From the NCBI GenBank assembly GCA_963727445.1, contig CAVSGI010000010.1:928001-992000 (forward strand): a stretch of DNA of 64,000 bases, given 5' to 3'. The stretch comes from an uncultured delta proteobacterium (lineage in GTDB: Bacteria > Myxococcota_A > Polyangia > Polyangiales > B10-G4). Both the position numbers and the translations under genes were made by a program. This document shows, piece by piece, positions 1 through 64,000 of this stretch. The notes beneath the pieces were generated by a model, which ran no database searches, was not told where the DNA came from, and saw only the letters and a list, made by a program, of their open reading frames with translations. Each line of letters starts with the position of its first letter. The stretch's first letter is position 1.

Positions 1-576
1 GGCGCGCAGGATCGCCGGGCCGGCCAGGATCTGTACGCCCGCTTCGTATCCGGAGATCGCATCCTCGAAACGTCCCGCGAAGACCTGCAGTCGACCGCGC
101 GCGAGATAGAGACCGACGTCGTCACGGAGGGCGAGGGATGCATCGTAGGCCTCGACCGCTTCGTCGACGCGTCCAGCCTCCTCGTGAATGCGTGCGACGA
201 TCGCGTTCGCCTCCGCCCGGTCCGCGTCGTTCATCGACGAGAGCGCGGACTCGAGGAGGCGAAGCGCGTGAGCTTCGTGGCCGAGGTCGACGTCGATGCG
301 CGCACGCACGAGGTAGACCTTCGAGGTGTCTTCGGCCGTCGCCTCCGCGAGGGCGAGGTCGTCGAGCGCTTCGTCGTAACGCGCCGCGCGGCGCAAGAGG
401 TCGGCGCGCCGCAACAGGAGCGACGCGTCTTGAGGCGCGACCTCGAGGCGCTGGCTGAGGGCCTCGATCTCCCGCTCGATCCCCGGATCAGCCGCGGCAG
501 TCGTCGAAATGGCGCTCGCCCCCACGAGACACAGCGCCGCCAGCCCAGGCAGACCTGGGACCCTCCCTACCCACAT
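1..576 (-). CDS. Secreted TPR-repeat protein (runs off window start)
   Basis: My translation of the minus strand from ATG 576: MWVGRVPGLPGLAALCLVGASAISTTAAA (signal-like), then helical TPR-like segments (LLLRRADLLRRAARYDEALDDL; ARIHEEAGRVDEAVEAYDASL; LARGRLQVFAGRFEDAISGY). No stop before position 1. Not in the ORF track. Confidence 0.75.
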   Translation of the reverse strand, partial: MWVGRVPGLPGLAALCLVGASAISTTAAADPGIEREIEALSQRLEVAPQDASLLLRRADLLRRAARYDEALDDLALAEATAEDTSKVYLVRARIDVDLGHEAHALRLLESALSSMNDADRAEANAIVARIHEEAGRVDEAVEAYDASLALRDDVGLYLARGRLQVFAGRFEDAISGYEAGVQILAGPAILRA

Positions 577-648
577 CCCCCGAGCCTACCCCGGGCTGCG
601 ACCGAAAAAAATCGAGGCTCAGCCTTGACCCGCGCCACCCACGTGTTA

Positions 649-668
649 CGGAATGACTGTTCATTCCG
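649..668. promoter_or_regulatory. Putative TetR operator (site 1)
   Basis: Perfect inverted repeat CGGAATGA-ctgt-TCATTCCG just before the tetR ATG (671), downstream of a TTGACC -35-like hexamer (625-630). Confidence 0.7.
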
Positions 669-670
669 AA

Positions 671-1255
671 ATGGCCGACGGCAGCAGCAATACGCGGGGC
701 GACAAGAAGGAGCGCATCTTGGATGCAGCGCTCTCCCTCTTTGCGACCTTCGGTTTTCACGGCACGGCGGTGCCGGCCATCGCCAAGAAGGCCGGTGTGG
801 GCGCGGGCACGATCTATCGCTACTTCGAGAGCAAGGAAGCGTTGGTCAACGAGCTCTTCCGACGCGAAAAGCAGCAGATCCTGGCCGTGATCATGGGGCA
901 ATTCCCAGTGGACGCCCCCCCACGGGACCAGTTTCACTACTTCGTCCAGGCGGTCGTGCGCTACGCGAGAGAGAACCGTGACTCCTTTCAGTTCCTCGAG
1001 CATCACCACCACGCCCCCTACCTGGACGACAAGAGCTGCGCGGTCGAAAAGCGCGTGATCATGCTGGTGAACTCCTTTCTGGAGCACACCAGCCAAGCCA
1101 AGGTCACGAAGCCCGTCTCCGCCGGGATCCTGATGAGCATCGTCTGGGGAGCCCTGATCCACCTGCTCAAGGACCAGTGGGCAGGACAACTGGAGCTCGA
1201 CGAGCAAGCCCTCTCCGACGTGGAGCGGGTCCTCTGGGAAGCGATTCGCCTCTGA
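671..1255 (+). CDS. TetR/AcrR family transcriptional regulator
   Basis: N-terminal HTH: KERILDAALSLFATFGFHGTAVPAIAKKAGVGAGTIYRYFESKEAL. Start at 671 or 653. Confidence 0.95.
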   Translation: MADGSSNTRGDKKERILDAALSLFATFGFHGTAVPAIAKKAGVGAGTIYRYFESKEALVNELFRREKQQILAVIMGQFPVDAPPRDQFHYFVQAVVRYARENRDSFQFLEHHHHAPYLDDKSCAVEKRVIMLVNSFLEHTSQAKVTKPVSAGILMSIVWGALIHLLKDQWAGQLELDEQALSDVERVLWEAIRL

Positions 1256-1305
1256 TTTCCCCCTTTTGGAGTTCGCGGGGGAGATCGTAGCCCCTCGCTC
1301 GTAGA

Positions 1306-1325
1306 CAGAACGAACATTCATTCCG
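1306..1325. promoter_or_regulatory. Putative TetR operator (site 2)
   Basis: CAGAACGA-acat-TCATTCCG: right arm identical to site 1, left arm has 2 mismatches; lies just upstream of the SDR ATG. Confidence 0.65.
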
Positions 1326-1339
1326 CGAGAGAGAAGAAC

Positions 1340-2206
1340 ATGACTCAGAAGACCATCCTCATCACGGGCGCGACCTCGGGCATCGGCAAGGACGCCGCTC
1401 TCCACCTTCATGAAAAGGGCCACCGCGTCATCGCCACCGGCCGCAACGAGCAGGCGCTGGCCGAGCTGAACGAGGCCGGCCTCATCGCGCGCCGCCTCGA
1501 CGTCACCGATCCCGAGTCCATCCGCTCCCTCGCCGCCGAGGTCGATCGCATCACCGAAGGCGAAGGCCCCGACGCCCTCGTGAACAACGCGGGCTACGGC
1601 CTCCTCGGTCCCCTCGAGGTGCTCTCCGAAGAGGACGTTCGCGCGCAGTTCGAGACCAACGTCTTCGGTCTCCTCGCCGTCACCCGCACCTTCATCCCCA
1701 AGATGCGCGCGCGCGGCGCGGGACGCATCGTGAACATCAGCAGCGTCGGCGGCCGCATCAGCTTCCCCTTCGGCGGCGCCTACCACGCGACCAAGTACGC
1801 GGTCGAAGCCATGAGCGACGCGCTCCGGATCGAGCTGAAGCAGTTCGGCATCGGCGTGGTGCTCATCGAGCCCGGCTACATCCGCACCAACTTCGCCTCC
1901 ACCACGCTCGACCTGCTCGACCCCTACCGGGACGAGAGCTCTCCGTACGCGGCCTCCTACGCGCTCACCGAAGGCATCGAGGCGAAGCTCGACCGCCTCG
2001 GCGCGGAGCCGCGCGTCGTGTCGAAGGCGATCGCCCACGCCATCGAAAGCCGCCGCCCGCGCGCCCGTTACGTGACGCCCGGCTTCAACATCCTCGGCGT
2101 GTGGTCCAACCTCTTCCTGCCCACGGGTCTCGTCGATCGCTTCCTCGCCCGCGTCTTCGGTCTCAGGCGCCGCCCCGCCCTCGCGGCGAACGCCAGCGCC
2201 GCCTGA
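1340..2206 (+). CDS. Short-chain dehydrogenase/reductase (classical SDR)
   Basis: TGATSGIG, NNAG and catalytic YHATK motifs. Confidence 0.95.
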   Translation: MTQKTILITGATSGIGKDAALHLHEKGHRVIATGRNEQALAELNEAGLIARRLDVTDPESIRSLAAEVDRITEGEGPDALVNNAGYGLLGPLEVLSEEDVRAQFETNVFGLLAVTRTFIPKMRARGAGRIVNISSVGGRISFPFGGAYHATKYAVEAMSDALRIELKQFGIGVVLIEPGYIRTNFASTTLDLLDPYRDESSPYAASYALTEGIEAKLDRLGAEPRVVSKAIAHAIESRRPRARYVTPGFNILGVWSNLFLPTGLVDRFLARVFGLRRRPALAANASAA

Positions 2207-2236
2207 GCCCGCCGACCCGACCCGTGGGCTGTTCGC

Positions 2237-3091
2237 TCAACCGATGAGGGCGCGATAGCCCTCACGATAGGTCGGATAGCGGAAGTGGAAGCCCGACTCG
2301 ACGAGTCGCTCGCTCATCGCGCGCACGTTCGAATCGGGCTTCGCGCTTCCGTCGACCGGCGGGATCTCCTTGCCCTGGCGCTCGGCGAGCCAGTCGAGGA
2401 CGTCGAGGCGGCGCGCGGGCTCGCGATCGCAGAGCAGGTAGAGCTTCTCGGGCCGCTTGGCGGTCGCGAGATGGACCGTCGCTTCGACGGCGTCGTGACG
2501 GTGGATGAGGTTGGTGTGAGCGAGAGGCGCGGGGACCGGCGGGGCGCGATCGCGAAAGGCCGCGGCGAGGCCCGGACGGTCCGGACCGTAGAGCTCGCCG
2601 AGACGCAGGACGGTCGAGGGGACCATGGCTTCCAAAAGCGCGCGCTCCCCCGCGAGGAGCGCCTCGGCGGCCTTGCTCACCGCTGCTTCGCCGAGCGATG
2701 AATCCTCGTCGACCCACTCGCCGTCGCGGTCGCCGTAGACCTCGATGCTGCTGCCGAAGACGAAGCGCGAGAGGCGAATGCGCTTCGCGCGGAACGCCTC
2801 GAGGAGCCGCGCCGGGCCGGTGGTGAGGGTCCCGCGGAGCGTCTCGGGCTCCTCGCTTCGCGGCCGCACCAGGTACAGGACGACGTCGACGTCGGGGATG
2901 CGGCGGAAGGTGTTGGGGATGGTGACGTCGCCCTCGACCGGATTGACGTTCACGGGGAGCTTCGAGGGATCGCGCGCGAGACCCCACACGCCGTGACCCA
3001 TGGCCGCGAGGCGAACGCCGACCGCGGCGCCCAGGTAGCCGCAGCCCACGATCAAAAAGCGCGCGCGCGTGTGTGACGTGCGTCCGGCCAC
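2237..3091 (-). CDS. NAD-dependent epimerase/atypical SDR (YeeZ-like)
   Basis: IVGCGYLG Rossmann motif, SSIEVYGDRDGEWVDE, LRLGELYGPDR, C-terminal FRYPTYREG. Confidence 0.85.
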   Translation of the reverse strand: MAGRTSHTRARFLIVGCGYLGAAVGVRLAAMGHGVWGLARDPSKLPVNVNPVEGDVTIPNTFRRIPDVDVVLYLVRPRSEEPETLRGTLTTGPARLLEAFRAKRIRLSRFVFGSSIEVYGDRDGEWVDEDSSLGEAAVSKAAEALLAGERALLEAMVPSTVLRLGELYGPDRPGLAAAFRDRAPPVPAPLAHTNLIHRHDAVEATVHLATAKRPEKLYLLCDREPARRLDVLDWLAERQGKEIPPVDGSAKPDSNVRAMSERLVESGFHFRYPTYREGYRALIG

Positions 3092-3302
3092 GCGCGGAGG
3101 CTACCACCCCCTTTCTGGTCATCCCGCGTCCACCCCGCGCGGAATGTTTCCGACGCGGCGTGTGCGTCTGATCACGCTTCGTGATCTTGCCGCGGTGTGT
3201 CGTGAGAGCACGCACGTCGTCCGCTTAATTCTGTGGGGTCACGTACATGTAGGTTCCCCCCGCGCTCGCAGTGGAGAGCGTCTCCCCCGAGAAAAGGTGA
3301 CC

Positions 3303-4754
3303 ATGCTCCGCTGTCCTCCCTCCGTGAGCGCGATTGCGCTCTTCGCGACGCTCGCGTTCGCCTCCCTTCCCGCTTCCGTCAGCGCTCAGATCACGGACGC
3401 TGCCGCCCTCGACGCCGCCTTGAGCGCCGCGAGCGCCGGTGACGTCGTCGTGTTCGGCGGCCACATCGTCGGCGACTTCCTCGTCCCGGGGGGCGTCACG
3501 CTCCGCGGCGCGGACGAAGCCGTCCTCGAAGGCTCGGGCGTCGGCACGGCGTTGACCGTCACCCCCGGTGGCGGCACGCCCACCACGCTCGATCACTTCA
3601 AGATCGTCACCGACGGGCGCTACGGCATCTGGGTCAGCGGGGCGGGCGCCACGAACATCGAAGACGTGATGATCTCGGCCACGCGCGGCGTGGGGATCGG
3701 CGCGGAGGACACGGACGCGCTGGCGCTCACGGACGTGCGCCTCACGGGTCCGATCACCGGCGACAACGAGGCCACCGTGCCCGCCGACGCCTCGCCCTAC
3801 GACTGGCCGACCCACGGGATCATCCTCCTCGCGGTGGACGACGCCGCCCTCGACGGCGTGACCTCCACCGGCTTCGCCCAAGCGGGCGCGATCATCGCGG
3901 GCTCGACGACCGCGGTCTGGTCCTCGCGCTTCGACCGCAACGTCGGCACCGGCCTGGTGATCGCGGGCGGTGACACCACCCTCGACGACGTGACGGCGAG
4001 CGGCACCTTCCGCGGGGCGCGCGCCATCGACGAGCGCGCGGCGGGCATCGCCATCGGCGGCGACGCCAACGTCACCTCGACCCGCACCCGCGTCATCCAG
4101 AACGACGGCTTCGGCCTCTTCCACGACGGCAGCGGCATCGTCGACCACGCCCAGCTCGCGGCGCTGTCGAACGAAGAGGGCGGCATCTGGACGCAGAACG
4201 CCGAGTACGTCGGCCTCGAGAGCGCGGCGGTGAGCGGCAACAAGAGCACCGGCATCGTCGCCATCGACACGACCTACACGATGCTCTCCGACGTCCACGT
4301 CATCGGCACCAGCCCGGCGAGCGTCGGCGGCGGCCCCGCCCTCGCGGACGGCATCGACCTCATCGCCACCGACGCCACCGTCGACGGCGCCGAGCTCCGC
4401 GCCAACGACCGCATCGGCCTCCTCGCGGCCCTCGGCCCGAGCCAGGCCACCTTCGACATCGCCCTCAGCGACGTCCTCGTCGCCGGCCGCAGCTACTCCC
4501 TCGGCGTCATCTTCCAGCGCGGCGACTCGCTCATCAAGGACGGCTCCTCGTCCGATGGCGTGACGAAGCTGGGGACGGTCGCGCGGAACGATGGGTTGTT
4601 GGAGGGGGTGCTGGCGTTGGTGGGGATCACTGAACCGCCCAGCGCTCTCCCAAGCGCGATCGATTTGGTCGGAATCACCGAGCCGCCAAGCGCTCTCCCT
4701 GCGATCGACCAGGTGATTTTCGGTGATCTTCTGATCACCGACGGTCCATTCTAG
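3303..4754 (+). CDS. Secreted right-handed beta-helix (pectin-lyase-like fold) protein
   Basis: Signal peptide ending ASVSA-Q; ALDAALSAASAGDVV cap and GVTLRG motif; repeated N-x2-x-G-I/L strands. Confidence 0.7.
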   Translation: MLRCPPSVSAIALFATLAFASLPASVSAQITDAAALDAALSAASAGDVVVFGGHIVGDFLVPGGVTLRGADEAVLEGSGVGTALTVTPGGGTPTTLDHFKIVTDGRYGIWVSGAGATNIEDVMISATRGVGIGAEDTDALALTDVRLTGPITGDNEATVPADASPYDWPTHGIILLAVDDAALDGVTSTGFAQAGAIIAGSTTAVWSSRFDRNVGTGLVIAGGDTTLDDVTASGTFRGARAIDERAAGIAIGGDANVTSTRTRVIQNDGFGLFHDGSGIVDHAQLAALSNEEGGIWTQNAEYVGLESAAVSGNKSTGIVAIDTTYTMLSDVHVIGTSPASVGGGPALADGIDLIATDATVDGAELRANDRIGLLAALGPSQATFDIALSDVLVAGRSYSLGVIFQRGDSLIKDGSSSDGVTKLGTVARNDGLLEGVLALVGITEPPSALPSAIDLVGITEPPSALPAIDQVIFGDLLITDGPF

Positions 4755-7700
4755 TCAACTGGCCTCCATCAACGCGCGGTTGATAGGAGCGGCGAGAAAT
4801 CGATCGCGCGCGGCTTCACTACTGATGCCGAGCGTGTGATCAGCCACTATCTGTCGCCCCCGCTCGAATGCATCTCTTGCTTCGTCATGTCTTCCTGCGG
4901 CCGCAAGTGCTCGTCCATGCGCGAGATAGAGCTCGGTTTCTCCATCGTCCAGGCCTCCGACCTCGTCTCGAAGCGCGATCCCACGCGCAGCCAGATCAAC
5001 GGCGGCTTTGACGTCAGAGCGCGCGAGGCTCGCGGCGGACAACACCGCAAAGGTCGCGGCGACACGTGCCTTCAGACCGTGGGCTTCAGCCAGCTCTCGT
5101 GCGGCCTCCGCTGCCGCAATTGCGTCAGACCATTGGGCCCTGCGGAGACGCAACCGTGCCAGGCAGAGGAGCGCGGACGCCTCTAGGGAGACGTTGGGCG
5201 CGTCCCTACCGATGGAGCGGGCGGCCTGCAAGAGTTGGCCAGCCTCCTCCCACGACCCCACACCCGTCATTGTGATGCCGAGATTCAGCGTGGCCCACCC
5301 TTCAGAAACCCGATTCCCAACGCGCTGACAGTCCTCAATCGCTCTTCGCAGTGCAGGCGCAGCTTCATCGAACGCGCACAGCTTGTTGTAGACATCCGCC
5401 AGATTGGCGCGCGCGCGCGCTGCACGCTGCAGATCGCCGTTGTTTTCGTGCAGCGTCAGCGCAGAGCGGTGAAACTGCTCCTCCTCGGAGAACCTGCCCT
5501 GCGTACTTGCCAAGTAACCACGGAGCTCCATCACCCACCCGGCAAGTGGCGAGCCTGAGGGCGCCGCGTGCTCCGCATCGACGACATCCTTCTCCGCTGC
5601 CCCAAGCTCGCCGCGCGTCACGCGCACCGTTGCCCGCCGAAGCAGCGCCCGCACCACAGTCTCAGCGTCCCGTCCCTTCTCCCCCAGCGCCACAGCCCAC
5701 GCCAGTTCTTCGATGGCCTCCTCACTCTTGCCGCTCACCAAATAGTCATGTCCTCGCTCGCTGTGCACCCGCGCCTTCTCCCGATCGCTCTGCGCGCATT
5801 CCATCGCGTCTTCGAGCTCGCGCAGCGCCTCCGGCACCAGCCCCCGGAACGTGAGCGCATTCGCCCGCGCCATCCGCAGCTCGAAGCGCGTGCCTTCACG
5901 CACGCCGAAGGCGAGCGCCTTTTCGCTCCACGCCTCGACGCCCTTCACGTCGCCCTTGCGGCTCGCTTCGAGCGCGGCGGCGGCGTACTTGTCCGCGGCC
6001 TTGCCGCGCTCGCCGCCCTTGTCGAAGTGGACAGCGAGCTCTTCGGGGCTCGCTTCGCCGAGATACTCGAGGACCTCGGCGGCGCGGCGGTGGAGCTCGG
6101 CGCGCTGGTCGCGGGCGAGCATGGCGTAGGCCACCTCGCCGACGATGCCGACGCGGAAGCGATACTGCCTTGCCTTGCCGACGCGCTCGGCGGCGCGGGC
6201 GGAGACGATGCCGCGGCGGGCGAGGGACTCGAGGAGGATGGCGGCGTCGGGGACGCCGAGCTCTTCGAGCTCGTCGACGGAGAAGGGGCGGCCGAGGACC
6301 GAGGCGTAGCGGCAGAGGGTCTTTTCGAGCGGCGGCAGGTGGTCGAGTCGCGACTGGACGGCGGCCTCGACGGTGAGCGGGAGCGGCAGGTCCTTCTCGG
6401 TGCCCTGGTCGAAGTCGCGGGAGAGGAGCTCGGCGATGGTCTGCTCGACGAAGAGGGGGTTACCGCCGCAGCGCTCGGTGACGCGGTCGATGAGCGCGTC
6501 GTCGAGCGGCCGCCGCGCGAGGGCGTTCGCCATCTCGGCTACGTCGGCGCGAAGGAGCGGCCGCGGCTCGATGCGCAACACGCCCTGCGACTTCAGATAC
6601 TCCGGTCGCGCCTCGTCGATCCACGGCCGCGCCGTCAGGAACACGAGGAAGGGCGTGTCGCGGAGGTAGTCGACCAGCTCCTCGACCACGTCGAGGGTCG
6701 CGTCGTCGGACCACTGGATGTCCTCGAGCGCCAGCGCCAGCGGCCCCTTCGCCGAGAGCCCGGCGAAGAAGTCGCGCACCGCGAGGCGGATCCGGTCGGC
6801 CATGACCCGGGGATCGCTTCGCGCCGCCGCGAGCCCCGGAGCGTCCCCGAAGTCCACCGCCAGGAGCTCACCGAGGAAGGGCGCCGTCTCCTCGATGCGC
6901 AGCGGATCGGCGATCGCGCTCTCGGTCAGCGCGCGCACGGCCTCGCGCCGCTCGTCGATCGGCGCCTCGGGATCGATCCGTGCCCCCTCGGTGACGATGC
7001 GCGCGTGCCGCCTCAACGCGGCGCCCATGAGCGAAAAGGCGCTCGACTTCCCGAGCGTGTCGCCCCGGGCGAAGAGGACCGTCGCGCTTTCTTCGCGCTC
7101 GGCGAGGCGCGCCTGCATCTCCTCGCGGAGGCGGCTCTTTCCGATGCCCGTCGGCCCGACCACCATCACCGCCGAGGCGCGCCGCCCCTCGAAGACCTCG
7201 CGCAGGGCGTGGTCGATCTGGGCGAGCTCCATCTGGCGGCCGACGAAGGGCGGCGCCACCGCCGGCTCGACGAGCTTCGGCGCGAGCGCGTCAGCCACGA
7301 CGTCGGGCACCGGCGGCAGGAGCGAGTCGCGATACGCCCCCGCCCGCTCCGTCACGGGCGCGCGCGGCGCGATCGGTGTGGGCCGCCGCGGCGCGCCCAC
7401 CTCGAGGAAGCCGTTGCCCAACGTGTACGTGGCGAAGCCTTCGCCGAGCAGCTTCGCCGAGCGCTCGTCGATGACCACGCCCGCCGCATTCAGGTTCGCG
7501 CCGCGCTCCGCGTGCGCCAGCGCCTCGCCGCTGATCCCCGCGCCGTGCCCCGTCGCGTGCCCCGCCGCGACCACCATCGACGACACCGCGTCGCGCGCCT
7601 CGAGGGCGGCCTCCACCGCGCGCCCCAGCTCGTCTCCCTCCCAGGCCTCGCCGCCGAAGAGCCCGACGGCGCGCTTCGCGTAGAGCGGCAGGTACTGCCC

Positions 7701-8663
7701 ACGCCGCTTCTCCACCGCGTGGCGCAGGGCTTCGCCGTCCGTGACACCCTCGGCGAAGAGCACCGCCACCAGGCGCCGCTCGCCCACGGCGATGCTCGGC
7801 CGCGTCACCGGGAACTCCCCGGTGCCCGCCACCTCGTCGGGGTCCAGCTCGAGGAGCGCCCTCTTCAGCTTGTCGGCGCTCGACCAACGGAAGCGCGGGT
7901 TCTTCACCAGACAGCGCTCGATCACCACCGCCAGGGGCGGCGGCACCCGCGGCGCCACCGCGCGGAGCGGCGTCAGCTCCTCGCGGAGGATCGCCAGCAC
8001 CGTCTGCAGCATCCCCTGGTACTCGAAGGGCGTCTCGCCGGCGAGGCACTCGTACAACACCGCGCCGAGGCTCCAGATGTCGGTCCGATGATCGAGCTTC
8101 TGCGTGCCGCTCGCCTGCTCCGGCGACAGATACCAGGGCGTCCCGACCACCATCCCGGTCGTCGTGATGCGCTCCGGATCGGTGTCGAGGAGCGCGATCC
8201 CGAAGTCGAGGATCTTCACCGTGCCGTCGCGCGTGACGAAGAGGTTCTCCGGCTTGAGGTCGCGGTGGACGACGCCGGCCGCGTGGGCGACCTCGAGCCC
8301 CTGGCAGACCGCCACGCCGAGGTCGACGACGTCCTGGGGCGACATCGTTCCCTCCGAAAGGACGTCCGCCAGCGGGCGCCCCTCGAGGAGCTCGAGGACG
8401 AGGAAGGGCGTCCCTCGCTCGGTGCCGGCGTCGAGGACCTGCACGATGTTCGGGTGGTCGAGGCGGATCTTCGCTTCCTTCTCGAATCGCGCGATGGTCC
8501 CCGCCTTCTCGAGGCGGACGTCGAAGAGCTTGAGCGCGACGGCCAGGCCGTCATCCCGGGTGGCGCGGTAGACGCTGCCGGTCCCGCCGGAGGCGATGGC
8601 CTCCCCCAGGGTGTAGGCGCCGATCCGCTTCGGCGGGTTTTCGCTCGGGCGAGAGGCGCTCAT
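4755..8663 (-). CDS. Ser/Thr kinase - degenerate cyclase - AAA/STAND NTPase - TPR protein
   Basis: Kinase motifs VALK, HRDLKPEN, DFG, GTPWYLSPE; cyclase-like start ERRLVAVLFAE; FVGRQMEL, Walker A GPTGIGKS and Walker B LALEDIQWSD; GGNPLF; C-terminal TPRs. Confidence 0.9.
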   Translation of the reverse strand: MSASRPSENPPKRIGAYTLGEAIASGGTGSVYRATRDDGLAVALKLFDVRLEKAGTIARFEKEAKIRLDHPNIVQVLDAGTERGTPFLVLELLEGRPLADVLSEGTMSPQDVVDLGVAVCQGLEVAHAAGVVHRDLKPENLFVTRDGTVKILDFGIALLDTDPERITTTGMVVGTPWYLSPEQASGTQKLDHRTDIWSLGAVLYECLAGETPFEYQGMLQTVLAILREELTPLRAVAPRVPPPLAVVIERCLVKNPRFRWSSADKLKRALLELDPDEVAGTGEFPVTRPSIAVGERRLVAVLFAEGVTDGEALRHAVEKRRGQYLPLYAKRAVGLFGGEAWEGDELGRAVEAALEARDAVSSMVVAAGHATGHGAGISGEALAHAERGANLNAAGVVIDERSAKLLGEGFATYTLGNGFLEVGAPRRPTPIAPRAPVTERAGAYRDSLLPPVPDVVADALAPKLVEPAVAPPFVGRQMELAQIDHALREVFEGRRASAVMVVGPTGIGKSRLREEMQARLAEREESATVLFARGDTLGKSSAFSLMGAALRRHARIVTEGARIDPEAPIDERREAVRALTESAIADPLRIEETAPFLGELLAVDFGDAPGLAAARSDPRVMADRIRLAVRDFFAGLSAKGPLALALEDIQWSDDATLDVVEELVDYLRDTPFLVFLTARPWIDEARPEYLKSQGVLRIEPRPLLRADVAEMANALARRPLDDALIDRVTERCGGNPLFVEQTIAELLSRDFDQGTEKDLPLPLTVEAAVQSRLDHLPPLEKTLCRYASVLGRPFSVDELEELGVPDAAILLESLARRGIVSARAAERVGKARQYRFRVGIVGEVAYAMLARDQRAELHRRAAEVLEYLGEASPEELAVHFDKGGERGKAADKYAAAALEASRKGDVKGVEAWSEKALAFGVREGTRFELRMARANALTFRGLVPEALRELEDAMECAQSDREKARVHSERGHDYLVSGKSEEAIEELAWAVALGEKGRDAETVVRALLRRATVRVTRGELGAAEKDVVDAEHAAPSGSPLAGWVMELRGYLASTQGRFSEEEQFHRSALTLHENNGDLQRAARARANLADVYNKLCAFDEAAPALRRAIEDCQRVGNRVSEGWATLNLGITMTGVGSWEEAGQLLQAARSIGRDAPNVSLEASALLCLARLRLRRAQWSDAIAAAEAARELAEAHGLKARVAATFAVLSAASLARSDVKAAVDLAARGIALRDEVGGLDDGETELYLAHGRALAAAGRHDEARDAFERGRQIVADHTLGISSEAARDRFLAAPINRALMEAS

Positions 8664-8664
8664 C

Positions 8665-9684
8665 TCAGGATCGGAGGACAGCGAGGATCTCCTCCCGCCG
8701 GGTGGCGGGAAGCTTCGAGAACTCCTTCGAGGCGAGGAGCTCGTCGAGCTCCTCCTTCATGTCGAGCTGGAAGTAGCACTCGATCAGCGCTTCCACGACG
8801 TCGGGGGTGCGCTTGGCGCGTTTCAGGTAGAGGAGCGCGTCCTGGTGCTCGCCGAGGCGCGCGGTCGCGGGGCCGAGGATCTGCCAGGTGCGGTCCATCG
8901 TGAGCGGGCTCGGGTTGTCGAGGCTCCGGAGTTGATGGCAGAGGCGCGCCGCCTCGCGGTAGTCGCCAGCGGCGTAGGCCTTCTCGGCGTCGGCGACGAG
9001 CTTCTTCGCCATCTGAGAGACGGGGCGCACCGCGCCCGAGCTGATCTGACCGCGAAGAGCCTGAACGTTCCGCCACGCCGCGAAGGCGGCGAGGGCGAAG
9101 ACGAAGAGCGACTTGGTGAGGATGCCGAAGAGGAGCGCGGGCGCGAGGATGCCGAGCGAGACCCAGTGGGTGATCTTCTCGGCGGTGCGCGGCGTCAGGA
9201 ACTGGAGCAGCCCCAGCCGGAAGAGCTGGCCGCCATCGAGGGGCCAGAGCGGCAGCAGGTTCACCACCGACCAGATGATGTTGATGTAGAGGAGGATCCG
9301 GACCGCGTACGCCACGTTCCCCGCCATCACGGGGTCGGCGATCGGGGGAAGGAAGAGCGAGACCACCCAGACCAGCGCGCCCAGCAGGAGCCCCGCCCCG
9401 GGCCCGGCGACGACGATCAACGCGTCGTGTCGATCGCGGTCGGCGCGCTGATGAGAGCAAAGTCCACCCAGCCCCCAGAGCAGGATGCTCGGGCCGAGGC
9501 GATAGTGCCGCGCCACCACCGCGTGGCCCAGCTCGTGGATCAGGATACTGACCGTCACCCCGACGGCCCAGATGACGGCGGACGCGAGGTCCCCGCCCTG
9601 CAGCCAGAAGAGGAGCAGCAGGAGGTACCAGGGACTCACCGAGACCGGGATGTCCCCGATGCTGAAGACGCGAAAGCCAGACAC
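8665..9684 (-). CDS. Site-2 protease (M50 family) with C-terminal TPR-like region
   Basis: HELGH zinc motif, VAGP, NLLPLWPLDGG, several TM segments. Confidence 0.92.
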   Translation of the reverse strand: MSGFRVFSIGDIPVSVSPWYLLLLLFWLQGGDLASAVIWAVGVTVSILIHELGHAVVARHYRLGPSILLWGLGGLCSHQRADRDRHDALIVVAGPGAGLLLGALVWVVSLFLPPIADPVMAGNVAYAVRILLYINIIWSVVNLLPLWPLDGGQLFRLGLLQFLTPRTAEKITHWVSLGILAPALLFGILTKSLFVFALAAFAAWRNVQALRGQISSGAVRPVSQMAKKLVADAEKAYAAGDYREAARLCHQLRSLDNPSPLTMDRTWQILGPATARLGEHQDALLYLKRAKRTPDVVEALIECYFQLDMKEELDELLASKEFSKLPATRREEILAVLRS

Positions 9685-9748
9685 GATCGGCGCGCGAAAT
9701 GTAGCCGCTGCGGGGCGCAGGGGCTACGGCGCCTCACGAGAAAGGGCC

Positions 9749-10549
9749 TCAAAACACGAAGGGAATCAGCGCGCGCCGCTTCGAGGGGTAATCCGGGAAA
9801 CGTTCTCGGTACCAGCGGCGATGGGCGATCGCGCGCGGGGCGAGGTTCGCGAAGGTGTAGACCGCGAAAGCGAGGCCCGGCAGCGACCAGGTGAGGATCG
9901 CCCAGCCCGTCCACTCGAGGAGCTCACCGAGGTAGTTGGGCGACGTCACCAGATCGAAGAGGCCGCCGCGCGGCAGGACGTAGCCGTCGCTCTCGCGCCG
10001 GAGGCGCAGGAGCGTGTAGTCGGCGCGGAGGTTGATGGCCATCCCGATCGCGAAGATGAGCGCGCCCGCGACGAAGCGGGGATCGGCGAGCCAAGCGGCG
10101 TCGTAGTGGCCGAGCTGGGAGATCCACCGGGCGTTCGCCCAGCCGTTGAACACCTGGAAGAGGAAGCCGAGGGCGGCCGGGACCAACGGCATGGGCTTGG
10201 CCGTGTCGGGTAGGCGCATCGGAAAGACCAGGTCGCGGTGGATGTAGTGCGCCTGCCACAGGACGAGCATCGCGAGGGGGGCGGCCTCGAGCGCGTGGTC
10301 GCCCGCGAAGTAGACGGCGACGAAGAGGAAGACCGCCGGGGACTCCATGGCGATCCACGCGGCGCGCGCGCTCAGCGCCGGGCCCCACCCGGCCCGCGCG
10401 TGCCGGCCGTAGGGCGCGACGATGAAGAAGAGCGCCACGAAAGTCACGGCGGCGAGGCCGACGATCGCGTAGCAGACCAGCGAGTGGTAGGCGTCCAGCG
10501 CGTCCAAGGCCGCGCAGGGTACCGCGCTTTGTCGCCGGGTCACTCTCAT
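9749..10549 (-). CDS. 3-oxo-5-alpha-steroid 4-dehydrogenase (SRD5A-like) membrane reductase
   Basis: APYGRH, AWIAMESP, HYIHR, LPRGGLFDLVTSPNYLGELLEW, NLAPRAIAHRRWY, RRALIPF. Exact start uncertain. Confidence 0.9.
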   Translation of the reverse strand: MRVTRRQSAVPCAALDALDAYHSLVCYAIVGLAAVTFVALFFIVAPYGRHARAGWGPALSARAAWIAMESPAVFLFVAVYFAGDHALEAAPLAMLVLWQAHYIHRDLVFPMRLPDTAKPMPLVPAALGFLFQVFNGWANARWISQLGHYDAAWLADPRFVAGALIFAIGMAINLRADYTLLRLRRESDGYVLPRGGLFDLVTSPNYLGELLEWTGWAILTWSLPGLAFAVYTFANLAPRAIAHRRWYRERFPDYPSKRRALIPFVF

Positions 10550-10563
10550 GCCATGAAGCGGGC

Positions 10564-11580
10564 GTGAGCGACGAGGCGCACGACGCTTTCGAGACCGAGG
10601 TCCTCGAGGTCCGACGAGACACCCCCGAACCCGACAGGATCGCCCGGGCCGCGGCGGTGCTCCGCGAAGGCGGCGTGGTCGCGATCCCCACCGAGACGGT
10701 CTATGGCCTCGCAGCCCTCGCCCTCGACGCTGGCGCCGTCGCGAAGATCTTCGCGGCGAAGGGACGACCCGCCGACAACCCGCTCATCGTCCACGTCGAG
10801 GGCGCCGCGCAGGCGCGCGAGGTCGTCCGCACCTGGCCCGCGGCCGCCGAGGCCCTCGCCGCGCGCTTCTGGCCCGGGCCGCTGACGGTGGTGCTGCCGC
10901 GGCGCCCCGAGGTCCCGGACATCGTGACCGCGGGCCTCGACACCGTGGCCGTGCGCGCCCCCGCCCATCCCGTCGCGCGCGCGCTGATCCGCGAGGTCGG
11001 CCCGCTCGCGGCGCCGAGCGCCAACCGTTCGAATCGCATCTCACCCACCACCGCGGCGCACGTGCTCGCGACCCTCGGCGGACGCATTCCCGTCATCCTC
11101 GACGGCGGCCCCACCGACGTCGGCATCGAGTCGACGGTGCTGTCCCTCGCGGGGGAGGTGGCGGTGCTGCTCCGGCCCGGAGGCATCGGGCTCGAAGCGA
11201 TTCGGGCGGTGATCGGCCCGGTGGAGCCGCTGGCCGCCGACGAGGCGAGCGCCGGGCCCCGCACGAGCCCAGGTCAGATGGCCCGCCACTACTCGCCCGA
11301 CGCCGAGCTGATCCTCGTCCCCCACGGCGACGCGAACGCGCTTCGTGAGGCCCTCGCCGGCGCCGAGCGCACCGGTGCGCTGGTTCACACACTCACGAAG
11401 GTGCCCGCGTCGACGCCCTCTGAGCGCCTCGCCGACGAGCCCGCCGCCTTTGCGCGTGAGCTCTACGCGGCGCTCCACCGCCTCGACGAGCGCTGCGATC
11501 GCATCGTGGTCGAAGCGGTGCCGGACGACGAAGCGTGGCGGGCCGTCGCCGACCGCCTCCGGCGAGCGAGCCACCGATGA
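10564..11580 (+). CDS. sua5: L-threonylcarbamoyladenylate synthase (Sua5/TsaC2)
   Basis: PTETVYGL, KGRPADNPLIVH, APSANRS, GIESTV, SPGQMARHYSP, C-terminal SUA5 domain. Confidence 0.97.
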   Translation: MSDEAHDAFETEVLEVRRDTPEPDRIARAAAVLREGGVVAIPTETVYGLAALALDAGAVAKIFAAKGRPADNPLIVHVEGAAQAREVVRTWPAAAEALAARFWPGPLTVVLPRRPEVPDIVTAGLDTVAVRAPAHPVARALIREVGPLAAPSANRSNRISPTTAAHVLATLGGRIPVILDGGPTDVGIESTVLSLAGEVAVLLRPGGIGLEAIRAVIGPVEPLAADEASAGPRTSPGQMARHYSPDAELILVPHGDANALREALAGAERTGALVHTLTKVPASTPSERLADEPAAFARELYAALHRLDERCDRIVVEAVPDDEAWRAVADRLRRASHR

Positions 11581-12071
11581 GCGACGACCGGGAGCGCCGC
11601 CTGATGGTGATGCGCCACGCGAAGAGCTCGTGGAAGAGCGATGCGGCCAGCGATCACGCGCGGCCGCTCAACAAGCGCGGCCGCCGGGATGCCCCGCGCA
11701 TCGCGGCGCGCCTGGTCGAGCTGGGGTGGGAACCCGAGCTGGTCGTCGCCTCGACCAGCGAGCGGACCCGCGAGACTTGGCGGCGGATGGCCGACCGATT
11801 TCCACGGGCCCGTGCGGAGTACACCGAAGACCTCTATCTCTGCGACGCCGACGACGCGCGCGCGGTGATCGCCACGCTCCCCGACGCGGTTGGTACGACC
11901 CTCCTGCTCGGCCACAACCCTGGCTTCGAGGACCTGGTGGAAGAGCTCGCGGGCCAGTGGCAGCGGATGACCACCGCGAACGTCGCCCTTTTCAGGGGTT
12001 GGGGGAGCACCTGGGCCGAGGCCCTCGGCGGACTTCAGCTGGAAAGCCTCCTCCGTCCGAAAGAGCTCTGA
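11577..12071 (+). CDS. sixA: Histidine phosphatase, SixA family
   Basis: MRHAKSSW, DHARPLNKRG, RTRET, LLGHNPG; ATGA overlap with the sua5 stop. Confidence 0.88.
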   Translation: MSDDRERRLMVMRHAKSSWKSDAASDHARPLNKRGRRDAPRIAARLVELGWEPELVVASTSERTRETWRRMADRFPRARAEYTEDLYLCDADDARAVIATLPDAVGTTLLLGHNPGFEDLVEELAGQWQRMTTANVALFRGWGSTWAEALGGLQLESLLRPKEL

Positions 12072-12133
12072 CAACTTGCGGACCCCGCCGAATTCCCCGC
12101 ATCATATCGGTAGTTTTTGAGGGATTTGGACAA

Positions 12134-12898
12134 TTGAGTCACGCATCTGAGCATCCGACGCCCGCCGTGGGCCTCGAACGACGTCCCTCGATTCGTACGC
12201 TGACAGCGGCCGAGTTGCCGAGCGTCTTTCAGCCGATCGTCGATCTGAACGACGGCGGGGTCTTCGCCTACGAGGCCCTCGTGCGCTGTCGTCACGAAGC
12301 CTTCGCGAGCCCCATCGGTCTCTTCGAGCACGCGGTGAAGGAGGGCAGCTGCGGGTCTCTCGGCCGAACGATTCGCAACGGGATCTTCGCCGACCCGCCC
12401 TCGACCCCCCTCTTCATCAACCTCCACCCCCACGAGCTTCGTGATCGCTGGTTGGTTCAGCCCGACGATCCGATCTGTTTCCACGATCATCCGGTCTACC
12501 TCGAGGTCACCGAGTCGGCGACCCTCGACTACTACGACCTCTGCGTCAGCGTGCTGAAAGAAGTGTGTGCGCGCACCGGCGCCTTGTTGGTCGTGGACGA
12601 TCTCGGCGCCGGCTATTCCAACCTCATTCGCGTGGTCGACCTGGAACCGAAGATCGTGAAGCTCGATCGCGCACTGGTCACCGGCCTCGACCAGAGCCGC
12701 CGCAAGCAGGTGCTCGTCAAGCACCTGGTCAACCTCTGCGAAGGCCTCGGAGCGCGCGTCGTCGGCGAAGGCGTCGAGACGGTGGAGGAGCTTCAAGCGC
12801 TTCGCGACACGGGCGTTCATTTCGGCCAGGGCTACTTCCTGGCGCGCCCCAACGCCCCGCCCCCCCACGTGCGATGGCCCTTCGAGGGGGGCGCTTAG
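12134..12898 (+). CDS. EAL-domain c-di-GMP phosphodiesterase
   Basis: FQPIVDL..AYEALVR, FINL, LEVTE, DDLGAGYS, KLDR, GEGVET, GQGY. Start uncertain (TTG 12134 or GTG 12167). Confidence 0.9.
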   Translation: MSHASEHPTPAVGLERRPSIRTLTAAELPSVFQPIVDLNDGGVFAYEALVRCRHEAFASPIGLFEHAVKEGSCGSLGRTIRNGIFADPPSTPLFINLHPHELRDRWLVQPDDPICFHDHPVYLEVTESATLDYYDLCVSVLKEVCARTGALLVVDDLGAGYSNLIRVVDLEPKIVKLDRALVTGLDQSRRKQVLVKHLVNLCEGLGARVVGEGVETVEELQALRDTGVHFGQGYFLARPNAPPPHVRWPFEGGA

Positions 12899-12909
12899 AA
12901 GCGAGAGCG

Positions 12910-13890
12910 ATGGGACGACGACGGCCTCAAGAGACGCGCGAGATCAGCATCGATTCGCTCGACGACATCGACGAGGGGACCGATCCGCCCACGCAGGTCA
13001 CGAACCTCAACGAGCTCATGGCGGTCGCGAACCAGGAGGACAACTGGACGCTGACCATCCTCAACGGCTCGGCGGCCGGGCTGGTGGTTCCCGTCGAGGA
13101 GGGGCCGGTGGTCGTGGGACGCGGCAGCGAGTGCCAGACGCGCATCCTCGACCAGGGTCTGTCGCGCAAGCACGGCACCTTCTACATGCGGGGTGGGGAC
13201 CTGTTCTTCCGAGACCTCGACAGCACCAACGGCTCGTTTGTCGAGGGGAAACAGGTCAAAGGCGAGATTCGGGTCGAGGACGGCAATCGGCTCCAGCTCG
13301 GGCGCACCTTGATCCGCGCACACCTCCGGAGCCCCAACGAGGTCGAGGCGGTTCGAAAGCTCTACGAGACCTCGGTGCGGGACGCCCTCACCGGGCTCTA
13401 CAACCGCCGTCATCTCGACGAGCGGATGGAGAGCGAGTTCGCCTACGCGGTGCGCCACCGCCAGGCCCTGTCCCTGCTGGTCCTCGACATCGACCACTTC
13501 AAGAAGGTGAACGACACCTACGGACACGCCGCCGGCGACGCAGTGCTCAGGGCGGTCTCTGGCTTCGTGGTCTCCGCCGTGCGCACCGAGGACGTGGTCG
13601 GCCGGTACGGAGGTGAGGAGATCGTGATCCTGCTTCGCGGCATCGGCGCATCGGGTGCGGAGATCCTGGCCCAGCGGATCCGCGCGGGCATCGAGAAGTC
13701 GCCGGTGGAGTACGAGGGTCAGATCATCGGGGTCACCGCCAGCATCGGCGTCGCGAGCTGGGAGCCGACCCAGCCGCGCGAGAGCGCGCAGGCGCTCTTC
13801 AACGCGGCCGACGAGTGCCTCTACCGGGCCAAGCGCTCCGGTCGCAACCTGGTCATCGCCGACGCGTCGCCGCGCTCGGCGCCGCCGTAG
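12910..13890 (+). CDS. FHA-GGDEF diguanylate cyclase
   Basis: FHA motifs VGRG, LSRKH, DLDSTNGSFV; GGDEF motifs DALTGLYNRR, DIDHFKKVNDTYGH, RYGGEEI, ADECLYRAK. Confidence 0.93.
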   Translation: MGRRRPQETREISIDSLDDIDEGTDPPTQVTNLNELMAVANQEDNWTLTILNGSAAGLVVPVEEGPVVVGRGSECQTRILDQGLSRKHGTFYMRGGDLFFRDLDSTNGSFVEGKQVKGEIRVEDGNRLQLGRTLIRAHLRSPNEVEAVRKLYETSVRDALTGLYNRRHLDERMESEFAYAVRHRQALSLLVLDIDHFKKVNDTYGHAAGDAVLRAVSGFVVSAVRTEDVVGRYGGEEIVILLRGIGASGAEILAQRIRAGIEKSPVEYEGQIIGVTASIGVASWEPTQPRESAQALFNAADECLYRAKRSGRNLVIADASPRSAPP

Positions 13891-13905
13891 GATCCCGTTC
13901 CTGGA

Positions 13906-13927
13906 CCTGTTCCTGATCCGGAACAGG
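13906..13927. terminator. Hairpin between convergent genes (possible bidirectional terminator)
   Basis: CCTGTTCC-tgatcc-GGAACAGG, 8-bp perfect stem; no U-tract. Confidence 0.4.
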
Positions 13928-13964
13928 CCCAGGCCCAGCCCGAGTCCTCGCTCCCAGCCCTGGC

Positions 13965-15673
13965 TCAGAAGCGGAACTGAGCTTCGAGGCGCAGCTCGCG
14001 CTCGAGGATGTTGTCCTGGGGGCGGTCGGGGTTCTGCTCGTACTGGGTCTCGCGGAACATCACTGACAGAAGGCCGATGTTGCGGAACCAGTACCAGTGC
14101 AGGGCGACGCGCCACTGGAACTGGTCGAGGGGGCGGTTGAACGCGGAGCTGAAGCTCGGCATCGCGTCGCCTGGCCCGGGCTGGAAGTTCTGCGCGAAGT
14201 AGTAGCCGATGTCTCCGGCCAGCATCAGCCAGCGCGGGATCAGCAGGATCGAGGTCTGCGCGTAGAGCGCCGTCTGCCAGGCGCCCCCGTAGTCGATGAC
14301 GTACTTCGTGTACATCTCGCCGCGCAGCAGGAAGCGCGAGACCTGGAAGAAGAACTGGGTGTTGATCGACGGATAGCGCTCCGCCGCGCGCTGGTCGTAC
14401 TTGCCGCCTGCGAGGATGGCCAGCGTCAGTGGGACGGGCGTGTAGAGGAAGGGTGTGTCGAAGCGGCTGTAGGAGCCGATGATGTTGGCGTGGAGCTGAC
14501 CACCCGCGGCCCACGCGACGTTCCGCGTGTCGTCCCGGAAGAAGGCGCCGCCGACGTTGCCGTTGAAGAAGCCCGAGCCACCGGCGCCGAAGACGCGGTA
14601 GCGGAGGAAGTTGCCGAGGATCGGGCCCCCGATCTCGACGGCCGCTCCGTTGTTCTGCTCGAAACCGTTGACCAGCAGGTACGGCCGATCGAGGAGCGGC
14701 TGTTTGGAGGTGCTGACGATGAGCGCGCTCGAGAGGTTACCCGAGCCGGAGTTGACGTTGATGTAGTGGCCGGTGTCTCCGATGGGCACCTGAAAGACCA
14801 TGAACGTCAGCCGCGGTGAGTTCTCGAGCCGCATGTTGAGCAGGAAGAAGCTGTTGTTGATGAACGGCAGCGAGCCGAGGGCGCGGACCTGGACGCGCCG
14901 GAAGCGGATGTCGCCGTACTGGTCGCTGTTGGGGACGGTCCCACCCGCGGGCAGGGCGTTCTGCTCGTAGTCGTAGCTGGCGCTCACGCCCGTCACCACC
15001 GAGAAGCGAAAGCCGGGGTCGCCCTGGCAGACCGTGACCTGCGGGTCGAAACGGCAGCCGAAGTCGGCGCAGTCAGTCCGTCCGTCACCGTCGTTGTCGA
15101 TGCCGTCCGAGCAGAGGTAGTCGTTGCGCTCTCCGTCCGCGTCGCCGAAGTTGCCGATCAGGTCCTCGACGGTCATGTCGCCGGTGAGCTCGGGAATGTC
15201 CATCTCCCCGTCCTCTGCGCCGCCGCCGTTGGCGCTTCGATTACTGCCCTCGTAGCTGCCCTGACAGACGGTGATCCCGGGGCCGCTGCACTCGGAGTCG
15301 TCGCAGTCGACGGCGCCGTCGCCGTCGTTGTCGATCCAGTCGCTGCAGCGGTCGTTGCTGCGCTCGGCGTTGCCCCCGGCCTCACACACCGGATTGCTGA
15401 AGCAGTCCGCGTCGGCGCAGTCGGGCAGCCCGTCCCCATCGTCGTCTCGGCGGTCGTCGCAGACCGTCTCGTGGGTCGGCGCCGGATCCCCCAGCGGTGG
15501 AGCGTCCACCTCGTCCGCCCCCGACTCGGGCGGCGTATCGCCCTCGGGTGGCGGGGTGGTCTCACCGCCGGAATCGCCTTCTTGGGGCTCCCCCTCGGGC
15601 GGCTGAGCTACGGCGGTCGTCGTGAGCAAAAGGCCGCCGATGATCATCATGGCGGCGTTCGCTGTCGATTTCG

Positions 15674-15683
<10 letters not shown>
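13965..15683 (-). CDS. Exported protein with 3 Cys/Asp-rich repeats and a C-terminal porin-like beta-barrel
   Basis: Signal peptide (TAVA-Q), acidic Pro-rich linker, 3x C-x-D-x2-D-[DN]-D-G-D-G-x2-D-C-x-D-x2-C, then amphipathic strands (DIRFRRVQVRALG) and terminal ELRLEAQFRF. Start at 15683 or 15677. Confidence 0.75.
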
Positions 15684-17245
<1,562 letters not shown>

Positions 17246-17266
17246 GCTCGAGACTCCTGCTTCCCC

Positions 17267-18325
17267 TCAGTTTCCTCTTGGCGGCATGGATCCGTGCCCG
17301 CGAAGACACGAAGCCCGATTGCGCCCATAGCGGCGCGGAAAAGCAGCGTAGAGAGCGCAGGCGCCTCGGCGCACCTCGCGCCCGCCCAGAAAGCCCGAAT
17401 TCATCGCCCTTTCCAGGCGCTCTCGGAGAAGACCGGCGAGCGCAGGGTCGATCTCGATCGAATAAGCCGCTTCGGTGTCGGCCTTCTCCTCCTCCTCGCT
17501 GAGCCACGCGGGCAGCTCGGAGCGCCGCACCCAACGCGAGACGATCTCCACCACCAGGAGGTTGGGGATCGGAGCGAGGAGGGGCGCGACCTCGGGGTCT
17601 TCGCGGAGCTGGAGCGCGTACGAACGTACCTTCTCGGGGTCGGCGACCACCTCCTGGTAACAGACCCACTCGCACTCACCGTAGTTGTCGCCGTGCTCCC
17701 ACTTCTCGGTGTGCCCGTCGCGGGTGGAGACGAGGCGGTTGTACGAGGGGTCGGTGCGCTCGGGATCTTCGTCGTTCGAGTGGAGCGAGGTCACGACGAA
17801 CTCCGGCACGCCGTGCGCCCACATGCCGCGGCGCTCCTGGATCGCTTCCTGTTGCGCGCGGAGGTATTCCGGACGCGACGGGATGTCGGTCACGTTCATC
17901 GCGTGCGCGAAGCCGTTCTGGATCTGACTCACCGCGAGGTCGGGACAGTCGAGGAGCACGCGGCCGTAGGTGTCCAGATCACCGTCGGTGTTGCAGTGCC
18001 ACGTGCCGTGCTTGGCGTGATTGGTGGCCTGCTTTGCGTTCACGAAGAGCTCGAATGGATGAAAGCTGCCCCACTGATGGACCGGGCCGAAGCTCTCGAG
18101 CGTGTTGAAGCCTCCGAGTCGACACTGCCTGTTGTCGTACTCGCCCCCGTAGATGCGGAAGCTGTCACCATCGTTGAACGCAACCGGCACCATACGGCCA
18201 TTGAGGAAGACGCGCGTGTACGCTGCCGCCTCGACTACCGACGGGAGGACGGAAGAGAGCAGATGAACGGAAAGGAGCGCGGCGGAGATGATCGCCACGA
18301 GTGTGAGCCGTCTTCTCGTACGCAA
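17267..18325 (-). CDS. Exported thermonuclease (SNase-like) family protein
   Basis: Signal peptide; NDGDSF, RLGGFNTLE, DTYGRVL and AQQEAIQERRGMW match the SNase motifs DGDT, RLxxIDTPE, DKYGR and A+xx+RGLW. Confidence 0.78.
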   Translation of the reverse strand: MRTRRRLTLVAIISAALLSVHLLSSVLPSVVEAAAYTRVFLNGRMVPVAFNDGDSFRIYGGEYDNRQCRLGGFNTLESFGPVHQWGSFHPFELFVNAKQATNHAKHGTWHCNTDGDLDTYGRVLLDCPDLAVSQIQNGFAHAMNVTDIPSRPEYLRAQQEAIQERRGMWAHGVPEFVVTSLHSNDEDPERTDPSYNRLVSTRDGHTEKWEHGDNYGECEWVCYQEVVADPEKVRSYALQLREDPEVAPLLAPIPNLLVVEIVSRWVRRSELPAWLSEEEEKADTEAAYSIEIDPALAGLLRERLERAMNSGFLGGREVRRGACALYAAFPRRYGRNRASCLRGHGSMPPRGN

Positions 18326-18375
18326 GCTCTAATTACCTTCCTCTTTTCGCGGATTCGCATGTGGGCGCCGCATTG

Positions 18376-19122
18376 TCAACGCGGTCGATCGAACACCCGC
18401 CAGCCGTCGGAGGTGAGGCGCTCGTGGGGCAGGAAACGCCCCTTGTAATTCATGTGTGGATTGTCGGCGATGTAGAGGCCGAGATAGAGATGGCGAGAGC
18501 CCCACTCGCGCCCTTTCTCCAGCTGTTTCAGGATGGAGTAGGTCCCGAGCGAGAGCTTCGCGTGGTCCGGGTCGAAGAAGCAGTAGACGGCCGACAAGCT
18601 CTCGTCTCCCCGATCGGTGACGGCGATGCCCACCAGCTCGTCATCCAGGAAGTACCGGAATTCCACGCTCTCGAGACAACGATCGACCAGGAAGCCGAAG
18701 TAGCCTTTCTCGTCGAGAGGCTTGCCGCTGCCGACGATGAGATCGCGACCGCGCTTGTGCTTCTCGTAGAGCGCGAGCCGGCGCGCGTCGACGACAGGGC
18801 GACCGATCTCCGTCCGGATCAGCGCGTCGTTCCGACGCTTCGTTCGGGCCTGCGTCCGCGACGGACGAAACGTTTCGACGTCGAGCCGAATCGCTTCGCA
18901 GGCGCAACAGGTCGGACACGTCGGCCGATAGAGCAACCGGCCGTGTCGTCGATCGCCACTCGCGAAATGCTCGTCCGTCTCCTCCGGGGTCAGCGCGCGC
19001 ACCGGAAGCCTGAGCGGCATGCGCGCCGTCTCACCGGGCCGGTAGGGGCACGGCTCGGGCTCGTCGAGGACGAGCACCTCGTCGGGCATCCCGGTCAGCA
19101 CGGTGAGTCTCACGACTCTCAT
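18376..19122 (-). CDS. bpt: Arginyl/leucyl-tRNA-protein transferase (ATE/Bpt family)
   Basis: PCPYRP, GDRRHG..YRPTCPTCCACEAIR, LSAVYCFFDP, SLGTYSIL, YLGLYI..MNYKGRFLPHE. Confidence 0.9.
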   Translation of the reverse strand: MRVVRLTVLTGMPDEVLVLDEPEPCPYRPGETARMPLRLPVRALTPEETDEHFASGDRRHGRLLYRPTCPTCCACEAIRLDVETFRPSRTQARTKRRNDALIRTEIGRPVVDARRLALYEKHKRGRDLIVGSGKPLDEKGYFGFLVDRCLESVEFRYFLDDELVGIAVTDRGDESLSAVYCFFDPDHAKLSLGTYSILKQLEKGREWGSRHLYLGLYIADNPHMNYKGRFLPHERLTSDGWRVFDRPR

Positions 19123-19169
19123 CTTGTACCGAAAACGCGCGACTTTCGAGTGCGGTATCATCAGAGGCA

Positions 19170-19940
19170 GTGATGCGTCGTGTCCTCCCCATCGCGCTGC
19201 TCCTCCTCACCGCCTCCGCTCTCCGCCCGACCGCGACGCGCGCCGTCGACGAGGACGGTGATCAGAGCACCGAAGCCGCGCTGAACGTCCTCTTCATCGG
19301 GAACAGCTTCACGCGCTTCAACAACTTGCCGCGGATGGTCCGATTGCTCCTCGACTCCGACGGCGTGGGCCCGCCAGCCACGGTGGTGCGCGAGACGCGC
19401 GCCGGCGCCACCCTGCGCCGACTGTGGCGGATGCGCGAGGTCCGCTACCGCCTCGCCCAGGGCGGCTACACCCACGTGGTGATTCAGGGGCACAGCCTGA
19501 GACCCGTGAGGCGACCGAACGAGATCCGCGAGTACGCGCGCCGCTTCGACGAAGCGATCGACGACATCGGTGCCAAGACCGTTCTCTACAACACCTGGGC
19601 GCGCTCCCGTCACTCGGAGGACGTGCCCGAGGAGCTGGCCGATCCCCGCGCGATGCAGCAGCGGGTCGACAACGTCTACGAGCTGATGGCCCACGACCTC
19701 GACGCCGAGCTCGCGCCCGTCGGCCAGGCCTTCACCCTCGCCGCCGCGGAAGCCCCCGCCATCAAGCTCCGCCGCGCTGACGGCATCCATCCGACGCCCA
19801 AGGGAACCTACCTCGCCGCCTGCGTCTTCTACCGCGTGCTCACGGGAAGAAGCTCGCTCGGTCTTTCGTACTATCCATGGCCCATGCGAGAGAGAGTCGC
19901 TCGACGCTTGCAGGAGATCGCGGATAGGAGCGGGCGCTGA
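19170..19940 (+). CDS. Secreted SGNH/GDSL hydrolase (DUF4886-like)
   Basis: Signal peptide; VLFIGNSFT block I; DGIHP block V; GTYLAACVFY. Confidence 0.85.
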   Translation: MMRRVLPIALLLLTASALRPTATRAVDEDGDQSTEAALNVLFIGNSFTRFNNLPRMVRLLLDSDGVGPPATVVRETRAGATLRRLWRMREVRYRLAQGGYTHVVIQGHSLRPVRRPNEIREYARRFDEAIDDIGAKTVLYNTWARSRHSEDVPEELADPRAMQQRVDNVYELMAHDLDAELAPVGQAFTLAAAEAPAIKLRRADGIHPTPKGTYLAACVFYRVLTGRSSLGLSYYPWPMRERVARRLQEIADRSGR

Positions 19941-20347
19941 GAGCACTCTGCTCGAGCCTCATTTTCCTCGTAATCCCGGCAGCTTGTGGTGCTCCTCCGG
20001 GCCCCCGCCCCCAGGACCCGAGCGCAGAGGCGGACGAGTCCTCTCCCGCCGATGAAGGCGGGCAGAGCGAGGGTGAGGGCTCCGGGTCCGCGTCTGAATC
20101 CGCGGCGGCACGCCCGACGCCAACCCCAACACCGACCCCCACGCCGGTCGTCACCGAGCGCGTCGTTCAGCAGACCGAGGAGCCCGGCTGCGATCCCAGC
20201 CTCGACGGGGACGGCGACGGTCTCGACGACTGCACGGACACCTGCCCCACCGTGGCCGAAGACCTGGACGGCGACCGGGACAGCGACGGCTGCCCCGAAC
20301 GCTCGATCGCGGACGCGCCGACCGTGAGCGGCGACGAGCCCAGCTGA
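19937..20347 (+). CDS. Small lipoprotein with a thrombospondin-type-3-like Ca-binding repeat (probable CTG start)
   Basis: My translation: (M)RALCSSLIFLVIPAA-CGAPP..PTPTPTPTP..DGDGDGLDDCTDTCPTVAEDLDGDRDSDGCPE. AGGAG lies 6 nt before CTG. Missed by the ORF track. Confidence 0.7.
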   Translation: MRALCSSLIFLVIPAACGAPPGPRPQDPSAEADESSPADEGGQSEGEGSGSASESAAARPTPTPTPTPTPVVTERVVQQTEEPGCDPSLDGDGDGLDDCTDTCPTVAEDLDGDRDSDGCPERSIADAPTVSGDEPS

Positions 20348-20530
20348 GCGCTGCCCACGTGCCGCGAGCGGGCATTGGCGCCGGATGGCGTTGTCGCGGG
20401 GGCGGCGGGGGATGCGTCTCGATGCGTGAGCCGGTCTCGGGCCTGCGGCGCCTGCGGCGCCTCTGGGGGCTGTGCCCACACGTGATGGGTGAGCCGAGAC
20501 CCCAGGTCGCGCGACGCAACTCGCGGTGGG

Positions 20531-20683
20531 GCGCGGGCGAACCGGTCTCGAAGGCATCGCGCGATGGGCCGGGCTTCGGTACGCGCGGGCGAACCGGTCT
20601 CGAAGGCATCGCGCGATGGGCCGGTGCTCGGTGCGCGCGGGCGAACCGGTCTCGAAGGCATCGCGCGATGGGCCGGGCTTCGG
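20531..20683. repeat. Tandem repeat A, about 3 x 52 bp
   Basis: Unit GCGCGGGCGAACCGGTCTCGAAGGCATCGCGCGATGGGCCGG.. starts at 20531, 20583 and 20635; contains the palindrome CATCGCGCGATG. Confidence 0.95.
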
Positions 20684-20737
20684 CCCTCCACTCCCCGCGC
20701 ATGAACGTTTCGAGCGGTTTCGATCTGCACACCTACG

Positions 20738-20855
20738 CGGACGGAACGCGCCACGCGGGCCATCGCCTCGGCCATCCGGTCCGTCCTGACGGACGGAACG
20801 CGCCACGCGGGCCATCGCCCCGCCCATCCGGTCCGTCCTGACGGACGGAACGCGC
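20738..20855. repeat. Tandem repeat B, about 2.3 x 52 bp
   Basis: Unit CGGACGGAACGCGCCACGCGGGCCATCGCC..CCATCCGGTCCGTCCTGA starts at 20738, 20790 and 20842; the junction forms TCCGTC-ct-GACGGA. Confidence 0.95.
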
Positions 20856-20980
20856 GGTGAGCGACTGGCCCCGGCGCGTGGGCGGACACGACTGTCGCCC
20901 TCGATCCCCTGGGTTGTGTCCGGAGAACGGCCAGAACTGTCGACGTCTCCGCCGCCCCGCTTTGGACAGAGGCCGCGGGC

Positions 20981-22444
20981 TCAGTCCTCGAGCCCGGCCA
21001 CGTACTTGCGCACCGTGCGCCTGTCGAGCCCCGTGATCTTCGCCACCTCTACATAAGTGCCGTGGCGATCGTAGAGGAGCGCGCAGTAGCGAGACAGCAG
21101 CTCCTCGGCCGTGAGGTTGCCCGAGGCGAGCGCTCCCACCAGCCCCGCGGAGGCATCCGACCCGCTCCGGGTGTCGGGCGCGCAGGACTGGGTGAGCATG
21201 ATCCGGCGGATGCACTGCTCGAGCTCGCGAACATTGCCAGGCCAGTCGTAAGAGGCGCCGAGGTCGCGATCGATGGCGCCGCGAATCATCGGATAGATCT
21301 CCTCGGCGTCCTCGCCGACGAGCCGGGGGATCAAGCTGTGAAGCAGGTCGTCGAGCTCGCCCGGCTCCTCGGCCAATCGGGTCCGCAGCGGCGGCACCTG
21401 GATCACGTCGGAGGACAGCCGGTAATAGAAATCGTCGCGAAAACGACCTTCTCGGCGCAGCTCGTCGAGGGGCCGGTGGGTCGCGGCGACGACCCGCCCG
21501 GTGAACTTCCGCTCCTCGAAGCCCCCCACCGAGGTGTAGAGCCGCTCCTGGAGCACGCGCAGGAGCTTGATTTGCACCGGGATGGAGACCTCGCCGATCT
21601 CGTCGAGGAAGGCAGCGCCATGCGCGCGACAGCGGTCGAAGACACCCGGCCGAGCCGAGAGCGCCCCGGTGAAGGCACCCTTTTCGTGACCGAAGAGCGC
21701 CGACTCGATGAGTGACTCGGGGTACTGACTGAGGTTGATGGGGACGAAGGCCTCGGTGAAGGAGAAGCTGAAGCTCTTCTTCTTCGGGTCGTAGGGGATG
21801 AAGCCCGAGCGTCCGATGGCGGCCGCGGCCGCGCCCTTCCCGCTGCCGGTCTCGCCGAGGAGGATGGTCGAGAAATCCTCCATCCGGTCCCAGAGAAAGC
21901 GATCGTAGAGGCGGATGTCGTGGGTGAAGACCGAGTTCCACAGGCTCTCGCGGAGCAGGCGCATCGATCGGCTGCGCCCCACCAGGCCCCCGGCGATGAA
22001 GAAGAAGGCCCGCCGCATCTGAAAGAAGAGGGTGAGCATCCGCTGGGCCCGCTCCTCGGCGATGCCGCAGGCCGCGAGCTCACCGAGCAGTGGCGGGGCG
22101 AAGGAGGCTTCGATCGGCGTCTCGCCCGCCGCGAGCTGGGCTTCGATGTGGGCGTCGAGATCGTCGACGTATCGGTGGAAGGCATCGAAGAGGATGGCGT
22201 GCTCGACGAGGCTCTCCTCCTCCCCTTCGAAGACGGCGGGCGAGATCGACCCCGCCCCAGCCAGGCCCTCGAGGGCACTCGTGACCCGCTCGATCAGTCG
22301 CGCGAGCACGTTCGGGTCGTCGGCGCTCGTCTGGGCGATGCGCTCGTCGAGCTCGTCCCGCTCCCGGCTGAAGGGATTGACGAAGGCCGCCTGGGAGATC
22401 AGCTGAAAGAGCTCGCGCTGGGCACCGGTGAGATTTCGAGCCAT
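20981..22444 (-). CDS. Sigma-54-dependent transcriptional activator (bEBP) without a receiver domain
   Basis: GETGSGKG, LFGHEKGAFTGA, FLDEIGE, RFRDDFYYRL, WPGNVREL and a C-terminal HTH. Confidence 0.95.
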   Translation of the reverse strand: MARNLTGAQRELFQLISQAAFVNPFSRERDELDERIAQTSADDPNVLARLIERVTSALEGLAGAGSISPAVFEGEEESLVEHAILFDAFHRYVDDLDAHIEAQLAAGETPIEASFAPPLLGELAACGIAEERAQRMLTLFFQMRRAFFFIAGGLVGRSRSMRLLRESLWNSVFTHDIRLYDRFLWDRMEDFSTILLGETGSGKGAAAAAIGRSGFIPYDPKKKSFSFSFTEAFVPINLSQYPESLIESALFGHEKGAFTGALSARPGVFDRCRAHGAAFLDEIGEVSIPVQIKLLRVLQERLYTSVGGFEERKFTGRVVAATHRPLDELRREGRFRDDFYYRLSSDVIQVPPLRTRLAEEPGELDDLLHSLIPRLVGEDAEEIYPMIRGAIDRDLGASYDWPGNVRELEQCIRRIMLTQSCAPDTRSGSDASAGLVGALASGNLTAEELLSRYCALLYDRHGTYVEVAKITGLDRRTVRKYVAGLED

Positions 22445-22525
22445 GAACACGGAGGGTACACAGGGTGAACAGCCCGTGTACTCCTCATACGTACGCTGCC
22501 GAGCGGGGCGGGATTCCCTCTTGGC

Positions 22526-23284
22526 TCACTTCACGATGCGCGCGAAGTCGTAGGTGCTGGCGATGCCCACCACTCCGTCGTCCACGAGGATGATCCGGCG
22601 GGCGTTCATGGTGAGCGCCTGATGGGCGGCGCGATAGAGCGCGAGATTCGCGGGGACCACCAGGATCTGGGGGTTCATCACCTCTTCGACCGGGGTGCGC
22701 GGGTCCATCGCGCGGCTCGACAGGGCGTCCGCTTGAGAGAAGGTCCCCAGCGGCCACTGCGCGTCGGCCACCACCAGGCCGTGCTTGTTGGAGGCCTCGA
22801 GACGGTCGACGGCGAGGGAGAGCGTGTCCTCCGGCTTCACCTTGACGATCGACTTGGTGGCGATCTCCGAGATGGGGCTCCGCACCCGCGCGTCGAAGAC
22901 CGCGCGCATCAGGTCCTTGGTGGAGACCACGCCCTTCGGCTCTCCGTCCACCTCGACGAAGACGCGATGCATGTGGCTCTTCAGCATGACTCTCGCGATC
23001 TCCGACAAGGGCGTGTCCTCGGAGACGATCACCGGATCGGGGGTCATCAGCTTTCCCACCGGCTCCTTGGAGACGCGGAAGGTCTCGTGAGGCTCCCCGG
23101 AGGAGGTGTCGATGAGGTCGGTTCGCGAGACCACCCCCACCAGTGATCCCTCGTGAATCACACCGAGCGCACTGATGTCGTGCTCGGTGAGGAGGCGCTC
23201 GGCGTCATCAGCAGAAGTCCCGACGTCGACCGTCCGGATGGGTGAGCTCATGTACTCGGAGGCGGCGACCGCGAACTTGCTCAT
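22526..23284 (-). CDS. CBS-domain protein (two CBS pairs)
   Basis: Repeated M-x2-P..LVGVVSRTDL, GVVSTKDL, GTFSQAD and GIASTYDF motifs. Confidence 0.9.
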   Translation of the reverse strand: MSKFAVAASEYMSSPIRTVDVGTSADDAERLLTEHDISALGVIHEGSLVGVVSRTDLIDTSSGEPHETFRVSKEPVGKLMTPDPVIVSEDTPLSEIARVMLKSHMHRVFVEVDGEPKGVVSTKDLMRAVFDARVRSPISEIATKSIVKVKPEDTLSLAVDRLEASNKHGLVVADAQWPLGTFSQADALSSRAMDPRTPVEEVMNPQILVVPANLALYRAAHQALTMNARRIILVDDGVVGIASTYDFARIVK

Positions 23285-23365
23285 GTACGCGAATTAATCG
23301 CCGAAACTGCCGACGCAAGAGCCCGTCCACTGAGATACTGTGGCGGTGAGGAGGGGGGGAGCGAG

Positions 23366-24847
23366 ATGCGAAATCCGCTGCGGTGGGGGGTCGTCGTGTT
23401 CTGCCTGGGGCTCGACCCGGCTCTCGCGACGGCGCAGGGGGACGAGGAGGGCGCCAGCGTCTCCGACGAAGCGGAGAGCGGAGACGCCGAAGCCGACCGA
23501 GCAGAGCAAGCGCCGGCCGAGGAGCACGCGCCGGGCGAGGTCTACTCACCGCCCGTCACCACCGTCAGTCTCGACAACGGCCTCGAGGTCCTCCTCCAGC
23601 CCGACGACCGCGCGGCGCAGGTCGCGGTCTGCACGGCGTACGGCGTCGGGAACCGCGACGATGCGACGGGCTACAGCGGTATCGCCCACCTGATGGAGCA
23701 CATGGCCTTTCGAGGCTCTGACCACGCGCCGGAGGGGTATCTGCAGATCCTGGAGAACGCGGGAGTGTCCGCTTACAACGGCGTCACCTCCTCGGACGAC
23801 ACGGTCTACTACTCGGTGGTGCCCCCAACGCGCATGGCGACGCCCCTGTGGGTCGAGGCCGACCGGATGGCCTATCTCCTCGACGGCATCGACGACGAGG
23901 ATGTGGAGGCGGAGCAGCAGATCGTCCGGCACGAGTGGGAAGAGCGAGGCGGTGGCACTTTCTACGAGGACATGCGGCGGGCCCTCGTCGACGAGCTCTA
24001 CCCACCCGGGCATCCCTACCGGCGCATGCCGGATGATCCCGACGACGTCGAGGCGGTAGATCTCTCCGACCTGCAGTGGTTCTTTCAACACTGGTACCAG
24101 CCGCACAACGCACGGCTCGCCGTGGTGGGTCGCTTCGACGAGGCCGAAGCGAGGCGGTTGGTGAACGAATGGTTCGGAGCGATTCGCCCCACCGGGCAAC
24201 GCGCCCGACGTCGGAGCGCCGAGCCGGTCGAGCTCACGGGCCAGACCACGATCCACATGCGGGGGGCGGTGAGTCGTTCTCGCGTCATCGTCTCGTGGCC
24301 GACGCCCGCTTCGATGACCGATGACGACGCGTCTCTGGCCGTCCTGTCCTGGGTCCTCGACGGCGCCACCGATCGCCGGCTCGAGGAGGCGCTCGTCAGC
24401 ACGCGCCTCGCGCGGAGCGTGGTCTCCCGCCAGGAAGGCGGCGAGCTCGGCTCGCGCTTCGTGATCGAGGCCACCTCGGCCATCGACCACAGCGCCGAGG
24501 AGCTGCTCACGGCGATCGACCGGGTCCTGGACGAGATGCGCGGCGAGCTGGTTCGCGAAGGCGAGCTGTCCACGGCGATCTCCGCCCTGCAGCGTAGCCT
24601 CCTGGGCGGCGAAGACGCCATCGGATGGCGCGCATGCAACCTGGCCCGCAGGCGCCCCGCCGACGGCGGTCACTACACGATCGAGTATGCGCACGACCGA
24701 TATGGGGAGGTGACGCAAGAGCGCGTGCAGGACGCGCTTCAGCGCCTGTTGCCCGCCGACCGCCGGGTGGTCGTGCTGCTGGAGTCCGACGAGGATGCTG
24801 GCGACGTCGAGATCGAACGAATCGATCGGCCGGGGAGCGCGCAGTGA
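23366..24847 (+). CDS. M16 family zinc peptidase, catalytic subunit
   Basis: Signal peptide; LDNGL; inverted zinc motif GIAHLMEHMAF; NGVTSSDDTVY; WYQPHNARLAVVG. Confidence 0.93.
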   Translation: MRNPLRWGVVVFCLGLDPALATAQGDEEGASVSDEAESGDAEADRAEQAPAEEHAPGEVYSPPVTTVSLDNGLEVLLQPDDRAAQVAVCTAYGVGNRDDATGYSGIAHLMEHMAFRGSDHAPEGYLQILENAGVSAYNGVTSSDDTVYYSVVPPTRMATPLWVEADRMAYLLDGIDDEDVEAEQQIVRHEWEERGGGTFYEDMRRALVDELYPPGHPYRRMPDDPDDVEAVDLSDLQWFFQHWYQPHNARLAVVGRFDEAEARRLVNEWFGAIRPTGQRARRRSAEPVELTGQTTIHMRGAVSRSRVIVSWPTPASMTDDDASLAVLSWVLDGATDRRLEEALVSTRLARSVVSRQEGGELGSRFVIEATSAIDHSAEELLTAIDRVLDEMRGELVREGELSTAISALQRSLLGGEDAIGWRACNLARRRPADGGHYTIEYAHDRYGEVTQERVQDALQRLLPADRRVVVLLESDEDAGDVEIERIDRPGSAQ

Positions 24848-26280
24848 CCCGCCTCCTCTATCCACTCGCCGTCCTTTCGCTGCTGGCTTGTGGGTCGCGG
24901 CCTCCGCTCCCCGAACCATCGTCGCCGCTCACGCCGACCCCGACCGGAGCGCTCCCGGCCCGCCCCCCCGACAACGACGCGGACGAGAGCGCGCCGCTGC
25001 CGGTCGCGCGCGAGTACCAGCTGGATACCGGGCTCACCGTGCGGCACGTCTACCGAGAAGGTTGGCCGCTGATCGGGATCTATCTCGTCAACTCGAAGGC
25101 GGGAGAGGTCTATCCCGCCGATCAGGCCGGCATCAGTCGGCTGGGCAACTGGTCGCTGGCGCGCTTCGCGAGCGGAAAGGTGGGCGGCGTCTCCATCAAT
25201 TCGTCGACGGGCTACGAAGGCGCGGACCTCCACGCCAACGTGCGGCCGCGCGAGGTGGCGGCGACGCTGGCGGCGCTCGGTGAAGCGCTCGCCGATCCCA
25301 CACCGCCCGACGCCACGATCGAGGACGTTCGAATCGCCCAGCTGAACGACATGCGTGACTATCAGCGCAGCTCTCTCGGCTCTGCGCTGGTCGTGGCCCG
25401 TGAGTATCTCTTCGGACGGGGGCACCACCTCAGCGTTTCTCCCCACGGCAGCGTCGCGGCGGTGGCCGACACCTCGCCCGACGATGTCCGTGCCTCCATC
25501 GCCGCGCGCTGGAACCCCTCGAACTGTGCTCTCGTGGTGGTCGGCGACATCGATCAGGCGACCCTCGACCCTCTGATCGCCTCCTCCCTCGCAGGCTTCG
25601 CGGAGCACGAGGGGGTCGACCCCGCCATCCAGCAAAGCGGCGAACGACCCGAGCGCTCGGTCTTCACCTTTCACGATGGCTCCGAAGCCGCCTCGGTCAT
25701 CCTGGTCGACCGCGCTCCCCTCGCGGGAGCCGACGACGTCCTGGCCTTCGCCGCCGTCATCGAGCTGACCGCCGGGGAGTTCAGCTCCCGGGTCAATCAG
25801 ACCCTCCGCGTACGTCATACGCTGACCTACGGCGCACACGGCTCCTACACCCGGTCACGCTTCGCTGGCTACTACTCGATCTCGCTGACGGTTCCCTCCG
25901 ACGAGGTGGCGCACGCGCTCGACATCGTCGAAGAGCAGATCCGAGGGGTGGTGGATGCCCCACCGACGCCCGCCGAAGTGCGCCGAGTGAAGCTGCTGAT
26001 GGAGTCGCATCTCCGTGCCGTCCTGGACGACAACAGCACGACCGCCTCCGGTCTCGCATACGGCTGGGTGCGCGGCCAGTCGCCGAACCTGTTCGACGAG
26101 CAGATCGGGAAGATCCGCGCGCTGACCGGCGACGACATTCATCGGGCAGCGCAGCAGTGGCTGCATCCGGGCGAAACCCCCATCGTCGTCGCCGGTGACC
26201 TCAATCAGATCCGCCCCCGACGAAATCTCGATCACCTCGGACCGGTTCACATCTTCGCCTTCCGGATCGAAGAGGACTGA
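24844..26280 (+). CDS. M16 peptidase partner subunit (lipoprotein, no HxxEH)
   Basis: GTGA overlap; lipobox LLAC; PSNCALVVVGD; FSSRVNQTLRVRHTLTYG (R/Y pair of the M16 beta subunit). Confidence 0.87.
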   Translation: MTRLLYPLAVLSLLACGSRPPLPEPSSPLTPTPTGALPARPPDNDADESAPLPVAREYQLDTGLTVRHVYREGWPLIGIYLVNSKAGEVYPADQAGISRLGNWSLARFASGKVGGVSINSSTGYEGADLHANVRPREVAATLAALGEALADPTPPDATIEDVRIAQLNDMRDYQRSSLGSALVVAREYLFGRGHHLSVSPHGSVAAVADTSPDDVRASIAARWNPSNCALVVVGDIDQATLDPLIASSLAGFAEHEGVDPAIQQSGERPERSVFTFHDGSEAASVILVDRAPLAGADDVLAFAAVIELTAGEFSSRVNQTLRVRHTLTYGAHGSYTRSRFAGYYSISLTVPSDEVAHALDIVEEQIRGVVDAPPTPAEVRRVKLLMESHLRAVLDDNSTTASGLAYGWVRGQSPNLFDEQIGKIRALTGDDIHRAAQQWLHPGETPIVVAGDLNQIRPRRNLDHLGPVHIFAFRIEED

Positions 26281-26552
26281 ACCGCCGCCGAGACCCCCCT
26301 GGATCATCATTGGTTGCGCGGGCCGACTGAATCATTCGCGCTGTAAAGGGCGGTCTGTGAGCTAGGACAGGCCGCCCCCGATTTGCCGTGGCAGCCCCCC
26401 GAAGGGCGACACATGGTGTGCTTGTCCAAGGCCTAGCTTCCCGCCACGTCGCGACAACAGCGCAGGCGGTCGATGCAAATGACACGTTTGTAATGTGCGT
26501 CCCCGCCGGGGCGTGCAGACGGACTCCTCCAACCTCACTCCCCGAGTACCCA

Positions 26553-27566
26553 ATGATGCGAATCTCCCGTGCAACGCTGGCAGCTCTTCCGCTGCTGTTA
26601 CTCCCCCTCTTCAGCGCCTGCTCCGCTTCGAACAGCGGTTCAGCCGGCACACCCGATGTCGTAGCTCTCCCCATCACGGGAACGATCTACACCATCGTCT
26701 TCGAGAACCACGGCGTCGATGCCGTCTTCGATCCCAAGAACACCTACTTCAATCAACTCGCCCAGGAGTACGGCACGGCCGACGCGTACCTCGCGAACGA
26801 CCATCCGAGCCTCACCAACTACATGAGGATGACCTCCGGGACCAACCAGGGCTTCGGCGACAACGGCCCGCCCTCCCAGCACCAGGCGGACGGATCCGAC
26901 AACCTCGCCGATCAGCTGGACGCCGCTGGGATCACCTGGCGCGCGTACATGGAAGACATGGTCGACCCGTGTCGGATGACCGACAACGGCAAGTACGCCG
27001 TCAAACACAACCCCTTCGTCTACTACACGTCCCTGACCAACGACCAGGCCCGCTGCGATGAGCACGTGGTCGACTTCGACCAGCACTTCACCGAGGACCT
27101 GGCGGCGAACCAGTACAAGTACATGTGGATCACCCCCAACATGTGCCACAGCATGCACGACTGCGACACCACCGTGGGCGATGCGTGGCTGGCCGAGGTC
27201 ATCCCACAGATCATGGCCTCCCCCGGCTACCAGGAAGGCGGCGCGATCTTCGTCCTCTTCGACGAGGGTGACGCCGACGCGACCTACGCGTGGTCCCTGG
27301 TGTTCAAACGCCCCCAGAACGTCCCCGCCATCGTCATCTCCGACAAGCTGGTCTATCCGGGCTTCGTCTCGGACACGACCTACACCCACAACTCGTACCT
27401 GGCGACCATCGAGGATGCCTTCGGGCTCCCGCGCCTGGCGACCACCCAGGAAGCGACGCCGATGGCCGACTTCTTCATCCCGGACGCGTTCCTGCCCGCC
27501 GATCCCGCGCTCGGCACCGGAGCAACGACGACGACAACCGGCGGCAGCGGAGGCACGGCTCCCTGA
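26553..27566 (+). CDS. Phosphoesterase (acid phosphatase/phospholipase C family) lipoprotein
   Basis: Lipobox FSAC; IVFENH, HPSLTNY, WRAYMED, YAVKHNPF, WITPNMCHSMHD, FDEG, HNSYLATIED. Confidence 0.9.
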   Translation: MMRISRATLAALPLLLLPLFSACSASNSGSAGTPDVVALPITGTIYTIVFENHGVDAVFDPKNTYFNQLAQEYGTADAYLANDHPSLTNYMRMTSGTNQGFGDNGPPSQHQADGSDNLADQLDAAGITWRAYMEDMVDPCRMTDNGKYAVKHNPFVYYTSLTNDQARCDEHVVDFDQHFTEDLAANQYKYMWITPNMCHSMHDCDTTVGDAWLAEVIPQIMASPGYQEGGAIFVLFDEGDADATYAWSLVFKRPQNVPAIVISDKLVYPGFVSDTTYTHNSYLATIEDAFGLPRLATTQEATPMADFFIPDAFLPADPALGTGATTTTTGGSGGTAP

Positions 27567-27665
27567 CGCCACTGGGGCGGGGCTGATGCGTGTCCCGTCC
27601 AGCCGATAGACGCATCGAGCACGGCCCGCGTACGCTCCCAGAGCTGCGCGGGCCTGGCTCGTCCG

Positions 27666-29415
<1,750 letters not shown>

Positions 29416-29416
<1 letters not shown>

Positions 29417-30273
29417 TGTTCGAGACGGTTCGGGAATATCGGAGCTTCGGGGGCCGACAGCTCTTCCTGAAGCATCAATCGGAGCTCTGCGGCGGGCCGA
29501 TGGAGCTCTCCGTGTACCTGCCGCCCCAGGCCGAGCGCGAGAAGGTGCCGGTCGTGTACTGGCTCTCCGGGCTCACCTGCACGGCGGCGAACTTCACGGA
29601 GAAGGCGGGCGCGCAGCGCATGGCGGCGGCGCTGGGACTCGCCATCGTCTGCCCGGACACCAGCCCGCGCGGCGGCGGCTACCCAGGCGAGGACGACCAC
29701 TGGGACTTCGGCACCGGCGCCGGCTTCTACGTCGACGCCACCGAGGAGCCCTGGTCGCGCACCTACCAGATGTACTCGTACGTGACGCGCGAGCTGCCCG
29801 CGCTGATCGACTCCGAGTTGCCGACGCTGGGTGAGGGTCATCGCTCCATCTTCGGACACTCGATGGGTGGTCACGGCGCTCTGGTGATCGCCTTGCGGGA
29901 GCCGGAGCGCTGGCGATCGGTGTCGGCCTTCTCCCCGATCTGCGCGCCCACGCGCTGCCCCTGGGGCGTGAAGGCCTTCGGTGGATACCTCGGAGACGAC
30001 CGCGAGGCGTGGAGCTCCTACGACGCGAGCGCGCTGGTTCGCGAGTCGACCCATCCGATCACCATCCTCGTCGATCAGGGTCTCGCCGACGGGTTCCTCG
30101 AAGAGCAGCTCCGGCCAGAGCTCTTCGAAGACGCATGCAAGGCCGGTGGCCAGCGCCTGTCGCTCCGCCGCCACGAAGGCTACGACCACAGCTACTACTT
30201 CATCGCCAGCTTCGTGGAGGACCACCTCCGCCACCACGCCGCCGCGCTCAAGGGCCCGGCCGGCGCGCCCTGA
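29416..30273 (+). CDS. fghA: S-formylglutathione hydrolase
   Basis: WLSGLTCT, PDTSPRG, GAGFYVDAT, GHSMGG, GYDHSYYF; coupled to frmA. Confidence 0.97.
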
Positions 30274-30281
30274 ATCAGGAG

Positions 30282-31922
30282 CTACTGCACGAGACCGAGC
30301 GTCATCAGCTCGGCGCAGCGCCCCTCCCGGATGGTGTCGGTGACCGTGGAGGGGTCGTCGATGACGAACACCCGCGGGGCCGACGGATCGTAGGCTGGCC
30401 AGGCGGGATCGGACATCGGCGCGCCCGAAGCGGCGAAGCTCGTCCAGGCGGTCTCCATGGTGTCCACCACCCGCCTATCGGCCGCGACCGGCGTGTAGCG
30501 CGGCAGCGTGTCGAGGGTGTCGAAGACGTAGACCAGCTCGAGGCCGTGGACGGATCCGAAGGCGGCAGCCACTCCTTCGAGCGTCTTCGTGAAGTGATAG
30601 GCATAGGTAGGCTCCCCGTCGGAGCTCGCCGCCGCGAAGGACATGGCGGGACAGATGAAGCCGATGTCCGAGAACAGGGCGTTGAAGGCGGCCTTGGGCG
30701 TGGCGAAGTCCGACGCCGGGTAGAGCGCGAGGACGTCATCGGCGACGAGGGGGAGCCGGGCGCGGACCACCGCTTCGTAGGTGGCCGCGTCGGGGATGCT
30801 GATGGCCACGGTGAAGCTGTCGGCCTCGTCGGCGTTCGAGCCGATGATGATCGGGACGTCGTTGCCCTCGCCGCGAGAGAAGAGAGCGTGGGTGTCGTCG
30901 GTGATGACGGCGCCGTCGATGTTGGGGCCGATGTTCGGCAGGCCCAGGCCGCTCGCCGAGAGGCCGGCGGTGGCGGTGACCACGTCGCTGGCGCTCGCCG
31001 CGCGCGCGCACGCGAGCGGATCGGGCTCCGTGTCGCAGCCCAGGTTGGCGATGAGCTGGTCGCCCTGGTCGATGGCGCTCGGTGAGAGCGCGGTCGCGGC
31101 GTCGAGGTGAGGCAGGCCGTAGCAGCCAGCGCCGCTCTCGATGATCGCGCTCTGGAAGAGCCCGGCGGAGAGCGGAGAGCCCAGGTGCTGGCAGACCGAA
31201 ACCCCGCCCGCCGATTCGCCGAAGATCGTCACCTGCGCAGGATCGCCCCCGAAGGCCGCGATGTTGTCGCGCACCCAGGTGAGGGCGAGGATCTGATCCT
31301 GGATGCCGTAGTTGCCGGCGCTGCCATCGTCGCTCTCCGCGACCAGGGCGTCGGTCGCGAGGAAACCGAGCCCGCCGAGGCGGTAGTTGAGGGTGACCAC
31401 CACTGTGCCTCCTTCGCGGGCGAGGGCGGCGCCGTCGTAGACGGGGAGACGCGACGAGCCCTGGATGAAGGCGCCGCCGTGGATGAAGACCATGACCGGG
31501 CGCGGCGTCGCCGAATCGGCGAAAGCCCAGACGTTGAGCGTCAGACAGTCCTCGTCCCCGACGAGCATCGGCGGAGTGCTGTCGTCGAACTGGGGACACA
31601 TGGCAGAGAAGTCGGTCGCGGCGAAGGTGTCCGCGAACGGCTCGGCCGGAACGGGCGGACGAAAGCGTCGGTCGCCCGTCGGCGGCGCCGCGTAGGGGAT
31701 GCCTTTGTAGATGTAGAGGTCGTCGCCGTCCTCCGTGCCCATGACCACGCCGGACGCGGTGCGTGCATACGGACCCGGCGGTAGCGCAGCATCCAGGTCG
31801 GCGTCCGCGCTCGCGTCGGTGCTGCCGTCGCCCGTGCCTCCGTCGCCGGGCCCCGTGTCGTCACCACCGCAGGCAACCCAGGCGAACACCAGAACGAAGA
31901 GCGGAGATCGAAGCGCGGTCAC
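30282..31922 (-). CDS. Type-B carboxylesterase lipoprotein
   Basis: Lipobox WVAC; GIPYAAPP, EDCLTLNVW, HGGAF, GESAG. Confidence 0.95.
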   Translation of the reverse strand: MTALRSPLFVLVFAWVACGGDDTGPGDGGTGDGSTDASADADLDAALPPGPYARTASGVVMGTEDGDDLYIYKGIPYAAPPTGDRRFRPPVPAEPFADTFAATDFSAMCPQFDDSTPPMLVGDEDCLTLNVWAFADSATPRPVMVFIHGGAFIQGSSRLPVYDGAALAREGGTVVVTLNYRLGGLGFLATDALVAESDDGSAGNYGIQDQILALTWVRDNIAAFGGDPAQVTIFGESAGGVSVCQHLGSPLSAGLFQSAIIESGAGCYGLPHLDAATALSPSAIDQGDQLIANLGCDTEPDPLACARAASASDVVTATAGLSASGLGLPNIGPNIDGAVITDDTHALFSRGEGNDVPIIIGSNADEADSFTVAISIPDAATYEAVVRARLPLVADDVLALYPASDFATPKAAFNALFSDIGFICPAMSFAAASSDGEPTYAYHFTKTLEGVAAAFGSVHGLELVYVFDTLDTLPRYTPVAADRRVVDTMETAWTSFAASGAPMSDPAWPAYDPSAPRVFVIDDPSTVTDTIREGRCAELMTLGLVQ

Positions 31923-31934
31923 AGTCGCGAATCC

Positions 31935-32612
31935 TCAGAATGCGTAGCCGAAGCTGATGCGCGCCCGGAACAGCCCGCCATCTCCGAGCGGCGGGTTCCC
32001 CCAATAGCCGCCCCCGTTGAAGATGATGCTGAGCATCGCGTGGTCGCCGAAGAGCGCTTCGAGGCCGAAGACGCCCCAGAAGCCACCGTCGTAACGCACG
32101 ATTCGGCCGCCTGGCTGGTCGAGTGAATTGAAGCCGGTGCGAAGCTCGGGGCCGATGACGATCTTGAAGACCCGCGGCAAGGCGATGTCGACCAGGAGCG
32201 CCACGTCACCGCCGCCGCTGATCGAGGGACCGAACTCGCCGATCAAGAAGTAGGGCGCCACGCGAATACCGAGGGCGGCCCGCCGGCCGTGAAGCGGTGT
32301 CCAGCGAAGCGGCAGCCGTCCGGCGAAGCCGACCTCCTGACGGTCTCCGTCCCAAGCGGGGCGTCCGTAGGTGACGCCGAGGATCACGCCGATGTCGAAG
32401 TTGGCGAGAATGCCGATGTGGAGGTTGAAGCTGCTCTCGGGCCAGCCGCTCGAGAAGCCCACCACCACCCCCGTCCGGTCGACGGTGTGCGCGCCGAAGA
32501 GCGTGGGCGTACGGCCGGTGGGGTACTGCGCGTGCGCGGTGCTGCTGGGCGCGAGCGCGATCAGGAATGCCGCGAATGCGACGCCGGCGAGCCATGACGC
32601 GATGGTGTTCAT
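31935..32612 (-). CDS. Exported, probably outer-membrane beta-barrel protein
   Basis: Signal peptide AHA-Q; Gly/aromatic amphipathic strands; terminal RISFGYAF. Confidence 0.65.
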   Translation of the reverse strand: MNTIASWLAGVAFAAFLIALAPSSTAHAQYPTGRTPTLFGAHTVDRTGVVVGFSSGWPESSFNLHIGILANFDIGVILGVTYGRPAWDGDRQEVGFAGRLPLRWTPLHGRRAALGIRVAPYFLIGEFGPSISGGGDVALLVDIALPRVFKIVIGPELRTGFNSLDQPGGRIVRYDGGFWGVFGLEALFGDHAMLSIIFNGGGYWGNPPLGDGGLFRARISFGYAF

Positions 32613-32653
32613 CGGCGCGAAATCGCAGCACGGCGACCCAGCGCTGTAAAGCA

Positions 32654-33985
32654 TCAATGCGGTGGTGGAGCGTGTTCGAACTCTTCGTGCCGCGTGTGAT
32701 GCTCGGTGAGGTCGGCCTCGAGCGCGCGCCCGGCAGGGACCGAAGTGCGCGCGATGAGGCGCGCGCCGCGACGGAAGGTGATGTAGTTCCACCCCCAGTT
32801 GAGCAATACAGCCAGTCGGTTCCTGAAGCCGATCAGGAAGACGATGTGCACCACGAGCCAGGCGAGCCACGCGAGGTGCCCGGCGAGCTTCACATCACCG
32901 CTCTGGGCCACCGCGCGGGAGCGCCCGATGGTGGCCATGATGCCCTTGTCACGATAGCGGAACTCGGGACGCTGCCCGGCGGGCGTGCGCCAGCGGATGA
33001 CCTCGGCGACGTGACGTCCCATCTGAATGGCGACCTGCGCGACACCTGGCAGCGGTTGCCCCTCTTCGTCTTCGAAGTAGGCCATGTCGCCGATGACGAA
33101 GACATCCGGCCGGCCGGGAAGCGAGCAGTCCCGCTCCACCGTGACGCGCCCGCTCTTCATCGGCGCGTCGAGCTTCGACGCCAGACTCACCGGAGTGACG
33201 CCGCTCGCCCAACACACCACCGATGCCCGTACCCGCTCCGAGTCGACTTCGATGTAGCCGGCACCGATATCGGTCACCTTCTTTCCCGTCCACACCTCCA
33301 CATCGAGATCGGAGAGCGCCGCCTCTGCCTCGCGCGACAGAGACGCATCGAAGGGGGTGAGGACCCGGTCGGCCATCTCGACCAGGATCACGCGGATGGC
33401 GTCGGGATCGACGAGACGAAAGTCGTCCCGGATCGTCTTGCGAGACAGCTCGCTGAGGGCTCCCGCCGTCTCCACCCCGGTCGGCCCTCCGCCGATGACC
33501 ACGAAGGTCAGGAGCTCCGCGCGGTAGTCGTCATCGGGCTCCCGCTCCGCTTCCTCGAAGGCCATCAGGATTCGCTCACGAAGGGTCAGCGCGTCGCGCA
33601 GCGACTTCAGCCCCACCGCGTGCTCGGCCCACTCGTCATGTCCGAACCACGAGGTTTTCGCGCCGGCGGCGACCACCAGGTAGTCGTAGGCGATCTCGCT
33701 CGCCGCTCCCGAGAACGACTTTCTTCGCCTCTTTGTCGACGTCCACCACTTCGCCCATCAACACCTGCGTGTGCGGGTCGTGCCGAAGCACAGCGCGAAT
33801 CGGAATGGTGATGTCTCCCGGCGAAAGCCCTGCCGTCGCCACCTGGTAGAGGAGCGGTTGAAAGAGGTGGTGGTTCTCCCGATCGATCAGAGTGACGCGT
33901 ACGTCCTTCACGCGGCCCAGCGCCCGCGCCACCGCGAGGCCGCCGAAGCCGCCACCCACAATCACCACGTGCTTTTCCCCTCCAT
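32654..33985 (-). pseudogene. ndh: Type II NADH dehydrogenase, frameshifted (may be an assembly error)
   Basis: VIVGGGFGG and HLFQPLLYQVAT are in one frame; YDYLVVAAGA, GGGPTGVE and DKGIMATIGR are in another. Shift near 33698. A second apparent -1 lies in the GGGGAAAA run after ATG 33985. Confidence 0.85.
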
Positions 33986-34086
33986 GCTCGGGACCCTAGG
34001 AGCGCGAGCGCCTGCCTGTCGAGGCCTTGAACGTCGCCCCCGTCGGCGATACAAGCCGGGCGTCCGCCAGCCCCGGGAGGTGACAC

Positions 34087-35268
34087 GTGATCCGCATCGG
34101 AACGCCGAACACGCAGACGGAAACCAAGATGCTCCTGCTCGGCTCCGGAGAGCTCGGCAAGGAGGTCGCCCTCGAGGCCCAACGGCTCGGCGTGACCGTG
34201 GTGGCGGTCGATCGCTATCCGAACGCCCCCGCGATGCAGGTCGCGCACCGCAGTCACGTCATCTCGATGACCGACGCAGACGCGCTCCGAACGGTCATCG
34301 AAGAAGAGAAGCCGGACTTCGTCGTACCGGAGATCGAAGCGATCGCCACGCCCACGCTGATCGAGCTCGAGAGGGACGGCTTCCACGTGGTGCCCACCGC
34401 GCGTGCGGCGCGCCTCACCATGGACCGCGAGGGGATCCGCCGTCTGGCCGCCGAAGAGTTGAGCCTCCGGACGTCGCCCTACCGCTTCGCGGCGACGCGC
34501 GAGGAGTACGACGCCGCCATCGCCGAGATCGGGACGCCCTGCGTGGTGAAGCCGATCATGAGCAGCTCCGGCAAGGGGCAGAGCACGGTGAAGAGCGCCG
34601 AGGACGCAGGCGCGGCCTGGACCGCCGCTCAGGAAGGCGCGCGTGGGGGCGCAGGCAAGGTGATCGTCGAAGGCTTCGTAGACTTCGATTACGAGATCAC
34701 CCTGCTCACCGTGCGTCACGTCGGCGGCACCAGCTTCTGCGAGCCCATCGGGCACCGTCAGGTCGGCGGCGACTATCACGAGAGCTGGCAGCCGCAGCCG
34801 ATGAGCCCCGCAGCGCGCGCCGAAGCCGAGCGCATGGCCAAGGCGGTGACCGACGACGTGGGCGGGCGCGGCATCTTCGGCGTCGAGATGTTCGTCAAAG
34901 GCGACGAGGTCTGGTTCAGCGAGGTCTCGCCTCGTCCCCACGACACCGGGATGGTGACGATGATCACCCAGGACCTGTCGGAGTTCGCCCTCCACGTGCG
35001 CGCGATCCTCGGCCTGCCCATTCCCTCCATCCGACTGCACGGCCCCGGGGCCTCCGCGGTGATCCTCGGTGAAGGGAGCTCCGACGCGCCGGCCTTCGAG
35101 ATCGACGAGGCGGCCCTCGAAACGCCCGACACCCAGCTCCGCCTGTTCGGCAAGCCTCAGGTGCACGGCCACCGGCGCCTCGGCGTGGCCCTCGCGCGCG
35201 GCAAGGACATCGAGACGGCGCGCGCGGTCGCGACCAAGGCGGCTCGCCACGTGAAGGTAGTGCTCTGA
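34087..35268 (+). CDS. purT: Formate-dependent phosphoribosylglycinamide formyltransferase
   Basis: [63 protein letters not shown]. Confidence 0.98.
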
Positions 35269-37718
35269 GCGTTCGCTCGAAGGGGAGGCTCACGGCAGTC
35301 GTCGGGATCGCTCTCGGCATCGCCGCGAGCCTTCCCGGCGATGAAGCGGCCGCCGACGGGCCAGAGCCCACGGCGGTGTACGTGGGCGTGTACCTGCACG
35401 ACATCACCTCCTTCGATCAAAAGAACGGCGTCTTCGATGCCGACTTCGAGCTCTGGGCCAAATGGCGCGGCGAGCTCGACTACGAGAAGCTCGAGATCAC
35501 CAACGCCGGCGGCGTCGATCGCACCTTCGTCGGTCTGGACGACGACCACGGCTGGAAGTCGGCGCGCTGGCGCGTGCGGGGAACGCTGCGGGGCGAGTTC
35601 CCGCTTCACGCGTTCCCTTTCGACGAGCAGACGATCGCGGTGATCCTCGAGCTGCCCTCGGACGCGGGCCGCCTGGTCCCCGACCTCGCGTCGTCGGGGA
35701 TGGCAGAGCGCTTCAGCCTCACCGACTGGCACTACAACCCCGAGTTCGATCCGGATGTGAGCGAAGAGGTCTTCCCCTCCGACCTCGGCAACCTCGCACA
35801 CGAGGGAAGGCCCACCGAGGTGCGCCGCGTGGCCTACCAGGTCCGCCTCACGCGCCCCATCGTGCCGGTGATCCTCAAGCTCTTCCTGCCACTCGGCATC
35901 ATCATGCTGGTGGCCCTGGCGTCGCTCTTCGTCGCACCCGACCAGATCGAGGCGCGCTCAGCGATGGGCGTCACAGCCCTTCTCAGCTGCTTCGCGTTCC
36001 AGTTCACCATCTCCGACTCGCTGCCGGCTGTCGCGTACCTCACCCTCGCCGACAGCCTCTTCATCCTCGCCTATGTCGTCAGCACCGTGACCGTGGTGGT
36101 GACGATCGTGAGCTACGGTCTCGCCCACAAGGGCATGCACCGAGCGGCGATCTGGACCGACCGGGTCACCCGGGTCGCGGTGCCCATCGCTGCCGCGCTC
36201 GCGATCTGGGCGAACGTGCCCGAGCCAATCCCGCCGCGCGTGGCGGCACCGGACCCGCTCCCCGAGCTGCCGCGCCACGCGAGCGCCCGCGACGAGCTGA
36301 AGATCGGCACCAACGTCCTGACCACTGTGACCAGCAGCATCAACAGCTGGGGGCTGATCCACGAGGACTCCGAGCTTGGTAAGCAGGTGATCTTCGTCGA
36401 GCGCGCGCCCGGGGTCGACAACGACGCCATCCGCTTCCTCGCCGGCGGCGAGATCGAGGTCACCTGGCGCATCCGCGAGGGCGTCGCCTGGTCCGACGGA
36501 ACCGAAGTGAGCGCAGACGACGTCCTCTTCGCCCTCGAGCTGAGCCCCGAGCCGCACATCGTCGAGTCGACCTCGCCCGACCCGCGCACGGTGGTGCTCC
36601 GCTGGGACGAGCGACTGGCGAGCGCCCTCGAAGCGCCGTGGCTCTTGCCGCGTCACGTCCTCGAAGAGATCGCGAATGCGCCGGGTGAAGACGGTGAGCC
36701 CGGCGGCTACGACGCGGTGCGCGACTATCGCCGAGAACATCCGGTTCCGGTGCTGGGACCGTACCGCGTGGTCTCCTTCGAGAAGGAAGGGCGCCTGGTC
36801 GCCGAAGCGAACCCACACTTCATCGGCCCGGCGCCGAACATCGTGCGCTACGAGGTGATCCACTACGCAGATCGCGAAGCGGTGCGCGCCGCTTTCGAAG
36901 CCGGCGAGGTGGACATCACCTACCCGAACTCGCTCACCGTGGAGGACGCGGTGGCGCTGCAGCAAGCGCGACCGGACGCGGTCAGCATCGAGCCCTCGGC
37001 GATCCTGGTCTTCCTACAGCCCGATCTCTCGCTGCCACTCTTCTCCACCATCGAGGCGCGCCGAGCGGTGCTGATGGCCATCGACCGACAGCGCATCACC
37101 GACGTCAGCTACCCCGCCGATGCCGGCCGCGTCGCACACATTCCGGTGCCGGGCGAGCTCCCCGAAGGGACCGAGATCACGCCCTACGATCCCGACGCCG
37201 CGCGCGAGAAGATCCAAGAGCTTGGTCACGCCGGCACCACCATCGAGCTGACGTACGTCGCCTCGCCCACCAGCGACGCGGGCATCGACGTGATCGCGGA
37301 GAACCTGGCGGCGGTCGGTATCACCGTCGAGCGCAACACCGTGAGCAGCACGCTCAGTCTCTGGCGGAGCGGCGATCACGGCGGCCTACTGATGCACGTG
37401 CTTCGCGCCAGCCGCGAGTCGTCTCCCCCTCGCTACTGGGGCGTGCCCCTCGTCGACGGAAACTCCGATCCGGATTTTCGCTCCTCGGCGTACACAGACG
37501 AGATCCACGGGCTCGTGGAGCGCGAGCGTCGCGCGCTCTACCCCGAACGCCGCGACCAGCTCCGGGAGACCCTGCTCTCGAAGGTGTCGCAGAACCTGCC
37601 CATGCTGCCGATCATGTTCGCGCCGGAGCGGATCGCCCACGACCCGGCGTTGAAGAATTGGCGCAACGACGCCGAGGACTCCTTCGCGAGCAGCATCGAG
37701 CAGTGGTATTTCGAGTGA
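35265..37718 (+). CDS. Pentameric ligand-gated ion channel (Pro-loop) subunit fused to a C-terminal family-5 solute-binding domain
   Basis: Extracellular domain: [30 protein letters not shown] and Pro-loop LHAFPFDEQ; pre-M1 LTR; M1 KLFLP; M2 [17 protein letters not shown]2-M3 loop [12 protein letters not shown]4. Then SBP_bac_5 motifs [43 protein letters not shown]. Signal peptide begins at CTG 35265 (the ORF track starts at 35376). Confidence 0.88.
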
Positions 37719-37900
37719 GCTCGGCTTCGAAGATCGAAGTCGGCCTCTGTCTGAACTGCAGATGGGCGAAGGTCGTCGAGAGCGGCAAGGGCTCGCGCTT
37801 CTATCTCTGCAGGCGCGCCGCCACCGACCCACGCTTCCGAAAGTATCCGCAGCTCCCCGTGCTCGTTTGCGACGGCTTCACTCGAGCCACAGACGGATGA
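37715..37900 (+). CDS. Small 4-Cys protein (possible metal binding)
   Basis: GTGA overlap with the channel stop; VGLCLNC..GSRFYLC..DPRFRKYPQLPVLVCDGF. Confidence 0.7.
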   Translation: MSSASKIEVGLCLNCRWAKVVESGKGSRFYLCRRAATDPRFRKYPQLPVLVCDGFTRATDG

Positions 37901-39063
37901 CGCTCTCCTCGGCCGGGACGCCCACCCGCAAGGGGAAGCCGTAATGCCCGGTGCCCCTGTGGACGTAGAGGCGGTCGCGCCCGCGCGCCCAGAGCCCATG
38001 ATCGGGCATCGAGGTCAGACCGCTCACGAAGGTCCAGGCGAGCCCGAGGCTCACCAGACCGACCTGTCCGCCGTGGGTGTGGCCGCTGAAGACGATGTCG
38101 CCCTCGCCCTCGGGCAGGTGCTTGAAAGCGCCCGGGTCGTGTAGGAGCACCACGCGGAGATGGCCCGGGCGCCGCGGGAAGCGAGCGGTGAGAGCGCGCA
38201 AGTGCTCGGCGCGCCCGCGCCACGCGAAGTCAGAGCCGACGATCTGCACAGGCCCCGCCTCGGTCCGCACCACCGCCTCCTGATCGACGAGGAGCTCGAT
38301 CCCGTGCGCGCGGCAGGCGTCGCGCACGATGCCCGGGGCCTCGTGATCGTGGTTTCCAAAGCACGCGAAGACGCGCCCCGTCGCGGCCGCGAGCGGCGCG
38401 AGCGCCTCGTTCAGGTATCGCGGGTCAGCCTGCGACTCCATCGTCATGAAGTCTCCAGTGAGCAGGATCAGATCGGGGTCGCGCGCCACCGCCCGCTCGC
38501 AGAATCCTCCGAAGGCGGCCGACCGACATGAAGGGACCGAGATGAGGATCGGTGATCTGGACGACGCGCAGAGGACGTCCTTCGGAGGACGCCTCGCTTC
38601 GATGCTTCGGATGGCGGGTGACGGCTTCACTGGTCTCTTTCCGGTCGATCCGCAGGTCCACCTCTTCGAAGCTCATCCACATCGATTGCAGGACGCCGAC
38701 GCCGGCGATGGCGAAGGGAAGCCAGGTCGCGATGGGGTCGAAACCGAAGGCCGCCGCCACGGCCCAGGGGATGGCGAAGGTGGTGCCCGCGGCGAAGAAG
38801 CTCCCGGGCACGCTCACCACAAAGCGCCACCAGGTCGGACGCATCCGAGCCCAGATCAGCGATCCGAAGTGGAGAAAGACCGCCCCGTGCATCCAGGCGT
38901 AGACCGGCCAGACCCACGCCGCCTCGGTGAACAGGGCAGTGGCCGAGAGGCCCTCGATGCCGAGGATGATGGCCGCAAAGGTCGCGAAGAAGCGGCCGCG
39001 AAAGAGCCACGCCACCCCCACTACGAGCAGCCAACCGAGCCCGGTCGCGATCGAGAACGCCAT
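37878..39063 (-). pseudogene. Membrane-anchored metallophosphoesterase (YkuE/YaeI-like), frameshifted (may be an assembly error)
   Basis: TM region and QITDPHLG are in one frame; TGDF, GNHD, LLHDP, SGHTHGGQ are in another. Shift at about 38503-38513. Confidence 0.85.
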
Positions 39064-39149
39064 GGGGCCCCGAGATTGTGGTGTCCGAAGGCGCGACGGC
39101 AACCCGTCTTTTCTGGCCGCCGGCGCTCCGGTCGCGTAATGATCGGGGG

Positions 39150-39935
39150 GTGAGCGGTACCCCGGAGCTCGGTCTCTCGGTCTTACGCAAGGCGATCGAG
39201 GAGCGGAAGGACGAGGCTTTCGCCTCCAGCGTGATCTTCGAAGCGCTCTCGGAGCTCCCCGAGGGGCAGGACATCCCGAAGACCTTGGCGGCGCTCACCA
39301 TCTTCGTCGCGGGTCCGCTCGCCAAAGTGCTGCGCAAGCGCATGCCCGAGGGGCGGAGCGCGGAGATGATCGAGGCGGTCAAGGACGCCGTCGCCTCCGC
39401 AGCGATCGGGGTGCCGCAGGCCGCGCCGGTTCCGAAGGACCTCGCGGCCCCGAGCGCCGACTCCGACTGGCCCGAGGTGGTGATCGAAGAGCCGGCCGGT
39501 TCGACCCCTCCGGAAGGCGAGGAGCAGAAGCGGCCCACGCTCGTGATGGCAAGCGACGAGAGCATGGGCGACACGGTGAGGGTCATGGTGCTCTCCGGCA
39601 GCCCCCGCCTCGCGCAACAGATCAGACTCGCCTTCGGCGACCATCGCGTGACGGTGTCCTTCAGCAGTAGCTACGACGAGGTGACGGAGCGGCTCGAATC
39701 CTTCGCACCCGCGATCGTGATCGTCGACGGACAGAACGAGGCGGACATCCCTCCGGCCTCGGTCGGGGTGCTCCTCACCGCCACCGAAGCGCTCGTGCTG
39801 GTGTGGGCGAGCGACCAGCCGTTCGGAAGCGCGACCGTCCGCAAGCTCGAAGAGGAGGGCGCGACCTTCGCACCCATCCCCCGAAAGACCGGGGTCGAAA
39901 CGATGCTGGATTACGTGCGCGCTCGCTTTCCTTGA
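39150..39935 (+). CDS. Hypothetical protein with a degenerate receiver-like C-terminal domain
   Basis: Genome-like codon usage; VRVMVLS..FAPAIVIVDG pattern resembles a CheY-like fold. Start uncertain. Confidence 0.6.
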   Translation: MSGTPELGLSVLRKAIEERKDEAFASSVIFEALSELPEGQDIPKTLAALTIFVAGPLAKVLRKRMPEGRSAEMIEAVKDAVASAAIGVPQAAPVPKDLAAPSADSDWPEVVIEEPAGSTPPEGEEQKRPTLVMASDESMGDTVRVMVLSGSPRLAQQIRLAFGDHRVTVSFSSSYDEVTERLESFAPAIVIVDGQNEADIPPASVGVLLTATEALVLVWASDQPFGSATVRKLEEEGATFAPIPRKTGVETMLDYVRARFP

Positions 39936-40056
39936 GTCCCGGTGTCGGCTTGACAACCCGTCCATATCGGACATTGAAAGATGCGCGGGAAGAGCAGTCC
40001 CTAACAAGCCCGCGTCCACGGACGGGACGGGTGTGTGAACCACATCCGGTGGAGAG

Positions 40057-40593
40057 ATGAGCGAAACGGGGGAAGAGGAGCGGCAGAAGCGCTGGGGAAA
40101 GCTGATCAGGCTCTCCACGGCTCGACGTCGTAAACCGAAGAAGACCAAGCGGGTCTCGCGTCCGGCCATTCTGGAGAGGCCGGAGGCCGCGGTGCGCGGC
40201 ATTCTGGCGACGCTCGAGGAGCGAACGGATCGTTTCCTCGCGTCCCGACATGCGGTCAGCCTCCCGGCGCCGGTGGCGGGTTTCGCGGCCCGGGCCGTGC
40301 TCGCTTTTTCGGCCTGCGCCGAGAAGGTGGGCGGCACCCCCTGGGGGAGCTTCGACGTCGGCACCTTCGCACACTGGCTCGGTAAGCGGGACAACCTTCA
40401 TCCGGCGGTCATCCCGGATCTCTTCCGGGCGTTCCGGAGCGTCTTCAGCTGGCTGGTGGTGGAAAAGGAGATCGATCCCGTCACCGCCGCGCAAATCGTC
40501 GAGGAGCTCGAGGCGCGGGAGGACGAGATCGTCCACGGCGTGATCGATCGGCACCTCGCCGCCGGCGCCAAGCCGGGCGCCCCCGTCGCCTGA
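40057..40593 (+). CDS. Hypothetical protein
   Basis: ATG with a GGAGAG RBS; fills the gap between flanking genes; helical composition. Confidence 0.65.
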   Translation: MSETGEEERQKRWGKLIRLSTARRRKPKKTKRVSRPAILERPEAAVRGILATLEERTDRFLASRHAVSLPAPVAGFAARAVLAFSACAEKVGGTPWGSFDVGTFAHWLGKRDNLHPAVIPDLFRAFRSVFSWLVVEKEIDPVTAAQIVEELEAREDEIVHGVIDRHLAAGAKPGAPVA

Positions 40594-40660
40594 AGCGGGC
40601 GTGACGCAACGGCTCGACGCTCGCTTGCGGTGGTGCGCGCCGCGGCTAGAAGAGGATCGA

Positions 40661-41053
40661 ATGGACAACGAGTCCGAAGACCCGGATCGCGTCTGGCAAC
40701 GGAAGGTCCTCTACTACCAAAAGACGCGCACCGATCTCGCCAACGAGCGCAAGTACGTCAGCTGGTTGGGCGTGAGCATCGCGCTCGTCTCCCTCGGCTT
40801 CGTCGTCGAACGACTCGATCTCTTCCTCAAACCGGTCAGCGGTCACACGGCCGACGCTCCGGGCGCACTACCGTGGGCTCCGCGGATCATCTTCGCCCTC
40901 GGTTGCCTCACGATCGTGACCGCCACCTGGGAGTTCTTCGCCGATCGCCGGCGGTTCGCGGCCGAGACGCCGCGGGGCTCGCGCATCGTAGTCGGGCTGA
41001 TGATGATCATCGCCGTGACCATCGTGACGATCGCCGCCCTCTTGCCCCGCTGA
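40661..41053 (+). CDS. YidH/DUF202 family membrane protein
   Basis: RTDLANERKYVSWL..SIALVSLGFVVER plus two more TM segments; GAGGA RBS. Confidence 0.85.
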   Translation: MDNESEDPDRVWQRKVLYYQKTRTDLANERKYVSWLGVSIALVSLGFVVERLDLFLKPVSGHTADAPGALPWAPRIIFALGCLTIVTATWEFFADRRRFAAETPRGSRIVVGLMMIIAVTIVTIAALLPR

Positions 41054-41123
41054 CGACGCTCCGCCGCGGCCGGCCGTCACCGAGGCTCGCCGAGCCCGGT
41101 GACGACCGTCGACGGAAGTGCGC

Positions 41124-41552
41124 TCAGGCGTGTGCCGAGGTCGTGCGCCCCTTGCTCTTCGACGTCATGTGCTGGAGGGCGCGATTCACCTCGCCTCGAA
41201 ACTGTTCGAGATCCGTTTGGGCGCCGGTGAGCGTGTTCGAGAAGAACACCGTCATGCCGGCCATCGCCGCCGCCTCGCGCATCTGCTCCTCGGTGGCGCC
41301 GAAGGCGCGCGCGGCCTCGGTGTGAAAGTGGATGCAGTAGGGGCACTTGATGTGGCTCGCGACCGCGATACCGATGAGCTCCTTGGTCTTGTTGTCCAGC
41401 TTCGTCTCGGACAGCTCGAAATCCCGCTGAATGCCCCATGCGCTCGCCTGGGCACACTCCGGTATGGCCTCGTAGAACTTCGGAACGAAGCCGAAGGTCG
41501 CCTTCATTTCTTCCCGCGCCTGCTTACGTGCGTTTCCATTCTTGGATCCCAT
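41124..41552 (-). CDS. Carboxymuconolactone decarboxylase / AhpD-like protein
   Basis: LDNKTKELIGIAVA..CPYCIHFH..GATEEQ; GAGGAGG RBS. Confidence 0.92.
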   Translation of the reverse strand: MGSKNGNARKQAREEMKATFGFVPKFYEAIPECAQASAWGIQRDFELSETKLDNKTKELIGIAVASHIKCPYCIHFHTEAARAFGATEEQMREAAAMAGMTVFFSNTLTGAQTDLEQFRGEVNRALQHMTSKSKGRTTSAHA

Positions 41553-41664
41553 TCTCTGCCTCCTCGTCGTGACTCGTGTTCACGACAGCGCCGCCCCTAA
41601 CGCCGGGCGGATTCGAGACAAGGGGTGGCGCGGAGGCAATCCGCGCCTGTGGGGATGCGAGCGG

Positions 41665-42420
41665 CTACGACCCGTCGGGTATCGGGAAGCGTCGCACCGT
41701 GAGCAGATGCCACGCGGCGCCGAGGGGCGATTTCGGCAGGGTCGCGAAGTAGCGCATCGCGGAGGGAAGCGCGCCGAAGGTCTTCTCGATCTCGCGCAGA
41801 TGCGGATCGTTCTGGACGTTGTCCCGCAGCATCGTGTCCTGGGTCGTGCGCGCGCGGTAAGCGCGCACGTGCTCGAGGAGCCGGGCGTGGTAGTCCGGCT
41901 CCTCCACGATGGCGCCGATGGAGCGCGCACGCGGATGCGTCCCGTCGAGCATCTGCTCGATCTGTGACTCGAGGGCGTCGAGGCCGCCCTCGTGCGACTC
42001 CAGGAGCTGCAGGTCGTAGATCGGGTTCGCATGGACCACCTGCATCAGATGTCCGATGATGTTGTCCCGCGTGCTGAGGAAGCCCACCGGATCGATCATC
42101 GAGGCGGGCTCGTCGAGGATGCGCAGGATCTGATGAAAGCCGTAGCCGATCCCGCGCGAGGCGTAGTAGTCGGCGGCAGCTGGGCTGATCCAGAAGCGGA
42201 GCATGTCGATCGAGCCGACGATGAGCTGGATCCGGCTGGGCGGCGTCTCGATGTGGCCCAGCTCCGAGAGGCGCGCGAGGCGCGCGTCGAGTGCCGGGCC
42301 GTTCGCGTAGGCGCCGATGGCCCTGGCCAAACGCCACACCTTGTCCCGCATCTCGCGCGGCGATCCCGCGGCGTCGCGGAGCAGGGTGAGGGCGGGCTTG
42401 GTGAGGCGCGAGGTAGCCAC
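41665..42420 (-). CDS. Hypothetical protein
   Basis: 251-aa ORF with globular composition and typical codon usage. Confidence 0.7.
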   Translation of the reverse strand: MATSRLTKPALTLLRDAAGSPREMRDKVWRLARAIGAYANGPALDARLARLSELGHIETPPSRIQLIVGSIDMLRFWISPAAADYYASRGIGYGFHQILRILDEPASMIDPVGFLSTRDNIIGHLMQVVHANPIYDLQLLESHEGGLDALESQIEQMLDGTHPRARSIGAIVEEPDYHARLLEHVRAYRARTTQDTMLRDNVQNDPHLREIEKTFGALPSAMRYFATLPKSPLGAAWHLLTVRRFPIPDGS

Positions 42421-42539
42421 CGGTCGATGCTACCGCGCGCAATCGACGTACACCGAGTGGAGACTCGTCGCCCCGTGATCTGGCCAAGGGAGGCGCCACC
42501 ACGAACCGTGCACGCGGTGATTTCGCCGTCCAACGCGTT

Positions 42540-42555
42540 GGGCACCACCCTTGCA
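42540..42555 (+). promoter_or_regulatory. Sigma-54 (-24/-12) promoter
   Basis: GGGCACCACCCTTGCA (GG-N10-GC, with GGCAC and TTGC). Confidence 0.7.
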
Positions 42556-42568
42556 CAGGGCCGCCTTC

Positions 42569-43579
42569 ATGATTCGAAAAACCGCCATCCTGCTGGCGCT
42601 CTTGGGCTGGGGCTGCAGCGCGAACACGCCCGCTGCGTCCAGCGATCTCTGTGAACGGGCCGCTGCCCACGTCTCGACTTGCTTCGAAGGGGCCGACGTC
42701 CAGACGAGCGGCTGCGACGAGGCGCGCGCCGCGGCCGCCCTCGACCAGACCTGCGCCGAGCTACGTGAGAGCGGAGACAAGGCCGACTGCAGCGTCTTCA
42801 CCTGGTGGGAGTGCTACGGCGGCGGCGGAAGCAGTGATGCGTCGGGCGGCAAGCTCCAGATCAGCGTCGACGAGTGCCTGAACGACTTCACGGGCAGCTG
42901 CGCCGGCGTCTCCGCGGTCGCCTGCGCCGCGGTCACGGTCGAGACGGCGAGCGGTGACGTGGTGGCCGAAGGCTTCACCAGTGGCCACGGCGGCTTCGCA
43001 GTGGAAGACCTCGAAGCCGGTGGCGAGTACGTCGTCCGCGTGAAGCGGCGGGACGGGACCGTACCGGACGCGACCTTCGGCGATTACGTGGAGGAGATCG
43101 CTCCCGCCGAGGCGCACGTCACCATCGACGGCGACACCACCCGCCTCGACCTGCGCCTGGTCCACGGCGAGCGCGGCGAGGTCTACTCCTGCGCCAGCCT
43201 CGAGGTGCGCTCGAAGGTGATGGCCGACGGTGAGCAGGTCGACCCGGACGAGCAGGAGTGGGACTGGATCGCGGTCTTCGAAGGCGCCGATGGCCCGATC
43301 GGCGACCCCTCCCGCAGCTACCGCGCCTACGACTCCGAAGACGACTTCAGCTCGTTCCGAGAGCTCGACCTCCGGCCCGGCGACTACACCGTCGCCTACC
43401 ACCGCGTGTCGGTCCCCGACTACGCGCGCCTTCCCAACCGCAATCAGGAGCTCCTCGACACCTACGAGGTCTACGGCGCCGAGCCGCAGGTCGTGAGCGT
43501 GACCATCGGCGAGGGCGACATCGGCACCGAGGTCGCCTCCGACGTCTTCGTCCTCGAGGATCCGACCCCGGGGGAGTGA
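42569..43579 (+). CDS. Cys-rich lipoprotein with beta-sandwich (prealbumin-like) domains
   Basis: Lipobox LGWGC; several Cys pairs; TSGHGGFAVEDLEAGGEYVVRV and LRPGDYTV strands. Confidence 0.75.
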   Translation: MIRKTAILLALLGWGCSANTPAASSDLCERAAAHVSTCFEGADVQTSGCDEARAAAALDQTCAELRESGDKADCSVFTWWECYGGGGSSDASGGKLQISVDECLNDFTGSCAGVSAVACAAVTVETASGDVVAEGFTSGHGGFAVEDLEAGGEYVVRVKRRDGTVPDATFGDYVEEIAPAEAHVTIDGDTTRLDLRLVHGERGEVYSCASLEVRSKVMADGEQVDPDEQEWDWIAVFEGADGPIGDPSRSYRAYDSEDDFSSFRELDLRPGDYTVAYHRVSVPDYARLPNRNQELLDTYEVYGAEPQVVSVTIGEGDIGTEVASDVFVLEDPTPGE

Positions 43580-43581
43580 CG

Positions 43582-44751
43582 ATGCCGGCCATGACGGATG
43601 GTGCGCGCCCCCTCGACGGCGTCCGCGTCCTCGAGGTCGGTCAGCTCCTCGCGGGTCCCTTCGCCGGCACCTATCTCGGCTGGTTCGGCGCCGACGTCGT
43701 CAAAGTCGAGCCACCCGGCGGCGATCCGATCCGCGGTTGGCGGATGCTCGAGGAGGACGGCACCAGCGTCTGGTGGCGCTCCCTCGCCCGCAACAAGCGC
43801 TCCCTGGTCCTCGACCTGCGCACGGAGGAGGGGCGCGCGACCCTGCGAGAGCTCGCCCTCGCCGCCGACGTCTTGATCGAGAACTTCCGGCCCGGTCGCA
43901 TGGAGGAGTGGGGGCTCGGCCCCGAGGAGCTCCTCGCCGAAAAGCCCGGGCTGGTCTACGCGCGGGTCTCGGGTTTCGGTCAGACCGGCCCCGATCGGGA
44001 GCGCCCGGGGTACGCGGCGGTGTGCGAAGCGGTCGGCGGCCTTCGCCACCTGATCGGCGAGCCTGGGCAGGCGCCGATGCGTCCGAACCTCAGCCTCGGC
44101 GATACGCTCGGAGGCCTGCACGCCGCGCTGGGTATCCTCCTCGCCCTCCGCCAGCGCGACCGAACGGGGCGCGGACAGGTCGTGGACGTCGCGCTCACCG
44201 AAGCGGTCTTCGACATGCTGGAAGCGGTGATCCCGGAGCACGACCGCTTCGGCGTGAGCCGGGCTCCCTCGGGCACGACCATCACCGGCGTGGTCCCCTC
44301 GAACGCCTATCCGTGCGCAGACGGAAGGTGGGTGGTGATCGGCGCCAACGGTGACTCGATCTTTCGCCGGCTGATGCAGACCATCGGCCGGGAGGACCTG
44401 GCGGCGGACGATTCGCTCGCCACCAACGCGGGCCGCGTGGCGCGCGCTCGAGAGCTCGACGCGGCGATCGGCGCGTGGACGAAGGATCGGAGCGCCGCGC
44501 TCGTCTGCCAGGAGTTGGTGGCGGCCTCGGTGCCGGTGGGGACGATCCGCGACGCCGCCGCGCTCCGTGAAGACCCCCACTTTCAGGCGCGGGGGCTCTT
44601 CGAGAGGGTCGAGACCCCGAGCGGCCCGCTCGTGATTCCGGCGCTCGCCCCCCGACTCGCGGACACGCCCGGGCGAAGCGAGCGGGCGGGGCCGGAGCTG
44701 GATGCGGATCGACAATCCGTCCTCTTGGATTGGCTCGGATCTGCCCCATAG
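43582..44751 (+). CDS. Family III CoA-transferase (CaiB/BaiF)
   Basis: PLDGVRVLE, AGPF, GADVVKVEPP, RNKRSLVLDL, ENFRPG, SGFGQTGP. Confidence 0.95.
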   Translation: MPAMTDGARPLDGVRVLEVGQLLAGPFAGTYLGWFGADVVKVEPPGGDPIRGWRMLEEDGTSVWWRSLARNKRSLVLDLRTEEGRATLRELALAADVLIENFRPGRMEEWGLGPEELLAEKPGLVYARVSGFGQTGPDRERPGYAAVCEAVGGLRHLIGEPGQAPMRPNLSLGDTLGGLHAALGILLALRQRDRTGRGQVVDVALTEAVFDMLEAVIPEHDRFGVSRAPSGTTITGVVPSNAYPCADGRWVVIGANGDSIFRRLMQTIGREDLAADDSLATNAGRVARARELDAAIGAWTKDRSAALVCQELVAASVPVGTIRDAAALREDPHFQARGLFERVETPSGPLVIPALAPRLADTPGRSERAGPELDADRQSVLLDWLGSAP

Positions 44752-44761
44752 TGATCCCGTC

Positions 44762-45919
44762 TTGCTGGTCCGCCTCATCACAGACCTCTCCGAAGTCGAC
44801 GCGGAGGCGTGGGACGCCCTGACCGGTGAGGACGACCCCTTCGTCGAGCACGCCTTTCTGGCCGCGCTCGAGGAGAGCGGATCCGTCGGCGGCAAGACCG
44901 GGTGGGACCCGTGCCACCTGACGGTCTGGGAGGGCGACCGGCTGATCGGCGCGCTGCCGCTCTACCAGAAGGACCACAGCTACGGCGAGTACATCTTCGA
45001 TTGGGCGTGGGCCGACGCGGCGATGCGCATCGGCATCCCCTACTACCCGAAGCTCGTCTCGATGGTGCCGATGACCCCGGCCACCGGCCGCCGCCTTCTC
45101 GTGCACCCGGAGGCCGATCGCGACGAGGTGGTCGCCGCGCTGGTTCAGGGCGCGCTCGCGGTGGCCGAGGAGCTCGACGCGTCCTCGGTGCACTTCAACT
45201 TCCTGACGGAAGAGGAGCGCGCCGATCTCTCGATCCACCCCGCGCTGATGAGCCGGATGACCCAGCAGTTCCACTGGCACAACGAAGGCTACGAGAGCTT
45301 CGACGACTTCCTCGGCCGCATGCGGTCCTCGAACCGCAAGCAGATCCGGAAGGAGCGCCGGCGCGTCGCCGAGTCCGGCCTCCGTGTGGAAGTGAAGACC
45401 GGCGAAGAGCTCACGCAGCCGGACTGGCGCGCCCTGCATCACTTCTATCGCGACACCTGCGGTCGCAAGGGCTCCTATCCCTACCTCACCCGGAAGTTCT
45501 TCACGCTCCTGCCCGAACGCCTCGCGCATCGGGTGGTCGCCGCCATCGCCTACGACGGCGATCGCCCCGTCGCCGGCACCTTGAACTTCGAGAAGGGCGC
45601 GCACATCTACGGCCGCTACTGGGGCGCAGAGGCCGACTACGACATGTTGCACTTCGAGCTCTGCTACTACCGCCTCATCGAGCGCGCGATCGACGAGAAG
45701 ATGACGCGCTTCGAGGCCGGCGCACAGGGAATGCACAAGCTCAAGCGCGGTCTGATGCCGGTTCCCATCCACAGCGTGCACTTCATGCGGCACCGGGTGC
45801 TGGCTGAGGCGGTGGGCGACTTCTTGCCGCGGGAGGCCGCTTCGACCCGCATGCGCATCGAAGAGCTGGCCGCCCACGGCCCCTTCCGGCGCGGCGAAAG
45901 CGAAGAGGAAAAGGCGTGA
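44762..45919 (+). CDS. GNAT-fold FemAB-like (DUF482) protein
   Basis: PFVEHAFLAALEESG, HSYGEYIFDWAWA, YYPKL, YGRYWG, HFELCYY, EAGAQG.HKL.RG. Confidence 0.92.
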   Translation: MLVRLITDLSEVDAEAWDALTGEDDPFVEHAFLAALEESGSVGGKTGWDPCHLTVWEGDRLIGALPLYQKDHSYGEYIFDWAWADAAMRIGIPYYPKLVSMVPMTPATGRRLLVHPEADRDEVVAALVQGALAVAEELDASSVHFNFLTEEERADLSIHPALMSRMTQQFHWHNEGYESFDDFLGRMRSSNRKQIRKERRRVAESGLRVEVKTGEELTQPDWRALHHFYRDTCGRKGSYPYLTRKFFTLLPERLAHRVVAAIAYDGDRPVAGTLNFEKGAHIYGRYWGAEADYDMLHFELCYYRLIERAIDEKMTRFEAGAQGMHKLKRGLMPVPIHSVHFMRHRVLAEAVGDFLPREAASTRMRIEELAAHGPFRRGESEEEKA

Positions 45920-45974
45920 AATAGGCGAGGCCGGGTCTCCGTAGGGAAGCCGAACCCATGACGGAGAACGGAAA

Positions 45975-46910
45975 ATGAAGCGAATCGCCCTCGCCGCCAC
46001 CCTGGCGGCCATCCTCATGCCCAGCGCCATCGCCGCCGCCCAGGTCACCGACCGGATCACCTTCGGTGGAGACGTCACGGTCGCGGCCGGCGAGGTCGTG
46101 AACGACGTCGTGACGATGGGAGGCGACGCGTCGATCGAAGGCGAGGTGCGCGGCGACGTGGTGACCATGGGCGGCGATCTCGACGTCGCCGACTCTGGTC
46201 ACGTCTTCGGCGAAGCGGTCACCATGGGCGGCGACGTGACGGTCGAAGACAGCGGGCGGATCGATGGACGCGTGCAGACCTTCGGCGGCGAAGCGGAGGG
46301 CACCGGGATCGCGGCCACGCCTTCCACGCCCGACACGCCCCGGGTGCACGTCGACCTCGGGCCCGGCCATTCGCCCGAGCACGGCTGGAGCTTCGGCGAG
46401 TGGGTGGTCGACACGATTCAGAGCTTCGTGAGCCACGTGCTCCTCTTCATCCTGGGCCTGCTGCTGATGGGCGTCGCCAAGGAGCGCTACGAGGCGCTTC
46501 AGGTGACCATCGTCAAGAAGCCCCTGCCCTCCTTCGGCTACGGCGTGCTCGGCATCGTCGGTGCGCTCCTCGCCATCGTCGTGCTCGCGATCACCATCAT
46601 CGGCATCCCCGCCGCGGTCCTCGGCGCCGTCGCCCTGCCCATCGCGGTCTACATCGGCCTGGCGGCGTTCGCGGCGGTCTTCGGCGCGGCGCTCCCGATC
46701 GAGCAGCTCCGCGGAAAGCCGGTGCTCCAGCTCGCCGCCGGCGTGGGCACGCTCTGGCTGCTCTCGCTCATCCCCTTCATGGGCGCCTTCGCCACCGCGG
46801 TCGCCGCGGCTCTGGGCCTGGGGGCGCTCTTCATCACGCGCTTCCGCACCACCGCCCAGCTGCCGCCCGACCCCACCCCGGCCGGCCCCTACCGGACGTC
46901 GACGGTCTGA
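45975..46910 (+). CDS. Membrane protein with N-terminal bactofilin-like (VTMGGD) beta-solenoid repeats
   Basis: Signal peptide; about 5 repeats of the form VxGDVVTMGGDxxV; multi-TM C-terminus with ITIIGIP. Confidence 0.85.
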   Translation: MKRIALAATLAAILMPSAIAAAQVTDRITFGGDVTVAAGEVVNDVVTMGGDASIEGEVRGDVVTMGGDLDVADSGHVFGEAVTMGGDVTVEDSGRIDGRVQTFGGEAEGTGIAATPSTPDTPRVHVDLGPGHSPEHGWSFGEWVVDTIQSFVSHVLLFILGLLLMGVAKERYEALQVTIVKKPLPSFGYGVLGIVGALLAIVVLAITIIGIPAAVLGAVALPIAVYIGLAAFAAVFGAALPIEQLRGKPVLQLAAGVGTLWLLSLIPFMGAFATAVAAALGLGALFITRFRTTAQLPPDPTPAGPYRTSTV

Positions 46911-46987
46911 GCGCCCGGCGCGGGCGTCAATGTGAAGAAGTGTTGAGATCGATTGACGCTCGCGCCCTGCCGACCCACCTGAAACAC

Positions 46988-47605
46988 GTGGAGGAGAGTG
47001 AGCTCACCGTCGGCGCTGCGCGCGCTGCTTTCTTTCGTGCCAACGGTTTTCCCGCCGACGGCGGATACGAGGACGAGTTCGCCGAGGCAGACTTCGGGCC
47101 GCTCCGCTATCGCGTGCCCAACACTCGAGCGAGAGGCCGCGCCCTGATGGTCCACGACCTCCATCACGTCGCCACCGGCTACCCCACGGATTGGCGCGGC
47201 GAAGCGGAGATCAGCGCGTGGGAGCTCGGCAGTCGCCTCGGCGTCACCCACCCCTACGCGTGGATCACAGTGCTCTTCGGCGTCTTCACCGGCATCCTCG
47301 GTCATCTCGGCGCAACGTTTCGCGCCTTCACCCGCGGCCGTCGCTCCGAGAACCTCTACGGCGAACGCTTCGATCCGGAGTGGCTGAAGCGCCGCCTGAG
47401 CACCCTCCGAGCGGAGCTGAGCGTGAGCGAAGAGCCGCCGCGCCCCCGATTCGTCGACGCCCTTCTCTTCGCCGGATGGTCGGTCCTGGCGCTCGCTTTC
47501 GGGGTCGTCGCCCTCCCCTTCGTGGCGCTGTCGGTTCTCGACGCAGCACGCCGGCAGCTCGCGGTCTGTCCCTTCGCCGCCGCCAGCTGCTCCAGCCGCT
47601 CCTGA
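46988..47605 (+). CDS. Hypothetical membrane protein with an HDxxH..E motif (Coq4-like)
   Basis: HDLHHVATGYPTDWRGEAEISAWELG. Start uncertain. Confidence 0.7.
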   Translation: MEESELTVGAARAAFFRANGFPADGGYEDEFAEADFGPLRYRVPNTRARGRALMVHDLHHVATGYPTDWRGEAEISAWELGSRLGVTHPYAWITVLFGVFTGILGHLGATFRAFTRGRRSENLYGERFDPEWLKRRLSTLRAELSVSEEPPRPRFVDALLFAGWSVLALAFGVVALPFVALSVLDAARRQLAVCPFAAASCSSRS

Positions 47606-47838
47606 GAACGGATCACAAAGGGCCCGAAGTGCGGTTATCATTCGGCGGTGAACGCTCGCCTGAATGTCGGGGGGAATCGGCGCCACCCAGATCTCGTCAT
47701 GCCGCCGGAGCGCCTTTGAAGAATCCGGGGAAGGGCGACGAAGCGCCGGCGTATGACGCATCGGAGACGGATGATGCGCCCCCGAGCGCTCCAGAATCGC
47801 AAGGTGACGAAGTGCGACCGACGACGCGATTTCAACGG

Positions 47839-48808
47839 ATGGCACCGCCGCGGCAGCCGCTGCCGACGACTCCCGATCCGAAGTACCTGAAGGACACCCT
47901 CGAGGATTTCGACGACGCCATCTCCCAGCTCCAGATTCGAGCGCGCGAGCGGGTGGGCGAGTCCCTGGCGGGGCGCTACGAGCTGCGCAACGTCCTGGGC
48001 GCCGGCGGGGCGGGTGCGGTCTACTCGGCCTTCGATCACGAGACGGGCGAGCGCGTCGCGATCAAGCTCCTGCACGCGGGGCTCCACCAGTCGAAGGAGC
48101 ACGTGGCTCGATTCGAGCGGGAGGCGCGCGCCGCCGCCGCCATCGGGCACTCGAGCGTGGTGAACGTCCTCGAGGTAGTGAACACGCGAAACAATCTCTT
48201 CATGGTGCTCGAGCTCCTCGACGGCGAAGCGCTCTTCTACGCGATCGAGGATCGACGCCTCTCTCTCGGGGACGTCCTCGAGGTCGGCCGACAGCTCCTC
48301 GGCGCCCTCGCCGCCGCACACGCGCGCGACATCATCCACCGTGACGTCAAACCGGAGAACGTCTTCCTCTGCCGCGATCCCAGCGGCGCCCTGCGGGTGA
48401 AGCTCCTCGACTTCGGCATCGCCAAGATGCTCCGGCGCGACGTCGCCACCACCTTCAGCACCCTCGACGGCATGGTGGTCGGAACCCCGCACTACATGAG
48501 CCCGCAGATGTGCGCCGGTGAGCCCGCGACGCCCGGCGCCGACATCTGGGCCGCGGGCGCGCTCCTCTTCCACGCCCTCGCCGGCCAACCGCCCTTCGAC
48601 GACGATCACATCGGGCGGCTGCTGATGCGCATCGTGCGGGACCCGGCACCTTCGCTCCGAACCCATCGGCCGGATCTGCCCCCGGGAGATCATCGCCGCG
48701 GTCGACAAGGCGCTGGCCCAGGATCCCGATGCACGTTGGAAGAGCGCCCAGGCTTTCGCAGACGCGCTGAGCCTCGGAGGCGCGCCAATCGACGACCTCG
48801 ACTACTGA
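47839..48808 (+). pseudogene. Ser/Thr protein kinase with a +1 frameshift near the C-terminus (may be an assembly error)
   Basis: GAGGAGAVY, VAIK, HRDVKPEN, DFG, GTPHYMSP. The kinase tail (EIIAAVDKALAQDPDARW) continues in another frame after CCCCCGGG (about 48685) to TGA 48808. Confidence 0.85.
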
Positions 48809-48817
48809 GCCCGCGGC

Positions 48818-48833
48818 CGGCACGCCCCTTGCT
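48818..48833 (+). promoter_or_regulatory. Sigma-54 (-24/-12) promoter
   Basis: CGGCACGCCCCTTGCT, near-consensus TGGCACG-N4-TTGC. Confidence 0.75.
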
Positions 48834-48845
48834 CCAGCTGCAACC

Positions 48846-49832
48846 ATGACGCTCGTTTTGTGCCGAGTCGTGCCGTTCCTCTGCGCGTGCTCAGTCCTCG
48901 TTGGATGTTTTGGATCCCACGACACGCCCCCCGGGGGAGGCGATGGCGGCGTGCCCGATTCGGGTCGGCGCACCGACAGCGGCACTTCGCCCGATGGCGG
49001 CATCGTGGACGGCGGAGGATTCGACTCGAGCACGCCCTGGGACGGTGGCGCCCTCGACTGCCCTGCCTCGCCCATGGATCTGTTCTGCGGGACCGACACC
49101 GTGTTCGCCGGTCTTCCGCAGACGCTCGAGGTGCTGGTGGGTGGCGCCGACCGCTGCTACTGCGGGGAGACGGTCGACTGCGCGGTGAGCCTCGGCGAAG
49201 AGCCGCACACGCTCGTGATCTCCGCCGGACTCTGCACGCCATCCATACTCTGCGACGGATGCATGCCCTACGCGCGCGGCGAGTGTGCGCTGCCGGCCCT
49301 GGACGAAGGAAGCTGGCGCGTCGACGTCAACGGGGCGCCGGCCTTCGAGCTGAACGTGCTCGATCCGGGCGTCATGCCGGAGTGGGGCGCTGAGTGCACG
49401 AGCCCCGCCCGGGTGGAGGACGAGAGCTGCGGTCTCTCCTGGCCGCCGGGCGACAGCACCTTCGACCAGGCGTGTCACCCGTCCGCGGTCCTCGCCGACA
49501 CGCGTGCCGAGATCCACGTCACCACCTCGTGCGGCGGCTGTGGCCAGAGCGCCGGCCCTTGCGAGGTGGAGATCTTCGACGACGTGATCCACGTGCGACC
49601 CTCGACCGCCTACTCGGGGTGCGACTACGACTGCCCACCGGTCTGCGAGGTTCGAACCGACGTCTGCACCACGCCTCCCCTGCCCGAAGGGACCTGGCAC
49701 TTGATCATCGACGGTCCCGCTGGCCTCGAGAGCACCATCGTGTCGACGCGAGACCCGGCGCCCCCCGATGAGCTCTGCTTCGGCGCAGCCAGCGGCGGGA
49801 CGAGCGGAGGCGCCGGCGCCGGCGGCCCCTGA
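48846..49832 (+). CDS. Cys-rich lipoprotein with two repeated disulfide-rich domains
   Basis: Lipobox LVGC; DGG/DSG linker; internal duplication (ECALPALDEGSWRV vs VCTTPPLPEGTWHL). Confidence 0.8.
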   Translation: MTLVLCRVVPFLCACSVLVGCFGSHDTPPGGGDGGVPDSGRRTDSGTSPDGGIVDGGGFDSSTPWDGGALDCPASPMDLFCGTDTVFAGLPQTLEVLVGGADRCYCGETVDCAVSLGEEPHTLVISAGLCTPSILCDGCMPYARGECALPALDEGSWRVDVNGAPAFELNVLDPGVMPEWGAECTSPARVEDESCGLSWPPGDSTFDQACHPSAVLADTRAEIHVTTSCGGCGQSAGPCEVEIFDDVIHVRPSTAYSGCDYDCPPVCEVRTDVCTTPPLPEGTWHLIIDGPAGLESTIVSTRDPAPPDELCFGAASGGTSGGAGAGGP

Positions 49833-49836
49833 AGGG

Positions 49837-52165
49837 TCAACGCCGCCAGAATCTCGGACGCGCGCCTGGCCACGAGCGCCCGCGCGGCCGCGAAGCGCGC
49901 GTCGCCACGCATGGGTGCGAGCGACGGGCAGTTGTCGACCCAGTTGAGGTCGAGGAGGACTCCCTTCGCCGCCACCTCCAGACAATCGAAGGCGAGGTCG
50001 AGAGCGCCAGCGGTGCAGAAGACCTCGGCGCCGATCTGGTGGATCAACACATCGAAGCGCGGATTGGCGAGCCACTCGGGAGCCCTGTCGATCATCTCGA
50101 GCGCGGCTTTCGATTCTCCCTCCCCGACGGCAACGGCGCAGAGCAACGCGACGCGCTCCGCCGCTTTGGTGCCGACGTCGCGGACGCCGGCGAGCCGCTG
50201 ATTGGCCTCCTCCATCTCGCCTCGCCAGAGCGCCGCGCGGAAGCGACCCATTGCCGCGGGAAGCGAGTGTCCGATCTCGCTCTCGGCCACCGCCTGCGTG
50301 TGACGTCGATACGCCTCGAAGTCTCCCCGGAAGATCGCCGCGCGCCCAAGCGTCAGATGGCAGAGGGTGAGGGTCGGGTCGAGCTCGAGGGTGAGCTCGA
50401 GACGCCTGATGCCTTCCTCGACGCGGCCCGACTCGATCTGGAGCTCTCCGAGATAGTGCTGCGCCTCGGCCATGGTGGGTGCGATCTCGAGCGCCCGGCT
50501 GAGCGCCACCGCCGCTTCGCGGAACCGGCCCACCTGAACGTCCAGCATCGCGGCCGCCAGATGTGTCTCGGCGAGATCGGGCGCGCGACGCAGGGCACGT
50601 TCGACGCTCCGCTCGGCGCGCTGCCGCCGGACGTCTCCGTCGAGGGCGTGTGTTCCCCACCAACCCCGTACGCTCGCCATGGCGTGCGCGACCAGCCCCA
50701 CGGAGAAATCGGGCGCGAGCGCGATGCACTGGTCGAGGAGCTCGATGGCCTCTTCGGCGCGGATCATCGCGTCGCGCCGAAGCAGGCGCCGCGCACGCAG
50801 GTAGAGCGTGATGGCTTCCCGAGGCGCCTTGTGGCCATGCACCGCGGCGTCCACCTCGAGCCTGAGCGCTTCCGCGATGCGCCGGCCCATCGACTCCTGT
50901 AGCGCGAAGAGATCTTCCACGGTCCCCTCGAAGCGATCGTTCCAGCGCTGTAGAGCGGAGTCGGTATCGATCAAGCGCGCTGTGATGCGAACGCGGGAGC
51001 CCGCGAGCTGAACGGTGCCGTCGACCACCGAGTCGGCGCCGAGCTCGGCGGCGATGGCCTCCGGGTCCCGCGCTTTCGCGAAGCGACGGGTCGCCCCCAC
51101 GGCCAGCACCTTCAGTCCCCGCGTTCGCGAGAGCACGTCCACCAGCTCCTCCGCGAGGCCGTCGCCCAGGTAGTCGCTTTCTGGGCTTCCCCGATAGTCG
51201 AAGGGCAGAACGGCGATCGTATGCTCGCCTGGGGACGCGATGGGCGCGTAGAGCGACTGGCTCGCGCGCGCGCTGACCTCGGGGCTCGCATCACCGCTCA
51301 GAAAGGCGTCGAGCGCTCGCGTCACCACCGACATCGACGCCGGGCGTCCAGCGGGATCGCGCGCCGTACACGACAGGAAGAGGTTCGCCAGGGCGTCGGG
51401 GACCGCCGTGACGTCGCGCGGGTCCAGGGGGTCGCGATGCAACCGCGCAGCGGCCACGGCGATCGGAGTGTCTCCCTCGAAGGGCAGGCGCCCGGTCAAG
51501 AGCTCGAAGAGGATCAAGCCGAAGGCGTAGACGTCGCTGCGTGGGTCTGCCTTCCGACCCGACACCTGCTCCGGGCTCATGTAGTGGGGCGTACCGACGA
51601 GCATCCCCGTCTCGTGGGTCTTCGCCTCCGAAGCCATCGCCCGCGCGATCCCGAAGTCGGTCAGCACGACGCGTCCCTCGTTCGCCAACAAGACGTTGGC
51701 CGGCTTCAGGTCGCGATGAATGATGCCCGCCTCGTGCGCCGCCTCGAGCCCCATGGCGATGTCACGCGCGATGCGAGCGGCACGAATTGGGTCGAGCGCG
51801 CCCTGCTCTTCGAGGATCGCGTCGAGCGCGCGACCCTCGACGTATTCCATGGTCAGGTAGCGCACCTCTCCGACTTCGCCGAAATCGTGGATCCGCGCGA
51901 CGTTCGGGTGGGTGACCTTCCGCGCGAGTCGCACCTCGCCCCGAAAGCGCTCGAGGGCGCGGTCCGACGCCAACGTCAGCAGCTTCAGCGCCACCGTCTC
52001 GCCGAGCGCCCGATCGCGAACGCGATAGACCGCGCCCATCCCACCGCGCCCCAAGAGCGCTTCGACCTCGTAGCGACCGGCGAACTCCTGGCCGGGCGCG
52101 AGCGTCATGCCCAGCGCATCCCCCGCTTCGGCGGCGCGGATGGTGTCGTCGATACCCGAGCTCAT
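49837..52165 (-). CDS. Ser/Thr kinase - TolB-N/FlgO-like - TPR protein
   Basis: GRGGMGAVY, HRDLKPAN, DFG; IAVLPF..GDGLAEELVDVLSR..GSRVRITARLID; TPRs. The track extends it to 49625, overlapping the opposite gene; the true end is probably near 49837. Confidence 0.9.
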
Positions 52166-52203
52166 CCGCGTTCATCGTACCGCAGCGGCAGAGCCAGGTG
52201 AGG

Positions 52204-54075
52204 TCACTCGAGCTCGCGCAGCATGCGTTCGAGCTGGCGAATGTCGATGTCGCCGCTCCCGCTCCCGCTCCCGCTTCCGCCCGCGCCGCCGAGGGCCTGC
52301 ATGAGCGTGTTCAGGTCGAGCCCGCCCGAGCCGCTGGCGCCGCCCGAGCCGCCGCCGAGGGCCTGCATGAGCGTGTTCAGGTCGAGCCCGCCCGAGCCGC
52401 CGGCCCCCTGACCGCCCTGGAGGTTGCCGAGCGCCGCGAAGAGCCCACCCGAGCCTCTCCCGATGTCCTGGTCGCCGTGCGCTTCGTCGAGCCAATGGCG
52501 CGCGATGGTCTCGACGCGCCTCTTGTGCCGTCCTCGCTCGCGGTCGGCGATGACGTCCACCAACCCGCGGCCGGGCGCCTGCTGGAAACGGTATCGGTCG
52601 ACGTAGTCGCGGACCGCCGCGAAGAAGCGCCCCTCACCCACGGCATGCCTGAGCGCCGGATAGACGTAGACCCCCTTGCCGTAGATCAGCCCCGCGTAGG
52701 AGAGGCTCGAATCGAAGGCATCGACGGGCTGGTTCACCGCCGCGTCCGGGTGCCCCATCATCCGCATCATGCGGTAATTCATCTTCACCTGGCTCTCGCC
52801 GTCCTCGCGTGCGCGGGCCGCGCCGTAGCGATCCTCGAGGTAGAGGAGCGCGCTCCACTGGGCGAGAGACTCGTCGATGAAGGGATGGGCGCGCGAATCG
52901 CTGCCGACCAGACCGTGCCACCACTGGTGCGCCACCTCGTGCGCCGTGACCATCTCGATCATGCGCTCCGGGTCGGCGCCCGCACCCAGGAGCGACTCGA
53001 GGCCGCCCATCCCCGAGTCGCGATAGAACATGCTCGCCACCGTGACCAACCCGGCGAACTCGACGCCGCCGGCTCCCCCGACGAGCGGCGCTTCGACCAG
53101 GTCGAGCTCGGTATAGGGATAGCCGCCAAAGCGGCGCTCGAAGATGCGGAAGGCCTCGACGGCCACGTCCAGGACCCGTTCGCCCCCCGCGCGTTCTTCC
53201 GGAAGGAACCAGGAGCGTATGGTGACGTCGCCTACCTGGCGCGTCTCGGCGGTGAGCCGCTTGCTCGCGAGCACAGTGAAGTCGCGCACCATGGAGGCGA
53301 CGACGTGATGCTCCACGCGGCCACCCGTGCGCCGGCGCTCCGCGGTGATTCCGGTGGTCACCACCGTCACGTCGGGGTCGACCCGGATGGTGGCCTCCAC
53401 GTTGGACATGTAGTCGCTGCCGAGGTCGCCCATGGTGGTCGATTCACCCCGCACCCACCCGGAGGCGTCCCTGCGCGCGATCACCGCATAGAAGTTGGCG
53501 AAGGAAGCGATGTCGTCGCCGACCGAGAGCAGCCCGTAGTCGCTGTGGTGCTCGTTGCTCCCGAGCGTCGCCATCCCTTCGAGGCCTTGCGCCATCATGT
53601 TGGTGCGCGACGAATCCGTCACCCGCAGGCGCCCCTCGAGGCCGACGTACATGCGAATGCGCGCCCCGGGAGCCAGGGGCGCGGCCGGCCGAAAGGTGAG
53701 CGCCGTCGCGTTGTCGATGTGGGTATCGCAATGCGTCCCCAGACAGTGCGCGTGGGTGAGGTGCACCGGTGGGGGACCGTCGACTGTGTTCGCGTAGACC
53801 CTGAGGACGATCTCGCCCTGGGGCTGGCCGGTGTCGTTTCGGTAGTCGATCGTCTCGCCGAGGGTGAAGCGCCCGTCGTCGACGTCGATGTCGAGGTCCA
53901 TCTGGTAGTGCGTCAGATCGCTCACGTCCGACAGGCCGGCGGCTGCAGGCAGCGCGCGCGCCGCAGAGCTCCGAAGCGACGCATCGCGCCCCGCGGGACC
54001 GGTTTGTTCCGGCTGCGCCCTCGCCGCGCCCGCCCACGAGGTGATGGCGAGCATCGCGACGAGGCAGCGGATCAT
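52204..54075 (-). CDS. Secreted M1 family (gluzincin) aminopeptidase
   Basis: Signal peptide ARA-Q; GGVEFAG exopeptidase motif; AHEVAHQWW..FIDESLA; IYGKG. Confidence 0.92.
   Translation of the reverse strand: MIRCLVAMLAITSWAGAARAQPEQTGPAGRDASLRSSAARALPAAAGLSDVSDLTHYQMDLDIDVDDGRFTLGETIDYRNDTGQPQGEIVLRVYANTVDGPPPVHLTHAHCLGTHCDTHIDNATALTFRPAAPLAPGARIRMYVGLEGRLRVTDSSRTNMMAQGLEGMATLGSNEHHSDYGLLSVGDDIASFANFYAVIARRDASGWVRGESTTMGDLGSDYMSNVEATIRVDPDVTVVTTGITAERRRTGGRVEHHVVASMVRDFTVLASKRLTAETRQVGDVTIRSWFLPEERAGGERVLDVAVEAFRIFERRFGGYPYTELDLVEAPLVGGAGGVEFAGLVTVASMFYRDSGMGGLESLLGAGADPERMIEMVTAHEVAHQWWHGLVGSDSRAHPFIDESLAQWSALLYLEDRYGAARAREDGESQVKMNYRMMRMMGHPDAAVNQPVDAFDSSLSYAGLIYGKGVYVYPALRHAVGEGRFFAAVRDYVDRYRFQQAPGRGLVDVIADRERGRHKRRVETIARHWLDEAHGDQDIGRGSGGLFAALGNLQGGQGAGGSGGLDLNTLMQALGGGSGGASGSGGLDLNTLMQALGGAGGSGSGSGSGDIDIRQLERMLRELE
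52285..52400. repeat. Intragenic 50-bp exact duplication (66-bp period)
   Basis: 52285-52334 is identical to 52351-52400; encodes GSGGLDLNTLMQALGG twice. Confidence 0.9.
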
Positions 54076-54157
54076 GGGCTCACTATGGCGCAGCCCCCGC
54101 TGCGCCACCACCCGCACTGGCTTCTGCAGCGAAAAAACGGGTACGATCGCCATCGTC

Positions 54158-54565
54158 ATGAACATCGAGCGTCGAGATCCGGGTGTGGTCCTCATCCTCT
54201 CGCTCTTCACCTGCGGGCTCTATCTCATCTACTGGTACTTCAAGATGTACGACGAGCTCGAAGAGCTGTGCGGCACGACACCCACCGGCAACTCTTTCAT
54301 CCTCGACCTGCTCCTGACCTTCGTGACCTGCAGCCTCTGGGGGATCTGGGTCGACTACAAGATCTCCATGCAGCTGAACGACCTTCAGCGCGAGCGGGGG
54401 ATCATGAGCCCCGATAGCACGATGCTCGCGGTGGGTCTCGACGTCGCCGCCTACATCACCGGCTTCTTCTGCAACTACATCACGAGCGCCGTACAGCAGG
54501 ACCAGCTCAACAAGGTCGTCCAGACCCCGGTGAATCCCCAGCTGGAGCCCCCCCAGACCTTCTGA
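54158..54565 (+). CDS. DUF4234 family membrane protein
   Basis: RDPGVVLILSLFTCGLYLIYWYFK and a C-terminal QDQLN. Confidence 0.85.
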   Translation: MNIERRDPGVVLILSLFTCGLYLIYWYFKMYDELEELCGTTPTGNSFILDLLLTFVTCSLWGIWVDYKISMQLNDLQRERGIMSPDSTMLAVGLDVAAYITGFFCNYITSAVQQDQLNKVVQTPVNPQLEPPQTF

Positions 54566-57114
54566 TGCGTGCGCTCGCGACGACGCTGCTCCCTTGGGCT
54601 CTCGGCCTCTCTGCGTGTAGCGTCGACTCCCACGCCATCCCGCCCGGAGCACCCGTCGACGCGGGCGCAGACGCCTTGCCCGACGGCTTTCTGCCCGACG
54701 GCCCACTGGACGCCGGGCCGCCCTGCACGACCTTCGCCGCCGACCCCACCGTGATCGCGGTGATCGCGGGAGACGACCTCTCGAGGACGGCCGGCGTGAG
54801 CTTCGAGGACACGGAGATCCAGGAGCCCGGCGTGATCGCGCTCGCCGAGAGCCCCTATCGCTATGGCTACTGGGCGTTCCTCGGACACGAGGAGCCCCTC
54901 CTCCGCGATCCTCCCAACCTCGCCGATCTGAGTGGAAGCACGCCGGTGGCCGCGGCCTTTCGCGACGACCTGGACGTCGACGTGAGCGTGGGGGAAGCCC
55001 CGTACGATCTCCTCGTCACCCTCGACGACCGCTACACCATCGAGGTCATCGGGGAGATCGCCCTCACGGCGGGCGACAGCGAGGTCTTTCTGGACGTCGA
55101 CGGTGGTGGTGTCCTGTCGATCGACGTCGACGGAACGGCGTTCACCATACGGCAGCCCACCGCCGGTGAGTCTTCGGTGACCGTCACCGCGCCCCGCGAC
55201 GACTTCTATCCCGTCCACGCCGCATGGCAGAACGAGGGGGGGCCCGGCCGTTTTCACGTGGAGGTCGCGCCGCCTGGTGAGTCACGAGACTTGCCGGCGC
55301 CCTCCGACATGCGCGTGGACGCCTCGTCGCTGTCCGGCCGCGAGGTGATCGGATGGGAGAGCGAGGTTCCCGACGGAGACCCCCTCGGGTCGCGGATCGA
55401 TCTCGACGCCACGGGGTGGACCTCCGACGGGCCGCCCTTCGAGGGCGTGGGCATCACCGAGAACGACAACTGGTCGGCGCGCTGGTTCGGGCGTCAGGTC
55501 ATGAACGACCCCATCGACGACGTCCACGTGCGCTCGAACGAGAGCCACCGGCTCTGGGTCGATGGGGTGTTCCTGGGCCGCGACTACGGAGGCTCGACGG
55601 ACCAGCGCTACGACACGCCGGCACCCGACGGGATCGTCGACGTGGTCATGGAGCTGAGCGATGGCAACGGAGGCTCGGAGCTCACCTACGAGGTGGATGA
55701 TGCGGCCGTCGCCCCCAATCACCTCCGTCCGGCCACCCGCTTCGGAGGCACGCCTTTCGGGGTCGGCGAGCGTTTCTCCCACTCGGTGAGCGACACCCGC
55801 ACGGAGACCCTCGACCTTTCGGGGATCCCCGGAGGTCCGCCCTCCGCCGTGGAGGTCTCGGTGATCGTGGCGGCCGCCGAACCGGAGAGGGTCACCGTGT
55901 CGGTCACCGAGCCCGGCGGACGCATGGACTCCCGATCCCTCGCGGACGCCGCGTGGTCTCGGGCGGGGGGGATGTGGCTCCTGCGATGGGTCCCCCCGTG
56001 GGCCGCGGAGCTGGACTCGGCGGACGACACCTGGGAGATCACCGTCGACAACGCGGCCAGTGACTCGGTGGATTGGATGGCGCAGGGGGTGCTCGTCCAC
56101 CTCGGCGGGGTCGACGCTCCCTACGCGCGCACCGGCAACTACCAGTCGATCGTCCTCGATCTCGGCGACGACACCGAGCTGACCGGCGTACGCGCGGGCG
56201 GGATGTGGACGGGGACGACCGACGTTCGATTCGGGCTGCGCGCGAGCGCCGTACCCGCAGAGCTTCTCTCGATGCCCTTCGCCGACACCGATGACACCGG
56301 GGATCTCGCGACGCCCATCCATGGCCGATTCGTCCAGGTCCGCCTCGACCTGTCGGGACCGGGATGGGACACGCCACGCATCCGCGACCTGCGCATCCTG
56401 GGACGCGCCTGCCGGCGCTGCGCGGAGATCGATCCCACCACCTGCCCCGAAGAGCGGGCCGTCGACGGGCTCGTCGGCCTGTGGCGCTTCGACGAGAGCG
56501 GCAACGTGATTCGTGATCTCTCGGGTTACCGCGTGCACGACCTCATCACCCCGACCGGCGCACGCATCGACTGGGTCCCCGGCTCCGTTCAGGTCGAGAC
56601 CGGTCGTTTCACCGTCGACCGACCCATCGACGCCATCACGGATGCCATCGAAGCCGCGAATGCCCTCACCCTCGAGGCGTGGGTGACGCCCATCGATGAC
56701 GTGCAGGGCGGCCCGGCGCGCATCCTGACGATCTCCGAAGGGGTGTTCGATCGAAACCTCACCCTGGGCCAGGACGGCACCCATTGGGAGGGGCGGATTC
56801 GGCGCGACGGCGCGACGAACGGCAATCCCTTCACCGACTCCGCCGATCCCTCCGTCCGCCCCGGCATGCTGCAGCACATCGTGCTGACCCGAACCCCCGC
56901 CGGTGAGCAGACGCTCTGGGTCGACGAAGTCATGAGCGGCGATCCGGTGTCCACCACCGAGACCCTCGGCAACTGGGACCGCACCTTCCGCCTCTACGTC
57001 GCCAACGAGAGCACCGACGATCGCCAATGGGCCGGCGGCATCCACCTCATCGCCCTCTACGCCCGCGCGCTGAGCGCCGAGGAGATCGCGCGCCACCAGC
57101 GCATCGGGCCGTGA
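54565..57114 (+). CDS. Large lipoprotein with PA14-like domains and a C-terminal LamG-like jellyroll
   Basis: Lipobox LSAC; NDNWSARWFG..SNESHRLWVDG (PA14-like); GLVGLWRFDE, TLEAWVTP, QHIVLT, LYARALSAEEI (LamG-like). Confidence 0.82.
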   Translation: MRALATTLLPWALGLSACSVDSHAIPPGAPVDAGADALPDGFLPDGPLDAGPPCTTFAADPTVIAVIAGDDLSRTAGVSFEDTEIQEPGVIALAESPYRYGYWAFLGHEEPLLRDPPNLADLSGSTPVAAAFRDDLDVDVSVGEAPYDLLVTLDDRYTIEVIGEIALTAGDSEVFLDVDGGGVLSIDVDGTAFTIRQPTAGESSVTVTAPRDDFYPVHAAWQNEGGPGRFHVEVAPPGESRDLPAPSDMRVDASSLSGREVIGWESEVPDGDPLGSRIDLDATGWTSDGPPFEGVGITENDNWSARWFGRQVMNDPIDDVHVRSNESHRLWVDGVFLGRDYGGSTDQRYDTPAPDGIVDVVMELSDGNGGSELTYEVDDAAVAPNHLRPATRFGGTPFGVGERFSHSVSDTRTETLDLSGIPGGPPSAVEVSVIVAAAEPERVTVSVTEPGGRMDSRSLADAAWSRAGGMWLLRWVPPWAAELDSADDTWEITVDNAASDSVDWMAQGVLVHLGGVDAPYARTGNYQSIVLDLGDDTELTGVRAGGMWTGTTDVRFGLRASAVPAELLSMPFADTDDTGDLATPIHGRFVQVRLDLSGPGWDTPRIRDLRILGRACRRCAEIDPTTCPEERAVDGLVGLWRFDESGNVIRDLSGYRVHDLITPTGARIDWVPGSVQVETGRFTVDRPIDAITDAIEAANALTLEAWVTPIDDVQGGPARILTISEGVFDRNLTLGQDGTHWEGRIRRDGATNGNPFTDSADPSVRPGMLQHIVLTRTPAGEQTLWVDEVMSGDPVSTTETLGNWDRTFRLYVANESTDDRQWAGGIHLIALYARALSAEEIARHQRIGP

Positions 57115-57204
57115 CGGCGGGGTTGGGGCGGTAGCGGGAACGGCGACGGGGCGCCGAGACGCGTTCGGGTTCGGCGCTGGGGTGGGCGCGGACACCGCAG
57201 CGAC

Positions 57205-57325
57205 GGAGACGGATTCGGATTCGGAGACGGATTCGGCGACGGAGACGGGTTCGGATTTGGAGGCGGAGACGGGAACGGATTCGGAGACGGGCAACGGAGA
57301 CGAGAACGGCGACGGGTTCGGGACG
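57205..57325. repeat. Degenerate hexamer (GGNNNC) low-complexity array
   Basis: GGAGAC GGATTC GGATTC GGAGAC GGATTC GGCGAC GGAGAC GGGTTC and so on. Confidence 0.8.
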
Positions 57326-57536
57326 GCTGCGCGTTCTGAGACGGCGCTGGGCGCGGAGATGCGCCGGCTGGCGGGGCCCGGCGACCGGAGCGGACCTGCG
57401 GATGCGCGCGGGCCCGGACACGGTCTGGAACGCTCAGACCAGCGCAAGCGAGGCGCAAACGTGCGGGGCTCGGGGGCGTGCCTGTTCGATTTCGCTTGCT
57501 CACTCTCGAATACGTGTCATTGTCTGCCTATTCAAG

Positions 57537-58235
57537 ATGAGTCGCGCTCGCCCCAGATCGAAGCAGCTATCCATTCGCTATCGCAGCTGGGGCGGACGAC
57601 GAAAGGGCGCCGGTCGTCCGCGTCTCGCGGATCGAAAGCGCGTGTCGCATTCGCGACGCGAGCGCTTCCACTGTCGGGTGCCGCTGCTCATCACCATCCG
57701 TGTCTGCGAGCACGTCCCGGACTTGCGGGGCCCCTTCGTGTTACCGACCATCGAGGCCGTGCTCGAGCGGTGGATGAAGCGCGACGGGTTTCGCATCGTG
57801 CACTACTCGGTGCAGGGCAATCACATCCACTTGATCGTGGAAGCGCCTGGCGGCCGAGCGGCCGTTGCGCGCGCGATGAAGGGGATCAAGGTCGCGATCG
57901 CCCGGCGCATCAACCAGCTCACCTTCTCAGAGGGAACGGTGTGGGCCGACCGGTACCACGACCGACTTCTCGACAAGCCGAGGAAGGTTCGAAATGCGCT
58001 CGCCTATGTGCTGAACAATGGACGTCGGCATCGCGTACGCGGGCGATGGCGGCGCTCGCGCGATCGAGTCGACCCCTGTTCGAGCGCCGAGGTCTTCGAG
58101 GGCTGGAAGTGGCCCGTCCAGCACGAACGCGACGGCCCGCCCCCCGTCGTCTCCGCCGGCACCTGGCTGCTGCGCGAAGGTTGGAAGCGAGGCGGCGGAC
58201 GGATCGCGCCCGATCAGGTCCCCGGCGCGGGGTAG
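57537..58235 (+). mobile_element. REP-associated tyrosine (HUH/Y1) transposase, RAYT-like
   Basis: LLITIRV; HUH motif YSVQGNHIHLIVEA; VWADRYHDRLL; catalytic helix ALAYVLNN. Confidence 0.85.
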
Positions 58236-58557
58236 GAGGTCCGAAGGGGGAGTATCGGGATGTCTTCGGAGGTAGCGCGCGCGGACGGCGCCCCCCCTCA
58301 CCGCGCGCCTCTCCCCTCGAGCCTCTAACGCCATCCCCGCCCACCGATCGAGCATCCGCGTCGCACCTCGCCCGCGCCATCCGCGTTGTTCGACGCGCCA
58401 CGGGCTGCCGCCCGCCACCCGACGCCACCCGCAGCCTCCGCCGCGCCGTGCGCCCGCATTCCCTCCAACGCCACGGCCCGAGCCGGCGCGCGCACCTGCC
58501 CGCGACGCCTCCCCCGCGCGCCCTCCGCTCGAACGCACGGCCGCTCGGGCGGCCTCG

Positions 58558-59190
58558 CTACACCCCTGCCAACGGCGCTCCCGTCACCTTCGCGACCTCT
58601 TCCGGCGTGACCCCTGGCGCGCACTCCACGAGGGAGAAACCGTCGGGGCCGACGTCGATCACCGCGAGGTCGGTGATGATGCGGTTCACGACGCCCTGGG
58701 CGGTGAGCGGGTAGTCGCACTCGGCGACGAGCTTGGGCTCGCCCTTCTTGGTGACGTGTTTGGTGAGGACGAGGATGCGGCGCGCCCCCGCCGCGAGGTC
58801 CATCGCGCCGCCGATGCCCATGGTCTTGCCACCCGGGATCGCCCAGTTCGCCAGGTCGCCGGTGGCGCTGATCTGCATCGCGCCGAGGATCGCGAGGTCG
58901 ACGTGGCCGCCGCGGATCATGGTGAAGGAGAGCGCCGAGTCGAAGCAGGAGCCGCCGGTGACGACTGTGACGGTCTGCTTTCCGGCGTTGATGATCTGCG
59001 GGTCCGCCTCGCCTTCGTAGGGGAAGGGGCCCATGCCCAGGATCCCGTTCTCGGTGTGGAGCCAGACGTCGTCACCCTCGGGGATGAAGTTCGCGACCTG
59101 CGTCGGCAGCCCGATGCCCAGGTTCACGATGCTGCCCGGCTCGACCTCGGTGGCGGCGCGCTCGGCGATCTCTTCGCGTGACCAGCTCAT
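58558..59190 (-). CDS. scoB: 3-oxoacid CoA-transferase subunit B
   Basis: VNLGIGLPT, catalytic TENG, INAGKQ, MIRGGHVD, GDLANW, GGAMDL. Confidence 0.93.
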   Translation of the reverse strand: MSWSREEIAERAATEVEPGSIVNLGIGLPTQVANFIPEGDDVWLHTENGILGMGPFPYEGEADPQIINAGKQTVTVVTGGSCFDSALSFTMIRGGHVDLAILGAMQISATGDLANWAIPGGKTMGIGGAMDLAAGARRILVLTKHVTKKGEPKLVAECDYPLTAQGVVNRIITDLAVIDVGPDGFSLVECAPGVTPEEVAKVTGAPLAGV

Positions 59191-59921
59191 CGTCCCGCCT
59201 CCGCGCCGGCCGGCCGCGGCCGGGTGGTCTCGTACTCGAAGGGATCCTCGTGCTCCTTCACCTCGACCACGCGGTGGACGAAGACGCCCGGCAGGTGAAC
59301 GTCGTCGGGGTCGATCGCGCCGAGCGGCACGAGCTCGTCGGTCTCGACGATGGTGGTGGTGGCCGCGGTGGCCATCAGCGGCGCGAAGTTTCGCGCGGTG
59401 CGCCAGAAGCGCACGTTCCCGAAGGGGTCGGTCTCGTGCGCGCGGACGAGGGCGTAGTCGGCGTGAAGCGCCTCCTCGAGGACGAACGCGCGCCCACCGA
59501 AGGTGCGGACCTCCTTGCCCTCGGCGACCACGGTCCCCACGCCGGTGGGCGTGTAGAAGGCCGGGATCCCTGCCCCCGCCGCGCGTATCCGCTCGACGAA
59601 GGTCCCCTGGGGGACGATCGACACGTCGATCACCCCGCCGGCCATCGCCGCATGGAGGTCTTCGTTGTTGCCGACGTAGGTGCAGACGATCTTGCGGACG
59701 ATGTCCGCCTTGAGCCAGGCGGCGAGGCCTTTGCCCATGTTGCCGGCGTTGTTGCTGATCAGCGTCAGGTTCTTGGCGCCGGAGTCCACCACCGCGGCGA
59801 TCAACGCCTCGGCATTGCCGCACAAGCCGAAGCCGCCGACCATGATGCGCGCGCCGTCGGAGAGACCTTCGAGCGCTGCTCGTGGGTCGGTTTTTACTTT
59901 GTCGCGATGTCTTCCCGTCAT
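59187..59921 (-). CDS. scoA: 3-oxoacid CoA-transferase subunit A
   Basis: IMVGGFGLCG, ISNN, PQGTFVERIRAAGAGIPAFYTPTGVGT, TARNFAP; ATGA overlap with subunit B. Confidence 0.93.
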   Translation of the reverse strand: MTGRHRDKVKTDPRAALEGLSDGARIMVGGFGLCGNAEALIAAVVDSGAKNLTLISNNAGNMGKGLAAWLKADIVRKIVCTYVGNNEDLHAAMAGGVIDVSIVPQGTFVERIRAAGAGIPAFYTPTGVGTVVAEGKEVRTFGGRAFVLEEALHADYALVRAHETDPFGNVRFWRTARNFAPLMATAATTTIVETDELVPLGAIDPDDVHLPGVFVHRVVEVKEHEDPFEYETTRPRPAGAEAGR

Positions 59922-60029
59922 CTCGAGCACCCTGGGGCCGGCGGCTACGAGAAAAAAGGGGCCGCGGCGGCCTCCGGGGGAAGAGTACACGGGCGCTTCC
60001 GCCGATAGCGGGGTAACTTCAGGGGGCTG

Positions 60030-61724
60030 ATGGGAAGTAGCGCGCTCTCTCAATCGACCCGGCCCGGCGAAGAGGTCCCGCTCGACCCCGGCTCGGTGCT
60101 CGACGGGCGCTATCGGGTGGTGGACGTGCTCGGGATGGGCGGCGTCGGCATCGTCTACCGCGCGGAGCACCTCGGCCTCAAACGCGAGGTGGCGGTCAAG
60201 GTCCTGCGAAAGAGCTTCGTGGAGCACACCTCGCTTCGCCCGCGCTTCGACCGCGAGGCGCGCGCGATGGCGGCGATGAGCCACCCCAACATCGTCTCGG
60301 TGATGGACTTCGGTGCGGCGGAAGGGGCGCCTTTCATCGTCATGGAGCTCCTCGAAGGACGGACACTTCGCGAGCTGATGGACGAGGGACCGGTGCCCGA
60401 GGCGGAAGCGCTGCGCATCTCCCGTGAGCTCCTCCGGGGCCTCGGGTACGCGCACGGGCGCGGGCTGGTCCACCGCGACGTCAAGCCCGGCAACGTCTTC
60501 CTGCAGGCCCTCGACGCACAGGGCGAGCACGTGAAGCTCCTCGACTTCGGCTTCGCGAAGATCCAGGCGGGCTCGGAGCTCACCACCGGCTCGATGATCT
60601 CCGCGGTGGACGAGACATTCGGCACGCCCGCGTACATGTCGCCGGAGCAGGCGATGGGCGACAACCTCGACCATCGCGCCGACCTCTACTCGGTCGGCGT
60701 GGTGATCTTCGAGATGCTCGCCGGCGACAAGCCCTTCGACGGAGAGCTGCACGAGATCGTGAAGGCGCACCTCGCCGCACCGGTCCCGCCCATCGAGGAG
60801 TTCCGCCCCGATGTCCGCGTCCGCCCCCCGCTGGCCGAGCTCCTCGCCAAGGCGATGGCGAAGAACCCTGTGGATCGCTTTCGCGACGCGGACGAGATGG
60901 CCCACGCGATCGAGGAGCTCCCGCGCGAATCCCTGGTGCCCAAGCCCATCTGGGAGGACAGCGTCCGCGCGGCGCGCGAGGCCGAAGACGCCGAGCAGGA
61001 AGAGCGGATCGCCAAGTCCGAACCGCCCCCACCGATCCACCCCGAGGAGCCGCAGCAGAGGTCACTGACCGTTCCCATCGTCGCGCTCGGCGTCCTGCTC
61101 GCCCTCTCCACCGCCTATTTCCTCTGGCCCGCAGGGACGACGGAGACGGAGACAGCGACGGAGACCGCGACCGCGACGGAGACCCCGACGGAGACGGAGA
61201 CCGCGACCGCGACCGCGCGGACGCAAAGCGATCCCGAAGCCGACGCCGTCTTCGCCACCGATCCCGTCCCCGCCTCCGAATCCGAGACCGCAGCCGTCGC
61301 CGAAGCCGAAGCCGAAGCCGAAACCGTCGCCGAGCCCGATGCCCCCGCCGCAGCGGACTCCGAATCCGCTTTCGACTTCGCCACCGACGCCTGGCACCTG
61401 CACCCCACCGTCCCCCTCCTCGAGGACATTCGCGCCGCCCTCGACGCGGGTGAGACGCCGCGCACGCGGGCGGTCAATCAGCTGCGGGCCTACTCGCGCG
61501 GGAACCGAGCCGACCCGCGGCCCCATCTGCTCCTCGCCCGCATCTTCTTCGCGCGGCATTGGTGGAGCGACGCCCTCGCGCGCTTCACCCTGGCCTACGA
61601 GGTGGACCACCGGATCGCGGAGGATCCGGACATGCGCGCCGCCCTCGAGAGCCTGGCGGCCAACCCGAGCATCGCTGGCGACGCCACCCAGGTGATGCGC
61701 CAGATCTACGGCGGGCCGAGCTGA
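60030..61724 (+). CDS. Membrane-anchored Ser/Thr kinase with a Thr/Glu linker and C-terminal TPR-like domain
   Basis: GMGGVGIVY, HRDVKPGN, DFG, GTPAYMSPE; TM segment VPIVALGVLLALSTAYFLW; TETATETA repeats. Confidence 0.93.
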   Translation: MGSSALSQSTRPGEEVPLDPGSVLDGRYRVVDVLGMGGVGIVYRAEHLGLKREVAVKVLRKSFVEHTSLRPRFDREARAMAAMSHPNIVSVMDFGAAEGAPFIVMELLEGRTLRELMDEGPVPEAEALRISRELLRGLGYAHGRGLVHRDVKPGNVFLQALDAQGEHVKLLDFGFAKIQAGSELTTGSMISAVDETFGTPAYMSPEQAMGDNLDHRADLYSVGVVIFEMLAGDKPFDGELHEIVKAHLAAPVPPIEEFRPDVRVRPPLAELLAKAMAKNPVDRFRDADEMAHAIEELPRESLVPKPIWEDSVRAAREAEDAEQEERIAKSEPPPPIHPEEPQQRSLTVPIVALGVLLALSTAYFLWPAGTTETETATETATATETPTETETATATARTQSDPEADAVFATDPVPASESETAAVAEAEAEAETVAEPDAPAAADSESAFDFATDAWHLHPTVPLLEDIRAALDAGETPRTRAVNQLRAYSRGNRADPRPHLLLARIFFARHWWSDALARFTLAYEVDHRIAEDPDMRAALESLAANPSIAGDATQVMRQIYGGPS

Positions 61725-61853
61725 GCTTCCTGCGATCCCTGCGCAGTCGAGCAAGGCTTGCCTAGGGCTCAGCGTCGCCCTTCGCCGGCTGCGCTCCCAA
61801 AACCACCCGTAATATCAGGGAGATGAGTGTCGAAACCCACCTCTGCCCACAGG

Positions 61854-61869
61854 TGGCCGCTGCATTGCT
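61854..61869 (+). promoter_or_regulatory. Sigma-54 (-24/-12) promoter
   Basis: TGGCCGCTGCATTGCT (TGGC..TTGC, GG-N10-GC). Confidence 0.65.
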
Positions 61870-61881
61870 CTATCCGCAAGC

Positions 61882-62838
61882 ATGCTGCATCGGACAACGC
61901 TCATCGTCGCTCTCATCGCCGCCAACCTCCTCGTCTTCCTCCCGGGCGGAGGTCTCGTGGGGATCGATGACAAGATCGCTGGAGCGGCGGCGTCCATCGT
62001 CGCCGAGGACAAGAGCGCCGCCGCGGACGCCGAGGCGCCCGGCGCCCTCGCTCCGGTGCCCGAGGTCGAGATCGCCGCGCCGACCGCGGTGGAAGAGCTC
62101 CCCACCGCCCCCACCTTCGAGACCACCCTCGCCAGCTACTCCACCCGCTATCACTTCGGTGGGAGCCACGCGGGCCGCGCGCACAACGTCGAGCAGGCCG
62201 CGGCGATCCTGAACGGCGCCATCATCGGCCCCCACCAGCAGCTCAGCTTCAACGAGCACGTCGGTCCGCGCGACCGCAACAACGGATTTCGCATGGCGAA
62301 GGTCATCGACGGCGGCCGCCTCGTCCCCGGCATGGGCGGTGGCGTCTGCCAGGTCGCGAGCACGCTGCATGCGGCGGCGCTCGAGGGTGGGCTCGACATC
62401 GTGCAGTCCCGCCCGCACAGCCGTCCGAGCCACTACATCCCGATGGGGATGGACGCCACCGTCTCCTATCCGCAGCTCGACCTGGTGATCGAGAACCCCT
62501 TCGACTTCCCTGTGCTCGTCTCTTCGCGCGCGGGCGAAGGTGAGATGTACGTCGAGCTCCGCGGCCAGGCGCGCCCCCGCGAGGTGGAGATCGAGCACCA
62601 CGTCGTGCACCGCTTCGCCTACGGTCACGAAGTCGAGGAAGACCCGAGCCTGCCCCTCGGCCGGCGCGTGGTCGAGCAGCACGGCATCCGCGGCGCGCGG
62701 GTGGAGGTCCTCCGCACCATCACCGAAAACGGCGAGACGCACGTCGAGCGCGACTTCGTTCGCTATCCCTCCACCGACGAGGTGGTGCGCGTCGGCACCG
62801 GCGCCCCCCGCCTCGAAGGTGCGCTCGCCCTGCGCTGA
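61882..62838 (+). CDS. VanW family protein with a C-terminal G5 domain
   Basis: RAHNV, SFNEHVGPR, GGGVCQVASTL, HSRPSHYIPMGMDATV; G5-like EDPSLPLG..VEQHGIRG..VVRVGT. Confidence 0.92.
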   Translation: MLHRTTLIVALIAANLLVFLPGGGLVGIDDKIAGAAASIVAEDKSAAADAEAPGALAPVPEVEIAAPTAVEELPTAPTFETTLASYSTRYHFGGSHAGRAHNVEQAAAILNGAIIGPHQQLSFNEHVGPRDRNNGFRMAKVIDGGRLVPGMGGGVCQVASTLHAAALEGGLDIVQSRPHSRPSHYIPMGMDATVSYPQLDLVIENPFDFPVLVSSRAGEGEMYVELRGQARPREVEIEHHVVHRFAYGHEVEEDPSLPLGRRVVEQHGIRGARVEVLRTITENGETHVERDFVRYPSTDEVVRVGTGAPRLEGALALR

Positions 62839-62890
62839 GCGCCGAAGATTCTTCGTCCCATTTTCGTGCCCCCCTCGCACCGAGGGGGGC

Positions 62891-63502
62891 ATGATGCTCT
62901 TTCGATTCACTCTCGCGCTCGGCGTCCTGCTCGCCAGCGCCAGCGCTGCCCAGGCACAACGCAGCTCGGGCTTTTCGACGCGCGAGCGCGAGGCCCTGAG
63001 TCGCGGCGAGATCGTGCGCCGCGTGCTCTCCTCCGAAGGCCAGGACCATCGCGCCTACGGCGGGGTCAGCTTCCTCTTCATCGACGCACCTGTCGACGAG
63101 GTCTGGGCGAAAGCCAGCGACGCCAGCGCCCTCACGGATCTCATCCCCACGCTCTCGAGCGCGCGGGTGGTCGAAGAGGGTGCGGGTCAACGGCTTCTCT
63201 TCATGCACCACAGCTACGGCGTCGGGCAGACCGACTACTACATGCGCATGGCGGTCGACGACACGCACCACCAGCTACGCTTCGCGGTCGACGCCTCCCG
63301 GCCACACGACGTGCGGAGCGGCAACGGGTTCTTGTCGCTGAGTCGCTACCGCGGCGGGACGATGGTGAGCTGGGGCATGCGCCTCGATCCCGGCGTCGGG
63401 ATCCTGGGTGAGCTCTTCTCGGGGGCCCTCGACGCATGGCTCCTCAAGCCGCCCCTCTGTTTGCGGGATGCGCTGAGGCCGGGTCCGGAGCCGTCGTGCT
63501 GA
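62891..63502 (+). CDS. Exported SRPBCC/START-like (polyketide cyclase fold) protein
   Basis: Signal peptide AQA-Q; FIDAPVDEVW..LIPTLSSARVVE pattern. Confidence 0.75.
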   Translation: MMLFRFTLALGVLLASASAAQAQRSSGFSTREREALSRGEIVRRVLSSEGQDHRAYGGVSFLFIDAPVDEVWAKASDASALTDLIPTLSSARVVEEGAGQRLLFMHHSYGVGQTDYYMRMAVDDTHHQLRFAVDASRPHDVRSGNGFLSLSRYRGGTMVSWGMRLDPGVGILGELFSGALDAWLLKPPLCLRDALRPGPEPSC

Positions 63503-64000
63503 CGGGCCGGGTCTTCGCCGTGACTGGCGCCAACACCGGCGTCGGTCGCGCCACGGCGATGGCGCTGGCCGCGCGGGGCGCGCGGGTCCTGCTCCTCTGC
63601 CGCGACGACGCACGCGCCGCCGAGGCCGCGGACGCCATCAGGGACGAGACCGGCAACACGCGCGTCGAAACGATCCACCTCGATCTCGGGGATCTCTCCT
63701 CGGTGGCGGTGGCGGCTGAGGAGATCGCGCGACGTGCACCGCACCTCGACGCCCTCATCAACAACGCAGGCGTCGCCGGCGCGCGGGGAACGACCGCCGA
63801 CGGTTTCGAGCTCGCCTTCGGCGTGAACCACCTGGGCCACTACGCGCTGACCCGGCGCCTGCTGGCCCGCATCGACCGCGTCGTCCACGTCACCTCGGGC
63901 TCCCACGCACGCGCTCACCGCCTCGACTTCCGCCGCCTCGAAGGCCCCACCCGCTCGCTCACCGGCATCGAGGAGTACGCGGTCTCGAAGCTCTGCGTGA
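63496..64000 (+). CDS. SDR oxidoreductase (retinol-dehydrogenase-like), runs off window end
   Basis: My translation from GTG 63496: VTGANTGVG, LDLGDLSSV, LINNAG, DGFELAFGVNHLGH, YAVSK. Confidence 0.92.
   Translation, partial: MLTGRVFAVTGANTGVGRATAMALAARGARVLLLCRDDARAAEAADAIRDETGNTRVETIHLDLGDLSSVAVAAEEIARRAPHLDALINNAGVAGARGTTADGFELAFGVNHLGHYALTRRLLARIDRVVHVTSGSHARAHRLDFRRLEGPTRSLTGIEEYAVSKLCV

Follow-up and report, generated by a model that had tools for sequence, protein, structure and literature searches.

What is a protein that begins as a bacterial neurotransmitter-receptor homologue and ends as a nutrient-binding protein? [quoted passage not shown] On balance, sequence and structure models tip modestly toward a predicted homopentameric inner-membrane channel that uses its own tethered SBP to sense a solute in the periplasm. 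The predicted channel is probably cation-selective.

The gene is a single stop-free frame from 35265 to 37715 encoding 817 aa (Table 1). AlphaFold2 modelled the whole fusion protein with a pLDDT of 92.1, a pTM of 0.84 and an ordered linker. The open reading frame list starts the gene at GTG 35376, which would remove the signal peptide. We place the start at a CTG that overlaps the TGA stop of purT (CTGA), 6 nt after GAAGGT. A homologue at 73% identity (locus L001) likewise has no start candidates other than CTG 5' of its signal peptide, and 201 of 209 family rows scored have a hydrophobic N-terminal stretch.

Table 1. Features of the fusion gene, with positions in the window
Feature	Residues	Position	Strand	Basis and remarks
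Whole gene, pLGIC-SBP5 fusion	1-817	35265..37718	+	CTG start, TGA stop; sequence and model
Possible ribosome-binding site GAAGGT		35253..35258	+	Within purT end, 6 nt 5' of CTG; sequence
Signal peptide	1 to ~30	35265..35354	+	Cleavage presumably after AAA; model helix 7-21
pLGIC extracellular beta-sandwich	37-197	35373..35855	+	Pro-loop FPFDEQ; coupling residues D51/D120/R197
Loop C	170-186	35772..35822	+	Near-invariant S-D-L/F-G-x4-E-G; ELIC F188-equivalent aromatic lost
M1, with P209	199-222	35859..35930	+	Model; P209 in 214/214 rows
Pore helix M2	228-252	35946..36020	+	Alignment to GLIC; conservation
M3	259-288	36039..36128	+	Model
M4, periplasmic-side exit	292-317	36138..36215	+	Model; topology
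Pro-rich linker	318-341	36216..36287	+	24% Pro
Family-5 (cluster C) solute-binding domain, 476 aa	342-817	36288..37715	+	Pfam PF00496, E 7.7e-40
Conserved L-Y-P-E-R-R turn of SBP	758-763	37536..37553	+	Candidate docking patch

The fusion is real and old. Local indels give some ground for suspecting an assembly chimera or indel artefact, as the metallophosphoesterase gene downstream is spread over two frames (it is intact in L001) and ndh is split. Against this, 119 other proteins match at 44–85% identity, each covering at least 95%; 64 of 72 genome loci, mostly from Myxococcota MAGs, hold both halves; and a same-genus genome carries an intact copy at 73%. Independent assemblies bearing the same fusion refute the artefact, which we regard as vanishingly improbable. 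Fused members form one clade in the tree (support 0.973), and by their sequences the fused form is one old clade. Eleven short SBP matches have an identity of 43% or above, and each starts in the channel, in the linker or within the SBP; free SBPs reach 23–34% identity to the fused SBP and no higher. Matches occur in 46 plasmid records, none of them extending across 80% of the query, and the eight listed cover the SBP part only. Two DNA sequencing runs match in small shares, with no RNA run among the matches listed. Read contigs include two identical pieces inside the gene (35825–36099 and 36604–36841); no piece bridges the junction among the read-contig matches listed, and with 95 further pieces beyond that listing the read contigs weigh neither way on the fusion. 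No solved chain spans both channel and SBP among the structure matches listed.

The N-terminal half is a complete pLGIC subunit. Every motif named by the first-pass annotation was located in the translation: F117-P-F-D-E-Q122, the M1 proline P209, R231 (0') and L240 (9') in M2, and L253-P-A-V-A-Y-L-T260. Residues 31–321 of the model, as that annotation had anticipated, adopt the pLGIC fold, aligning to GluCl (Z 17.2, rmsd 3.3, 276 residues), GLIC (Z 17.0, 277 residues) and GABA-A (Z 16.9); folded from the single sequence, the channel part modelled poorly (pLDDT 50.6). The expected Pfam architecture was recovered in part: SBP_bac_5 matched at 399–705 (E 7.7e-40), whereas Neur_chan_memb (PF02932) matched 210–298 below its curated cut-off (E 0.0037, 18 bits against 28.1) and the Pfam scan gave no match to Neur_chan_LBD (PF02931). 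Because the curated Pfam cut-offs for the channel domains were not reached, channel identity rests on the fold comparison, a phmmer match of residues 53–313 to GLIC (E 1.5e-11) and the NCBIfam LGIC_1 profile (E 1.6e-16, itself under cut-off; NF033918, 60.6 against 500). Some homologues pass PF02932, among them P0159 at 51.3 bits, and we read the low profile scores as divergence rather than non-membership. "Cys-loop-type" applies in the broad pLGIC sense and fails in the strict, animal sense, residues 37–197 being free of cysteine. Since the cysteine pair is missing from the loop, the channel is a Pro-loop receptor.

Conservation fits a functioning pore. Core residues are nearly invariant among 214 rows (P118, D120 and R197 in 213 each, P209 and P254 in 214 each), and the narrow-gate residues are kept (L240 in 193, A244 in 211, F247 in 178). 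With M2 positions numbered from -2' to 20' by the usual convention, the helix carries E229 (-2'), R231 (0'), T237 (6'), L240 (9'), A244 (13'), F247 (16') and D251 (20'). Mean pairwise identity is 49% for the channel and 37% for the SBP, which exceeds the channel in 0.3% of pairs; a working channel, rather than a simple anchor, would be expected to show this. The predicted periplasmic location of the SBP held up: 211 of 214 rows have no hydrophobic segment past M4, and the M3–M4 loop is basic. The pLGIC gene is single in the genome of the window organism, as in nine of ten carrier genomes.

The C-terminal half retains an entire binding-protein fold without the OppA-type motif. The in-frame SBP5 domain proposed earlier scores 137.6 bits against a PF00496 cut-off of 32.4, and its model has the full cluster-C fold (5u4o: Z 28.4, 435 aligned, rmsd 3.5). 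Its nearest solved sequence is Thermus thermophilus OppA (2d5w, E 1.3e-34). The assignment as a peptide-binding domain found no support. The OppA-type G-W-x-x-D motif is missing, with Trp at 710–716 in 0 of 214 rows, and NCBIfam OppA, DppA and NikA scores fall far under cut-off. The R-x-G-W-x-x-D strand of OppA holds the peptide; in a profile alignment to E. coli OppA the G-W is unmatched and R717 lies near the Asp, in a low-confidence stretch. This Arg where OppA has Asp leans us faintly toward a small polar or anionic solute or a metal chelate over an OppA-type peptide. In structural alignments its identity to solved SBPs, whose specificities differ widely, does not exceed 20%, and no common ligand is evident because strand 710–720 is variable and partly gapped across the family. 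The E761-R762 pair was considered as a family-specific feature, a candidacy weakened by the stand-alone T. thermophilus OppA, which shares P-E-R-R.

The same variability could mean that the SBP binds no small solute and is a structural, protein-binding or cell-wall-binding appendage that shuts or localises the channel. The partial deletion of the ligand strand, its want of Trp and the faster evolution of the SBP than of the channel fit such an appendage. Retention of the whole fold and of family-specific conserved residues such as R450, H705, W725 and W799 speaks against it, and we consider it improbable. SBP5 proteins that differ in specificity ordinarily have variable pockets.

The fusion is, from its genomic surroundings, a stand-alone gene. 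The earlier observation that no ABC permease or ATPase lies nearby was borne out among the 19 other window proteins scanned, and no Opp permease appeared among 125 flanking or recurrent proteins. A motif scan of 723 open reading frames in 73 loci found three ATPases, of which two were of ABC-F type and the third sat close to an FtsX-type permease. The sole binding-protein-dependent permease in that scan (L068) is an OpuAC fusion that brings a binding domain of its own. The linked permease and ATPase of an Opp, Dpp or Nik importer were therefore absent from the 125 neighbours and 73 loci. No neighbour gene is conserved, the largest shared cluster reaching 11 of 73 loci (its scanned member is a Ser/Thr kinase), so the neighbourhood yields no clue to the ligand. 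Alternatively, the pentamer might anchor five SBPs that feed an Opp/Dpp permease encoded elsewhere, or deliver solute via its own pore. A partner in trans does exist, since all ten carrier genomes tested have Opp-type ATPases and nine have an OppB-type permease. Seven of the nine OppB-bearing genomes, however, have a free SBP5 within 2 kb of OppB, no Opp permease is among the 125 neighbouring proteins scanned, and the pore retains the narrow gate of L240, A244 and F247. A transport role thus seems very improbable.

The fused clade has lost the agonist site of its relatives. We compared 57 fused channels with the 66 nearest unfused full channels, presuming the equivalences to ELIC E77, E131 and Y175 from motif and residue numbering. 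The losses, whose counts are not independent because they record one evolutionary event on one branch, affect an aromatic at 186 (ELIC F188; 0/57 fused against 59/66 unfused), at 62 (ELIC Y38; 12/57 against 60/66) and at 99 (0/57 against 50/66), together with Glu at 77 (7/57 against 48/66) and at 129 (21/57 against 54/66, though in the larger set 153 of 214 rows retain the Glu). Equivalents of F19 and Y175 are kept in 53/57 and 38/57. E77, E131, Y38, Y175 and F188 are ligand residues of ELIC (PMC3316889). The aromatic cage and acidic interface residues of an ELIC-like amine-gated channel are not found together in the fused clade, whereas relatives with an N-terminal binding domain retain both aromatics (16/19 each). 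Because the channel has lost its relatives' transmitter-binding residues, the tethered SBP probably does the sensing.

The outer face of the channel has clade-specific gains. Fused members carry E180 (53/57 against 1/66 unfused), W97 (57/57 against 16/66) and P159 (46/57 against 0/66, a contrast that may partly be alignment register as positions 157–161 lie at an insertion). In the larger set, the near-invariant loop-C gains D173 and E180 are each present in 210/214 rows, R103 (GLIC R105) is kept in 199/214 and R101 is gained in 177/214. Given these two arginines, the old interface site may have taken on a different ligand. Gating might then be by protons, by divalent ions or by an anionic ligand at the remodelled interface, with the SBP an accessory that only tunes it or concentrates the ligand and passes it on. 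GLIC, which like the fused clade is poor in such aromatics and lacks the cage, is gated by protons, and carboxylates bind it close to R77, R105 and E181; in the sections consulted, the extra domain of DeCLIC influences kinetics only, and pre-concentration and hand-over by binding-protein partners were proposed in 2005 (Tasneem et al. 2005, PMC549065). The canonical site, however, is lost in the fused clade alone and kept in relatives with N-terminal binding domains, and the fusion appears obligate, with a constrained linker length (P307 to R346 spans 37–39 residues in 168/214 rows). We rate a modulatory SBP, the leading alternative, as rather unlikely.

Complex prediction bears on whether the tethered SBP docks on the channel. 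Channel (33–320) and SBP (336–817) scored 0.55 against 0.00 for the best of three controls; runs agreed in at least 81% of contacts, with partner pLDDT of at least 84. Of 157 solved pairs 116 attained that mark, as did 2 of 215 mismatched ones; at scores of 0.60 or below, however, only 18 of the solved pairs did so, alongside both mismatches. These predictions weakly suggest docking, at a site that is a candidate only. Mean-field coevolution over 214 rows (effective number 156) returned mostly noise, impossible membrane–SBP pairs included. Within the candidate docking turn, L758 is conserved in 195, Y or F759 in 209 and R762 in 211 of 214 rows. In three divergent members loss of loop-C D173 accompanies loss of R762, but P0197 has lost D173 and E180 while keeping E-R-R.

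In the favoured reading, a sensing channel, five subunits would assemble into a homopentamer, as suggested by the fusion usually being the sole pLGIC gene in its genome. Five SBPs would ring the outside of the extracellular domain, docking near the beta9/loop C face. Solute binding would close the SBP, closure would move loop C, the M4 end beside the Pro-loop, or both, and this movement would open the hydrophobic 9'/16' gate. Cation selectivity would come from acidic rings at -2' and 20', so the output would be depolarisation, or cation entry as a signal. Ionotropic glutamate receptors offer an analogy, in that their pore opens when a clam-shell of periplasmic-binding-protein type, connected to the membrane helices, closes. 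A bolder version, tentative and in our view doubtful, is that the agonist site is wholly abandoned and opening comes solely from five C-terminal SBP5 clam-shells closing, the L-Y-P-E-R turn then acting toward loop C like a ligand on a tether, with R762 paired to D173 or E180.

The fusion resembles known systems in its parts and departs from them in their order. It shares the fold, the Pro-loop, an acidic residue before M2 and hydrophobic 9' and 16' positions with GLIC and ELIC, which are about 22% identical and have no accessory domain; the amine-binding residues of ELIC are missing from it. Free family-5 SBPs (2d5w, AppA, DppA, NikA, AapF, AccA) have the same full cluster-C fold (Z 25–28), whereas the fused SBP is tied to a channel, without a linked permease, at most 34% identical and lacking G-W-x-x-D. 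Prokaryotic pLGICs with PBP-I or Cache/MCP-N fusions, and operonic PBP-II partners, are described in the consulted text of Tasneem et al. (2005, PMC549065) as a pLGIC core with a periplasmic solute-binding module, predicted to be homopentameric chemoreceptors. Their fused modules lie between signal peptide and channel; here a family-5 (cluster C) module follows M4, and the aromatic site that the N-terminally fused relatives keep is gone. DeCLIC, also a multidomain bacterial pLGIC with extra periplasmic domains, has N-terminal jelly-roll lobes that pack around the outside of the extracellular domain and modulate kinetics, in the parts of PMC9897478 and PMC12664993 consulted, in contrast to the C-terminal clam-shell here. 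The likeness to ionotropic glutamate receptors would be mechanistic only: their ligand domains are likewise derived from periplasmic binding proteins (PMC549065, in part), of another class, on an unrelated tetrameric pore.

What looks new is the post-M4 placement of an SBP5 domain and the loss of the agonist site. The first-pass annotation's view that known accessory domains are N-terminal holds for the consulted parts of PMC549065 and the DeCLIC literature, and the post-M4 SBP5 form was absent from the literature searched; Hu et al. 2020 (PNAS, DeCLIC) and Howard 2021 (J Mol Biol) lie outside that search and may list it. Its call of an undescribed system stands for the architecture and not for the partnership of binding protein and pLGIC, which was predicted in 2004, when N-terminal fusions were described.

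In the fused family a putative sensor at M4 goes together with the plain disappearance of the usual agonist site. In the bacterial pLGIC literature covered, accessory domains are N-terminal and their roles largely unknown; the C-terminal end of M4 touches the Pro-loop and is functionally important in GLIC and alpha7 (PMC9221113). Ligand screens can deorphanise an SBP by itself, so that the natural stimulus of bacterial pLGICs can be tested directly. Pore gating by SBP closure, if true, would give a major drug-target superfamily an allosteric route of a new kind and would offer a natural model for engineering ligand-gated channels. Were clam-shell closure the only trigger, a Cys-loop-type scaffold would have acquired gating in the style of glutamate receptors by independent evolution, with a ligand specificity that can be exchanged. 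For myxobacteria, the favoured reading, if true, would mean an ionotropic chemosensor.

The pLGIC-SBP5 architecture is real and conserved. Translation of one stop-free frame yields 817 residues, and sequence matches to both parts (table) agree with the first-pass annotation, which read the gene as a complete channel subunit continuing in frame into a family-5 solute-binding protein (SBP5). By modelled fold and motifs, the protein belongs to the pLGIC superfamily. Modelling with AlphaFold2 on an alignment of 118 sequences gave pLDDT 92.1 and pTM 0.84. Against 48,161 representative chains, residues 31-321 matched GluCl (Z 17.2), GLIC (Z 17.0) and GABA-A (Z 16.9), bearing out that the N-terminal half models as a pLGIC, and residues 339-817 matched family-5 SBPs (best Z 28.4); none of the best 50 matches listed spanned both. 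The SBP is predicted to be periplasmic, as first proposed, because the M3-M4 loop averages 4.6 Lys/Arg across the family alignment and only 3/214 rows have a hydrophobic window beyond residue 326. The CTG start overlaps the purT stop codon, with GAAGGT 6 nt upstream, and is probably real, since a 73% identical homologue from the same clade (locus L001) also has only CTG candidates ahead of its signal peptide. Gene callers place both starts downstream, losing the signal peptide.

Coordinates of the fusion protein, its relatives and nearby or related genes
Feature	Position	Remarks
Fusion gene frame	window 35265-37715 (+)	CTG at 35265
L001 start candidates	L001:408	CTG
SBP_bac_5 (PF00496)	residues 399-705	Pfam, E 7.7e-40
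Neur_chan_memb	residues 210-298	Pfam, below threshold
GLIC match	residues 53-313	phmmer vs PDB, E 1.5e-11
Modelled beta-sandwich	residues 37-196	after signal helix
Modelled helices	residues 199-222, 228-252, 259-288, 292-317	then extended linker, SBP
Type II NADH dehydrogenase (ndh)	window 32654-33968 (-)	two frames, 33636-33968 and 32654-33676
Membrane-anchored metallophosphoesterase	window 37878-39102 (-)	two frames; intact in L001
Zinc alcohol dehydrogenase, then esterase	window 28304-30273 (+)	ordinary
SBP5 in two frames adjoining OppC-like gene	G000:C27:214336-215491	own genome
Opp-type ATPase pair	G000:C10:52896-54073	own genome
OppB	G000:C15:387813-388112	own genome
OpuAC binding domain fused to ABC permease	L068:11668-13581	1.3 kb downstream of family member; L068 only
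Several-frame or partial copies of fused gene	G070:C139:25422-27902; L071:7761-10457; L072:4377-4556	pseudogenes or assembly errors
pLGICs with N-terminal NMT1_3		P0184, P0185, P0186, P0190, P0198, P0205, P0219, P0240, P0253, P0254

Homologues across many assemblies carry the same fusion. Scoring 8000 candidate proteins gave 205 matches; apart from the window's own protein, the 120 listed comprise 119 that share 44-85% identity with it along 95-100% of its length, all with PF00496. Both halves, from the extracellular domain through residue 785 or further, are present in 64 of 72 genome loci; seven others stop at contig ends and one (L072) matches only residues 30-89. The assembly does have indels near the gene, which split the metallophosphoesterase and ndh reading frames, but set against these homologues the probability that the fusion is a chimeric assembly artefact is close to nil. 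The split ndh is likely an indel error or pseudogene.

The gene is patchily distributed. All 72 locus records are MAGs, labelled as Myxococcota groups (57), Deltaproteobacteria (6), Proteobacteria (3), Rickettsiales (3), Verrucomicrobiales (2) or unclassified (1). The Rickettsiales-labelled (L003, L004, L024; 53-54% identity) and Verrucomicrobiales-labelled (L042, L043; 40%) homologues reflect either mislabelled bins or gene transfer. Full-length copies occur in at least 8 of 401 genomes sampled from the phylum, own genome counted, a floor because the initial look was stricter, and in 2/40 relatives. An ESM Atlas cluster of 171 members bears an automatic two-domain name.

Fused channels form a single clade, and the fusion looks obligate. 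When only the channel part served as query, 150 representatives were listed, from which 123 near-complete channels were kept and 27 partial ones dropped; an SBP follows M4 in 56 but not in 67. All 57 fused channels (query included) group with P0125, a fragment ending within the channel (FastTree support 0.973, two rootings). Two dropped rows, P0171 and P0257, stop 19 and 32 residues past M4 and are taken as putative fragments. An SBP-only search restricted to 220-700 aa gave 82 matches, the first 22 checked by eye: the 11 with at least 43% identity begin in the channel, in the linker or within the SBP, and the remaining 71 share 23-34% identity. Among 24 longer unfused relatives scanned, ten carry N-terminal NMT1_3, which we take to be a TAXI-type binding domain, and nine N-terminal Peripla_BP_6. 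One pLGIC, P0256 (1060 aa), has N-terminal Peripla_BP_6 and ~325 residues after M4 without a Pfam match shown there, a second C-terminal extension unrelated to the SBP5 one.

Coupling and pore residues are near-invariant. Across the 214 rows, which retain some redundancy (effective number 156), P118, D120 and R197 each occur in 213 and P209 and P254 in all; the pore face comprises T237 (205), L240 (193), A244 (211) and F247 (178, plus Tyr in 24). Acidic residues at 229, aligned to GLIC E222 (174/214), and at 251 (169/214) point to cation selectivity. On average, pairs of members are 49% identical in the channel, 54% in the extracellular domain and 37% in the SBP. No pLGIC besides the fused gene was found in its own genome (85.6% complete) or in 9/10 carriers, which suggests a homopentamer.

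The fused clade has lost much of the agonist site. ELIC ligand residues include E77, E131, F133, Y175, F188, Y38 and F19 (PMC3316889); an unfused relative aligns Y-S-R with ELIC F188-S-R and a loop-D Tyr with Y38. Fused and unfused channels differ in aromatics at 186 (0/57 vs 59/66), 62 (12/57 vs 60/66) and 99 (0/57 vs 50/66), in Glu77 (7/57 vs 48/66) and in Glu129 (21/57 vs 54/66; commoner in the larger set, 153/214), changes that arose once, on one branch, which cautions against over-reading the counts. In relatives with an N-terminal binding domain both aromatics are retained, in 16/19 cases each, and equivalents of ELIC F19 and Y175 persist in 53/57 and 38/57 fused channels. Gains are W97 (57/57 vs 16/66), E180 (53/57 vs 1/66), R109 (54/57 vs 25/66), R101 (41/57 vs 0/66) and a Y157-x-P159-x-F161 motif. 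Because GLIC, likewise without an aromatic cage, binds carboxylates near R77, R105 and E181 (PMC10859675), the old site may be remodelled rather than abandoned. That the SBP modulates, or hands ligand over to, a GLIC-like channel is conceivable, if unlikely.

The SBP fold is complete. Among solved sequences, T. thermophilus OppA comes closest (E 1.3e-34), then CtaP, AapF and AppA, while binders of nickel, opines and sialic acid rank only a little lower; since these near relatives vary in specificity, homology names no ligand. The strand matching OppA A-R-A-G-W-C-A-D is variable, has gaps in roughly one quarter to one third of the rows, and contains Trp in none of the 214; Arg occurs at 717 in 130. 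We consider it improbable that the SBP is a non-binding appendage.

The top-conserved candidate surface of the SBP is L758-Y/F759-P-E761-R762; however, T. thermophilus OppA shares the P-E-R-R. D173 and R762 are both missing from three divergent members, but P0197 lacks D173 and E180 and still has E-R-R. The distance from P307 to R346 amounts to 37-39 residues in 168/214 rows. Folded as separate chains, channel and SBP scored 0.55 (contact agreement at least 81%, partner pLDDT at least 84), and the highest-scoring of 3 controls 0.00. The score lies in a range, 0.60 or below, where calibration placed passes for 18 of 157 solved pairs and for both of 2 mismatched pairs that passed. This hints at contact between the chains, which are halves of one gene. 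The structural matches listed include no comparable solved complex.

Genomic context makes a transport role highly improbable. Clustering 723 ORFs from 73 loci gave no conserved neighbour, and the reported lack of a nearby ABC permease or ATPase extends to 125 flanking or recurrent proteins scanned (117 of 129 immediate neighbours, 8 cluster representatives). Scanning the 73 loci for motifs turned up three ABC ATPases belonging to other types, plus a single glycine-betaine permease that itself carries a binding domain. Opp-type ATPases (10/10 carrier genomes tested) and OppB (9/10) offer possible partners in trans, but 7 of the 9 OppB-bearing carriers encode a free SBP5 no more than 2 kb from an OppB. 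In the own genome, Opp-type parts are dispersed over three contigs. The metallophosphoesterase also adjoins the channel gene downstream in L001. The alcohol dehydrogenase and esterase presumably resemble a glutathione-dependent formaldehyde detoxification pair.

We lean towards a sensor in which solute binding would close the tethered SBP, the closed SBP would act either on loop C/beta9 or, next to the Pro-loop, on the end of M4, and this action would open the cation pore. The data establish the architecture, its conservation and the loss of agonist-site residues, from which assembly, docking site, ligand, selectivity and gating are inferred. Contacts between M4 and the Pro-loop are important for GLIC and alpha7 but not for every receptor (PMC9221113).

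The architecture is apparently undescribed: no account of a post-M4 SBP5-pLGIC was found in the literature sought for it, coverage of which was incomplete, in keeping with the first-pass view that it was not already characterised. The part of Tasneem 2005 (PMC549065) consulted reports N-terminal PBP-I, MCP-N and Cache fusions and operonic PBP-II genes, and does not name the NMT1_3 fusion. Jaiteh 2016 (PMC4795631), in the text available, mentions foreign regions sometimes after M4, discarded there; in the portion seen of its alignment supplement, the channel begins past residue 400 in the four binding-protein-named entries shown, and one Plesiocystis entry is unlike the fused clade in the part compared. 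The available parts of the DeCLIC papers (PMC12664993, PMC9897478) and of a 2022 review mention no extra domains other than N-terminal ones. The pLGIC-SBP5 fusion is a variant on the known theme of binding-protein-coupled pLGICs, with its SBP after M4, whereas the extra domains of DeCLIC and the binding-protein fusions in those parts of Tasneem 2005 are N-terminal.
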